In this document: positions 1 to 64,000 of the stretch, in pieces
How positions within the stretch are numbered: position 1 is the stretch's first letter
Layout of the letters: every line of letters starts with the position of its first letter
Assembly: GCA_964270895.1 (NCBI GenBank)
Contig: OZ185446.1
DNA length: 64,000 nucleotides
Strand: one strand, 5' to 3'
DNA from: Podarcis filfolensis
Lineage: Eukaryota
Notes under the pieces: model-generated
Database searches by the model: none
Seen by the model: the letters and a program-made list of their open reading frames with translations, nothing else
Told to the model about the DNA's origin: nothing
Position numbers and translations under genes: made by a program

Positions 1-218
1 AATACAAAGTTCTACCAGATTTGGAGTAAACCCCTGGAAGAGGTGCAAAAATCCGCTGAAGACCATGGAAATGGCTCTGCATTGATGTAGAAAGTGGCCC
101 GTTCACATTATCTGTACTTTATCTGATGATGTGCTAAATAATTGGGGGGAAATAGTCCCAGCCTTAAAAAAAAAAGTTGTATCCCTCAGTAACTAAGTAA
201 TGCAACTCTTCCCCCTAG

Positions 219-1766
219 GTGTATGGGGAGGCAACAAAAGATAGTGACCATCCCAAGCACCAGACAGAAGAGATGGTCTCGGATGCTCCCAGCATTGCTG
301 AAAACTCTGCCTTCAGCAAAGATTTGCTTTTGGAGAATAAGGAGTATGCACAAACAAATTCTCTTAAGCTGAAAACAAACTGCTCCATTGTGTTAGACAA
401 TGAAAGGAAGACGGGGCCTGAAGAAGCACAGTGTCCCGCAGTTGAAACTGGAAGACAAAGGTCAACCAATGCTGCACTTAGAGAGACTGGTCATGGTTCG
501 CCCCAGAATGAGCCTCTCAGTGGTGCAGGGGCACCTCCTGTCAGTCAAACAGACTCATACACACAGGAGGCTTCTCCTAAGACTCCAGAGGAACAAGAAA
601 TGTCTGCTGGGGCCTATAATCAAGTTGTGCTGAGGCATAAGGCACCTAGAAATGTTACCTTAAATAGTATGGATGAGGCAGAGTCGCCAACTAGCTCTCC
701 AAGTGATGAAAGCCCACCATCGGAGAACATTGCTTTCATGATTACCAAAACGGCAGTCCAGTTTCTGTCCAGTGGAGAGGTCCACGATATAGTCAACAGG
801 CAGGGAGAAGATGTGCAGACTGTGAACATTGATTCCAGAAAGGACACAACATCCCAACAAGGGACGCTAGAGAACCGTGAAAGTGAAGAGCCCGTGGTCT
901 GCTTGGACAAAAAACCGGTAATCATTATTTTTGATGAGCCAATGGACATCCGATCAGCTTATAAAAGACTTTCAACGATATTTGAGGAATGTGATGAAGA
1001 GCTGGAAAAAATGATGACAGAAGAGAAGATAGAGGAAGAAGAGGAGGAGGAAGAAGACCAAGAACCTGAGACACGTGGTGCCCGTAACATAGGAGTTCCC
1101 AGTGCAGACAGTCATAGGAGTCATGGAGCTGATGACGCAACAAGCGGCAGATTTGAGCAGGACTTCAGACAACGCTATCTGTCTAATTCAGCGACTCAAG
1201 CCAAACTCCTTGAAGGGCAGGAAACAGATGAGATGGATCTCAGGAAATCTCCTTACATTTATGCGCCACATCCAGAGTCAAAGCTGGACACTCCCGATAC
1301 AAAGAAGAAATTCAAGTTTAAATTTCCTAAAAAGCAGCTGGCTGCTCTTACGCAGGCAATCCGCACAGGGACTAAAACCGGCAAGAAAACTTTGCAAGTG
1401 GTTGTGTATGAAGAGGAAGAGGAGGACGGCACTGTGAAACAGCACAAAGAGGCAAAAAGGTTTGAAATCCCAAGCAGTCGGCCCGATGACGCTTCCGGGA
1501 AGGAGGAGCCAAACCTAACTGTACAGACTTCTAGGACTGAAGAAATTAGAAAGAACACGTACAGGACTCTGGACAGCCTGGAGCAGACTATTAAGCAACT
1601 GGAGAGCACTATTAGTGAGATGAGCCCAAAATCAGTTTCTGAAGCTCCAGCCCGATCGGAGGGAACTTCTGTCCCGGGCTTTTTCTCACCAAAAGAATCC
1701 CTAGCGCTGGGAGAGACTATTGCTGATGTTGAACCCCCTTCCTCAATACCGTCAACTTCACGTAAG
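219..1766 (+). CDS. KIAA1217: KIAA1217 (SKT) large internal exon, 1548 nt, phase 0/0
   Basis: Acceptor ccccctag|GTG at 218/219 and donor CGTAAG|gtac at 1766/1767. Encodes the recognisable KKKFKFKFPKKQLAALTQAIRTGTKTGKKTLQVVVYEEEEEDG and TYRTLDSLEQTIKQLESTISEMSPK motifs. Confidence 0.93.
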
Positions 1767-2283
1767 GTACTTTAGTATGAGAAATCACAACTCCAGCTGC
1801 TTTCTAAAACAAAATCTGCCGTAATAATCACCATTAAGCAAGAGGTGTCTTCTGATTGGTTTGCTTCCTTTCGGGTGGCTTGTTTGGTGCATTCATTAGG
1901 TGTCTAACAGCTAATAGATTTGTGTGTGGTTTTATTTTTAAAAAATAAAATAATATCTCTCCTGCTGATTGGTGATGGGCAATCAAAGGAAGCTTGGTCA
2001 GCTGTGGGCGAATCAAAATACCTGGGACTGCCAGTTAAACGTAGATTGATCTGTAGTTGAGCCTTTGACCTCCATTTTTGATTCCTGGAATTAACACCAG
2101 TGGTGTGCCTTGTGGTGTGGATCCTTTTGGTGCTTCCCGTGCATGTCTTGGGGGCTTTGCCTTCTCACTCAAAGCAGCTTTGGCCATGGTGCGTGAGCCT
2201 CCACCTTGCCCATGCACTGATGCTCACCCCACGTTTCCCTTATCTCTCTCCCCTTCCCCTTGGCACCCCAACCTTCCTCACAG

Positions 2284-2409
2284 GGTTCAACCAGCACGTC
2301 ACAGACCAGCAGGATGCCAATCCCTGCAGCCGCAAAAAGTAGACAGCAAAGCAACACAGACAAAACAAGCAAACCGCACAAGCTACAGGATCAACGCCAG
2401 TACAGACAG
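2284..2409 (+). CDS. KIAA1217: KIAA1217 penultimate exon (GSTSTSQTSRMPIP...KLQDQRQYRQ), 126 nt
   Basis: Pyrimidine tract plus cag|GGT at 2283/2284 and donor CAG|gtag at 2409/2410. Similar to mammalian GSSGAPQTSRMPVP...KLQDPRQYRQ. Missed by the ORF track. Confidence 0.92.
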
Positions 2410-3137
2410 GTAGTTTTACCCTAAACCCAAAGCTTGGGTTGGACTTGAAAGCGGATTGTGTGTGTTTGGTAAATGTGTAAGTCAAGTGACCGACTTGGAT
2501 GATACCAAATAATGGACTTTTGTCTTCCCGCTGAAATCTGGAATTGGAAATCCAGGGAATTGGGGGGGGCATGAAGATATTTAATGGTAGCATTGTCTCT
2601 CTCTCTCCCTCCCTCATGCTTGCGCATGTCTGCAGTAAACCATCTCCTGCTTTTTTGAGTTTTGTTCCAGTACTCAGCTGCAGTTTCCTAAATGTCAGCG
2701 ACGGGAACAGATGCCGTTTGAAGCATTTCAGATGACACTGTTGATACTAACTCCCTGTTTAACAGACCACAGTGAGAGCCTATTAACCACCCACCAAAAC
2801 GTTTCCACCCTCACCTAACAACCCTACAAAGCATGGCCAACGTGGTGAACAGCCCAGTTTTTGTGGCGCCCTCCTTTCCCCACCCTCTTCTCCTGTCAAC
2901 TTCTCCCCCACTCTGTCCATCTTCTGTCCCGTAGCTGAGGGAGGGGCGGCGGGAAGGAAGGAAGGAGGGAGGGAGGCCTCCCAGGTCCAGCCCATAGGTG
3001 CAAGATTTAGTGCCAGCTTCAGAGACTCTATATCCATTCTTCCTTTCTGCAAGCCTATTTTCCCATACAGCTCCTTTTTTTTGGTTTATTGTGTATGTTG
3101 ACTTAAATTGTCTCCCACCATCTTTATTTATTTACAG

Positions 3138-3659
3138 GCTAATGGAAGTGCTAAGAGAGCTGGTGGGGACTGTAAAGCCACTTCCCCTAACCTGTCTGCT
3201 TCAAAAATCCCAGCCTTTCCTTCCACCTCTGGGAAAAGTAGCTCTGTTTCTAGTGGTGATAGCACTAACCTTCTGAGCCCCCCTACTAAAGCCTCTGCCC
3301 CTTCTTCTAACCCTCTCAGTCCTCCAACAGGTCGCCCTCCTCATTCCGCTTCCCTAATCCCCTCTGTCTCGAATGGCTCCTTGAAGTTCCAGAGTCCCGC
3401 TCACACAGGTAAAGGTCACCATCCTCTTTCATTCTCAATACAGACTCAAAATGGCCGGCCACCCCCTCTTCCTCCAGCTCCCTTTTCCTCGTCCTCCTTC
3501 TCCTCTCCCTCCTCCTCCTCCTCCTCTCCCCCATCACTGAGTCAAGGTTCGAAGAGCATCCGCTCGATCCACACACCCAGCTTCACCAGCTACAAGTCCC
3601 AGAACGGAAGTGTCAGCAAACCCGCCCCATCTTCCTCCATCACCAAGGAATCAACTTAA
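3138..3659 (+). CDS. KIAA1217: KIAA1217 terminal coding exon (ANGSAKRAGGD...SITKEST*)
   Basis: Acceptor tttacag|GCT at 3137/3138 and TAA at 3657-3659. Ser/Pro-rich tail similar to the mammalian KIAA1217 C-terminus (SASLIPSVSNGSLKFQS). Confidence 0.93.
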   Translation, partial: ANGSAKRAGGDCKATSPNLSASKIPAFPSTSGKSSSVSSGDSTNLLSPPTKASAPSSNPLSPPTGRPPHSASLIPSVSNGSLKFQSPAHTGKGHHPLSFSIQTQNGRPPPLPPAPFSSSSFSSPSSSSSSPPSLSQGSKSIRSIHTPSFTSYKSQNGSVSKPAPSSSITKEST

Positions 3660-4809
3660 AAGCTCTATACCGGCTAGTGCAAGTTGCAGACAAAATCTTC
3701 TCAGTTGCTGATGTCGACATTGCCCACCGGTATTGCAGCTGAGGAGCGCATACCAAACTTGCTGTAGAGTTTCAAGCTGAAATTCGAAACTTGTGCTAAA
3801 TACTGGGTTATTACAAGTGAGAGACAAAAAGTAGTTTTGTAGGCATTCGCTGCTGTCAAAATGCAAGAGGGGGGAGGGCGAGGGTGGGGAGTGGTTGGGG
3901 TCCCTTCAGCCAGAAACTGTTACAAAAAGTACAATGGGAGTATGAATGAAACTAGAAGTATGAGTGCACAGACATGGATCGAGCATGAAAATAAAGTGTA
4001 TTAAAGCGAGTTATTTTGTATAAAGCTATTTTTAAGTATGAGAACTAAACATCGTGTGATAATGCAAAATTATAAAACTGAAACTAAGATATTTTTCTTT
4101 TATTTTAGTGTTATCCAAATTTGTTACAGATTTCTATTTTTGTCAAAAAACAAAAACAAAAAAACCCTTCATGGTTACTTTCAGAAATCTTTTTTGCCAA
4201 AACATTTGATACTATTATAACGTACATTTTGATAGTTACGCTGAACACCTTCCTCTGCACAAGCGACAATAGTTAAGACTGAGACTGACGTGGTAGGAGG
4301 CAACTTTACCTATTGCACTGCCATTCAGATTATATTTAATAATAATTTGCGATGCCAAGGAAAAAAATTGTTTTTACATTTAGGCATTTGCTGATTCCCT
4401 TTTGCTTCCTTCATTTTTCCATTTTACTGAGACCTGGGTAAATCATGTAGTACTACCATGTGGATTATTTTTTAAAAGTGTGTACTGTTCTGTATAATGG
4501 AAAAACCTCTGTACATATTATAATATAAATATATAAATATAAATATATAAATATAAAATATAAGTACAGTATGCGGCTGGGCACAGACAAGAGTAGTTTT
4601 CGACACCAAAGGTCCATTTTATGCATGGTTCTCAAGTACACTTTGGGAAAAGGTCAGTGAGGGACAATTGGGAGTTGCCAAGGGGGGTGGGGGTGGGCAG
4701 GGATGGGTTTCAGAAAGCAACCTGTGTGGCAAGGCGAGTGGTTCTTTTTGTAAATATCTTATTTGTACAACTCTATAATACAGAAGCAAAAAAAAAAAAC
4801 CTTTGCAAA

Positions 4810-4815
4810 AATAAA
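4810..4815 (+). terminator. KIAA1217 distal polyadenylation signal AATAAA (a proximal one lies at 3990-3995)
   Basis: AATAAA followed by a GT/T-rich downstream element (ttatgttgtggtattattttgtc). Confidence 0.7.
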
Positions 4816-5099
4816 GGGCTGCATGCTTATGTTGTGGTATTATTTTGTCACTAATCAATTATTTTGTAGTTTTCATACTAGCCCACTGAAAGAAAAGGGC
4901 AAAAGCACTTTAAAGTCGTGGTGGGTTGTGTCTGCTGTTTGTTATAAATACATACGAAGGTGAGCAACTTCATGCATTGACCAAAATGCACTAGTTTTAC
5001 CTGTGCAGGTTACGTTTTGTCAGTGGCAGCTGTCTCAACCCGCCTAATGGTAGGGCCAGCACTAGCCGTACACAGAGGACAGTGTGTAAATGGCTACTA

Positions 5100-5285
5100 G
5101 GCTATACACCGCCTGTGGCAGGATGCCCTTGAATGCCCGCTGCTGGGAATCACATGTGGGGAGTGTTGTTGCACTCAGGTCTTACCTGTGGGTTTCCCAT
5201 AGGCCTCTGGCTGGAGGGTGGAATAGGATGCTGGACTAGATGGGCCAATGGTTTGATCCAGCAGGGCAGCTTGTCTTGTCTACAA
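5100..5285 (+). mobile_element. CR1 LINE 3' end fragment
   Basis: ggatgctggactagatgggcc...tgatccagcagggc is the typical reptile CR1 3' terminus. Ends approximate. Confidence 0.7.
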
Positions 5286-7049
5286 GTGGCCATTTTTCTG
5301 CAGGAAATCATGATAGGAAGCTGAGGTCCAATGCAGCTTCCTCTCTCAAAATTTTTGTGTTACGCACAAAAGGTATTTTCCCTTATTAGCTTAAGTTTTT
5401 TACATCATGTGCAGCTTGACCACAACCTAGAATCCCCAACTGGTGGCTGCCACTAACATAGGGGCAACATCCTGTTTGTCTTGTTTTATAATAACGTGCG
5501 GCAGATTATCGTGCTGGCCCAATACTGCAATCTGCAAGAATGTAAGTGAACAGAAGCCTCTTATGTGACCTTGTTCAGGAATTTTAAGGAGCCAGTAGTT
5601 TTTAAATTAGTGCAGTTTTCAAAGGGATGGTCTCCCATCTGAATCCAAAATGGCAGCCAGCTGACTTCAAGACATAAAAGAAAACCTGCTCCTTGATCTC
5701 AGGAACCATCACGCAAAATCTGATTACAATATCTTAAGTGTCCAAATATACAATGAAAAAACAAAATTTCCAAATTATATAGTTGATACTTCTAGGACAC
5801 ACCTCTAGCAACTGCATACCTTTGGAAGCAAGTAAAACAACACTCTGTTAAGAGCAAGTCACAAACATAAAGTTCTTGCATTATCAGTCCACCCAGTGGA
5901 TGGGCTACATTTGCCCCTGCATGCATAAATAAATATCCATATCTATTATCTATATAGGAATAAAGTGAGATTGAAAAACAATTTCAGTTTACAGGAAAAG
6001 TTTCTGCTCACTTGGAAGATGGATTCTTAGGTGCTGATGCAGCATGTGAAAGTTCCTTAATTTTTTTAAGGTTCTGAGAGCCCCATCTCCAACTAGCTGA
6101 TATTACTCCTTGTAGACAAAGGCTACCAGAAAAGTAGAAAGGTGAGTGGTAGGCGGTTCATATACCATTTGGGGGAAGAGGTTTAGGAAACTTCCACCAT
6201 TACCAGTTGTTCAGCATTACAACCACTCATTGCCCCAGAGCGTTACTAACTTTATTTACATCCACCCTCTTCAAATGATTGAGGCAGCTCTCAACATCAT
6301 TTAAAAAGTCCACACACAAAGCTACAAAACAAAATTATGTTTCTGCCAGCAGAGCCAGCACAATCAACCCACAAGTCAAGCAGCCCTTGGGCAAAATTCT
6401 CCCTTGAACATGAACATTTTACGCATTTGCTGAAGGCCTAGAGCAGGGATAACTCCGAGAACTCTTATTTAAGAGAGGGGCAGAGCCCCCCCCCCAAAAA
6501 AAGCAATGATGGTGACATTCAGGCTAACTCTTGATTTTTAAGAATGACAGTGCCTCTTTTTTACAAAAGCACTGACTGCTGGTGTCCATCTTTTGACCAA
6601 TCTTGGTGAACCTGGAAATGTTGGAGTCTGGGTAAAGAAGGCATAAATCCAAATGCCATGGCAAATATCAAGACAAACTTCTGATAAGCACCTGAATTTT
6701 CAGATTTCGGGGTATATTATTAATAACACAATTGCCATCAGCATGTGTGACACTTTACAATCTAAGAGGGCTTATCCCTTAAGAACCTGACAATCTGAAA
6801 TTTGGCACATGAGAGGCATGAAGAGGCAAACTATGTGTTTCCGTCACATATACTCAGTTACAGTAGGGCATGAGATCTGGGGCAGGGGGTGTTCCAAAGG
6901 CTTACACGGAGACAGCAGACGTTGAGTGGTTTGAAATAAAGTATATATGCTGCCATATCAAAGTATCAGGGTGGCACAAAACAACATGTACACAGCAAAA
7001 CGTAAGACATGATTTAAAACACCACAAAAGAATCATTAAAATGGCTGAG

Positions 7050-7760
7050 CAATCAAGAACACCTTAGACAACTGCATAGGCCTATTGGCATAAATTGCTC
7101 TTCAAGAGAAGCCTGAAGGTAATGCTGCGTGCCAAATCCTCAAGAGTGTCTTCTACAGCATGAGACCAGTGACACAAAATGCCAGTGAGGCCTCTTAACA
7201 AGGGAGACAACTAGCATCGTGCACTAAAGGCCAAAAGGGTAGAGGAAGCAATATATTTTCAGATAGTGGAGGAAGGTGAGTGAGTGGTAAGAATGAAGGC
7301 TTTACAGGCAGGGATGTTTGTGCCTATAGTGGACCATAGTCCTCTATGGCAAATGGAGAAGAGGGCAGGGACAGGGAAGCGACCATGGAAGACATCAAAC
7401 AGAAGAACTAAGTGCTTGAATTGGCTCTAGGAGCAGACAGGAAGCCAGTCTTGTGATCAAAGGAAAAGGGGGGCAATTCATTTTGGAAGCAGTGGTTTGG
7501 ATAAGAGACATGGGCCGTTCCGAGGTGGAAAAGGTTGCAAGAGGCAACAGACTCAAACCAGGGTTTCCACCAAAGGGGCAGAGAATAAAGGCCATATTTT
7601 TGCAGCGTTGAAATGGTGGGCGCAAGAGGACTTGACAAAGGATGGAACACAGGGAACAAAGGGACAGAAGAATCAAAGACAAAAAGAAGCCTTTCTATCT
7701 GCTCAACTGTATGATAAAGTGGGACTTGGATACATTGAGTTTTGAGATGACACTGGAAAT
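7050..7760 (-). mobile_element. Degraded L2 LINE ORF2/3' fragment
   Basis: The minus strand gives a frameshifted resemblance to the L2 LHWLPV-x-RIQFK-x-LVL motif near 7400-7460. Ends approximate. Confidence 0.5.
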
Positions 7761-9776
7761 CTCCTGACACTCAAAATCTTCTACCTAACGTTAGGGCTGG
7801 CCCCAGATGTGACAGTGAAAGGCAGCTGATTATAAAACACCAAAGAGAAAGTCTAACGAGGGTGTGCACATATAGAATCATAAATAATTACGAACATACA
7901 CGGTGTATAAAGCATCAGAGATAAAAGTCTGAAGCTGTATCACTTTGTAACGAAATTAAAATGAGGGTTCATTAACAAAACTCTTAGGGGTACAGTGGAC
8001 TGTTTCTCTCCACATCCCACCCTCACTCCAATCTGGACTGAATACAAGCAAGTTTGTACAAAGAAGCTTATTTATATACTGCTTTCCACTTATACATTTA
8101 TGAATCGCAATGCAACTCACAATATACATAAAATCATTAAAACCAGCATTCCAAATATCAAGAGAGTCATAATTTCAAAACTACAGCTTCAAGAACCGAA
8201 AGAGAACTGCATACAGTCAGCAAACACCAAGGTAAGCAGAAAGGTCTTTTAACTGTCTATGAAAGCACCTCATCATCAGTACCTGACTGATCTCCATAGG
8301 GAACTCAATCCACAAAATGGGAACAAACTCTTTTAAACCCTGGCCTAGCACATTTCAATAGGTCATGGTACAGTCAGGAGAGCACAGCCCGTAGATCAAA
8401 GTTGTATGGGCGCACATTATGACTCATTGCAAACAGCTCTAAAATGTGTTGAACTGCAGGCTACTGAAACTACTTCTATTAGCTCTTTTCCACAAGTTCC
8501 ATCAGCTTACATAGAAACAAAGCACCCTGCTACCATTGTGTGAATTGGCCCCAATATGCAACACAATGGTGTTGGTCTGCAGCTACCATAAACACTTGTG
8601 GCACTTGTCCATGTGGCACTTGTCCATGTGTGTCTCCATCTTCTGTCAACCAGCTGCTCTGAAGGTATAAATTTCTACATACACATACATAAATAAATAA
8701 GCACCTCATCCACTCCACAGCTCTTGAATGAATCGGGATCCTGTCCCTGAAAACTAATAGCACAGTGTTTATGATGGATGCTTGAAAATACAGCCTTATA
8801 GCATGTAGCAACAGATTTATGTCAAGCTGCTGCTCATGCAAGTTGGCATTTTTTACACCACAGCAACCTCAAGGTGAAAACTGAATGCATACGTGAACCA
8901 GTCCTTATTTTCTTGCAGTACTCTGTACTGGAGGAGGTGGGGTGAAGAAAAATGTCCTTGCAATGGCTTCCTACTAATGGAACTGAAATTTCCATGGAGG
9001 TTTGAACAGTGAGGTGACCAAGGGGTTTGCTTTCATATCTTACAGCCTTTGTGCTGTGTTAATTAATCCAGAATAAATGTCCACCATGCCATACTCCTGT
9101 TACCTGATTAGTGACTTGGGGAGGGGGGTCTGAGATGCCTCAAAGTTTGAGACTAATACCTCAGTTCAGAGCCACAGAAGAGAATCTATGGTAAGGCCTT
9201 TAAGACTCGAGACCCCAGACCATAAGACTGCAAGAAACACCATCCTCTGTCTTGCAAACATGTTTATCATTTCAACATGAGAACCTGCCCTGATTCCACC
9301 TGCCCAGTGGCACTTTTGACATTATCTCCTACAACACCATCCACCCTCACAGTAGGGCATACCTCACCCAAAATCCCCAAAGTAACATGCGGCAGAGCTT
9401 GGAAGTCCTTACAATCCAAACAAAACAAAACAGACGCTCGTTAAACCTGCACAAGGTCTTTGATATATCCAAAGTGGTTCTCAGTAGAGGCTTCTGTTTG
9501 CAAGAACAATATGACAATAAGAGTGGGCTGCAAAACAATTAATCCATGTTAAACCATCAGCCCCATCCCTAAATAAAATTCACAAACAAGCCCTGTTCAA
9601 AGCATTCATCTGTTATTTTAATAACCATTTCCTACATCATGGACCTTTTTGGCAACACTTTTCATTTTCTCATACTGGGTGGGTATAGTCAGTGAACTTA
9701 GATGATATGAACTTGACATTTTTCATTCTTCCCCCTTTAAGGAAAGTCAGTCCATGCAAAGAACCATCAAAACAAT

Positions 9777-9782
9777 TTTATT
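9777..9782 (-). terminator. ARHGAP21 distal polyadenylation signal AATAAA (proximal candidates at 10377-10382 and 10391-10396)
   Basis: tttatt on the + strand, with GT-rich sequence downstream on the - strand, about 0.87 kb after the stop. Confidence 0.65.
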
Positions 9783-10651
9783 TCCAGTGTTTTAAGCGGG
9801 TATGCACACAGGCATGATACAGATTTGGATTCATTAAAGTCTTCATGCAGAATTATATTCTCAATAAAAGAAACCAGTTCCATCCAGGATCCACTATCTA
9901 CACGCCTATGTTACAACATTTATATCAAATCTGGTATCTGAGGAAAAGATACAGATGGAGTATATACATTTAAGTTACTTATTTTACAGAAAGATTAAAA
10001 ATTCAAGTCACATAAAACTCAAAAACTGTATTAAAACTGGAATATAAAACTCAGAAATCCAACTGGAATGCCTAAGGAATGGAAGCTCTGTACCCACCTG
10101 TGTTAAAATTTGTAAAATGTCATGAAACTTCTTACCAGTAAAATGTATTCATTTGTTGTTTATATTAACATCCTCTAATTTAACAATTATTATGGCACCC
10201 TAACAAACCAAATGAACTTTTTTTTTGATGAGGCACTTGTTAGTGACTAAAGCCAAAAGAACATTTTTTCCTGCATACTAATGCCAGTTGTCAGTCATAA
10301 AAAACATGTACACATTACATAACATGTTGCATTAGATGCTTTGTTCCACATGTGTATGCAGCAATCAAATATACTTTTATTTAAAATAAATTTATTTTTA
10401 TATATTTATATATATTTATTTATATATATATATATATTTTAGACTCTACCCTCCCACCCAATATTGTGGCTGTATTAATGCACCATAAAGACCTTTTCCA
10501 CAGCGCATATAGATGAAACAAACCTCCTTTGAGAGCTGCAAATTAACATCATACAGGGGGAAATAAACACATACAGAAAAACTGGGAAAGTGTTAAAAGA
10601 GAAGCTGCTAATTGAATTGCTGTAGTGGACATCTGAATTTCTCTCTCCATT

Positions 10652-12373
10652 TCAAAGATACTGGTAGAATCGAGATCTAACCACCTGGGTCCCAGATAAT
10701 TTATGAGGATGGGCATCAACTGCTGGGCTGAAGTTGCTTTTGTTCATATTCTGGTAGCTTTCTCCATTAACATGGTCTAGTGGCTGCAGCGATCCTGACA
10801 CTGGTGTTCGAGGAACCAGAGTCAAACTACTGCTAGAAGAAGAGTCACCTTCCTCTGCCCACATCTCTGCAGACGAAGAGAGGTCTGTCTTTGACGAATC
10901 TGCTACTCTGCTAGTGTTCTCCCGCTTGGGCTCTCCGCTTTCCCCCACGCTAAGGTCGGTTGTGCTAGTGCGTAGACGCTCTCGTGCAAGCCAGTCTGAA
11001 ATGGAGAGGTCTTGTGCTGGGCATTTGGGCTTCAGCCGGTTCACGGCTGAAGCATCTTTCTCCCTGTTGGGATTTTTCTCTTGGACTTTCCAAGAATTCA
11101 GAACACTTATTTCAGCAAAATCTCTCTGGCCTCCCAAAGTGTGCCTTCGCCTGATGTTCTTTCTCTTGGCGGTCTCTGCTGAGTTAGATTTCTGACTGCC
11201 TACTCCAAACATATCATCTGCGGACGACTTGAGCCGCAGTTTTAACCTGTCTGTAATCTTGAGTCTCCATGTGGGCTCCTGCTTTTCAGGCTCACTTCTA
11301 GCCGACGCAGCTAAGCTGCTGGTTGACTTTCCTTTCTTCATGATGTCAAACATTTTGGACACCGCTGGCGACTCCTTCTCACACTTGGCATCTCCGGAGC
11401 CTTCGCTGTCCGTCTTGTGCCGGGCTGATTTCTTCCGGGATAGCGTATCACATTCAATAAGTTTGTGTGAGCTGAACAGTCTGCGGTTGTCCAGCTTGGG
11501 CGTTGAACTTCCCTCTGTGCAACTGACTTCGCTTTCTTCAGAGTTCCTCCGGCTGCCCTTTGCCACGTCTTGCGTCTTCCCCCTGAACAGCCTTTCCACT
11601 GCAGAGCTCGTGGCAAAAACGGGGAAGTCGCTCTCGCTGTCCGATTCCACAGGGCGACCTTCGCTGATCAGTTCACTTCTCTCATCGTCAGCCTCTTCTC
11701 CTTTACTCTCCGCAACTGACTGCACCTCGGGGCTTAGCATGGTGGAATCCAAACCAGCTAGGTACGTGGTAGATGACGTTGTGGAGTAATCAGAAGTGAT
11801 GGAGCTGACATCAGCTGCTAAAAACTCACCAGGGTTGGCCAACTTTTTGCAGGAGAATCTGTGCAGAGAAGCCTGTGAAGAAGTGCTAACCATCGTGCCT
11901 GAGTCAGAGACTGTTTCTTCCAGTTGAGAAGAGGCTTGACAAACAGGTGGTTTCACACAATCTCTCTGGGTACTTAGCCGGAAGCTGAGATTTGGCGATC
12001 TCATATATTTTTGGTGGTAAGATGTTGTACGGTCTTCCGAGGGCCCACACTCTTTCCTTGGCAACGCAGCCTCCCCCTTGGCTGCCACAGAAGGCTTCTT
12101 AACACTGCTCTCTTTTTCCTTTGGAGCTACCATTCTCGCATTTCTCCCTGCCATTTCCTTCTCCGGTTCCTCTTTAGGTGGGTTATCTTTTGCCGAACTG
12201 CCGCAAAAGTGCTCCCCTTGCTCCCTCTTGAAAAACACATTATCTAACTCATCTTCGGAGCTGCTGGGTTGCGGTTTCTCTTTTGTTTTTTTCCGCTTGC
12301 GACTGGCTGCTGCAAAGATGGAGGACTTAAGCAGTTCTCTGCTATACTGATCCTTTCCAGATCCCCAAGAACC
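10652..12373 (-). CDS. ARHGAP21: ARHGAP21 terminal exon ([15 protein letters not shown]...RSRFYQYL*), 574 codons
   Basis: Acceptor catacag|GGT at 12374/12373. Motifs [30 protein letters not shown] and [17 protein letters not shown] match the ARHGAP21 C-terminus. Confidence 0.96.
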
Positions 12374-13442
12374 CTGTATGGGACAGACAAGTAAACAAAA
12401 CGAAATACCGTCATAATTGTCGTCAGAGGTTAGAAAACAAAAACCCATGCTTTGTTTGACACAATAAAAGCTTACATTTAAAATGTGTGTCACCTAAAGA
12501 AGCATTTTTGGACTCTTACTTTAAATGGGCAAGGTGAGAAAGCTCTACCATTGTCACTGAACGGGAATGGGCCAGATGACTTATTTAATAAATTCACCAA
12601 TTACTTAATAAGCACAGATCTACAGTCACCTGGTCTGAAATGGCTCCCTTTGTCTTAGGAATAAACTACCGAGAGCGAACATAAGGAAGAATATCAGAAG
12701 GAAGGTAGTGTGGGCCGAAGAGCCTTTTCCTACTGAGTTCTACTAGGATCTGCTTAGTTGAAGATATTTCCCTCCCCAAAAGTTGTCAGAATAGATAAAT
12801 ATGAACATTAAAATCTATTTTGAAAGTCAAGATATTATGTATGCAATATCCAAACAGTAACACTATCTTCTAATGCTAATTCATGACTGCAATTTCCAAA
12901 TATTTTATTATTACTGTTGATTTATTATTATCCTTCCATATATAGTTCAGGGTGATGTACAAAATATGCTAAAAAACATGAAAAACAATATTATAATAAT
13001 AATAATATTTTTAAAAAACAGAAAATGGACACCCATGGCAGAGACCTTATCATTAACTATATTACAAATATTTTCCTGAATGTACTCAACACCCTTTAAT
13101 TACAGTACAGTATAGTGCTCTGTTTATTATACTATTCTTCTTGCGCCAGTGGTGCTGCCGGTCCCTTTTGCAATATAATCTATATTTACAATAAAAGACT
13201 TTCAATCCTTTTGTGGATCTGACCTTTAGAAGATTATAACTGCAAATCTTCACCCTACTCACCCGGGAGAAAGACCCACTGAATTTAATCAGACTTACGT
13301 CTGAATAGACATTGTTAGGGTTGCACTGAAATGCACTAAAATACCAGGAGTGTAGCATTTGTCTACTTCCCCACATCTGTACGCAAGTAACACAGCAGAT
13401 AAATATTTAGCTAGAAGAAAATTTAAAAGTGCAATGATTTAC

Positions 13443-13474
13443 CTTAGATTTTGCAGAGTCACTAGTAGCTGAAT
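13443..13474 (-). CDS. ARHGAP21: ARHGAP21 32-nt microexon (D)SATSDSAKSK
   Basis: ctctcaacag|AT...AAG|gtaaat. Phase 1 to 0 joins the flanking exons. Confidence 0.92.
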
Positions 13475-15341
13475 CTGTTGAGAGAGAGAAAGTCAAAATA
13501 GAGCACTTTAGTCATCACTGAACAGAGCTTGATCTCACACTATAGACAATGCCGGACGTATGAAAGAAGACAAGCACAGAACAAAATGTGAGAGCAAACA
13601 AGTAACAAAATAAATAAATAATCAGAACAAAGTGGATAAGAAGAGCTCACAAAGATGCAAGCTGCACCACAGAAAGCCACCGCCATGAAAGGATGCCGTG
13701 AGTTGTAGGCAGAATCAGCTCAAATGACAGAAATGGCAAAGGAGCCAAGTTCTTCTAAATAAAGCAGAACAGAAATACTAATATTTATTCAATGTCCTAA
13801 TACACAGCCCTGCAAAACCGCAGCTGAGAGACCTTTTCAGGATTGTACTCTGTACGCTCCTGTAAATAACATGCACAATTTTATTTTTTATTTTTTTTAA
13901 AGAGCCTTTGGCTACCTTCTGAAACAATTCTCAAATGTTCTTTTTGGCAAGTCATGTTTGTATGCTGCCAAACTGTTTGCACTGGAGTTTACATGTGAAG
14001 GCGCCCCAGTTTCATTTTCAGGTGCTCCTCTGAGCTACACATTAAGGAAATTTCAAATTGTTGCTAACTAGATTTCCACAGCTATCAGTTTTGTACTCGT
14101 CTCAAAAAAGAAGCGCTATTATGAAATGGAAAAATGGACACCATAATTTTACTGTCTGGCAGAAAACGAGGACAGAGGTTAAACAGCTATAAAGGGGATA
14201 AGGAGGGGCTAGCACAGTGACCAAACGATGTTTGACTTTGCCATTCTCCAAACTCTCAGGGGGTCCCCATCCCAACCTCAGAATTAATGAGCTGAGCCCC
14301 ATGCCATGCCCCTTCTGACACATGGCTAATGACTAGAAAGACTGGTGGACCATACCATGCTATTTCTCCTCAGGGTCTGCTTCAGAAATAACAAGAAACA
14401 GCAGAAACACTTTTAAAAAGTAGCACTGATCTGTTCAAATACTCTTTAAAAGAAAAAAATTTACAGTACAGATCAACTAATTCTTTGTGCATTTACAAGA
14501 AACGGGGGTTTCTGCAGACAAGGCAGCTACAATGTGGGCAACAGTCCTCCTTCTTCCTACAGTTCCAGCTGTCCATAAGTGACATCACAGAGTCCACTAG
14601 TGACATCACCGTGTGATAGACTCCTCCCACTTCTCCTGTTTCAACATCAGGATAGAGGGACTGTTTCAATAAAATGCTGAAAAAAGTCTTCTACGGACTA
14701 AAACACAAACTAGAAACAAAGGGATAACATTTGTGATCAACAACATGCTTGGTTAGTGAAACAGTTATGGTGGCAGTGTGGGAAAACGTCACCGAGAGAG
14801 TAAGAGTTTTGCAACAGTAGTAGTACTTAGCAGAATAATAAGGTGGCAGTCATTAAATAGAAGCAACTTGTTTAGCAAAATATGAAACATAACCTATTAC
14901 AAAATACTTAGGGAAAAATTGTGGTTAGTTTTCAAACAAAGTGAACTTTAAGCCTTCCTGACTTTGCAGATCAGTACAATTTGAACAGAACCTGGAAGCT
15001 AAAGCTTTCTGCCATACCATCGACCACTTACACACTAGCAGGAATCCTGTTCACCTTGTGGTAAGAATTACACGAAAAACCATGGTTAATGACACAATCG
15101 TGAGCATGCATAGTTCTCGTGGTCTAAGAATTACAATTCGGTTGCCCAAGAATGCATCCCGAACATAGAACATGCATGCAACATGCCTAACCATTGCTCT
15201 CCTTTAAACAAAACGCTTTCAATCATTTAGATTGGGGGGGAAATCAAGTGATTAGCAAATAAAAGGAAATAGAGGATTATAACAAATCATTAGAAGAGAG
15301 TTTTCTAGCCTACAGACTAACACTGTCCAGGCAAGAGTTAC

Positions 15342-15447
15342 CTGATACGTCTCCAGGAGATACTCCCGTCCTTCCAATGTTGGTGAGTAAATGATCTATG
15401 TTTGGCACTGGCTGAGATTCTACTGTGTTTTCCTCCTGAACTGCTGT
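15342..15447 (-). CDS. ARHGAP21: ARHGAP21 exon TAVQEE...[23 protein letters not shown]
   Basis: ctgtag|ACA...TCAG|gtaact, 106 nt. Confidence 0.93.
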
Positions 15448-15829
15448 CTACAGTTAATAAACAAAGATCTCTTCATCATTGTGTCAAAGTCAGAGGCTTC
15501 ATCACGATTCAACAGTATTTAGTAAACTGCAATTATTCACCTAAGAACCAATTCCTCAATAAATCTAACATTTCCGTAAAACTTTAGGGGGGGCACACCC
15601 CCAAAACAGAGGGAAATGGAGAGGGGGAACTATTCTATTTGAGACAACTTCACAGTCAGTGGCACATTATCTGCTGTTTTCATTACTGCATGGTAGTAGA
15701 GGGGTAAAAAGTTGCTTGTGATGAGCAAGTTTCACACATATGGAGAATATGTGCTCGTTGTAGAGATACTTTACTGTTGGGCCTAAATTAAGAGAGGCAG
15801 AATCCAAATAGTTAAGGGTCAGTACTTAC

Positions 15830-15871
15830 AAGGGGCTCTTCGGCATCATCTTCTGCGAAAAACCAGTCATG
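15830..15871 (-). CDS. ARHGAP21: ARHGAP21 42-nt exon HDWFFAEDDAEEPL (end of RhoGAP)
   Basis: ttgtag|CAT...CTT|gtaagt. Confidence 0.92.
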
Positions 15872-16005
15872 CTACAATTTAAAATAAAAGAAGTGAAAAA
15901 TCCCACAAAAGTGAAATCATGAAAATGTGGACGACGCCGAAATATAAGGAAAGGAGGATTGAGCAGATCAAAAAAGAAGAATCAGAATCAAACCCAGTCT
16001 AGCTA

Positions 16006-16314
<309 letters not shown>

Positions 16315-16683
16315 CTAATAGGCACGGTATTATCTCCAGTATAAGAAGCAATGTGCCTCTATAGAACAGTTCCTGGGAAACCTGAGCAGAGAGCGCTACT
16401 GCATGCATTGCTGTTGGCTTCCCAAAGGCATCTGGTCTGGCGAGTCACTGTGGGGAAAAGGGTGCTGGGATAGGCAAATACTTTGTTTAATCCAGCAGGG
16501 CCCCGTTTATGGTTTTTTTCTGACAAAAAGGCAGATTTTACTAGTGATTTCTAGCTGTTCACTCTGCAGATGAAAGAATGGCATAGCAACCCTTGGCAAC
16601 CTCCCGCCCTCCAACCCCAATGCTGAGAAGTGTCCAAAACATGGCTCCATTTAGCACACCATTTTCTAATCATACTGGGTGTA

Positions 16684-16787
16684 AGCAGAGGTTGGGTGGC
16701 CACCTTGAGTTGAGATTCCTGTATTGCAGGGGGTTGAGCTAGATGACCCCTCGGGGTCCCTTGAAACTCCACAATTCTATGATTCTT
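16684..16787 (+). mobile_element. CR1-type 3' tail fragment (LINE or CR1-tailed SINE)
   Basis: ttgcagggggttgagctagatgacc...tctatgattc terminus. Confidence 0.65.
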
Positions 16788-17521
16788 CAGGACGTAAAGA
16801 ACCGCAAATGTTAGCAAATGAATCCTACCCTTCCTTCTCGGCGGCCTCCCAGGCAAAAGATGCAGAGCTCAGCGTTGCTCCCCTAAGAAGTTCTGAGGCT
16901 CTAAGCCAATGCTGCACACAAAACATTCCTAGGCAGCTTCTGTTCTGCAAGCTAACCAGGGAGCTGCAGCTGCTCCTGACTGAATCTAAAAGGTACATTT
17001 CTCCTGGAAAAGGTCTTAATCTTGCAGCCCTCTGCTCATTCCTAGGGGTTTCCTAGCCAGCACACCATGCAGCAGCAACTCCACTTGGGGGCTTCCCATC
17101 CATCCTCTGCCCATTAGCCCTAGATGCAGCTTAGCTGGAGGGAAAGAAACATTGCTGTCGACCTGAGTTCACCACTTTGGAGAAATAAAGCAAAACATCT
17201 CTGGTTCAACACAACACTTCCCCATCCCCATCCCCATCCCCCTCATCTCAGGCTTGGAATTGCCTTCTTCTCCCCCAAACTTCAACTGGAAAGCAGCTCA
17301 CTAAGAGTTGGGCTGGCCACTATTTTACAGCAGATCATGAGTTTTTCATGAGCTTTATGCTTCTTCACCTGCTTTTCACAGGTTTTCCCCATGCTCACAC
17401 CATGGTTTAAAACTCACCAAGCGGACAAAGTGAACACAGGTTCAAATACAGTGAGGGCCCAAATGGTCTGGACTATGTTTAATATCATGAAAACCAGAGT
17501 GCTGTCATTATGACTTGATTA

Positions 17522-17695
<174 letters not shown>

Positions 17696-17766
17696 TCACA
17701 CAGCTTTAAAAAAATCATACATAACCACAAATAATTTGCCTAAGTGAGTATATAAAATCAGCATAC

Positions 17767-17840
17767 CAGCCTTTTTAGTGTTTTTAGTCGTTCCACAGGA
17801 TCTACTTTTCTATTGGCATCTATGAAATCTGCATATTTGT
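17767..17840 (-). CDS. ARHGAP21: ARHGAP21 RhoGAP exon (D)[24 protein letters not shown]
   Basis: cttcag|AC...CTG|gtatgc, 74 nt. Confidence 0.95.
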
Positions 17841-18964
17841 CTGAAGAGAGAAAAAATTATTTTATTGCAGGACATCATATACAATCTAACAGATTTTTTT
17901 ATTAGGAAAAGAAAAGGAATGCAATATGACTTAAGCAAAGGACTGGAATACACATTATAAATTCATCATAAAGCAAGCAGATGATTCAGCCTGCCTGAGT
18001 CCCTGTATCCTGTCTACTAGAAATTCAGCAAAAACATATTATATAGGCTATAAATTTACTCCATAAGAGGTTCTAATAACATGATGTGAAGTTTAATTGT
18101 AAAAAAATCACACCTCATTTCTATCAAACAGTGATTAAATGAGGCTTAAAATTATACCCTGTCATTCATTTGTACTTTATCTGAAACTATTCCATTTGGA
18201 CAAAACCATAATGAATGTACAGAGTCTGCCTGAATAAAACTACATCTGACAATGTTAGGATAAATTTCAGATCATCTAGATACTACTGGTTAATTGTATT
18301 GTAACTATCCACTTTCAAATAAGGAAAGATTTGTCTAGGGGGGTTTGTTCTTAAACAACCAAGTCCAAACTTATTGCAGCATTTGTTGATTTCAATCTCC
18401 CCTCTTTCTTTTTGAAAAAAGTAAAATACAACAGTTTCCCAAACTGAAATCAAAGTATAGATTTTACTTAAGTGATTCATTGACTAAGGTCAGGCGACTA
18501 GCAACTCAAATTTAGATTTTTCTTAGACATGCACATATTTTTTTGCAAAAGACTATATATTAATATAAACCATAACCTCCAAGAGCTCTATAACTCCACC
18601 TTTAACAGCTACTTTAACCACCTTTTTCGTGGAACCTGGCACACACAAACTGCAGGTGGTGAAGCCTTGGCTCAATTTCTATCTCAAGCTGCTCTCAAAA
18701 GGCACAGAGCAGGGCTTCTAAAAGGCAACAACTGCAGAAACAGCAACAAGTTCTGAGCACGTTATTTGTGAGCAACAACTTGTGACCTGCCTGCAAGTAG
18801 GCCTGCATGACTCCTTGTGACCAGCCCACCCAAATACAACTCAACAACCATGAATGGAAGCTCACGGGGGCTTCACGAAAACGCCTGCTTATAAAGCCAA
18901 ACACCTGACACCCTACAATACACGACTGGTGGAGTTGGGCCACAATTTGTGCAGCCAGTCCAAA

Positions 18965-19152
18965 GACAGCTACCTTATACCACAGTTCCATCTAACTCAG
19001 CACTGTCTACTCTGTCTGGCAGCAGCTCTTCAGGATTCTCAGGCAGAGGAAAGACTTTCCCATCGCCTTCTACCTGCTCCTTTTTGCTGCAGGTGTCAGG
19101 ATTGACCCTGGGACCTTCTGCATCCAAAGCTGAGTTATTGGTCCCATTCCCT
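18965..19152 (-). mobile_element. Squam3-type tRNA-derived SINE, degraded
   Basis: Reverse complement of the tRNA-like head (ggattgaccctgggaccttctgcat) and the tail (agctaccttatac...ccatctaactcagcactgtctac). Confidence 0.65.
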
Positions 19153-19453
19153 GTCTTAAATCCCTTCTAGAAACTGGTAAATGAAGGTGGTTGGGGTTAA
19201 GGAACACTGAAATGAATGAGAGCAATGTTTAATGACTGAATTCATGCCTTGGGATAAGTGGAAAAGGAAGGAAGAAAATAGTTCATCAAGCATCTAGACT
19301 ATATATTCAGTAGTGTAACAGGGAGAAGGACTGGGAGTAAACTAGACACTCTTTAGAAATTATCACAACAGTTATTTGGTTTAATCTACCATAAGAAATT
19401 TACAACACGGATTTGTTTTAAAAAGGCCATTTTGATTGGAAGAGAAAACTCAC

Positions 19454-19532
19454 CATTAGTGAAGAGGGGTTCTGGAAGCTTTCTGAAGAAGGATTTCAGT
19501 AAACTACTTATGACATTCAAGTCTCTCCATTT
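19454..19532 (-). CDS. ARHGAP21: ARHGAP21 RhoGAP exon [26 protein letters not shown]
   Basis: cttcttag|AAA...AATG|gtgagt, 79 nt. LKxFFRxLPEPL GAP motif. Confidence 0.96.
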
Positions 19533-19535
19533 CTA

Positions 19536-19835
<300 letters not shown>

Positions 19836-19918
19836 TTACTACTTCCTCCCCATAATGTTTTCTGAACACAAGACACATTTTCAAAGCAAAATGTAAATGT
19901 GTGATTTTTAACTCAGAC

Positions 19919-20052
19919 CTTGTTGCTCTGAGCCGGGGGACAGTCATCTAGCCTGACCCCAAAAGTCCCAGCAGCAGATGGCTTCTTCTCAAAGGTTTTT
20001 CTCATGATACTGGGAATGTTTCGCCATGTACCTTTCGGTGGGCTCGTCTCAC
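19919..20052 (-). CDS. ARHGAP21: ARHGAP21 exon (G)[10 protein letters not shown]...[17 protein letters not shown]
   Basis: aaaaag|GT...AAG|gtctga, 134 nt, phase 1 to 0. Confidence 0.92.
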
Positions 20053-20477
20053 CTTTTTCGTAAAGGGACAAAAGCAACACAGAAAACAGATTTAAAAAAA
20101 AAATCCATGATCTAATTGACTCCAAATAAGTTCTTTCTTGGTAGAACTATCAGAATAAGCAGTAAGACCATATACACAGGAAACCTACACAGATCCAGCA
20201 ACCACCACAAACATTATCGTTAATGTGTTACCTGTATTTTCTTATTGACAACCCACTTCTGGCTTCCAAACCACCTCCCAACATTTCCCAATTAGTAATA
20301 GCAAGAAACACATCAAGAAATTCATTTGGAAGTAACCCTCCCTAAAAAATATTCAGAAACAGCTTCCATTACCTCACCAACCAGTTAAATACATTATACT
20401 ATCAAATACAATTACTTGAGAAAATCTTTGTGAAAAAGATTAGGGGGGAAATGACCTTGGACTAAAGCAAATGAATA

Positions 20478-20833
20478 AAGGTAAAGGTAAAGGGACCCCT
20501 GACCATTAGGTCCAGTCGTGGCCGACTCTGGGGTTGCGGCGCTCATTTCGCTTTATTGGCCGAGGGAGCCGGCGTACAGCTTCTGGGTCATGTGGCCAGC
20601 ATGACTAAGCCGCTTCTGGCAAACCAGAGCAGCGCATGGAAACGCCGTTTACCTTCCCGCCAGAGCAGTACCTATTTATCTACTTACACTTTGACGTGCT
20701 TTCGAACTGCTAGGTTGGCAGGAGCAGGGACCGAGCAACGGGAGCTCACCCCGTCATGGGGATTTGAACCGCTGACCTTCTGATCGGCAAGTCCTAGGCT
20801 CTGTGATTTAACCCACAGCGCCACCCGCGTCCC
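20478..20833 (-). mobile_element. Full-length Sauria SINE with 14-bp TSD
   Basis: tRNA-like head (gggacgcgggtggcgctgtggg on - strand) and (ACCTTT)n tail. TSD aaagcaaatgaata at 20464-20477 and 20835-20848. Confidence 0.95.
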
Positions 20834-21755
20834 AAAAGCAAATGAATACTTCTGACCATCTTCTGTGATGTCATGGTCCTTGTGTAAAAGCGTACCTACA
20901 CTTTGGAATGGTCTAGTTTTGTTGAATACATTTCAATGGTAACTATCTAAAGTTGCATGATGCACATGTAGAAAAACAGCTTTGATCCATGCTGGTTACA
21001 TATGCTCATCAATTTTAAAAACTTTACCTGCTGATTTGAGGCAATGCAGAAAACCTTCAATAGTAATTAAGGGTAATTGATCTTATTATTGTAAAATTTA
21101 TTCAATACTTTCACTGCCAGAACTCACATACATACACTGCACTTGAGCACTGACATATTACATTTTATGTAAATGAGGAAAGGGAGCGATTAATTTTAAA
21201 AATCATAATGGCAGCAAAGTCTTCTATTAACAAGGTCTGCAACAATACTTGACTGCAATGAATAACAAAGCTATTTTTTTTTCAACAACAAGAGCGCTAA
21301 AGCTTCTTCATTATTCTATAGCAAAACCCAAATCCCCCAACAAAGAAAGTGACTGAGAAAAATAAAATATAACACACTATTGAGGGTGAAGGGGTACACA
21401 ATAAAGTATATTTTTAAGAAGACTGAAACCAGCAATTCTAAACCATTTGTGAAACTAAAAGATTCCTGAAATTAAACATGCATGGTTTTTTTGTACTGTG
21501 CTATCCAGCCCATCAGGTTGTGCACCTAACCAAGATTCCCTATTACTGGTGAGCAAGAAAAGTTTGCATCACAGGAGGGGCTTCCTTATTATTGGCTATA
21601 TGGAGGGAGTGCTTTGGATACTCATGTTTTAAGAGTCCATGAAACTCCTACAAGCGCCCAATGACTAAAAGTCATTTCCTATGTGTTACCATCCTCTTTC
21701 TTCTGGTGTAAATCTGGAAGAGCTGAAACTAGTAATGATATTGATATACATTAAC

Positions 21756-21904
21756 CTTTAGCAAAGCATTTCCTTTCTGATTCTTCCTTGGGAGAATGAG
21801 GACTCTGAGTTCTTTGCTCAGTTTTAGAACCAAGAAGTGTCTGCCTTATACTCAGGGTCTGACGAGGTGTTTTGGGAGATGGCTCTGTTTTGCCGCTCGA
21901 AGCA
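21756..21904 (-). CDS. ARHGAP21: ARHGAP21 exon [21 protein letters not shown]...ESERKCFAK
   Basis: tttttcag|T...AAAG|gttaat, 149 nt, phase 2 to 1. Confidence 0.92.
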
Positions 21905-21990
21905 CTGAAAAAATAAAATTATATTATTCATAAGCAAAGGGCCAATGTTTCAGATCAAATGAGCTATTAGACTGCAACATGGCTGCTTAC

Positions 21991-22055
21991 CTCATCATTG
22001 TGTTGTATTCTTTAATTCTCCCCCTAATTAGGTCCCTGCTTGTGACCCCTGCATT
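21991..22055 (-). CDS. ARHGAP21: ARHGAP21 exon NAGVTSRDLIRGRIKEYNTMM(S) (Arf-binding region)
   Basis: ttacag|AAT...AG|gtaagc, 65 nt. Confidence 0.93.
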
Positions 22056-22939
22056 CTGTAAAATGAATTGAGAAATATTGTTCAGACCATGCTTTAAATA
22101 ACTGAGATTATCTAGCCACATTCAGGAGACAGTAAACCATAAGAAAGACAAAGTAGCATAACTATAAGCTCAGATATGTGCAAGCGTCATGTACCCACAC
22201 ACTTCTTGCAAGCAAGGAAACACACCAGGAACCTCAGCTACATCCAGACTCAGAAACTACAGTTATTGGCTTCCAAAGAAACTATGATAGATAACCATGG
22301 TTTAAACCTGACTTCTGAATTCTGGCTTTAGCCAGGATTTGGTCATGCATATATAGTTGATATGTGTAACACTTTAAAAAAGGAAAAAGAAAAGTGAGCA
22401 GGGAAGACACAGGAAGGGCAGAATTCAGTGTATAAGATGCTGTGCGCCTCAAACCAGGGTGCCCACCAGATGCTGTGAACCATAACGCCTATCACCCAAG
22501 CTAGCATTGCCAATGGGAGTTGCAATCCACAACATGGAGGGCACCAGCTTGGCTACCCCTGCCTTGAGCATGCATTGCTATTACACACTGAATTGCAGAC
22601 ATAGCTGAAAACATCTGAAAGAAAGCAGAAGTAATTTTACAAGCCAAAGAACTGAGAACAAAAATTTGTAAACAGTATACCCTTATCCTGAATTGCATTT
22701 ATCTTCAATTAACTTTATGTGACTAATGGTTCTTAAAAATCACAACTAACTGCACACTTATCTGCCTACCAATCTACACAGGCATTGCAACAGCTGTGGA
22801 AAACAGCAACACCTTCTCGTCATGCTCTTATGACAAATCTTCTCCGGGAACAATCATAGTATTCCAAGAAACAGAGTAGCTCGAAACTATGACTAATACC
22901 TGTGTAAAAGATCTCCAACTATTCATATTCACATCTGCC

Positions 22940-22942
<3 letters not shown>

Positions 22943-22986
<44 letters not shown>
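22943..22986. repeat. (GT)22 microsatellite
   Basis: Perfect dinucleotide run. Confidence 0.98.
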
Positions 22987-22988
<2 letters not shown>

Positions 22989-23778
22989 CTTAAGCGCACT
23001 ATTCTTATAAATCTATTCCACATCAAACACATTATCTGCAGATTCATATTCAATGCAGTCCACTTTTACCAGACACTCTTCCTGGCTGCTATTAACAACT
23101 GAGTGTCAGAAGTAGCCTCAATGTCCATGAGTAATGGATGCACAACAGTGCAATCCTATACAAGTCTACTCAGAAGTAAAGCCTAATTAATGGGAATTAC
23201 TTACAGGTAAATGTACAAAGTCTGAGAGAAGTTATGTTAGGACTCTGCACCCTGATCTCTGCTACAATTTTTAAATATTTAAACCTCAGTATTGGGTGGC
23301 ATTTTCAGATGTGCAAAAGGTGTGGGTGATAGCCAATTAAATTTGGGTTTCATAGCAACAGGGTACTTCATATGGAACATTAGATCATTAAATGGAAATT
23401 CAGACCAGCTATGATTTCATCATTCACCATTAGAAGTTACATACACCGAAAATGATTAATAAGAACAGGAAGGAAAAGCACTGATTAGCACAAATTCATA
23501 AAAAACTGCAATCTATACATACATATCTTGGAGTAAGTATCACTGAATTCTGTGGGACTTACTTCTGAGTAGATATTCATAGACTTGCACTGTAAAAGCA
23601 GTTTAGGTACCACCGAAAAAGCAGTTTTAATTAACAGTTAGCTAAGCTTCAGTAAAAGTAACTGGGCCTACTTTTTAACCAGTCTAAAGAAGTTAAATAA
23701 TTTCAATTTTCTTAAAACCACTTCCCTTGGCAAATGATGTTGTTGTTAAAGAGGTCAAACAAAACAGTTTACTAGAGC

Positions 23779-23940
23779 TTATTTATTTATATCCCACCTT
23801 TCCTCAAAGGATTTCAAGGTGGAGGAATACATCATACACTCTCCATATTATCCTCACAACAACTTTGTGAGGCAAGGTAGGCTGAGAGGTGTTGACTGGC
23901 CCAAAGTTACCCAGAGCTTCTTGGCCGAGTTAGGAACCAC
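23779..23940 (-). mobile_element. MIR/CORE-like SINE fragment
   Basis: tatcctcacaacaactttgtgaggcaaggtaggctgagag...actggcccaaagttaccca resembles the reverse CORE domain. Confidence 0.65.
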
Positions 23941-24816
23941 ACAGCACAACTCTATGCAATTTCACTCAAAAGTAAGTCTCATTGTGTTTACTTCCTGATA
24001 AATGTGCACAGAACTTTTTCCTTAAGACAGTTATCTTACTTGAATAACATGCAAATTTTCAGTAGTAGTTAAAAAAGAAAGTTCAATAGTTTTCTCTACT
24101 TGCTCTTTCAAAATATTCTAAGACTCTGACCCTGACACTTATCTGTAAGTCAAGGACAAGGAACATGTGGCGCTCTGTATGTTGATGGACTCCATCAATC
24201 CCAGACAGCATTGTCAACAGACAGCAATGCCAATGATGTAGCCCAACAAACATCCAGATGGACACAGATCTCCATCCCTGTACCCCTATTTCTCTTACTG
24301 GCTGATTCAATTTTTCCCCCTTGGTATTTTTATACTGAGTTTACAGTGTGTTAACACATAATTATTTAAATAATAGGACTGTTCTCCATAGGGGGTTAAA
24401 ATAATAGTAGACTAACAATGATTATTAAAATAATAATCATTGTTAGTCTACCTACTAACCGCTAATAAAACTAGTTAAGCTGCTATTCATAATGCAGTTG
24501 TATTTGTCAACCACCCTGGGATCTTCAGATGAAAGGCGGTATACAAATCTAATAAGTAATAAATGAATTGAATTTATTATTAATTCAGCTACATGCAAAA
24601 CAGCTGGGCTACTGCCCATCATTGAAAGAGAAAGTGCATAGCATTAAGAGAAAGAAACCTATGCATGCCGTCAAACTTTAATTATACTTCAGTAAACACC
24701 AGCTTCTTTCAGTTCAGTAGAATGTCACCATATTCATTGGGACTAGTTGTGTGACCTTTGACAAAGTATATAACAGACATCAGAGGGGAGAAATAAAGAC
24801 TTAACAAGCACACCAC

Positions 24817-25101
24817 CTCATCATTTAAGTTGCCATTTTCTTGTATAGCCTTAATCCATGCTAACATGTCATCTCTGTCTTCAGCTTGAAACAGGTATTC
24901 GCAATCTGACGTGGTGAGTCGAAATACATGCTTCCTTTTTGTATCGCTGTACGAAATGTCTATCAAACAAGCATTGATGCTGATGGGCTGCACCTCCTCA
25001 GAGGACAGAGTTTGATCTTTTTTATCCTTGTACAAGTATAAAGAGCAACCTTTCAGGACCACATGCATCTGCTTCCACGGCCGGATGCTCCCACTAACTC
25101 T
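24817..25101 (-). CDS. ARHGAP21: ARHGAP21 PH-domain exon [11 protein letters not shown]...[17 protein letters not shown]
   Basis: ttttccag|AGA...GAG|gtggtg, 285 nt. PH C-terminal helix Trp (AWIKAI). Confidence 0.96.
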
Positions 25102-25315
25102 CTGGAAAATATGAACCAGCATTATTGTTGAATAAAGTAAAATGGACAGACAAGATGCTTTACAGAAAACAACAACAACGAGTCCTTAGTCTGAAGAACT
25201 TTAGGTCCAAATTCAACAGTAGGAGAGAGAAGAGAGGAAGACGCAACCACTGACTAACCTCCTAGGCATTAACTTTTGAAAAGCTATTCTGAAACAAATG
25301 ACTGATGTTATACAG

Positions 25316-25662
25316 CAGTGATTCCCAAACTTCCTACCCCCGCAACCACTTGAAAATTGCTGAGGCAAACCACTTAATGATTTTTCTGCCCCTTTAGCAA
25401 TTGTAATTGGCTGCGCTAGATGCTATATGATTTTAATCATATTTTTAATGGTTCTTTTATTTCTTATACTGTATTTTATTGGATTGCAATTCAAATGTTA
25501 TAGAACTTTTAGGTAATACAATAAAATATACTTTAAGAATTTAAAAACCGTTAAAATGTGAATAAAAATCAATAAGAATATTTAAAGTTGACATGTGGTG
25601 GACCACCTGAATGAAACTCACAGACCACTGGTGGTTCACAGACCAAAGTTTGCGTACCCCTG
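25316..25662. mobile_element. Non-autonomous hAT (Charlie-like) element
   Basis: TIRs cagtgattcccaaact / agtttgcgtacccctg. 8-bp TSD ttatacag/ttgtacag (7/8). Confidence 0.8.
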
Positions 25663-26283
25663 TTGTACAGAATACTGTAACATGTGCAAAAATAAATAAG
25701 TAGACATTTATGCAACCACACTATTTTCTGACAGATTCACTGACTGGCTGCTGCTTAAATACTTCCCTAGCCAAACATGACAGTTTCCTTGCAGATGTGT
25801 GAAGGAGTGCAAAATATACAAGAAGTACTTTTACTGTCACCACTTCCATACATTTCATTTCCAGGCTTAAACTCCTTCTGGCTAATTCAGCACTGATGGC
25901 AGCCTGAAGAATCAGCAATTTGTTCTTACTACGGAGCATAGAGAACCTGACATGCAAAAGGATTCCCCTAATTTCATTAATGTTCCCTAGGTTCACTCTA
26001 ATTGCCAGAGAAACAGAACACTGCTGCAAGTGTATCAAGTCTGCATGCTTCAATCATATTTGGAAATACAGTCTCAAATACATCCTGATAGCTGCTGGGA
26101 ATGTTTCAAGAGCTGCTGAAAGAAAAGCAAACAAGTATCTAGCCCTTTCGGCTTGCAGTGAAAAACTTGCAAACACATGAGTAGTTTCTAGTAAAAAAAA
26201 CCATACGGACAAAAGAAGGCATCTAAATAATTAGCTACACAATTTGTATTTACTATTAGCTGTATGTTAGGAGGAAGCAGTAC

Positions 26284-26409
26284 CTTTCCCTTCTCTGTGC
26301 CTAGCTGTCGAAAATGAAGGCATCCTTCCTTGGAGACATCACCGATGACCTCTGAAGAAGAAGCTTTTCTGGACCCTGAGTTTTCTGAAGATGTTTGGCT
26401 GTCTGGGGC
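26284..26409 (-). CDS. ARHGAP21: ARHGAP21 exon [15 protein letters not shown]...[16 protein letters not shown] (PH start)
   Basis: tctttag|GCC...AAG|gtactg, 126 nt. Confidence 0.94.
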
Positions 26410-26692
26410 CTAAAGAAAACACCATACTGCATCAACTTTGTAATTAAAGAAACATGGTATGATCAACCACCTCTGTACTCACTGGAACAATACCTCTTCT
26501 TTTTTGGGGGGGGGCAGGATGGTGGATGCAAGGAGAAAGCAGAGACAGGTAGCTAACATCAGCTGCACAGTACAATTATTCAGCAGCTTGTTGCTGCTAG
26601 TCTCTGCATGCCCCCATTTTGCCTGTCTTCAAGAGGGACAGATGGGGACAAAGCATAACCAGTCACTGGAGAGCCCCACTGTGTCCCTAGAC

Positions 26693-27151
26693 CAGCGGTC
26701 AGCAAACTTTTCCAGCAGGGGGCTGGTCCAATGTCCCTCAGACCTTGTGGGGGGCTAGACTATTATTATTTTTTTGCGGGGTGAGGGGGATGATGCAAGA
26801 GCCCCATGAGCCCCAGTGGCTGCTTACCTGCGCCTTGCAAGTGGCAGGGGCTGGCGGTGGTATGAGCGGCGCATGAAAGGGCTCCGGAAAGGGGCTGCTT
26901 AAAATGGCGGCCACTCGAGTGCTGCTGCTGCTGGCACCAACAAAGCCCAGCCCCCTTCCTTCTCTAGGCAGCGCGGAGAGAAGCCAGGAGGAGGGAGGAG
27001 AAGGTGGCAGCGCCACCACCGTGTGAGGGAGAGGGAAAGAACGTGCACGCTGGAGATCCACGTGATGATTCCCGAACCGACTGTCTGCGGGCCGGATCCA
27101 GAAGGTAATTGGGCCTGATCCGGCCCGCAGACCTTAGTTTGCCTACCCATG
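26693..27151. mobile_element. GC-rich non-autonomous hAT (Charlie-like) element
   Basis: TIRs cagcggtcagcaaact / agtttgcctacccatg with a subterminal cggcccgc motif. TSD ccctagac/ccctagcc, resembling the NNCTAGNN Charlie target. Confidence 0.85.
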
Positions 27152-27269
27152 CCCTAGCCTAGACCAATCCTAGCTCACTTGTATCATACGTATAGGTGGC
27201 TGCAGTGCTTAAGATGGCTGCACACATGATTTGGATACTGTGTCATTGCACCACTTATCATCCAGATAT

Positions 27270-27460
27270 ATAGGAACATAGGAAATTGCTTTAAACTTAG
27301 GTCAGAATATATATTCATCTGGCACAGTATTGTCTACAGCACTCCAGAGTTACAGGAAGACAAAAGAGTTTTCCATCAACTACCACCTGATCCTTATAAC
27401 TTGCAATAACAGTGATGAAACCTAGATACTTTATGCATGCAATGCACTGGCTCTGCCCCC
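27270..27460 (-). mobile_element. Squam3-type SINE, degraded
   Basis: aggaacataggaaattgc...cagtattgtctac reverse tail. Confidence 0.55.
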
Positions 27461-27659
27461 AATCGAAGGTCTCTGCAAGGTATCAGTATCCAAAAATTCA
27501 ATGTAGTAAAGCAATTCCATTAATAAAGCCTATATCCTCACATACTTTTGCTCACCATAATGTTTAAACATGCACCACCATCACTGGGTACTCTTATTTT
27601 CACAGCTGATAACAATGTTCACAGCTGATAACAATTATCTTGAATAAAGAGTTACTGAC

Positions 27660-27696
27660 CTTAATTCCCTTTAAGCTAGATACATGCTTTATGGAC
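27660..27696 (-). CDS. ARHGAP21: ARHGAP21 37-nt microexon (M)SIKHVSSLKGIK
   Basis: gtctttag|G...AAG|gtcagt, phase 2 to 0. Confidence 0.93.
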
Positions 27697-27797
27697 CTAA
27701 AGACGGAGAGTAGATATTAGTGTCAACGTATCTGAATGCACACTTGGATATAGCATATATTCACAGACGCACTTAGATATTTTCATTCAGGTCTTAC

Positions 27798-27897
27798 ATT
27801 TTTCCTTCTCGATAGTCATCCAGTCCTTCATCATACGATTTGGACCTTTCACTTTTTGCAGGGAACTGACCATCCAGAACACTAGTCCTGATTGATT
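27798..27897 (-). CDS. ARHGAP21: ARHGAP21 exon (E)SIRTS...ERSKSYDEGLDDYREGK
   Basis: gactgcag|AA...AT|gtaaga, 100 nt. Confidence 0.94.
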
Positions 27898-28003
27898 CTG
27901 CAGTCAAAACAAATGCATATCCATTTATTTAAAAAACAAACAAACACCACCGCCACATTTCATCAATGGATTAGCTAAAGAAGCCTTGACAGCTGTGACT
28001 TAC

Positions 28004-28159
28004 CATGGTCATGGGATAGTTGGCGCCGAAAAGGGACAAGAGAGGTAGGGCTAGGAGGAACTGTAGCAATGGTGGGAGCGCGTGAGGCAGATGCTGAAAT
28101 AACAGCAGAAGCCGGAATGTGGGCGATATCATGGTCAGTACTGGGACTAGCTGGCTCAT
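28004..28159 (-). CDS. ARHGAP21: ARHGAP21 exon (D)[21 protein letters not shown]...RRQLSHDH
   Basis: cttgtag|AT...CATG|gtaagt, 156 nt. Confidence 0.95.
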
Positions 28160-28888
28160 CTACAAGGCAATACACAGCGAATTACTAAACCTTAAAAAGT
28201 GTCAATTAATTGGCCCAACCTGGGATAATGAGGTGTGGTATGGTGCCCCTGTGCCCTTACTGGACACACCAACACAACACCTCTGTGGCACAGACATTCC
28301 AGAAGAAAAATGATTAAAAATAGTTTGCTGCACTTTTGAAGAGGAAAAAACAAATTCATGTGGGGAAAAAACAAATTAATTAAAGAATACATACAATCTA
28401 ATTCACATTATTATTGAGATAATTGAATGAAAAGCAAAGATAAGATTGTAACATTTATAACACGGCTGGAAAAAAGAAGACATGTTAAACTGAAAAAAAA
28501 TGTACTATTGCAGTGTTCAGTTTCTTCATGAAATACTTTTTTCACAAGATTGTATATAAATCTAACTACATATACATTTGTCAATAAAACAAATCTTTTT
28601 TTAAAAAAAATCTATCAAGTGTCTGACTGCTGTCATTTAAGTGAGACTTCAATTAAAATAAGCTGGAAATAAGCAAAACAAACTACTTGAAAGTTATGCA
28701 TAAATAATCAAAACACACATTATAATTAATCTCCAGGCAAAGAAGGGAATTTTTTGTTATTTTCACAGAAAGCCTATGCCACTAGCACATATGCACTAGC
28801 ACAAGCACACCCAATGATCCTGTTATAATAATCAGTTCAGATTCACAGTGCAAGTTTTAGTATGTCAAAAGTTGCTACTGCTACATAC

Positions 28889-28976
28889 CAATTATCACTT
28901 CCAGTAATTGCTGATATAAGTTATCACAATCTGTACATATCCAGCACCTCGTAGTTTCTAGTGCCACAAGAGTCAT
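28889..28976 (-). CDS. ARHGAP21: Candidate alternative first coding exon of a short ARHGAP21 isoform (MTLVALETTRCWICTDCDNLYQQLLEVII)
   Basis: ttcttgactgttgcag|G ATG ... ATT G|gtatgt. Open frame whose phase-1 donor matches the next exon. No expression evidence. Confidence 0.55.
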
Positions 28977-29733
28977 CCTGCAACAGTCAAGAAAGCCTAA
29001 AAATCTTGAGATTCCCAGATTTGCAAAGATGCAGACCAGGCACGTATTCTAGAAGATAATATTAAGCCTGATCTATGAAATTCTAGAAATAACAGGATAA
29101 GCAGTTTTCCTAAACTTTCTATGTACAGGACAAAACTGTACAGCAATCCAGAGCATGAGCATGTTGCACTCTGATCATTAATATGTATTGATTCTAGGTG
29201 CTATGCATTTTAATACGCTGTGCTTCTGAAAGGCCCATTGAAATATGCAAGCCTTCACAAACAGAGGTTTATTCTTTTCTTTGAATGAACACATCAGCAC
29301 GTACTGCATTGTGTTTTCAAAGCGTAATTGATGGCTCTGCTTTAAGGAGGCAGTGCCTGTAGCATCCAAGTTTGGTAGTACATGCACATACAAGCACACA
29401 GACTTCTTCAAAATAATAATGACAACAACATTTTCAAGAATAGAAGGACTTAGCTAATTCTCTGGCATCTCCCCCTTTAAAACACTGAAACATTGCAGCA
29501 AGAGCTTATAGATGGGAGCAAGGCGTGACAATCCAGACTAAACACACATAAACACTTCACAGCTAAATATGAATATTCTTCCTAATGATTAGAAAACCAG
29601 ACACTTTAAAAGAAGCTGAATAATTAGCTGGCATTCATACAACTGTCACTTATTAACAATGATTTTATTTCTGAATAATTCTTAAAAGCAGGTCTTGAAA
29701 ACAAGATGCACTGTAGCATACATCCATACTACT

Positions 29734-29868
29734 NNNNNNNNNNNNNNNNNNNNNNNNNNNNNNNNNNNNNNNNNNNNNNNNNNNNNNNNNNNNNNNNNNN
29801 NNNNNNNNNNNNNNNNNNNNNNNNNNNNNNNNNNNNNNNNNNNNNNNNNNNNNNNNNNNNNNNNNNNN
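29734..29868. other. Assembly gap (135 N)
   Basis: Run of N. Confidence 1.
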
Positions 29869-31292
29869 CAGCCACTCTGTGCGGCCCCCAACAAAGTATT
29901 AAAAACACAAGTGAACATAAATTATAAACTTCCCCATGTCTTCCTTGACATCCTTCCTAGTTGTTTATTTCCTTGACATCTGATAATAATAATAATTTTA
30001 TTATTATCCAAGTAAACACATTCTCCTCATTAGCTGCTCTTTAAAAAAAAAAAAAGCTTTCAGAAGAGCTGTATTTGCAGTTGTTTGGGTGCCTCAGACT
30101 CCAACCAGAGTAAAAACCATTTCCTCTCATACCCAAGAATTAAGGTAATGTGTGTCTAGGAAACAACATGATTTCCCAGAGTACTGTACATGACATTTAT
30201 CCTACAAAAAAGAGCTTGTGAATCCCTGAAGAATTTGGAGCGGTTATGTCAAGCTTGAATAAATGTCATGCTATTAAAATATCAAGCATTCATTTTACAC
30301 TGAGCCAACTTCCTATGAACAACTTCAATGCATTTTTTCACATGCTGTTACTAGTCAGACAATTGTAAAATCACACACATACAACCTCTCCCCTCTACTT
30401 TTTAATAGGAAGGAAAAGATTAACAGTGTTCACAAAATCATCCATTTGCACTGTCAGGCAGGCCAGCATATGGTGCAGTCAGCTGATATGCACAATCTTG
30501 ACAGAAAACACTGCCCATTTGTTCAGGATGTACATAGCACAATTCCTGCAAAGAGCTTCACTGTGGCCAGTCTGTAAGGTAGTGTGAAGGATGTCAAGTC
30601 ACAATAGAGGAATTGAAATCAGAATACAGTTTAGAAAGATAAGTATGCGTCTGTTATTTTCATGGAATCCTCAAAACTTCCTAGTAGTAAAAATGACAAA
30701 TTTGCCTAGGCATAGTCTTCTAATTGAATCACACTAAATTTTGCTTGATGTATCTTAATGCAGTAAAATAGGATGTCAGAATCAATTTCGCTTTGGTACT
30801 TGAGTAATATTCCAGTAAGCTACATCATACACAGCAGCAAACAGCTATTTCAGACGGTCTGCAGCGATATCAACAAAGGAAAGACACAAACATCAAAAAC
30901 AAACTTTCATATATTGTGGAGTAATAATCTTTCATACTCCTGTCTTCAGTTTAACATCCATTCATAGCTAAGCCTCAACTCTGCAGAGCACCAAATGCCA
31001 ATGTGAACTTCCTGCCAGATATGTGTTTTAGAGTTCAACATTATGGCCAGGATCCAAATAACTGTGCAACTAGTTCTGAACACCCAAGGGCCTTTGATCT
31101 GCAGGTTCATGAATAGCAGCCATTCATACAGTATTGACAAACCATTCATGTCACTTTAAGGAGTTTTCAAAGCAGTTTGCAATATAGCACAGAATCCTGC
31201 TATTTGAAAGGGGAGGGGTGTCAGAATTTTTGAGCCCTATTAGCCTAGATTATATAATTTTGAACATGAAGACATTGCTACAACCTTTGAAT

Positions 31293-31420
31293 ACAGAATC
31301 ATGGAATTGTAGAGTTTGAAGGGATCCCAAGGGTCATCTAGTCCAACCTCTAGCAATGCAGGAATATCAACTAAATCATACATGACAGATGACCATCCTC
31401 TGCTTAAAAACCTCCCAAGG
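31293..31420 (-). mobile_element. CR1-type 3' tail fragment
   Basis: agaatcatggaattgtagagtttgaaggga...gggtcatctagtccaacc. Confidence 0.7.
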
Positions 31421-31439
31421 TGCAAGCATCAGTCAAAGG

Positions 31440-32030
31440 TAATGTAAGAAATGGCCATAAGGTGGTTGTTCCTGTTATCGTTATTGTTGTATCTCCTTTC
31501 ATGTGAGCCTCAAGACAATTTACAAGCATGCTAAAAAAAGGCTTAAAAACAACACAAGTAAACATGCTGGAAAAACTTAACAAAACAGAAATGTCTTCAA
31601 CTGTTTCTGCAAAGTACAAATAATGGGGCCTGATGTATATCAGAGGGATAAGTGTTCCACAAAATGGGGGCAGCCATACTGAAAGTCCTGCTCCAAGTTG
31701 CTATGCAGTGACTTCTGGTATTTTGGGTACTTCATAGAGATACTCTGCTGTAGAATACAGTAACCTACTGTAAGTGGTGTGGCAGTCTCTCAAGTAACTT
31801 GGTCTCAAGTTGTATAGGGTCGTATATGTTAGTACCAAAACCTGGAACTTGGCCCAATAGCAGGCAGGCAATGCAAAGCCGGCAAATCATGTGTTATATG
31901 CTGATGATTGTCTGCTACCATAGGCAGCCTGTCCATCATACTCAATATTAGATGCAGCCTCAAGGGTAGCCCCACAAAGAGCACACTGCATTAATCTAAC
32001 CTTGAGGTTACCAATGCATGGACAACTGTG
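31440..32030 (-). mobile_element. Degraded L2 LINE 3' fragment
   Basis: The reverse strand resembles the L2 VHALVTSRLDYCNxLxxGLPL...LQL segment (ccttgaggttaccaatgcatggac; gcctcaagggtagccc). Confidence 0.7.
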
Positions 32031-33475
32031 ATTCAGTGTTACAATCAACCACAAAGTCTCACAGTACCACTGGCATCTTACAGTTCATTCAGGAGGAATT
32101 TAATTTAGATAAATGAATGAAACCTGGTTCAGTAGTACGAGATATTTTTTATCTCACACCGGAGAGACACTCCGCTGTCACCCGAGACAGATGGATGCTA
32201 ACAGCCAACAATAACAACAGCAGGCCCAATCAATACCTGTTTACTTGGAAGTCAGTTTAGCTGAACTGAACGGGAGTTACTCCAAAGTAAGTATGTTCAG
32301 AAATGCAACCTTATATTCATTATTAAACATCACAGAAATGTGAATGATTCATGGGACTTAAGTTTACACACAAACTTTGAACATTTGTTTTATTATTATT
32401 GAACCCTTTTTAATATAGCAGGATCATATTGTATTTGAAAATATTCTTGCTGAAAGCGCAAGAAGCAAATGTATCAAAAAGTTGTTACTGATATTAGAAA
32501 CAATTGATTTAAAATTAGCAGGAGCTTTTAGGGGTTATAAGCAGCTGAAAAGACTAAAAATGGTAGCCAACTAAAACTGATTCAAGTACTATTTTCATCA
32601 TATTAAAAAGGAGGAGAGAAGAATCTTGGGCACAAGCCAATTCCATTAAAAATCAACATACCAGGCATTTGACAGATTATGGCAAGCTGGTTGATGGCCT
32701 ATTGGATGGAATGTTCTTGCGGCTGAAGCTTTTGTTACTTTTCTACTGGGTTTGTTTATGGGTTATTGGAATGGTTTTATTGAAATGTATTGTTTCATAA
32801 ACTGTGTCTATTAGCACATGGCGTCAATACTCCTCAGTACTTCTTCACTTGCAATGGGTGCGTGGCAAATTTGCATCTTCAGACCCTTCAGCGCTGATGA
32901 CATCATGGAGACATGTCTCGTATGGCAGGGGCAAGCTGTGTTTACCACCTGATTCTAAGGCACTCTAGAGTTCCAGTTGGATTTGGACTTAAAGGGAAGG
33001 GAATGAGCAACCCCTGCTGATCTCTCACCCCAAAGCCACTTTGGGGTTTCTTCTGGGCTAAAAGCTTCAGCCACCCAAATTTCAAAACCTTGCTTCCCAA
33101 AGATGCTATATGATATCAGGAATTTTTCCTGCAGCTGTTCTTGGAATATTTTAAAAATCCATGGGAACTGCTTCTCCCCATGAATCCTTGCACCAAGGAT
33201 GATGTGAGGATCTGATGGGAGTGCCTGCAACCAGCCACTAGATTTTTAGGGAAAGAAAAGAGAATGGTGCTGCCAACAGAACTCTTTAACATTTGTTTAA
33301 TCCATTACGAGCCAAACCCAAAATCTACATGAAGTTTGCAGTTTGCCTCATAAAGGAGTCAAGTTGTTTCCCCAATTTGGATCTGCAGTGATATTACTAA
33401 TTGGAAGTAAAAGAGTTTCACATTTGTACGATGAAACCACAATGCCAAGCTGCTGCCACCTTTCCAAAGGGCATA

Positions 33476-33709
33476 CAGTGGTACCTCGGGTTACATACGC
33501 TTCAGGTTACATACGCTTCAGGTTACAGACTCCGCTAACCCAGAAATAGTAGCTTGGGTTAAGAACTTTGCTTCAGGATGAGAACAGAAATCGTGCTACG
33601 GCAGCAGCGGGAGGCCCCATTAGCTAAAGTGGTGCTTCAGGTTAAGAACAGTTTCAGGTTAAGAACGGACCTCCAGAACGAATTAAGTACTTAACCCGAG
33701 GTACCACTG
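33476..33709. mobile_element. Tc1/mariner (pogo/Tigger-like) MITE, 234 bp
   Basis: Perfect 18-bp TIR cagtggtacctcgggtta, flanked by TA on both sides. Confidence 0.92.
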
Positions 33710-34629
33710 TACTAGTTAGACTAGCGGTCCTCTTGAAGAGAACATTAAATCTTTCAATCCTTATTTCCTATTTTACCTCTCAGCTACAGGGATTGCATTT
33801 TCCCCCTTAGAGGCCACAACTTTGTGGTAAAACTATGGTTTGTCTTTTGGCTTACTAGCCATTTAAATATGTTGTTGACATCTTTTCAGAAATCCCTAGT
33901 AAGACACACACACACATTAACAGCAGCACAGTGGTTAAAAAGCTGAGCTGAGATGCAATGCAATGACAGAATGCCTGAATCAAATTATCACATCTGCCAT
34001 GAATGTGGGATAGGCTTAGGCAAGAGACCTTCTCTCACTTTCAGTACAGAATCTGTAATTCTGAAAGATTTTTACCTTTTTTAATTAAATGTGCTGAGAA
34101 AATTATCAGGACTAATTTTGTAACTTTTTAATCAATCAAAATTTGTTTGTTGCACTGTAACCACTACTGAGTTCATTTTTGCAAATCGTTTTGTACATGC
34201 AGAAGCCGCTATTCATATTCTTATTAGTTTGGCTGCAACATTTAGTCAATCCATTGGTCAAATGAATCAATTAAAATATTTGGGACAGCAGGTGTTTTAA
34301 AGGAGATTCTTTAATGGTGCTTATCTTATGAAAACTGCAGATGGCAAGCACCATCTTCTACACTTTCTCCTCTATCTGAGAGAATGGGAAGTGACCATTC
34401 ATGCATCACCTAACAACAAAGAAAATAAACTTTTTTCTCTTTAGAACTATTGCTTTTTCTCATGTACATACATATGTAGATGGGGCATTATTGTTTTGCT
34501 TGTTATTATGCTATGTATTCTTGTGTATATCACCCTGTCATATTTGGATTAAAGGTGGTATGTAAATTTAATAAACATAAAAATAATAATCAATTAAAAC
34601 AACTATGATTTATTTAATTAGGTGATAGT

Positions 34630-35093
34630 AAAGGTAAAGGTTTGACCAAACTGCGGGAGGCAGTGGAGGACAGAAGTGTCTGGCGTGCTCTGGTCCATGG
34701 GGTCACGAAGAGTCGGACACGACTAAACGACTAAACAACAACAAAGGTAAAGGGACCCCTGACCATTAGGTCCAGTCGTGGCCGACTCTGGGGTTGCGGC
34801 ACTCATCTCGCTTTATTGGCCGAGGGAGCCAGCGTACAGCTTCCGGGTCATGTGGCCAGCATGACTAAGCTGCTTCTGGCGAACCAGAGCAGCGCACGGA
34901 AACGCCGTTTACCTTCCCGCCGTAGCAGTACCTATTTATCTACTTGCACTTTGACGTGCTTTCGAACTGCTAGGTTGGCAGGAGCAGGGACCGAGAAACG
35001 GGAGCTCACTCCACTGCGGGGATTCGAACCGCCAACCTTCTGATCGCCAAGTCCTAGGCTCTGTGATTTAACCCACAGCGCCACCCGCATCCC
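34630..35093 (-). mobile_element. Sauria SINE with 15-bp TSD, interrupted in its tail by a Bov-B fragment
   Basis: TSD taattaggtgatagt at 34615-34629 and 35094-35108. Body nearly identical to the 20478 copy. Confidence 0.95.
34641..34742 (+). mobile_element. Bov-B (RTE) LINE 3' terminal fragment
   Basis: ctggcgtgctctggtccatggggtcacgaagagtcggacacgactaaacgactaaacaacaac is the Bov-B 3' end with a (CAA)n tail. Flanked by aaaggtaaagg direct repeats. Confidence 0.92.
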
Positions 35094-35750
35094 TAATTAG
35101 GTGATAGTCTCAATTATATACTAAGTGACTGATTCAATGAACCATATTCCTTATTCCATGCACTCCTGAGTCTTTGGGCTTCTCTTTCTTAAATTTATAT
35201 GCCTGCCCACCTCTACCCCCAGTGCCACAAACCAAATCACTACTAAAGCTCAAAAGCAGTTTATGGCATGGGAACTACTTTTCAAAGGAAAACTTTTTTT
35301 AAAATCCCATTGAGGATGTCTAAGGGCTTAGCACGCCTAAGTAGCTCCCTGGATCCAAACCAAACTAAATAGGCCAAGTTAAACTAGCACTTATAGAAAA
35401 CTATTAAAATTCTTTAAATAGGTTTTTTTTAAAAAAAATCCTAGAAATAAAATACATCACAGCAAGGTCTTAAAAGGGTTTGGGTCAGTAGTAGCAATCA
35501 GGTCAGCAGTGACATGTAGTACTGTGTCTTTACTGTATGTTTAATTCTTTGCATATCGAAGATTTTGCAGAAATTAATAATGCTGACATAAGGTGCACCT
35601 GGTGAGGAGGGGATAGATGTTAGTAAGAGGCTACTGCCTCTGAGGGGAAAACATGCACTGGGTGGAATTGGCCATTTAGCAGCTGAATGCCTGCACACTG
35701 CTATTCCAGCCATCTACTGTTTTCAGTATAACCTCTCCTACAGTCTTAAG

Positions 35751-35889
35751 CAGGGATGGCTAACATGTCACCCTCATATATTGCTGGACCACAACTCCCA
35801 TCGTCCCTGACCACTGGGCCATGCTGGTTGGGCCAATGCAATTTGGAGTCCAAAAATATCTAGAAGGTTCACGGGGCAAGCCCTCCCAG
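35751..35889. mobile_element. Short hAT-like palindromic MITE, degraded
   Basis: cagggatgg...acaactcccatc...catgctgg...ggagtccaa internal symmetry. A related copy lies at 42848-42956. Confidence 0.55.
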
Positions 35890-37132
35890 TAAAAACAAAT
35901 AAATTATGTCTGATCTGAAAATGTCCACTTACCTACTCAACTACCACAAGTAAGAATGACCTCCATGTAATGCAGGCAAGGAAGCTCTTGCCATTTTGAT
36001 AGGTTGTTCCCTCTTTCGAGCCATTAATATACCACAAGTAGGTCCAAAACATTATATAGGATTTCTAAGTCTATTTGGGAAATTGCACAATTTCCCTCAC
36101 TGCTGCTTGCTGGACACGGGTGCTGTGCGGCGACTAAAACCTGACAATGAAACTTGAGTATTTGAGGCAAAATTGCTCCCATGAACTTCAGTGGAAGAAC
36201 AGCATATGAATTATGTCTGTCAACCAATTAAAGAACTGTTAGTCAATTAGCAATGTGAGTTTAAGTGAATTAATTCATTGATTAATTGATTAAATTGAAA
36301 ACCCATCTATTTTTACCAGGCCTTTGTGGGTGGGGTAGTTGGTCAGATTTCGGTTTTTATTGTTATGATTGCTTCTGCTGAAGTTTCATCTTCTCCTTTG
36401 ACCTGTTTCACTTTACAACTGGTTTTAATTTATACTATTATACCTTGCCCTGGTATTGCAGTGTGATTAAAGTAAAGTTAAAAATATTTTACTATTAATT
36501 TATAAAATGGGTGATAACCAGTGTTAAGTCATAGGCAGACCTACTGAGATCAACTGACTTAGGTCTTAGTTTGTTATCAGCCCTCAAAAAAATATTCATA
36601 AATATGTATGTGAGGAAAACCAATAGCTCTGAAGCCATAAGTATACTTACTGCATTATTAGACAATGCATGAATATCATATAAGACATTATCTTAGAAGA
36701 GGCATTCCCTGCTTTGTATGTGAAAGAAGGGGGGATGCCTCTTAAGACTAATTAGCATCTGCTGTTTTACAAACATCTGCATTTAATAGAATAAGAATAG
36801 AATAGAATAGAATAATTAGGGCAGCTATTTAAACGACTGAAAGGTTAACCAATCAATAGATTCAATACTGCAGCCCTAATATAAATTATTGCCATCTACT
36901 TTGCTCTTCTTAATCTCTCCAGCAATGTCATGACTTAGCTGACCTTCACATGTATCAGCAGCTACTGTCAGCTCTCTGTGCACCTATGCTGCAGCACACC
37001 TGTGCATTGAGATATTCTTAGGAAACCAACTTACAACTTGAGTTAAAGTATAACTGTCACAACCACAGCCTCAAAAACCACATATGTAAGCATCTGAAAG
37101 CCTGATTAATGTTAACAGTACATCAAGTGCAT

Positions 37133-37176
<44 letters not shown>

Positions 37177-37177
37177 C
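37133..37177. repeat. (AAC)15 microsatellite
   Basis: Perfect trinucleotide run. Confidence 0.98.
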
Positions 37178-38203
37178 TTGTACTTCGCCCCCACCCCTAC
37201 CAATCCCATTTTCAAATTTATTCAGCATATTGCTATGACCTTCACTTGCCAGTTCCTCCATGGGGGCCTCTTTTATTACATAACAAGCACAATCTTCTTT
37301 TCCTTGCTTCCAAGGCTGCAAACCGACAAGCACACTACTCCCACACCACAATTCTTCAATATCTTCTTGACCTCTGTGTTCTTAATATACTGTCTGGTTT
37401 TCCCCTTTTCTGTTTTTTCTCCTTACAAATTACCTTATATATTTAGGGTTTTAAAGATATGTGCACATATACAAATTCAATTGTTTCTGTTTTACAAAGC
37501 TTTCCAAAAGATTGACGGCAATGACTGAGCTAAATAAGTAAGAGCCACACATGGCAATACAGATTCATTCACATTATTGCAGAATAAACCTTTAAAATCA
37601 CTTGTAGCAGTGAGGGTGTATAGCAAAACTTTTTAAATTAAATATTAACTTCTTAAGCATTTATCATGTCACAAAAATGCCTGCTACTGTTTTTATAGGT
37701 AAATACATATTAGATGCAACACAGAAAATTAAGCATGTTTATGTTCTGTTAACATCAGTGGGATTAAGACCCCATCACTTACACCAAGCTGCATGGGAGC
37801 AGTTTCCCCATGGCATTTCTGCATACAACTGTGATGTGTCTGTGGATACCAGAACCAAGAAGAGGTCTAATGGCACAGGTTGCTCACATCCCTAGGAGGG
37901 GCAGTGCTAATCAGGAGAAAATCTTTCCCCAGTCAAGTAGTTGCAATAATCATACATACACTGTAGTCACACTGGAAAACATTACAGGAAAACAGCTCCC
38001 ACACATGTACCTGTGAAACGGGCCTAGAAATACTGGAGCTGAACATTGTATTTTCTAGATTATACCTGCAAAAATTATGAAACTCAAATAAATTAACCAG
38101 AATGATGCATAATAATTTAAAATATATATAATAATAAAACCAAGTGGCAGATCCAAAGCCATGTATTAGAAGCAGAGAGATGAAAACCAATGGTTTAGCT
38201 CAC

Positions 38204-40163
38204 CTATGAATGGAATGCATGCCAAGGAATCACCAGGTGTGCTGGCGCTGGAAGCTTTCCTTTCTTCTATTATTTTTATATGGACCTCTCGACGTGCATC
38301 ATTGGGCAACCAACAAGTAGTCTCCGGGGCTGGCTCTTGATCATTTACTGCTAAGATGTAGGACTGATGCCGCAAAGGCTGTGGTGTCTGATGGCCAGAA
38401 GGAGACTTTTCTCGCAAGACAACTGCTTCTGTATCCTCATCTACAACATCCCTTGGATGGCTCTCGGATTCTTTTATATTTTCCTTTTCAAACTCTTGAA
38501 CCTTCTGTCTAATAGAGACATCCAAGTTAACAGAGGTAGTTAAATGCTCACTCATCTGTGGGACAAATTTGGCAGAAGCTAAACAGGTAGTAGGGGATAG
38601 AGTACTCGTGTCTATTTCTGTTTTGTGGCCTGGCACACTTTTTGCTTGTATCCTTGATTGTTGATTCAACAAACCACTGTTGTACACATGGTTTAGTTCT
38701 CTTTGGTCTGCGGTAGTAACACTATCCAGGCTCTGATTAAGGGAAAGCGACGGTTTTGCTGCATAGGGTACAGAAGTCTTCAATGAGTTGCTTCTTGTGC
38801 TTCTAGCTATTGAGTGAGATGATCTTTCCTGAAAAACGGTTGTAGGCTTTGAAGTTCCACCAGAGGTTGGCAAATCTCTGGCAGGCTGCTGTGATTTTAC
38901 ATCAGGTGGAGCCTTCTGGAACTGTGGGGTTGACCCTAAGGCTCTGCTGTTTATTCGTCTACCATCTGAGCCATAAGCACCCGGAGCCACAGAAAAATTT
39001 GAGCCTCGAAGAGACAAGTGAAATGCATGCTGCCGGGGTCTCTCATAAATACCTCGCCGATCATCTTGCTCAGTAAAGCCAGTCCACTTGTTAGTCTTTT
39101 TTCTGTCTCTGTTTGAATCTGCAACAAGATTCTCAGTGTGAAAATTTTCTAATGTTTCACCCTGCTTTCCTAAATAGTCCCAAGACTGTGTCCTGTGATT
39201 CCGGGGGCTGATAGATGGTGAGGTTAGCGCATCTTGAGAGGCACTCCTTGGCCACTCCTTCAACAATATAGGATCTTCAAGTCTTTCCTGGGACACACTC
39301 CTTTGCCGTATCTGAATGGACTGTGGGACCCTATCATGAGAGGTGCTTCTGCGTCGTACCTGTGAAACACTGCGATTTGGTACCACTTGATTATAATCTG
39401 TTGTGTTCTGAGATGCTGCTCTTAAACTATCTAACCTTTCCTGTATGGTTCTGCAGCCATACATGTGCAAACGTCTATTATCAATGTACTCTTTGTAGGT
39501 TTTGTAATTTTTCCAGTCTATGGTTTGGTGGGCATTTGGAGAAGTGTAGTGATTGGTAGTGACAGAGGGAGAACCTGCACTTTGAGTAGGAGATCTAGTA
39601 TTTGAGATCCCTTCTGGATGCCCTCCATAGCTTCCAGACTTGCTAGCTATTCCATTGGGATCTATTGGCCTTGTGAGTGGCGTCTGAGGAAGTACAATGG
39701 CAGTGGGCATTGGAGAAGGTGGTGATGTGGTTCGTGCTTTTGTTTTTATAGTGGTTTGTTCCTTAAGACCATATCTTACTTCCTCTATCCGATGTGATGG
39801 ACCAGTATGATTTATTCTACAGGATGACAAGTCTACAGCCTTCTCGGAAGGCACAACAACAGTTCTTACAGTCTCGTTGTTGCAAACACAGACAGCTGTG
39901 TTAGATTTTGCAATATCTGTTGGGGATGGAGGCACTTGTATTTCCATTCTGTAGGCCTTTTCTGGTTGTGCTGATGTCCGTACAGGTCTACTAGCCGGCT
40001 GCTTACCAAGTGAAGAGTCAGGAGGTGCTTTCTCAATATCTTGTGCCTTGACAGAAGGTGGAGATGCTAACCGAGGATAACATATTGGTGGTGGTTCAGG
40101 TATGTTGCGAGCATTACCACTGTAAGCTTCATTGCCTTTCAGGTAGGCATCCTGGGAATATGC
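38204..40163 (-). CDS. ARHGAP21: ARHGAP21 large exon ([16 protein letters not shown]...DSLACIPFI), 1960 nt
   Basis: tttgtatag|GCA ... ATAG|gtgagc. Includes [18 protein letters not shown] and [12 protein letters not shown]. The ORF track starts 72 codons late. Confidence 0.96.
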
Positions 40164-41653
40164 CTATACAAAGAGGATTCAAAAAGAAATGAAATTACTA
40201 AAAATGTGAATGTGAAATCATCACCATGTTACAGGGAAATGAATCCAGCAGACAGCTAAATCCCTTGAAGGGCAAGGATCTCTCATATGAAACAGCTCTT
40301 TGCTACAGGTAACTGTTCAAAGAACAAGAAGTGTCAAATGCCTTCGTTATTACTCCCTGGGTATGAAAATATACAATGGAAAGTCTCCACAAAGTATTGA
40401 GCATGTTTTATATAAGTCAAACAGCAAATCCCAGCAACTAATGGCAGCTGATTAAGAGAACACAGAGATTTGTAAGCATAAACCCAAACCTAGTTATTTC
40501 TGTTCATACACATCCTCAAACCCAGCTTCACAAATTCCTCCTTTTGATCTTTTTTTATGCTGGAAGCTAAAATTATGCAGCAATCGACAGGTTAAATAAG
40601 GAATTCTGTTAGCCTCAGAAAATGTGCAGCTCTTTGCCACATAGAGAAAACATATAGCCTATGTAAATACTATTGCATTCAATACAGATTGCTTTTCTAA
40701 AAGGTACAATTACTATATCTAATGGGAGTAGACAGTGGCAATGCCTTTGTTGGCAGCCAACGCCCACCCTCCTTCCAAATAATCTTACATGTTTCTTAAT
40801 TCCATGAATTCCATACTACTCACAGCAGTGCCATTTTTTAACCCAAATACACCACCAACATACATGCTCAGGCAGCTATTTATAAGCACTTCCTTAGAGT
40901 GGAATGCAGACTATCACAAGCCATATATTCTTTAGGTGCTTCACAATTTCCATCTTACCTTGCATTTTAAGAACCCGACTCCTAAGGAAACCATTTGCTT
41001 TACATATTGCATGTTTCCCTTGCATCAAGACATTTCTGAAACCATCGTACAACTAACGATGCAAGATCTGCCCGGAACATACAAATGCTATTATTTTAGA
41101 CTTTGCCATCACTTCCTTTAGTGGCAGTATGAAATTAAAAGAGCTGACAGCACACAGCTTGCCAATGCACAAATCTTTCCCAAACATTTTTTTTTTTTTA
41201 ACACAGCTTAGGTGTGGTATCATATTACAGCGTTTCCTGCTTAAATCATAACATGCTCCATTCAGCCAAATCAACATGCCCTGCCTTAGCATTAGACAGG
41301 TTGTAAAAGCCCAAATGCAGCCATAAACATTAGACTAAGAGCAAAGTGCTGAGGATGAGAAGGGCGAGGTACTTAAAACACACACACGGCTGCAATAAAT
41401 ATCACTGACAGCATTAGTTAAGTGCAAACGAAATATTAAAAGCAAACTGGCAAGAAATAAACCAAGTAACTAACAAAAACACAGGCACACATTAAAAGGT
41501 AACAGAATCAATATTACAACTGAGATTCAGCTAACCAGCAAATCTAGCTTGCTTTCAGCAACTTGCAGGCTTTAACAGTCCAGCATCTTGCAGATCTACC
41601 AAGAAACACATGCCTTACAAAAATCAGAGAAATGGCTACAGTACATTTCTTAC

Positions 41654-41683
41654 CAGTGCTGTGACATCCTTTGAAAACTGCAG
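41654..41683 (-). CDS. ARHGAP21: ARHGAP21 30-nt microexon LQFSKDVTAL
   Basis: ttctgccag|CTG...CTG|gtaaga, phase 0/0. Matches mammalian LQFTKDVTAL. Confidence 0.92.
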
Positions 41684-43910
41684 CTGGCAGAAAACAGGAA
41701 AACATAGTAAAAGCTGCTTATGGGTGTAAAGACAGAATTATGTGGTCATGTTGAAGCGGGATACACAGCAAGCTAAAAATACATCTACACCGATTTCTCT
41801 GGAAGATACCAAGAGAGGTAAAGGGCAGTGGAGCATAAACAATAACTTCAGCCTCCTTGTGAGCATGTCTGTCTCAGGCTTTTACCTGCTTCTTGCATTT
41901 ATTCCCTAGCCTTCCAGAAAAAGAAAATACAGTTGTGCTGTGTTGCTTCAGTGCATCTTTTCTGCTGCAAACGGAGCCCTCTGGTTGTGCTACAAGGCGT
42001 CCCTTCTACTAGAGCAACATAACGGTCTTTCATCTCCCCTGAGCTGCTACCATCCCTGCTTCCAGATGACGAAACAAGGGTTTCATTATGCATTTAAAAT
42101 CCATGCACCCCTTCCCCACATGCATCGGAACAGAACCACAAGCTGTCAGCTGACTGCAGCTGCTTTCATACTCTACGTCTGACATTAGAAGGATGATTTC
42201 AGAATAATCCTCAGAGAAAAACAGCCTCCCCATGTGATCGTTTTCATTTTGTATATCTTTGGCGTTTCTTCAGAGACAGGCTGTGCTTCCAATTGCAAGG
42301 TGCATGCTAATACAGCTGTCTGATTTTTGCATGCTCTCTCATGACGGAAAATGGGGACTCTGCATTCGTGTACTTTTCAGATTAGGAGGGGGAAATAGGA
42401 AAGCAGACATAGACGCATGAAAAAGCAAGCTGTGGTACAGTCTAAGGAAACAACACATCCGCTCACACTCTGAAATATGCCAATACTGCCTCCCTAGTCC
42501 AATTTAGGCATATATACTCAGCCCAAATCTGCAGGTTTGCAAGATACCCTACTTAAAAACCACAAAAAATGCACCACATTAGCTCTGCCTGAATATATAT
42601 ATATAATCTGGGAATGACTAAAATGATAAATTACAGGAAATGAACCAGTTTTGTATTAATGAAAGGAAAGAAAATTCAAAAGTATATCAGAATATAGCAT
42701 AGTTCTTCTAGATAATTCTTTACTATATATTTTCATTATTTTTAAAGTCAATGAAAAGCATTTTTTTAAAAAAAGAAATATTCAATTTACAACTTCAAGT
42801 TCAAAGCTGTTTAATATAAAATAAATCCACAAGGATGCCATATACAGCAGGGGTGGGGAGCCTGTGGACTACAATTCCCATCAGCCTCAGCCAGCATGGA
42901 CTGAGGGGAGTCTATAGTCCAGCAATCTATGGAGAGCCATAGGTTTCCCACCTCTGAGGTGCACAGGGTAAAGTCTTCCCAAGGCTGGTGCAAGGCATGG
43001 TACCTCCTGGGAAATCCGCTTCCTCTCCTCTTCTCTTCTTCTCTCCCCCTCACTTTTGATATGTTTTGCTGCTAATTTGGCAGCACGCCTATGCTTCCTC
43101 ACTGTGGATTCACTCCTCTGAATGAGACATTCTAAGTGAGGTGGCTCAGGTAAGGACCTGCCCTGCCGCTGCTTTTCTTATGCTTCTAATTGTTTTTTAA
43201 AACAGGAATTTCTAGCCGCCATGAAAAATGAGAGGCAGCAGTACGGGCAACCTCACTCAGAATACATTACTGGGGAAGGAACCCCCTTTGTCAGAGCAAG
43301 GCATGAATAGGGTGGGCACTCCAGTGACCCCAGAAAAAGCCAAACAGGTGACAGCATCTGAGGCAAGTGTGCGGGTGCCTGGGAGGCACCAATTCGCAGC
43401 CCAGTTTGTCCAATGGTAAGGCCACCCATAAGCCTTTCCACATTGTTAACGAGAGAGGCAAACCCAGATTAAAATCAGCTGAACTTGGATCCCACTAAAA
43501 TCAATTGGACAAATTAATGACTTTGGTCTTATTGATTTCGATGCAAATTTACGGCATAATCCCGAATGAGGAGCAAAGTGGCCGAGTGACTATGATTCCA
43601 AAACCCTGCTGGCTTCATGCTGGTCAGGCTGGAGGTGGGCTTACCCTCTTTCCTCCCACACATGTAAGGTAATTTAAAACAAATAAAAGGGGGATTAAAT
43701 ATGTCCCTTTACATATTCTACACATCTCCATTCCACTGGCCTCTGTCCAATGTCACTAGTGCCTATGGGCTAACCTGTGATTTATTTATTTTTATATCTG
43801 GAGCACAGGGGAAACACATCATGCCACAGAGGCTGTAAGAAGATACGGGCCTTATGCACCTCTAAATCAACCAGCTACGTCCTAACTTCTGGACCTGCCA
43901 AATGATACGT

Positions 43911-44053
43911 AGAACTGTAGAGCTGGAAGAGACCCCGGGGGTCATCTAGTCCAACCCCCTGCAATGAAGGAATCCTGCCCACAGCCACCCTTGGGTGGGC
44001 TCGAACCACCAACCTTCTGGATTACAGCCAAACGCACTGCCCCACTACACCAT
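43911..44053 (-). mobile_element. tRNA-headed SINE with CR1-like tail (Squam2-type)
   Basis: Reverse B box (ggttcgagccc) and CR1 tail (gcagggggttggactagatgacc). Confidence 0.7.
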
Positions 44054-45129
44054 GAGGTTTCCGTGGACACTAATATGCTACTGAAGTTATGCAGTTTGAC
44101 GTCACGATTCAAAGTACAAAAAATGTAGATGGTCCCGTAACTGTTTAGACCAAAAGTATCCTCGCAGACCACAGAAGGCCATAAGCCTAACCACAAACAG
44201 ACACACAGCTATTCACTGTCACAACTGCTTCGGTTTATTGAAATGGACGCTAGCAAATTCTGAGCATGCCTGATAGAAGAAAACCTGGAGATTTCTAAGA
44301 GCAGCTGTGGTAGCATGTCCCCATAGCAACAAGCTGCGGAAATTAAGCTTCTAGCCAAGATCCAATTAAAACACACACAACTGAGGAGGCCGCACCCTCG
44401 GAGGGGAAAGGCCTCAAAGTAACTAGGGAATAAATAAATAAAAACCAAAGTAACTGGTGGGGGAAACCCGTCTAGGGTGTGTCCCTTTCAATGCACCCAG
44501 CCTCAAAACACTGGTAACGGAAAGAAATATTGTACATGGGTTATAGGCCTAGAAGGCCTTTCCATTTGTGCAATCTGAAGGTTTGAGGCCTACTGCTCGC
44601 TCTCAGGTTCCTTGACCTTATTGACTGGCAGTAATGGACTTGCCACCCTGAACCTCATAAGTAGTGAATGCTTTACTAGTGGGAAGGGGAAGTTCATACT
44701 GTCTCGAAAAAAAGACAGTTCTAAGGCCTTTACTGAAAAAATCAAATTTGCACTTCCAACCATCCTTGATAGTTATCACACAGTATCCAATGCATCGTTT
44801 TAATTTAATTTTTTTAGTGGGATTTTAGTAGTAAATGGCCTTAAGGAGCGCCGGAGGAAACAGATGATTTAGGTCTGTTTCCAATCCGGTTTTTTTTTTT
44901 TATTTATAAAAGCATTTATATACCCACATCTCATGTAAAATACCAAAGCAGTATGCAACAATGTATACAAATGAAATGAAACATAAAAGCACCACAAAAA
45001 ATATACAAAACAATCATTAAAATGACTGCCTAATCCGCAGAAAAATTAAACTGAATAGGCCAGCTAGTATAAAGGGTCTTCAAGAGATGCCTTGACGTTA
45101 ATCTGAATCTCTTCTGGAAAAGTATTCTG

Positions 45130-45570
45130 TCTCCACACAAGATCGCCCTGGTGGATTATTTACACTGGGGAATGGATAAGGAGATTGAGACCCTATTGAT
45201 TCTTATGGACCTCTCAGCGGTTTAGAGTACCATTAACCAAGGTTTTCTTCTGGGATGTCTTGCTAGATTGGGTCTGGAGAGACTCAGGTTTTTTCCTGGC
45301 TTTTGAGCTTTGGTTTATACAGTTGCCCTAAGATTCTATTCTATTCCCCATTTGAAAAACAACAACAGGAAACTGCTGGCGGATGAGGAATCATCCAGAG
45401 ATTTGGGTTACTGACATCTGCAGGCAGATGACACACAACTCTATCTCACATTTCCATCTGCGTATTTTAAGGAAGCGGTGGAAATCTTGCACAAGTGTCT
45501 GGAGGCAGTTTGGTACAAAAGAAGTGAACAAACTAAAATGAAATCCAGACAAGATGGAGGTAAGAAGACC
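45130..45570 (+). mobile_element. Degraded L2 LINE reverse-transcriptase fragment
   Basis: Translates to LLILMDLSAV*STINQG and ADDTQLYL...KCLEAV (RT motifs) with stops and deletions. Confidence 0.8.
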
Positions 45571-45902
45571 ACCTAATCTGGATGAAGAGATTCAACAGGT
45601 TATTATTGCAGGGTCTGGTTTGGCTCATTTCGGAGAGGCAGTCCTTCAGGTACTGTGATCTTGTGCTAAGACTTTATAAATGAAAACCTCTTGATTAACA
45701 CATGCCATCCACTTTAAATGATCCAAAACTTGCATAGAGAGCTTTGGAAGGGCATTAAGAGCTAGGGAGGTCATTTTCTAGGGAACTATTTCTCACTATA
45801 GTCTTGTTTGCATATAACACTAATTAAACCATGAGTGTTTAGACGACAAGTCTCTGGCTCATGTGCTTTCCCCTCTCCCTCTGTGGAGCTTTGAACTAAC
45901 TA

Positions 45903-46079
45903 TAGCGTTACCATACGTCCGGGAAATTCCAGACATGTCCTCTTTTGGGGGGGCCAACACGCCCATTCGGGAGGATTTTTAAATTTAAAAGGAAATGTCT
46001 GAGGTTTTTCGGGAGTGAGGAAAGAGGCTTGGGCCTTTATTTCTTTTTCTTTTTTTCTCTTCAAGATATGGCAACCCTA
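45903..46079. mobile_element. Non-autonomous hAT (Tip100-like) element
   Basis: TIRs tagcgttaccata / tatggcaacccta. Perfect 8-bp TSD actaacta (45895-45902, 46080-46087). Confidence 0.88.
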
Positions 46080-47914
46080 ACTAACTATAGCTTGCTTGTT
46101 GTGATGTCTGAACTCAGACAAACTTCGGTTAGTGGAAACTACAGTTTACTAAAGCAAGGCAACTTCAAATTATAACTGTAAAAAAAAGCTAAGATTAACC
46201 ACAGGTCATAGTTAAAACACAACACTGAACTGTGGTTAGTTAAAAATAGAAGTTTTTGGTCTCTCTTGGTCACACAGGAGAAGAGGAAGTGGGTCTGGAG
46301 GATTATGAGCTTGAGGTTTGCTGCAGCTTGTCTTTGATTTAAACCATGATTTAGCATTACATGTGAATACAGCGTGAATTCATGGAATGATGGAGTATTC
46401 CTCCCCAAAGCAATCAGCGAATTGGCAGAAATGCCACACCTTTAACATATGAATCGGACTCTCAACCCAGAATGCCTATTATCTGCCAAAGGTACAATTC
46501 TCTTCCAGCACAGTCTGCAATATATATTTTAAAGGAATAGGAATGTAGCATAGGTGTTCCTCTGCAATCTAGGAAAACCAAGTAACCTAACTGAGAAATA
46601 AGCATCCATTCATTTAATAATGGGCACAACCATAATGTGTCTAGCAAAGGGGAAATCCTTTCCTTCCAATTCATATTCTTTAAAGTCAATAAAAGAGTGG
46701 TGACAGTGACATAGAAGAATGCATTCAACCAACAGTTTCCCCTTTCTTCATTTTGTTGCAACCGTTTATTTCGGCAAAAGATAAGACACAGTTTTTCTAC
46801 TGTTTTCGGAATGACTTTAGTCTTGGTAAGACACATAAAAGCTGGGCAGAGTCATCTTTAAAAGTAAAGTAATTTCCATTGGTTTTGAAAATCCCCACAA
46901 GAATACCTATGTTACTCAAAGAGGCCAGACTGGTGCCACTGTATATTGGAAATGGCCCTTAGGGTCATGTTTTCAGCACTTTATTTTAAAACCACAAATG
47001 CTAAGATGTGCCTTTAATTTGCTGAAATGAAACCTTAAATCAAAACAATATCACTTTCAGCAAGGTGATGTGAAAGCATCTATCAGTTTTGCAGGCAACA
47101 AGTGTTCTTCAACAAACCTGAATGGTTTTAAACTTTTTAAAACAGTTTAAAATGTATCATTTCTTTCCTGTCTATTAAATATTTCTGTACATGTCCTCCT
47201 TGCTCTCTATTTCACCACCATGTCTTAAAATATACCCAGATTTCTTCCACATTCTTTTTTTTACAGTGGGCTGTAGGACACCTTGAGCCCTCGTTTAGAA
47301 GAGGCATCTAACAAAGTTACTAAACAAAATGTAATAGTTCTATAAATAAATAAATCATCCCCTTTATTACAGATAAAATATAGATTCACTTTGAGGATTG
47401 ATTTACACTTCGGGTAGCAAGCTTAAGTGTAGAGCTATTAAAGCGTATAAAGGAAAATGCATGTTACCAGATGTACACAAGACACACAATAAGAGCCTCA
47501 ACTAAATCATATTAACATCCATTTTCACTAGCATTTAATAAAGAGGAGGGATTGCTTCTGAGTAATGGATGCCTTAACAAGGAAAAGAACTACTGCGGTT
47601 TTTCCTGGCAGCTGTCTAACTGTATGGCTGGGCCCTATACAGGCCATTTACTTGCAGTATGATAATTAAGGAGAAGCATTATTAGCCCCTCTCCTCCCTT
47701 TTAAATGCTCAATTTGGGTTTACTGTAAATGTTTCATGTGTTCTGTTAAAACAGACTTTCTACAAGATTTTATGCTTGAAATGCTATCCTATAAAAAAAG
47801 TCCACTTAAAATGTCCCAACATCTATCCTGCATTTGGATAAGAGTCCTCTTGCATTATGAGGTAACCTTTATTTCCTTAGTTGTTGTATTGCTTTTGTTT
47901 TTAATTTCAAAGTA

Positions 47915-48083
47915 CCGTATTTTTTCCGTGTATAAGACTAGGGGGGGTTTTACCAAAAAAATTGGTTTAAAATTGGAGCTCATCTTATACACAGGTAGTG
48001 CTGAGGGGTGTTTTCTTATTTTGGAGCCCCCCAAAATAGGGGGTGTCTTATACATGGGGTGTCTTATACATGAAAAAATATGG
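47915..48083. mobile_element. Tc1/mariner MITE, 169 bp
   Basis: TIRs ccgtattttttccgtgtataagac / gtcttatacatgaaaaaatatgg, flanked by TA. Confidence 0.85.
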
Positions 48084-48994
48084 TATACCAGAACCTGTTG
48101 TAAGATGCCTTGAGTCTTGTTTTAGAAAAAGGTTATATAAGAAATTTAATACACAAACCAAACATTTCTGCAGTAAAACCTGGTGTTTACTGCCTATAAA
48201 TTGGTCCAGTTCTAGCTCTTTGGGTCAACATTTAAAGCATTCAAATTTAAAGCATATGATGCCTCCTCCTAACTTAAGAGCCAAAGTACGGTAATCTCAT
48301 TTCTCTCCCCCCACTTCCCATTGCACTTGTTCTCTGTGGTTGAAACCAGTTAACACAGTATACTGAAGTCCTGCTTCAGTGAAAAGGCCACAATAATTTT
48401 AGTTCGAATTAACAAGAAATAGAGCTAGCACAGTGAACTACTTTAACCCAAAATGAATTCACACTGCTGCAAAGGCAAGGAAGAGTGGCTGCAATTAGCT
48501 CTCTCCTTGCTAGGAACATGCGATGAAGGAAGAGGTCTCTATGTACCTCTGCTTGTATGAACTCCTGAAAAATTGAAGCCAATCAGAGAGAGGTGGGTTT
48601 GAATGCACACATTCTCCTTTAAGAGAATGACAATTGGCCCTTACTTGTAACAAAGTCCCAGTGAAAGCAATGGAACTTGTATCTAACTTCCAAGTGGAAG
48701 AAAACCAAAAACAAAACAAAAACAAAATTTTGACCTGAATGGGTTCCTTCAGTCCAACTTTTAAAATGAATTTCAATTTCTTGCTTGAAGAGCAGCTCAT
48801 TCATTACTGGCCTTTGTGCACCCATTTTTGCTGAAGATTATTTCCACCACAGGTATTTCCACCAACTCAGATCAGAGCGTGGCTTTAGATTTTATTCACT
48901 GCCATGTACTGCATTTCAGTGGTTTGTGGTTTAGGTTCCTTCAAGCATTCAAAGGGTAGGAAGGCTCCCCTTCCCCACATTTTCATTTCATATA

Positions 48995-49245
48995 CAGTTG
49001 TACCTTGGTTGTCGAACGCCTTGGTACTCGTACGTTTTGTTTCCCAAATGCCGCAAACCCGGAAGCGAGTGTTCCAGTTTGCAAACATTCTTTGGAACCC
49101 GAGCATCCGACGCTGCTTCCACGGCTTCCAATTGAGAGCAGGAAGCTCCTGCAGCCAATCGGAAGCTGCGCCTTGGTTTTCAAATGTTTTCGGAAATTGA
49201 ACAGACTTCCAGAACAGATTCCATTTGAGAACCAATGTACGACTG
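48995..49245. mobile_element. Tigger-like MITE, 251 bp
   Basis: TIRs cagttgtaccttggtt / aaccaatgtacgactg, flanked by TA. Related to the 62388 copy. Confidence 0.88.
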
Positions 49246-49434
49246 TATGCTTATTCTTAACCGTGTGTGTTTCTAGAACTAATGAAACAACAAATTAAGA
49301 AAAGAAGAAATGGACATTACAACTATAGTAGTAGCATTATTCAGCTTACTCAAGAGCTTGGTTAAAGAGCCAAAAGTTTTCTGGGGTGCTTACAGCCATC
49401 TTACTTTATTTTCTATTTCAGAAGTATAACTTAC

Positions 49435-49489
49435 CAGCTGAAGGATGTCTTCATCTTTTGGCATCACACTAAGTTCTAGCATGCTGTCA
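49435..49489 (-). CDS. ARHGAP21: ARHGAP21 PDZ exon (T)DSMLELSVMPKDEDILQL
   Basis: ctcacag|T...CTG|gtaagt, 55 nt. Confidence 0.95.
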
Positions 49490-51114
49490 CTGTGAGAGAG
49501 GAGGAAACATATTGGTATATTAATAAAAAATAAAATACTGTACTAACCAATTGATAGGAAATTTAATTGCTAGCTAACATATAAAGAGTTGCATTGATTA
49601 TCTCAGGAGTCACTCTTTCTCAACAACCAGCACTGAATATAATGCTCTTTTTCCTCTTTACTCCCATGGATTGTTATTCTCCTTCAAATCATGCCTCAAA
49701 TTCTATGCAGAAAAAAATATGTCAGTTGCCACTTGTAATGTGCGGCACAAGTGTTTTTAGAATCAAAAGCACACAGATCAAGTAGCTGATATGCACAGTA
49801 CCTGTCTTATCCATGTACTCACTATGAGAACATACACTTGCACCCTTAACAATACGGACACTTTTATCCTACATGGAGATTGATTATCCACGTAGATTAT
49901 TTTTTACATATGGGGCAAAGAGCTAACATTGGTCTTCCAGATGTTGCTGGTATGGCTGCAAGGAGGAAACTGGGAACTTTTGCTTCCAAGTTTGGTTAAC
50001 CGCAGTTTAGTGTGCCATCTGAATCCAAAATACGATTAATGTCAACTAAGGTTCCAGTTAAACAAGCTATTTTCATAATCCATGGTTTGAAGTTGGCATG
50101 TTTTGTAATCCATAGTTTGTCCAGATTCAGATATCGTGATAAACTGTGGTTAACAGAAAATGGAAGCAAAAACTCCCAAACTTCTCTTCATCAGTGGTTG
50201 TGGGGAAGCGTACAAGCCCAAGGCTTGCTGCAGCTTGTTCTCATCTCACTGGTTTAGTGTGATGTTCAGACACAGCCCCTGTGTATGTCAGGTACAGATA
50301 TTTATCAGCAAAACATTCTCAGAAACAAATACAGTATTAGATTCAATTTCCCATCACCACCAAAAAGCTGCTAATAAAATAACTTTTCCTAAATAATTGT
50401 TAAGCATTCTAAACTGCTCATGGAATAATACCAACAAATGTCAAGCCCTTATGGAAATTCTATAAGCCATCTTCTTAACAAGCTTTATCCTCCTGCAGTA
50501 TGGTCATATGAAATGTGACCCACAGAATGGATATGAAAGATTGAACATAATATGAGGTGTAGCCCTATGAATTAATTGCTATGTAGAGCACTGATCAAAT
50601 ACATAACTTGCTTTTACTTTTACATCTGCTGCTCAGTCAAAGTTGGCTAGGTGTCAAAAGTATAAAAAACTTCACAATGACATTATCCACAGCACATCCC
50701 TACACTTTCAGTGGGTTGTATCCAATTGGTGTCCCTCTGCTGATGGATGGTGTTTGATCCCAGGAAGCTCTGGTCAGTAGAACACCGATTGTGGTGAACT
50801 TCTGAGAGTCTCCCTCTTCCATGCAGTTTCTGTGCCACCTCCCACACTGTGCCACTTAAGTTTTGGGGGTGCAACAGCTACAAGGGGATGGAAAATCATC
50901 AGAGATCACCTCAGTCCTTGTGCAGCTGATGGAAGGCCCTGCTGGATCTGTCAAGGGCTGGCCAATCCTACACTGCGGAATGAGTTGAACTGGATTTACT
51001 CATTCTATGATTCTGATTATCTTGGTAAAAACAGACAAACCATGCCCCAATCACCTTTCTCAAAACAAACTACATGGAATTTAAAATTATGCAGATTACA
51101 GACACCCATACTTA

Positions 51115-51282
<168 letters not shown>

Positions 51283-51936
51283 TTACAAAGAAAAACAAAG
51301 CAGAAATATTTCAGATGTGTGACTTACAAATAAATCCCCAAGAATGAAATCCACAAGTTTAATTAGGAACTTCATGCATTCATAAGCCCTACTTGTTATA
51401 AGAGGAGCAGGGAAAGCACAAACAAATGACACTCTTTCCATCTCTTTTTAATCATATGTGAACCATTTATGACTTTCTAAACCCTACGGGTTGGAGCCAA
51501 ACTTATCTTTGGAAGGGGCTGAGATTCAGCAGAAGTTCCCATTGAAGGAGTGATTCTTACTGATTTCCTATTCCCCTGGCAGACCACAGTGCCACCTCCC
51601 ACACTGGTCCCTGGTGCTCTGGAGCATCTTTACAGGGGACTGCAGAGAGGATCTGCAAAAATCACATCATCCTACTGCCTTCAGCAGAGCATCCCATGGA
51701 TGGAGTCCCACCCACAGGTAATCAGGTCTGGATCCAGCACATAACATCTTCCTTCCATAATAACAACCGAATCCCAAACGTTTCAGTAAGAGCTGAATGG
51801 GTTGAAACTCCCAACTAATTTAAAATTTTGCTTCCTTACATAAACACACACCCTAACAACTTCCTTGGAAGTTGGAACACTCATGACATCACACCAGCCC
51901 AGCCAATCAGATATGTATAAGTAAGGTAACGGTTAC

Positions 51937-52029
51937 CTGTGCATAATCCCGCTTCAAAAGCAGGCCCTCCTTCTTTAACCTGCTTAACAAATATGGTGTC
52001 CATTGGCTCCAATCTGTTTCGTGGCTTCC
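51937..52029 (-). CDS. ARHGAP21: ARHGAP21 PDZ exon (G)[30 protein letters not shown]
   Basis: cttttag|GG...ACAG|gtaacc, 93 nt. Confidence 0.96.
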
Positions 52030-52659
52030 CTAAAAGAAAATTACAAATACAGTCATTACTAGGGATTGGAAAGATTAATTATACCTCATTCTTCTTTATG
52101 TTAAATAATAGGATTCAAATAATTTTAATTCATCTGACAATCAGAGAATTAGCATCTGCTCTGTTTAAAGCAAGAGAACACGACATGTTTTACAGATGCA
52201 TGGAAAATATTTGAGCCGTCTTTGTAAAAACCATTCATAGAGATAGGGCTTTTTGTTTCTAGCCAGAACTCAGGAGGGTGCCACTGCCATTATAAGAGAG
52301 GGAGGAAGGTGAGTTTGGGCACCTCTTTTTCTAGAAAAATAGCTCTGGGAATAGCTGTAGCACAAGAAACCTTATTTTTCACAACTGTATTGTGTGTACT
52401 ATCTTTCATCGCCATTCATACCTCATCTATTCTAATGGGATCTCGTGACTATACATAGTGAAATCATAATTACAAACATAATAGCCAATATTCCGAAAAC
52501 TGCCAAAACTTTGCAGACTCTTAAGGGAACTGAAATGGAATCAAGAGCCAATTACATTATGATGTTTATATGTAATATTTTTGGCAAAACTAATGTCAAG
52601 AGGTTCAAAATTGTTGCACGTTAAAGCCCACAGGGCCAATGTGGAAAAAGTGTCTATAA

Positions 52660-52735
52660 GACCATAAGAAGAGGCCTGTTGGATCAGGCCAAAGGTCCAT
52701 CTGTTCCAGCATCCTGTTGCTACAGTGGCCACCCA
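52660..52735 (-). mobile_element. CR1 LINE 3' end fragment
   Basis: ataagaagaggcctgttggatcaggccaaaggtccatct...ccagcatcctg. Confidence 0.75.
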
Positions 52736-55700
52736 AAAAACGTTTTGAAAAATACATGGAATTTGGCATAGCTCACTGTCGCCATCTAATGCCACATTTG
52801 TATACTGCACTTTACAACACATTTAAAATGTTTTCTTTGCAGCTGTATAGCTGAGTCCTCTGTCTCAAACTCACTATGCTGCCTTTCCCCCAACTCCTCA
52901 TCTACAACATGGAGATAATGCTACTGGCCTGTCTTTCAGTGCTGTTGCAAATTTTCCTGACACATGAGAAATGCTTTGAACACTATGAAAGTGCTATAGA
53001 AATGGTAAGTATTATTTAATATTACTGAAGTACACCAGGCTGAGTTTATTCATTCGTATTTCCTATGAAAAGGTTAACATTTTCTGATGGAACCTGCTGA
53101 ACAGCAAGCTGAATTCCAAAATTATATCAAATCCTGCTGTTTTATCTTCCTTGCACTTAAAAAAACCACACCAACCAAAACCGCTAAGAAAGAACAATGC
53201 ACAATAGAACAACAGAATGGAATGGCAAGGTAGATCTTTTGAGGTGTTCTATGGGAGAAATAAGAGTAAATAAAAAGCCACAGTATCCATGTAGTCTGGG
53301 GAAGCTGACCCAAGTGAATATGATTTAAGAAAGTAAGAGTCCAGATAGATCAGACTATCCTGCTCTCTACAACAGTCCACCAGTTGCTTCTGGGAAGCTT
53401 AGAAACAGAATGAAGGCCCCGGCATTCAGTGGCAAATGGTCTCTGAGCCTGATATCATGGCTAATCATCATTGTGACTGTGCTATCCTCAGGAATTTGTC
53501 TAATCACTTCAAAAGCCACCTAAGCTAGTCAACACCCATCATAACATGGGCAGTCAATCAAATAACTCAATTATGTCTTGCATGAAGCGCTTTCTCCTAC
53601 CGGTCCTAACTACGTCAATCAATTTCATAAGATGACTCCAAGTTAAAGAATTACGAGCTGGGTTATAAAACTTATTTGTATCCACTTTCTCCACACCCTG
53701 TTCTAAGAAGTGATATACCAGTGGGAAACTATGAAGATCATCTCAGGTGGTGAAATACGCAACTAACAAATATAAGAGTTTAACAACTGCTTGTTAGAAG
53801 GGATTTTCTGTTGTTGTGAATGTCAATGTTTTGTTTCTGGATGTTGTTTTTGAGCACAGGATATGAACAGCAGAACAAGGAACAACAATGTAACTAGAGG
53901 AATTAACTCAAGAGAAGGATCTGGAGAAGTTTAAATATCGGTAATTCAGACTTGTTTATCTACAACCAAGCTTATGCAAGATATGTAGGAGCATCTACAA
54001 AGGTTTGAAATAATGACCTCTTTTCCTAAAGAGCCATGCAATAACGCTCAGTTAATAAGACCGTGTTGGCTTAACATTCTGAAAATTTCCTTTTTCAGTG
54101 GACTTCATTTAAAAAAGATCCACTTTCATTTATAAAGCAAACACATAATTCAAGCAACGGGTAGGGTCCTCCACTACACTTGAGGACAGTAGAGTGGTTA
54201 TGGAGAAGGCAAGCAAGCACCATGGCACACGCAGCTTTGCAACATAAGGGTATGGCCAGGGGGAATAGCTGAGGAGCTGCCACCACTGTCCCCCGTGTCT
54301 GCTGCCTGAGACAAGAAGCTTCACTCTGCACAGGTAGCACCAGCACTGAAAGGAAGTCATTAATGCAACTGAGGCAGCAGAAATCTCCCTGATTAGTTAC
54401 CATTACTGAAAGAGAGGAGCAGCAACAAGAATAACTTTTCTGCCAAATGTTTGATGAAGGAGTATCTGCTCTACTGGGTCTACTGACTTCCAGCAATTGT
54501 TATGTCCTTCAATCTAGAAAGCTGGGGGCCAGTATTTCACAAAGCTTACATCTAACAGCTTAACTGTTATTTATGAAAAAAGAAAGAGGGAGAGAAAACA
54601 GGAGCGCATCCCTGGTCCCAGTCCTTGAATGACACTGATTTGGTACTTTATTCAACAGATCTCTCTCCCTCCCTCCCTCCCTCCCTCCCTCTGTGTGTTT
54701 GTGTGTGTTTGTGTTTGCGTGTGTAATTATAGCTATGAAGTAATAGGGTGGAAAGCATGCAGAAAATGAAAATGATTCCAGACTGTTTAGGAAGACCTCA
54801 ACATGAAAGACTTTTACTGCAAAGGAAGGGAGGCAGTGATGACATTTCTGAAACTCCACATTATGGTATTTGTTTTCAACTAATTGCACACCACCCTGGA
54901 ATCTATTTTGATGCAGGGTGGTTTAGACATTCCATAAAGAAATAAACGAATGTTTGCAGGGTATGGTATATAAACAAGTCAAAAAGCCCCACGTGCATCA
55001 AGTTAAGAGTTATAGCAACCTGTGTCAGTTCCAGATTTGGGGCACTGGAAAACATGTTTGCGGTTGGACCTCTTCCTTGACGTTACTGTTGCCTGTTTGC
55101 TTGTCTTCCTCTCTCTGGAAAAAAAGCCACATAGCTACCCAGAGGGCAGGTACCACAGCTGCTAGGTCATATCGTGCCATACACTAATTTGTTGCAAATG
55201 CAGAACCATCAAGAGGGCTAGAAGAGTGGAAACGGATGCGCCTTCTCACTTTGCTCTTGTCATCGCTTGCAGGTGAATAAGCAGCAATAGCAAGATGGAA
55301 GTGGTCGTCTGGGGGTCCCTGGAAGATCCACAGTGGGCCCCTCAGGTGTGTGTGCCTTCCAATGTGTTCAACCATTCCTAACATTGGGACTCCTTCCCTA
55401 GTGGTATCTTCATAGATACCCCCAAATCTGTCAGGTGAGAAGGCGCCGTATGTGATGCCAGGAGCAACCTCTTTGTTAAATATGTCTATATTGTACTTTT
55501 ATAGTGTTAATTTTTGAAATGGTAATGCCTATCAGTGATATGATGTCTGTCTGTTTGTCTGTCTCTTTCTCTCTTTTCCCCTTCAAGTATTTCTGAGCAG
55601 AATATGCCAGAGGGGAGCAGCTTCTGCCTTTCATATGACATGATACTAGCCCAAGCTCCTACCGTCTGGTATATCTGAAATAAACAGGCATTCAGCCTAT

Positions 55701-57269
55701 GGATTTACTGGAAATATACACTGTTACACCAGCTAAAGATTAATAAGTGGACATAAAAGAAACTTAATCCTAGTCTGGACAGAATAAAAAAAATAGTATG
55801 TACAAGCCTTTCATACAAACTCTAGGGCATCTACAATATTGTATACCCAGGTGCTTCATTGTGCAGGAAAAAAATTGCAATTAGACAGTTAATTTAATGG
55901 TTTGCTCTTCAAGAAAATGGAACAGCTCCAATGTATTCTGTAAAAAAAACCCACAGATTGACTAGAGCAGCAGCAAAGATGAGACTTAGCAGTTCACATG
56001 GCATGAGTAGTGTTCACCAATAGAGGGGAAAAGAGGAAATTGAAATGATGGTAGTTGCTATGGATACCGCCACACAAAAATCAGAAGGCAAATTGGAAGG
56101 AACAAGAGTATCAGAACACTGAGCGATAAGTGCCAAAAATATCTTGCGGGGATTATCTACAGTTAACACACTACTAGGTAAGATGAATCTCTTCTACTTA
56201 AGTGGAAAAACTATGTATTTCTTAGGTTCTCAAAATGATTAAGCCACAGTAACTTGTACACGAACCATTTATCTGTTAAGACTAAAGCAAATGTATAACT
56301 CAGTTCATCATAAATATATGAAATGTATACATCTCTGAGGATTTGAATAGAAGTTTATTTTAACACATTATTATTAGCCTTCATTATGATTAAAATGTGT
56401 GATCTAATGGATCTGGCTTCTTAAGTTTTAGACAAAAACCCCCACAATTGATTTACTCCTTAATGTCATAAAAGAGGATGCTTCATCTAACCTACGCAAC
56501 TTAATACCTAGCTACAAAGTTTACAACAATCCCAGAAAAGCATTTTTAAAATAATGTACTAAAAATTAACGGATAATAATTTGAAATGGAATGAAACCAT
56601 TATCATATACCTTGTACAATTTTGTGATATGTTAAATATTTGAGGAAGGTTTTATTCAGTCATTTTTCTTTTTTTTAAAAAAATATATACAAATATTTGC
56701 TTCCCCATTGACTTAAATGTCATTCAGGGCAAGCGCAGCCCTCAGTTATTCCAGGCACAGCTTGAATTCAGGAGCGCTGCATTTGTACATTACTGCAACA
56801 ACTAAAATGAAATAGATCATCAAAGCCTCTAGCTGTGTTTCCTTACCACATGTGTGCTTTCCCACCAGTCATATTAAATTGTTACTATAGTTGTTCTGAC
56901 ATACATACATTTAAGAAAAGAAAAGAAAAACTGACCCGCCTTAAGCAGCGACTGCTGCTTTGCAGACAGGCAGGAAATTAAATATCAGAACTAATGCCTT
57001 CAAAATACTGATTCCACATTATTAAATTTCTTTCAATAAAACAACTGCCAAGACAGTGACATCAGGACCATCAGATAAAATCTTCCGACTGACGTTAACT
57101 GTAAGAGGTTTCAGATCAACACAGCAGTGAAATTATTACAGGAAAGCAGGTAAAGATTAAAATTATTACAGGAAAGCAATGCTATGTGGACAAAGCCAGT
57201 TTTACAAAATGCCCTAAAATGGCGGCACTAGAGCCAAGGATCTCTTTGTTCAGCATTGTGCCCTTTAGC

Positions 57270-57400
57270 CACAGAGCAGCAGAGGCCAACTTAATAATCC
57301 CTTTTACCTCTGATTCAGGAAAGGTGAGGGAATGTCTAGAATCGATAACTGAATGGATGAGGACCAATAAAAAGAGGAACCCAACACAAATAAGTCTGTA
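57270..57400 (+). mobile_element. L2 RT remnant
   Basis: ECLESITEWMRTNK resembles the L2 CLEAVxxWMRANKLKLN segment. Confidence 0.5.
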
Positions 57401-57419
57401 TTGGAAACAGTGCTTTTAA

Positions 57420-57566
57420 GCCTGGATAGCTCAGCTGGTTAGAGAGTAGTGCCGATGATCACGCCAGGGTTGCAGGTTCAATCCTCGTATGGGAAAGCTG
57501 CATATTTCTGCACTGCAGAGGATTGGAGTAGACGCTCCCCGTGGTCCCTTCCAACTCTGTGATTCT
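57420..57566 (+). mobile_element. tRNA-derived SINE with CR1-like tail (Squam2-type)
   Basis: A box tagctcagctgg, B box ggttcaatcc, tail ggtcccttccaactctgtgattcta. Confidence 0.8.
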
Positions 57567-58369
57567 AATAAAAATAACTTGTCTGTGAATGACGCGGCCT
57601 GGTTTGCTGGGGGCATCAATTATTCGGGACATGGTAAAGAAAAGGACTGCAAAGAGTTTCGAAATGGTATCTCCAGATTGGGGAAATGGGCAGCAAAATG
57701 GCTGACGCAGTCCCCCCCCCCCCGTAAAAATTATGCATGGAGAAAGTGAATAGAAGAGGATCCCTGTTCAACCTTAAGAAGCAGCTGAAGTCGAGACGCA
57801 ACGGGGAGAGCCCCCCCTCCCCCAACTTCGGTTCCCACAAATCAGCGCCCCTCCTGCTTCTTCTTCCTCCTCCTCCTATTCCTGGATCAGGAGCTGCAAA
57901 CCCGAGCCTGATCCTGATAATGCTGCGGGGCTCATGGCACAGTGGCCGTATGCTACTTCCTCAATCAATGAGCAGCCTGCCTCTAAAATACCAGTCACTG
58001 GGGAGCAACAGCAGGTAAGGGCTGTTGTGCCTGTAACCTGCTTATGGACTTTCCCTAAGTCTGTCATGGGCCGTTGTGGGAAACACAATACTAGACTAGA
58101 TCAGCTCTTGGACTGACACATGTTATGCTCATGTTAAGGCTGATGGTGGACATGCACACACTTGGGAGCCAACTGGTACATCTCCAGAGAAGCTGAATCT
58201 TCTATGCCAACAGCTTCATCAATTTAAACATTAAATTGAAGAGTATGCAGTCAGACCGTTTTCACAATATATTCATATCCCACTCCCAGGAAAGTCAAGC
58301 CCTACACATGGGAGGAGGAGGAGGGGTAAGGAGAGAAGGTTACTTATGCAATCTCTGTATCTCCCTAGT

Positions 58370-58717
58370 AAAGGTAAAGGGACCCCTGACCGTTAGGTCC
58401 AGTTGCGGACGATTCTGGGGTTGCGGCACTCATCGCTTTATTGGCCGAGGGAGCTGGCATACAGCTTCCAGGTCATTTGGCCAGCATGACTAAACCGCTT
58501 CTGGTGAACCAGAGTAGCGCACGGAAACGCCGTTTACCTTCCCACCGGAGCGGTACCTATTTATCTACCTGCACTTTGACGTGCTTTCGAACTGCTAGGT
58601 TGGCAGGAGCAGGGACCAAGCAATGGGAGCTCACTCCGTCACGGGGATTCGAACCGCCGACCTTCTGATCGGCAAGTCCTAGGCTCTGTGGTTTAACCCA
58701 CAGCGCCACCCATGTCT
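58370..58717 (-). mobile_element. Full-length Sauria SINE, more diverged copy
   Basis: Same body as the 20478 and 34630 copies. Possible short TSD ctagta. Confidence 0.93.
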
Positions 58718-58904
58718 CTAGTACGTTAGGGTAATTATCTGCACCCGAGTGGCTGGCTGCAATGTGTCAAAGCATTGTTAGGGTCAAACTATGTGCTTAC
58801 AATAAGCAGCTCTCTTTCTTTCAGAAGCAGAGACTGTAGTAGGGTCTCTGATCTGAATCCGATGGCATTTTCCCACTGAAAATCAGCTGTCAAATCTGCT
58901 CTTT

Positions 58905-59230
58905 ATTATTTGTTCGTTCAATTCACATCCTGCCCTTCCTCCCAAAGGAGCCCAGGACGGCCAGCACAGGAATAATTTTTTTAAGCATTCTAAAACAGTT
59001 AAAACGCAATCTAAAAACAGTTAAAACATTGTTAAAACAAAGTTCTCAGGATTGCTCGGAACAGTGTTCTTCAGCCATCAAATGCCTGCATAAACAGGAA
59101 GGTTTCTAAATTTCTCTTAAAGTCAAGAATAAGGAATACAGACAGACCTCACCACAGAGGGCATTCTACAAATGGGGAACTGCCACTGAAAGGGCCCTGC
59201 CATGTGTCAAAACCAACAACACAGCCCTCA
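58905..59230 (-). mobile_element. L2 LINE 3' end fragment
   Basis: atcctgcccttcctcccaaaggagcccagg...gggcattctacaaatggggaactgccactgaaagggccc is a typical reverse L2 3' region. Confidence 0.65.
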
Positions 59231-60064
59231 GTGGGCGATTTGATGCAACAAACAGCACTTTGGAGACAAATTAGGAGTACATTTTATGTGGGGAAAATTG
59301 TAACAGAGCTTCCTCTGGTTGTTGATTGTAAGCATGCACTTTTAAGTGTGTGCTTCTCAAAACCTGTAGTTTGACCTTTGGACAAATGAATAACTTGCCA
59401 AAATGGAAAGGAGAAAGTATATATTCAATACTTACTTTGATCAGCTGACTGACTCCCATTGGAATAATGTAAAGATCAGATTTAAGGAACCCATTTAACT
59501 TAAGTCCCACAGATTTCAATGGGAACGAAAAGCAGCTAGCTTGCTCCAGATCCAACCCAGTATAGCTCCAGTCATTGTCAAAAGCGCTGTACAGCCTCAA
59601 CTTTTATTAAATAATTTAATATTTCAGCTTAGATTTGCATTAAAGAGGTTGGCACTAGATGGCTCCTTTGCATATAATTTAAACAGAACCATAGCAGCAG
59701 TTTCACAGATAAGAAAGCTCTGCGATCCTATCCACTATTATTCACACTAACTCTATCCCACACCTATAATGTATAAAAGGCACTGCAGGAATAAATGCAA
59801 ATTAGTTTGATATGTGAATTGCTTGCCCTCTTAGCTAAGCTATTCAAGAATGACACACACTGATCATTAGCACCCGGCTAGCTACTTCCGCAACACAAAA
59901 TAGCTATTTATGGTGCTCAGAGAAAAGGCCTTTTCTACTTTCTGAGCTACGCCAATCTGTTCTTCCACCTTAAAAGGGTTTCTTGAGATGTCCATGCTTC
60001 TATAATTGACAACTCCAAAATGAAGGATAGTATTTATTTTGTGTTAATATAGAAATAATAAATA

Positions 60065-60277
60065 CAGGGGTACCTCCGGTTGTGCACGGGATCCTTTCCG
60101 GAGCTCCAGTGGGATCCTGAGGTGTGCGTATCCGGAGGTGCCGCTTCTGAGAATGTGCACGGCGTGGTTTAGCGCTTCTGCGCATGCAGCAAAACCCAGA
60201 AAAATACTTCAGGGTTTGCCGCGCACGTATCCCGTAGGATATGTAACCGGAGGTGAACGTAAGTAAAGGTACCACTG
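60065..60277. mobile_element. Tigger-like MITE, 213 bp
   Basis: Termini caggggtacct / aggtaccactg, flanked by TA. Confidence 0.8.
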
Positions 60278-60789
60278 TACTATCCTTATTTTAGGAGTTG
60301 TCAATTGTCTTAATATAGAAATAGGTGATCTACATATACTGGATATAAAGTATTCTATACAACAGCATTTATATACTGTGGTATCATAAAATTTAAAGAC
60401 AGTGAACACTGGTAAAACAAAACATTTAAAAATGAATAAGCTTTTTTAATTTTTTTTTTTTTTAAGAATAAAGAGCTGCAAAGGCCAGACAGCACAAAAA
60501 CGTATTTAGGACATGGGTCACAACCCCAAAAGTTATCACTGCCGTGTATTCAGGGGAAACTGTATGTAGCTGGGCATTTGTCCCCTGCTTCTCCCACAGC
60601 ATATCCTGCTGCTCTAAAGACATGCTACTCTTCGGTTTAAACTGTCTGGCACTGGAAATGGCTGCAACAGAAATATTAATCAAAGTATATGGCTGTCTCC
60701 TGGGAATTCATATTGCTTCTTTGGAAAAAGCTGTGTTGTTTTTTTAAAAAAATTGATTGGATTCAGACTTAGTCAAGCCTGGAATAGAC

Positions 60790-60970
60790 CAGGGATGTTA
60801 TTTCCCCTTTAAAAAAGCTCAACACCTCTCCTCCCCCCCCAAAAAACTCAACAACTCTGCTCTCCCCCAAAAAAGCTCTAACAATCTTCAATGACAACGG
60901 GTAGATCACTGCCAGGTTGTTTTTTTATACTGGGTGTAGATCGCAGTCTCTTGGGAGTTGGACGTGCCTG
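60790..60970. mobile_element. Probable hAT MITE with internal ~35-bp repeats
   Basis: Termini caggga/tgcctg. TSD-like gaatagac/gactagac (7/8). Confidence 0.5.
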
Positions 60971-60999
60971 GACTAGACCATAAAAATCATGGCAAACTT

Positions 61000-62080
61000 T
61001 TATTCCGATGGGTCTACTGTAGGTGTGACTAAATCTGGATCCAACACAATGTAATCAAACAAACACTACTTTTATTGACCTTCACTTAATTCCCTAAGTC
61101 TACACATCCCAAATCACAAGATTCTTTGGCCCATTCAATGTTCGTCCACCTAGCTTCCATAAGAGTTAATGTCGTCTTTGTGGCTGGGCATGGATTTCCA
61201 CTTTATACTTCTAATTCTCGCGTTCCTTTGTTCCGCTTTCTCATTTTAAAGGTAATTCCACCAATAGTTGAAATGTGACTCATCCTAACATTTATTTCCT
61301 CCACTCTCGTCTGGCTGAATTATTCTTAATCCCCTGAGTACACAGGTTTCCTTCACATTCACCTGCCAATATTTCCATGCTCTTATGCACCTCAGAGTCC
61401 ACCAAGGTAATACCAGCATATGAAAGTTAAATATTCCCAACTCCTACAAACGTATGGACAAAGCTAAAATGTTGCTATTATTTTTTCCAAACTCCTAATA
61501 TCCAGGGTCTTTATAGGACAATGGGATTTCGGCCAGGTAACAAGAGCGCAGTATGCATTTCACAAAGGTTCCCCCCCCCCGCCACAACTCTCTATCTCCC
61601 ACATTACCTCCTATTTTTCTTACCCCAGGCCATCCAATCTTGCCTAATGACGTTCTAAAGGTTGTTATTTTATGGTTTTAAATACAAATCTCCACAACTC
61701 ATAATTCTTGCAATCAGCCCGAGGCTAGCAATATGACAACATATTTTTTTCTCAGCACTGACTCTAATCCAACGCAAAGAACTCCCCTCGCTCTCCAAGG
61801 AATGCTGCCATAGTGCCAGGGAACCTAGGAAATTTAATTTTCCCTGAAGACCCATGTAGGGATCTCAAGCATTATTCAGAGAAAGGTTATGCCAAATCCT
61901 ACTTTCACACACCATTTTATGGTTGGCATATAAATAAATTAGCATTATCCAGGAAGATATTTGAAAGCCACCTCATTTAACTCTTTTCAACAGGAACGTA
62001 ATTGTCCCTAAGATTATATGACCTTTGAGGAGAATCAGCTTGTTCATTCATGAAGCGATTTTTCCCCTTTTAATTTTTTT
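61000..62080 (-). mobile_element. Heavily degraded L1-like LINE ORF2 C-terminal fragment
   Basis: Faint minus-strand resemblance to L1 post-RT motifs (ERGxxxLxD-xxYxIASL; FHM...WWT) with many stops. Ends approximate. Confidence 0.4.
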
Positions 62081-62387
62081 TTTAGTTTAAGGGGTTTGGG
62101 GGATGTTACATGCCAGGGTGTAGATAGAAAGTCGTACCTTGTCTGTGCTACAATTTTTGTACCTGCTGATAGGTAAAGAACCACTAAATTCAGTGGTAGA
62201 TGTAGTTATATTTTACAATATACTTGTTTACATATTCATATAATTCTGCCTTCCTGTGCAACTGGCATGGAAAAGCGAATCTACAAATTTCATATAAAAT
62301 ACATCACTAAATTAGTACACCCAATATTTAAGACACATTTGGTAAAATATTCATTAAATTAAGAACAGACTTGTTTCATTGGTTATA

Positions 62388-62638
62388 CAGTCGTAACCTC
62401 GGCTCCCAAATGCCTTGGGAGTTGAACGTTCCTGCTCCTGAATGATCGAAAACCGGAAGTGAGTGTTCTGGTTTCCGAACTTCTTTTGGAAGCCGAACAT
62501 CCGACGCAACTTCCGGTATTGTTTCCGGTGCACCCGCGCAATCGGAAACCAATCGGAAGCCGCGCCTTGGTTTCTGAACATTTTGGAAGTTGAACCGACG
62601 TCCAGAATGGATTCTGTTCAACTTCCGAGGTACAACTG
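62388..62638. mobile_element. Tigger-like MITE, 251 bp
   Basis: TIRs cagtcgtaacctcgg / ccgaggtacaactg, flanked by TA. Internal sequence related to the 48995 copy. Confidence 0.88.
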
Positions 62639-62702
62639 TATCAGGAATTATGGATTTTAGACTATTTGATTACAGCATACAAGAATCAAAGAGAAAACGT
62701 AC

Positions 62703-62727
62703 CCGTTTTATTTCCATTCTCTTCATC
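62703..62727 (-). CDS. ARHGAP21: ARHGAP21 25-nt microexon DEENGNKT(G), the most 5' exon in the window
   Basis: ccttttgcag|GAT GAA GAG AAT GGA AAT AAA ACG G|gtacgt. Matches mammalian DEENGNRG. Confidence 0.92.
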
Positions 62728-63369
62728 CTGCAAAAGGAAATCATAAAAATTAAAAGTCCTTGTATTGAAGCAGAAGGAGCTCTTCAAAACATTCGCATCC
62801 AGGCTTTTCAAAACTATTTATTTCAGAACTGTTCTACAGCTGCTAAGGGAGCACCTAATTGGCCGAATTTTGAAAAACCAGACAAGCCTTCCAAATAAGT
62901 AGCCATCAAATTAATGTTTAATAATGAGACAACTAGCAGATAAAAGTAAGTTAAGAGAAAGCTATTCTAAATATAGCTTTTTATTGCAGTCCTTCATGCT
63001 GAAGTTCTCTATTTGTAGAAATGTTAAGAAGGAGCAAAGGAAGCTGCTTCATAATCATTAGTCAGAACCTCATTAGTCAGAACCTTGGTCCATTTAGTTC
63101 CAAAGACTTTGCCAGCCTCATGTTGAGACACCAGAAATTAAACCTGTGACCTTTGGCATGTGAAGTTTACGCTCCACAACAGGTTTTCCTCCATTCACAT
63201 TTTCTACCATTGCTATCAGTTTACTTAGTACTTTCAAACGGGTGCTTAACTGCATGGTGTTCTGCATAATGGTTGCATGAATCTGCTTGTCATTTGGGAG
63301 GTTTGGTATACTATTTTAAAGTATGTGAACTACTATTCAGCAAACCATAAACTACCAAAGCGACTCACA

Positions 63370-63900
63370 GAAGGCTCAAGCTGCCTCAGTAGCTAGGAGT
63401 GTCTTTTTCCAGCTCTGACTGGTTCGCCAGTTGCAGCCCCTTTTGGACAGAGATGATCTGGCCTCTATAATCCATGCTGTGGTAACTTCCAGCTTGGATT
63501 ACTGAAATGCGCTTGATGGGGCTACCCTTGAAGATGACTCAGAAACATCAACTGGTCCAAAATGCAGTTACAAGATTACTGGCTGAGGTTCCCATAATAA
63601 ACACCCCCTGGTTACCAGTTCATTTCTGAGCCTAATCTGAGGTGCTCATGCTAGTGCTTAAAGCCCTAAAGGGTTTATGTCCCAAATGTCTAAAAGACCA
63701 CCTCCTTACCTACAGACCCTCTTGGGTGTTAAGATCTGCAGAGCTCTTGGTAGTTCCACCACCCTCAAGAGGTTTGAGAGGAGATGTATTCTCTGTGGCA
63801 GTCCCTATGTTGTGGAATTCTGTCCCCACAGAGATGTGCCAGGCACATTCATTGTACAGCTTTTGTCATATGCTGAAGACGCACCTTTTTACCTTGTTCT
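63370..63900 (+). mobile_element. L2 LINE ORF2 3' fragment
   Basis: VARSVFFQL*LVRQL...IHAVVTSSLDY*NA...LVQNAVTRLL and VLKALKGLCPKCLKDHL are classic L2 C-terminal motifs, disrupted. Confidence 0.85.
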
Positions 63901-64000
63901 TACTTAACATAAATATTTTTAGGACCCATCGTAACTGTAATTTGCTTTAATGCTGTATTTTTGCTATAACCCACACCCCACCCGGAACCTTCTGGTGAAG

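Follow-up and report, generated by a model that had tools for sequence, protein, structure and literature searches.

The question raised by this locus is whether a long intron of a lizard RhoGAP gene contains a coding exon from which a second, shorter form of the protein could start. The sequence analysed is a 64,000-nt stretch of contig OZ185446.1 (assembly GCA_964270895.1) of Podarcis filfolensis, referred to here as the window. Homology identifies the host gene as ARHGAP21: a tblastn search with the ARHGAP21 model of Podarcis lilfordi (P0138) yielded 19 collinear segments on the minus strand of the window, with an identity over the long exons of 97-100%, or about 99% taken together, and homologues of the gene carry the PH and RhoGAP Pfam domains. 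In its long form, as represented by P0138, ARHGAP21 consists of a PDZ domain, a disordered region, a PH domain, an Arf-binding domain and a RhoGAP domain. The exons from position 28159 downstream would be common to this protein and a putative short form, in which 29 residues replace everything upstream of the exon encoding DEPASP. Convergent to ARHGAP21 lies a neighbouring gene with long, Glu/Ser/Pro-rich open frames on the plus strand (219-1775 and 3108-3659); the gene in the corresponding position at the quail locus carries an AIP3 domain, which we take to fit a sickle-tail/KIAA1217-like gene.

The candidate exon lies on the minus strand within an intron of roughly 10 kb and spans 89 nt (28889..28977) when delimited by an acceptor that is specific to squamates. 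This acceptor, ttcttgactgttgcag followed by G, is cut at 28978/28977, with its pyrimidine tract and AG (28978..28993) immediately 5' of G-ATG. The coding part (28890..28976), defined by translation, alignment and pN/pS, comprises the ATG at 28976-28974 and 28 further codons, or 29 sense codons in all, after which the G at 28889 forms the first base of a split Asp codon and is followed by the phase-1 donor GTATGT (28883..28888). The next constitutive exon (28004..28159, minus strand) accepts phase 1 and opens with AT GAG CCA, so that G and AT join in frame to GAT, the Asp of DEPASP. Acceptor, ATG, 29-codon frame and a phase-1 donor fitting the DEPASP exon had all been claimed in a preliminary description of the window and are confirmed in the sequence. 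The in-frame stop which it had placed about 20 codons upstream is in fact more distant, the nearest being a TAG at 29051-29049, 25 codons 5' of the ATG. The exon segment is single-copy within the window.

Splice signals do not by themselves distinguish such a segment from the many exon-like stretches of a long intron. The exon scores 8.6 bits for its acceptor and 6.3 bits for its donor; of the neighbouring constitutive sites, the acceptor at 28159 reaches 6.1 bits and the donor after 38204 reaches 9.3 bits. All of these scores, and the chance estimate derived from them, are rough, as the matrices are approximate. At thresholds of 6 bits for both sites, the 10-kb intron contains five acceptor-donor pairs enclosing an ATG-started phase-1 open frame, at least two of which use the donor of this very exon; at 4 bits for both sites there are 35. 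By splice-site quality alone, the exon is not clearly above chance, and the yield of several to dozens of ATG-started phase-1 pseudo-exons at moderate thresholds is what speaks for a reading as a chance pseudo-exon in a long intron. That the exon is more than this follows from its conservation across species and not from its splice signals. The same intron also contains a trinucleotide microsatellite at 37109-37180 which reads as a poly-Asn/poly-Val open frame. Three same-orientation copies of an interspersed repeat of roughly 330 nt, 91-93% identical to one another and each with a 75-codon open frame, lie on the plus strand of the window at 20500-20850, 34760-35096 and 58387-58711. The repeat is probably a lizard SINE-like element residing in ARHGAP21 introns; ARAGORN found no tRNA-like part in it.

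A cross-species comparison of the kind proposed in the preliminary description was carried out on loci fetched through related proteins, which had been found by searching first with the last exon and next with an N-terminal portion of an incomplete quail protein. Intact copies, with the ATG, 29 codons and a phase-1 GT, are found in the gecko Gekko kuhli (L002:9929-10016; 25 of 29 residues identical to the lizard), the turtle Platysternon (L007:58857-58944; 21/29), the quail Callipepla (L001:9254-9341; 19/29) and the frog Ranitomeya (L003:10001-10088; 12 of 26 aligned residues), in the last of which the exon is the annotated start of the protein. Frame, ATG, donor and phase have thus been kept in all four, as in the lizard, and the tetrapod copies contain no indels. 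Two teleosts retain the phase-1 GT donor and the cysteine core of the exon; homology to the fish sequences rests on about 17 aligned residues together with position and phase, with tblastn E-values of 0.005 and 0.02 within each locus. The distance from the exon to the DEPxSP exon downstream of it is 530-780 nt in gecko, turtle, quail and cobra, and a purine occupies position -3 of the ATG in all amniotes compared. When the 10-kb lizard intron is compared with that of the quail, alignable sequence is confined to two blocks: one contains the exon and about 20 nt of flank at either end, the other lies about 200-340 nt further upstream. These data refute the pseudo-exon reading, which is left with a negligible probability: orthologous copies that are intact and in frame occur in six further vertebrate genomes, amid intron sequence that cannot be aligned.

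An intact exon was not recovered from every locus. The copy of the cobra Naja naja (L006:5008-5095; 21/29 residues identical) has decayed: codon 23 is an in-frame TAG and the GT of the donor reads GC, which looks like a loss of the short isoform in this species or an assembly error. It is still 72% similar in spite of both defects, and the DNA may therefore be retained for another reason. This is one of the observations in favour of a different explanation, namely that the segment is a conserved non-coding element (an intronic enhancer or part of a non-coding transcript) in which the open frame is fortuitous and the gene models that use it are artefacts. In the mole-rat Fukomys, the sole mammal examined, neither tblastn nor a peptide HMM on six-frame translations nor nhmmer detected the exon within 20 kb upstream of the DEPTSP exon; as a gap of 20 N lies 1.6 kb upstream of the DEPTSP exon, this is a non-detection and not proof of absence. 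The homologous intron of thrush ARHGAP23, 833 nt long, is without such an exon.

Two further squamate loci deserve mention in their own right. At the locus of Sphaerodactylus townsendi (L010:6180-18312), the interval from the PDZ exon to the DEPTSP exon contains neither the large exon for the disordered region nor the conserved intron blocks nor the alternative exon, and is spanned in the RefSeq model by an unrelated exon of 26 codons (L010:17210-17287); either a deletion or an assembly collapse would produce this picture, and the locus is uninformative for the exon. The 'ARHGAP21-like' protein P0184 of Erythrolamprus reginae (1257 aa) was rejected as an orthologous locus since it is intronless: 3.8 kb of genomic sequence translate into it exactly (L009:1001-4774), and it probably represents a processed ARHGAP21 retrocopy in which the frame is intact.

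The synonymous bias that the preliminary description had named as supporting evidence is present: the sum over amniote pairs gives a pN/pS of 0.32 in the frame of the ATG vs 0.88 and 0.78 in the other two frames, and the pairwise Nei-Gojobori dN/dS lies between 0.10 and 0.40 in every pair for which it can be calculated. The synonymous excess is significant by Fisher's test in two phylogenetically independent pairs, lizard-gecko (p=0.001) and turtle-quail (p=0.015). The ATG frame alone is open in all five species, the other frames containing one to four stops in every species. Within the alignment, C12, C15, C18, Y22 and E27 are invariant from teleosts to sauropsids, which defines a core motif C-x2-C-x2-C-x3-Y. 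Judged from these patterns, the exon is under frame-specific purifying selection. Against a non-coding element stand a synonymous bias that is specific to the ATG frame, cysteines that are invariant from fish to birds, and the retention of ATG, 29 codons, GT and phase 1 in tetrapods without indels and of donor and phase in the two teleosts; this explanation is considered very unlikely.

Gene models of other species provide a further view of the exon. In the frog Ranitomeya imitator, the model P0158 (1157 aa) opens with 29 residues that match the lizard segment in length and pattern, and continues with DEPTSP. The models P0146 of the tarpon Megalops atlanticus and P0150 of Muraenolepis orangiensis have a C-x2-C-x-D-C-x3-Y...E core immediately before DEPxSP. 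The homologous exon is thus part of the annotated N-terminus of PDZ-less ARHGAP21 models in all three species, which share with the lizard the position of the exon, the phase-1 DEPxSP junction and the cysteine core; unlike the lizard, the two fish models have a longer, unrelated sequence before this core. The Gekko kuhli model P0136 starts with MEAII-DEP, that is, at an internal Met of the homologous exon, and omits the cysteine core. The main claim of the preliminary description, a PDZ-less isoform with a CxxCxxC N-terminus, gains support from these models as well as from the conservation of the exon. At the same time, all PDZ-less models with the homologous exon are automated predictions, unnamed or hypothetical, and at the loci of Gekko kuhli (L002), Megalops (L004) and Muraenolepis (L005) the predictors have divided ARHGAP21 in two exactly at the alternative exon, with the PDZ part as an N-terminal gene and the PH-RhoGAP part as a C-terminal one. 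The automated origin of the frog and fish models and the split of the gene here by three predictors are points on the side of the non-coding explanation. No equivalent PDZ-less model for the lizard was found among the models retrieved.

A profile of the exon run against 1.84 billion representative sequences gave three matches, and among its results were two further intact copies of the exon (P0230 and P0231), which are unspliced genomic open frames from Logan assemblies. No unrelated protein family was matched in this search, which is no gauge of how widely the exon is annotated, as cluster representatives of the long isoform may hide short ones. A word search with residues 1-45 of P0158 returned the query alone; it depends on shared 5-mers and is hence uninformative.

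The next point to consider is whether the exon begins a transcript or is spliced into one. An AG directly before G-ATG is present in lizard, gecko and cobra (the last with a poor pyrimidine tract), and the corresponding position reads cacA in the turtle, cacG in the quail and cccc in the frog. The lack of an AG at this position fits a first exon in turtle, quail and frog, and the restriction of the AG to squamates suggests that ancestrally the exon opened the transcript, under a promoter of its own. From this comparison, the acceptor is a squamate novelty that arose by a C-to-G change. If the exon is a true first exon in the lizard as well, its 5' end would lie upstream of 28977, at the start of transcription.

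In squamates, the acceptor means that the exon could also serve as an internal exon, and the preliminary description had presented it as a poison exon for the long form. Such an NMD-triggering cassette would be inserted after the large exon for the disordered region of the long form (38204..39947, minus strand; 39947 being the limit of the open frame and not a mapped 5' boundary) and ahead of the exon at 28159, and would send the long transcript into decay. The large exon ends in phase 1 with ATA G at 38204, and its junction with 28977 would read GGA TGA, an immediate stop with many exons downstream of it. Pyrimidine tract and AG are good in lizard and gecko, the lizard acceptor exceeding that of the constitutive exon at 28159 by the rough scores given above, and use of the acceptor in the gecko would strip an out-of-frame ATG at -10 from the mRNA. 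The acceptor is absent, on the other hand, from turtle, quail and frog, and a signal without conservation outside squamates cannot explain why the exon exists or why it has been conserved for more than 300 million years. Moreover, a poison exon would be expected to have a conserved acceptor and the frame-independent nucleotide conservation typical of this class, and what is seen here is codon-like change. Of the poison-exon claim, the stop on inclusion is real at the level of the sequence, while the claim as made is unsupported, with an acceptor confined to squamates and an exon that evolves as coding sequence. Poisoning is compatible with a role as first exon and would be, at most, a squamate-specific by-product or added layer of regulation; we consider it unlikely even in this form.

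A first exon with its own promoter directs attention to the second conserved block of the intron, a non-coding stretch at 29150..29345 (minus strand), 174-369 nt upstream of the ATG, which was delimited by blastn and alignment. In blastn comparisons it is 89% identical to the gecko, 83% to the cobra, 78% to the turtle and 74% to the quail, and it was not found at the frog, fish and mole-rat loci. Its clearly non-coding conservation next to the exon is a further argument for the non-coding explanation discussed above. We regard the conserved block as a candidate for the promoter, or for a proximal enhancer, of the predicted short isoform. AT-rich in composition, the region has no CpG island (CpG observed/expected 0.27). 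A TATTAAT at 29183-29177 precedes a conserved TCATG (A at 29156) by 28 nt; together they could be a TATA-like element plus initiator, which is no more than a lead. Depletion of upstream ATGs was considered as evidence for a 5'-UTR and rejected: the 180 nt upstream of the lizard start codon are free of ATG (P about 0.03), but this is not the case in the other species, where upstream ATGs occur near the start codon (gecko -10, turtle -29, quail -45). A run of 135 N (29734-29868) lies about 760 nt upstream of the exon and roughly 400 nt upstream of the conserved block, and could hide part of the promoter region.

Taken together, the evidence is best explained if ARHGAP21 has a genuine alternative 5' coding exon, conserved over a very long evolutionary time, that would give rise to a PDZ-less isoform, a reading to which we assign a probability of about 0.78. 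Transcription would start inside the roughly 10-kb intron, with the block at 29150-29345 acting as the likely promoter or enhancer. The first coding exon of the mRNA would contribute 29 residues, a phase-1 splice would connect this exon to the one at 28159, and the encoded protein, predicted at about 1,190 aa, would have the PH, Arf-binding and RhoGAP domains but neither the PDZ domain nor the disordered region of roughly 600 aa. The three invariant cysteines may be lipidated or metal-bound, through which the PDZ-less form would attach to membranes or to partners.

The nature of this N-terminus is less clear than its conservation. AlphaFold predicts a single helix for the exon (30-residue alignment), with a pLDDT of 74 in the best model and of 53-59 in the other four; as the models agree poorly, the helix counts only as a hint. 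The cysteines are spaced i, i+3, i+6, with a 3-4 pattern of hydrophobic residues. Searches with the exon peptide in Pfam, among PDB sequences and in the ESM Atlas gave nothing above threshold. A ferredoxin-type 4Fe-4S site (C-x2-C-x2-C-x3-C-P) was considered and rejected, as the exon has Tyr instead of Cys at x3 and no fourth cysteine; the Pfam family Fer4_Nqo3 matches the exon with a sub-threshold score of 15.5 bits (E 0.021; cut-off 27). The S-palmitoylated N-termini of GAP-43 and PSD-95 are membrane anchors built on N-terminal cysteine clusters. The lizard exon resembles them in its short length, its N-terminal position and its clustered, invariant cysteines next to hydrophobic residues, and differs from them in the strict C-x2-C-x2-C spacing within a predicted helix; metal binding would be an equally good alternative. 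Palmitoylation or metal binding of the cysteine cluster is speculative, and the more specific proposal of an amphipathic helix, lipidated by S-acylation or binding metal, that would localise the short form in place of the PDZ domain is put forward tentatively, from the model and the cysteine pattern.

In the full-text literature searched, no description of a PDZ-less or alternative-first-exon isoform of ARHGAP21 was found, and the protein is treated there only as a long, PDZ-containing one. The exon is thus already included in a few automated gene models of other species, with no description found in the literature. For rat Arhgap21, two novel CAGE-supported start sites have been reported, which are not located in the text (PMC9892061), and no link between them and the lizard exon could be made. 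A parallel exists in DLC1, for which five isoforms from alternative promoters are reported (PMC5118400); the arrangement proposed here is alike, with internal or alternative promoters leading to RhoGAP proteins that differ N-terminally and have the same catalytic part. A wider reading would be that the exon encodes an ancient, self-contained targeting module, a helix anchored by lipid or bridged by metal, that pre-dates the split of teleosts and tetrapods, confers a localisation of its own and with it a separate Rho/Cdc42-Arf1 function, and has been lost independently in snakes and, as it seems, in at least some mammals. Such losses would explain why the module has been overlooked in a mammal-centred literature; we regard this wider reading as doubtful.

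A cysteine motif that has stayed invariant for over 400 million years in a predicted second, promoter-driven form of ARHGAP21 implies a distinct, selected function, for example a different localisation or a different set of partners for the same PH-ArfBD-GAP machinery. For annotation, the exon has the effect that ARHGAP21 is split into two genes by three predictors. For experiments, it means that the predicted short isoform would escape knock-outs or morpholinos that target the 5' exons of the gene in fish, frog or chick. If the exon is truly absent in mammals and snakes, these lineages would offer a natural loss-of-isoform comparison.
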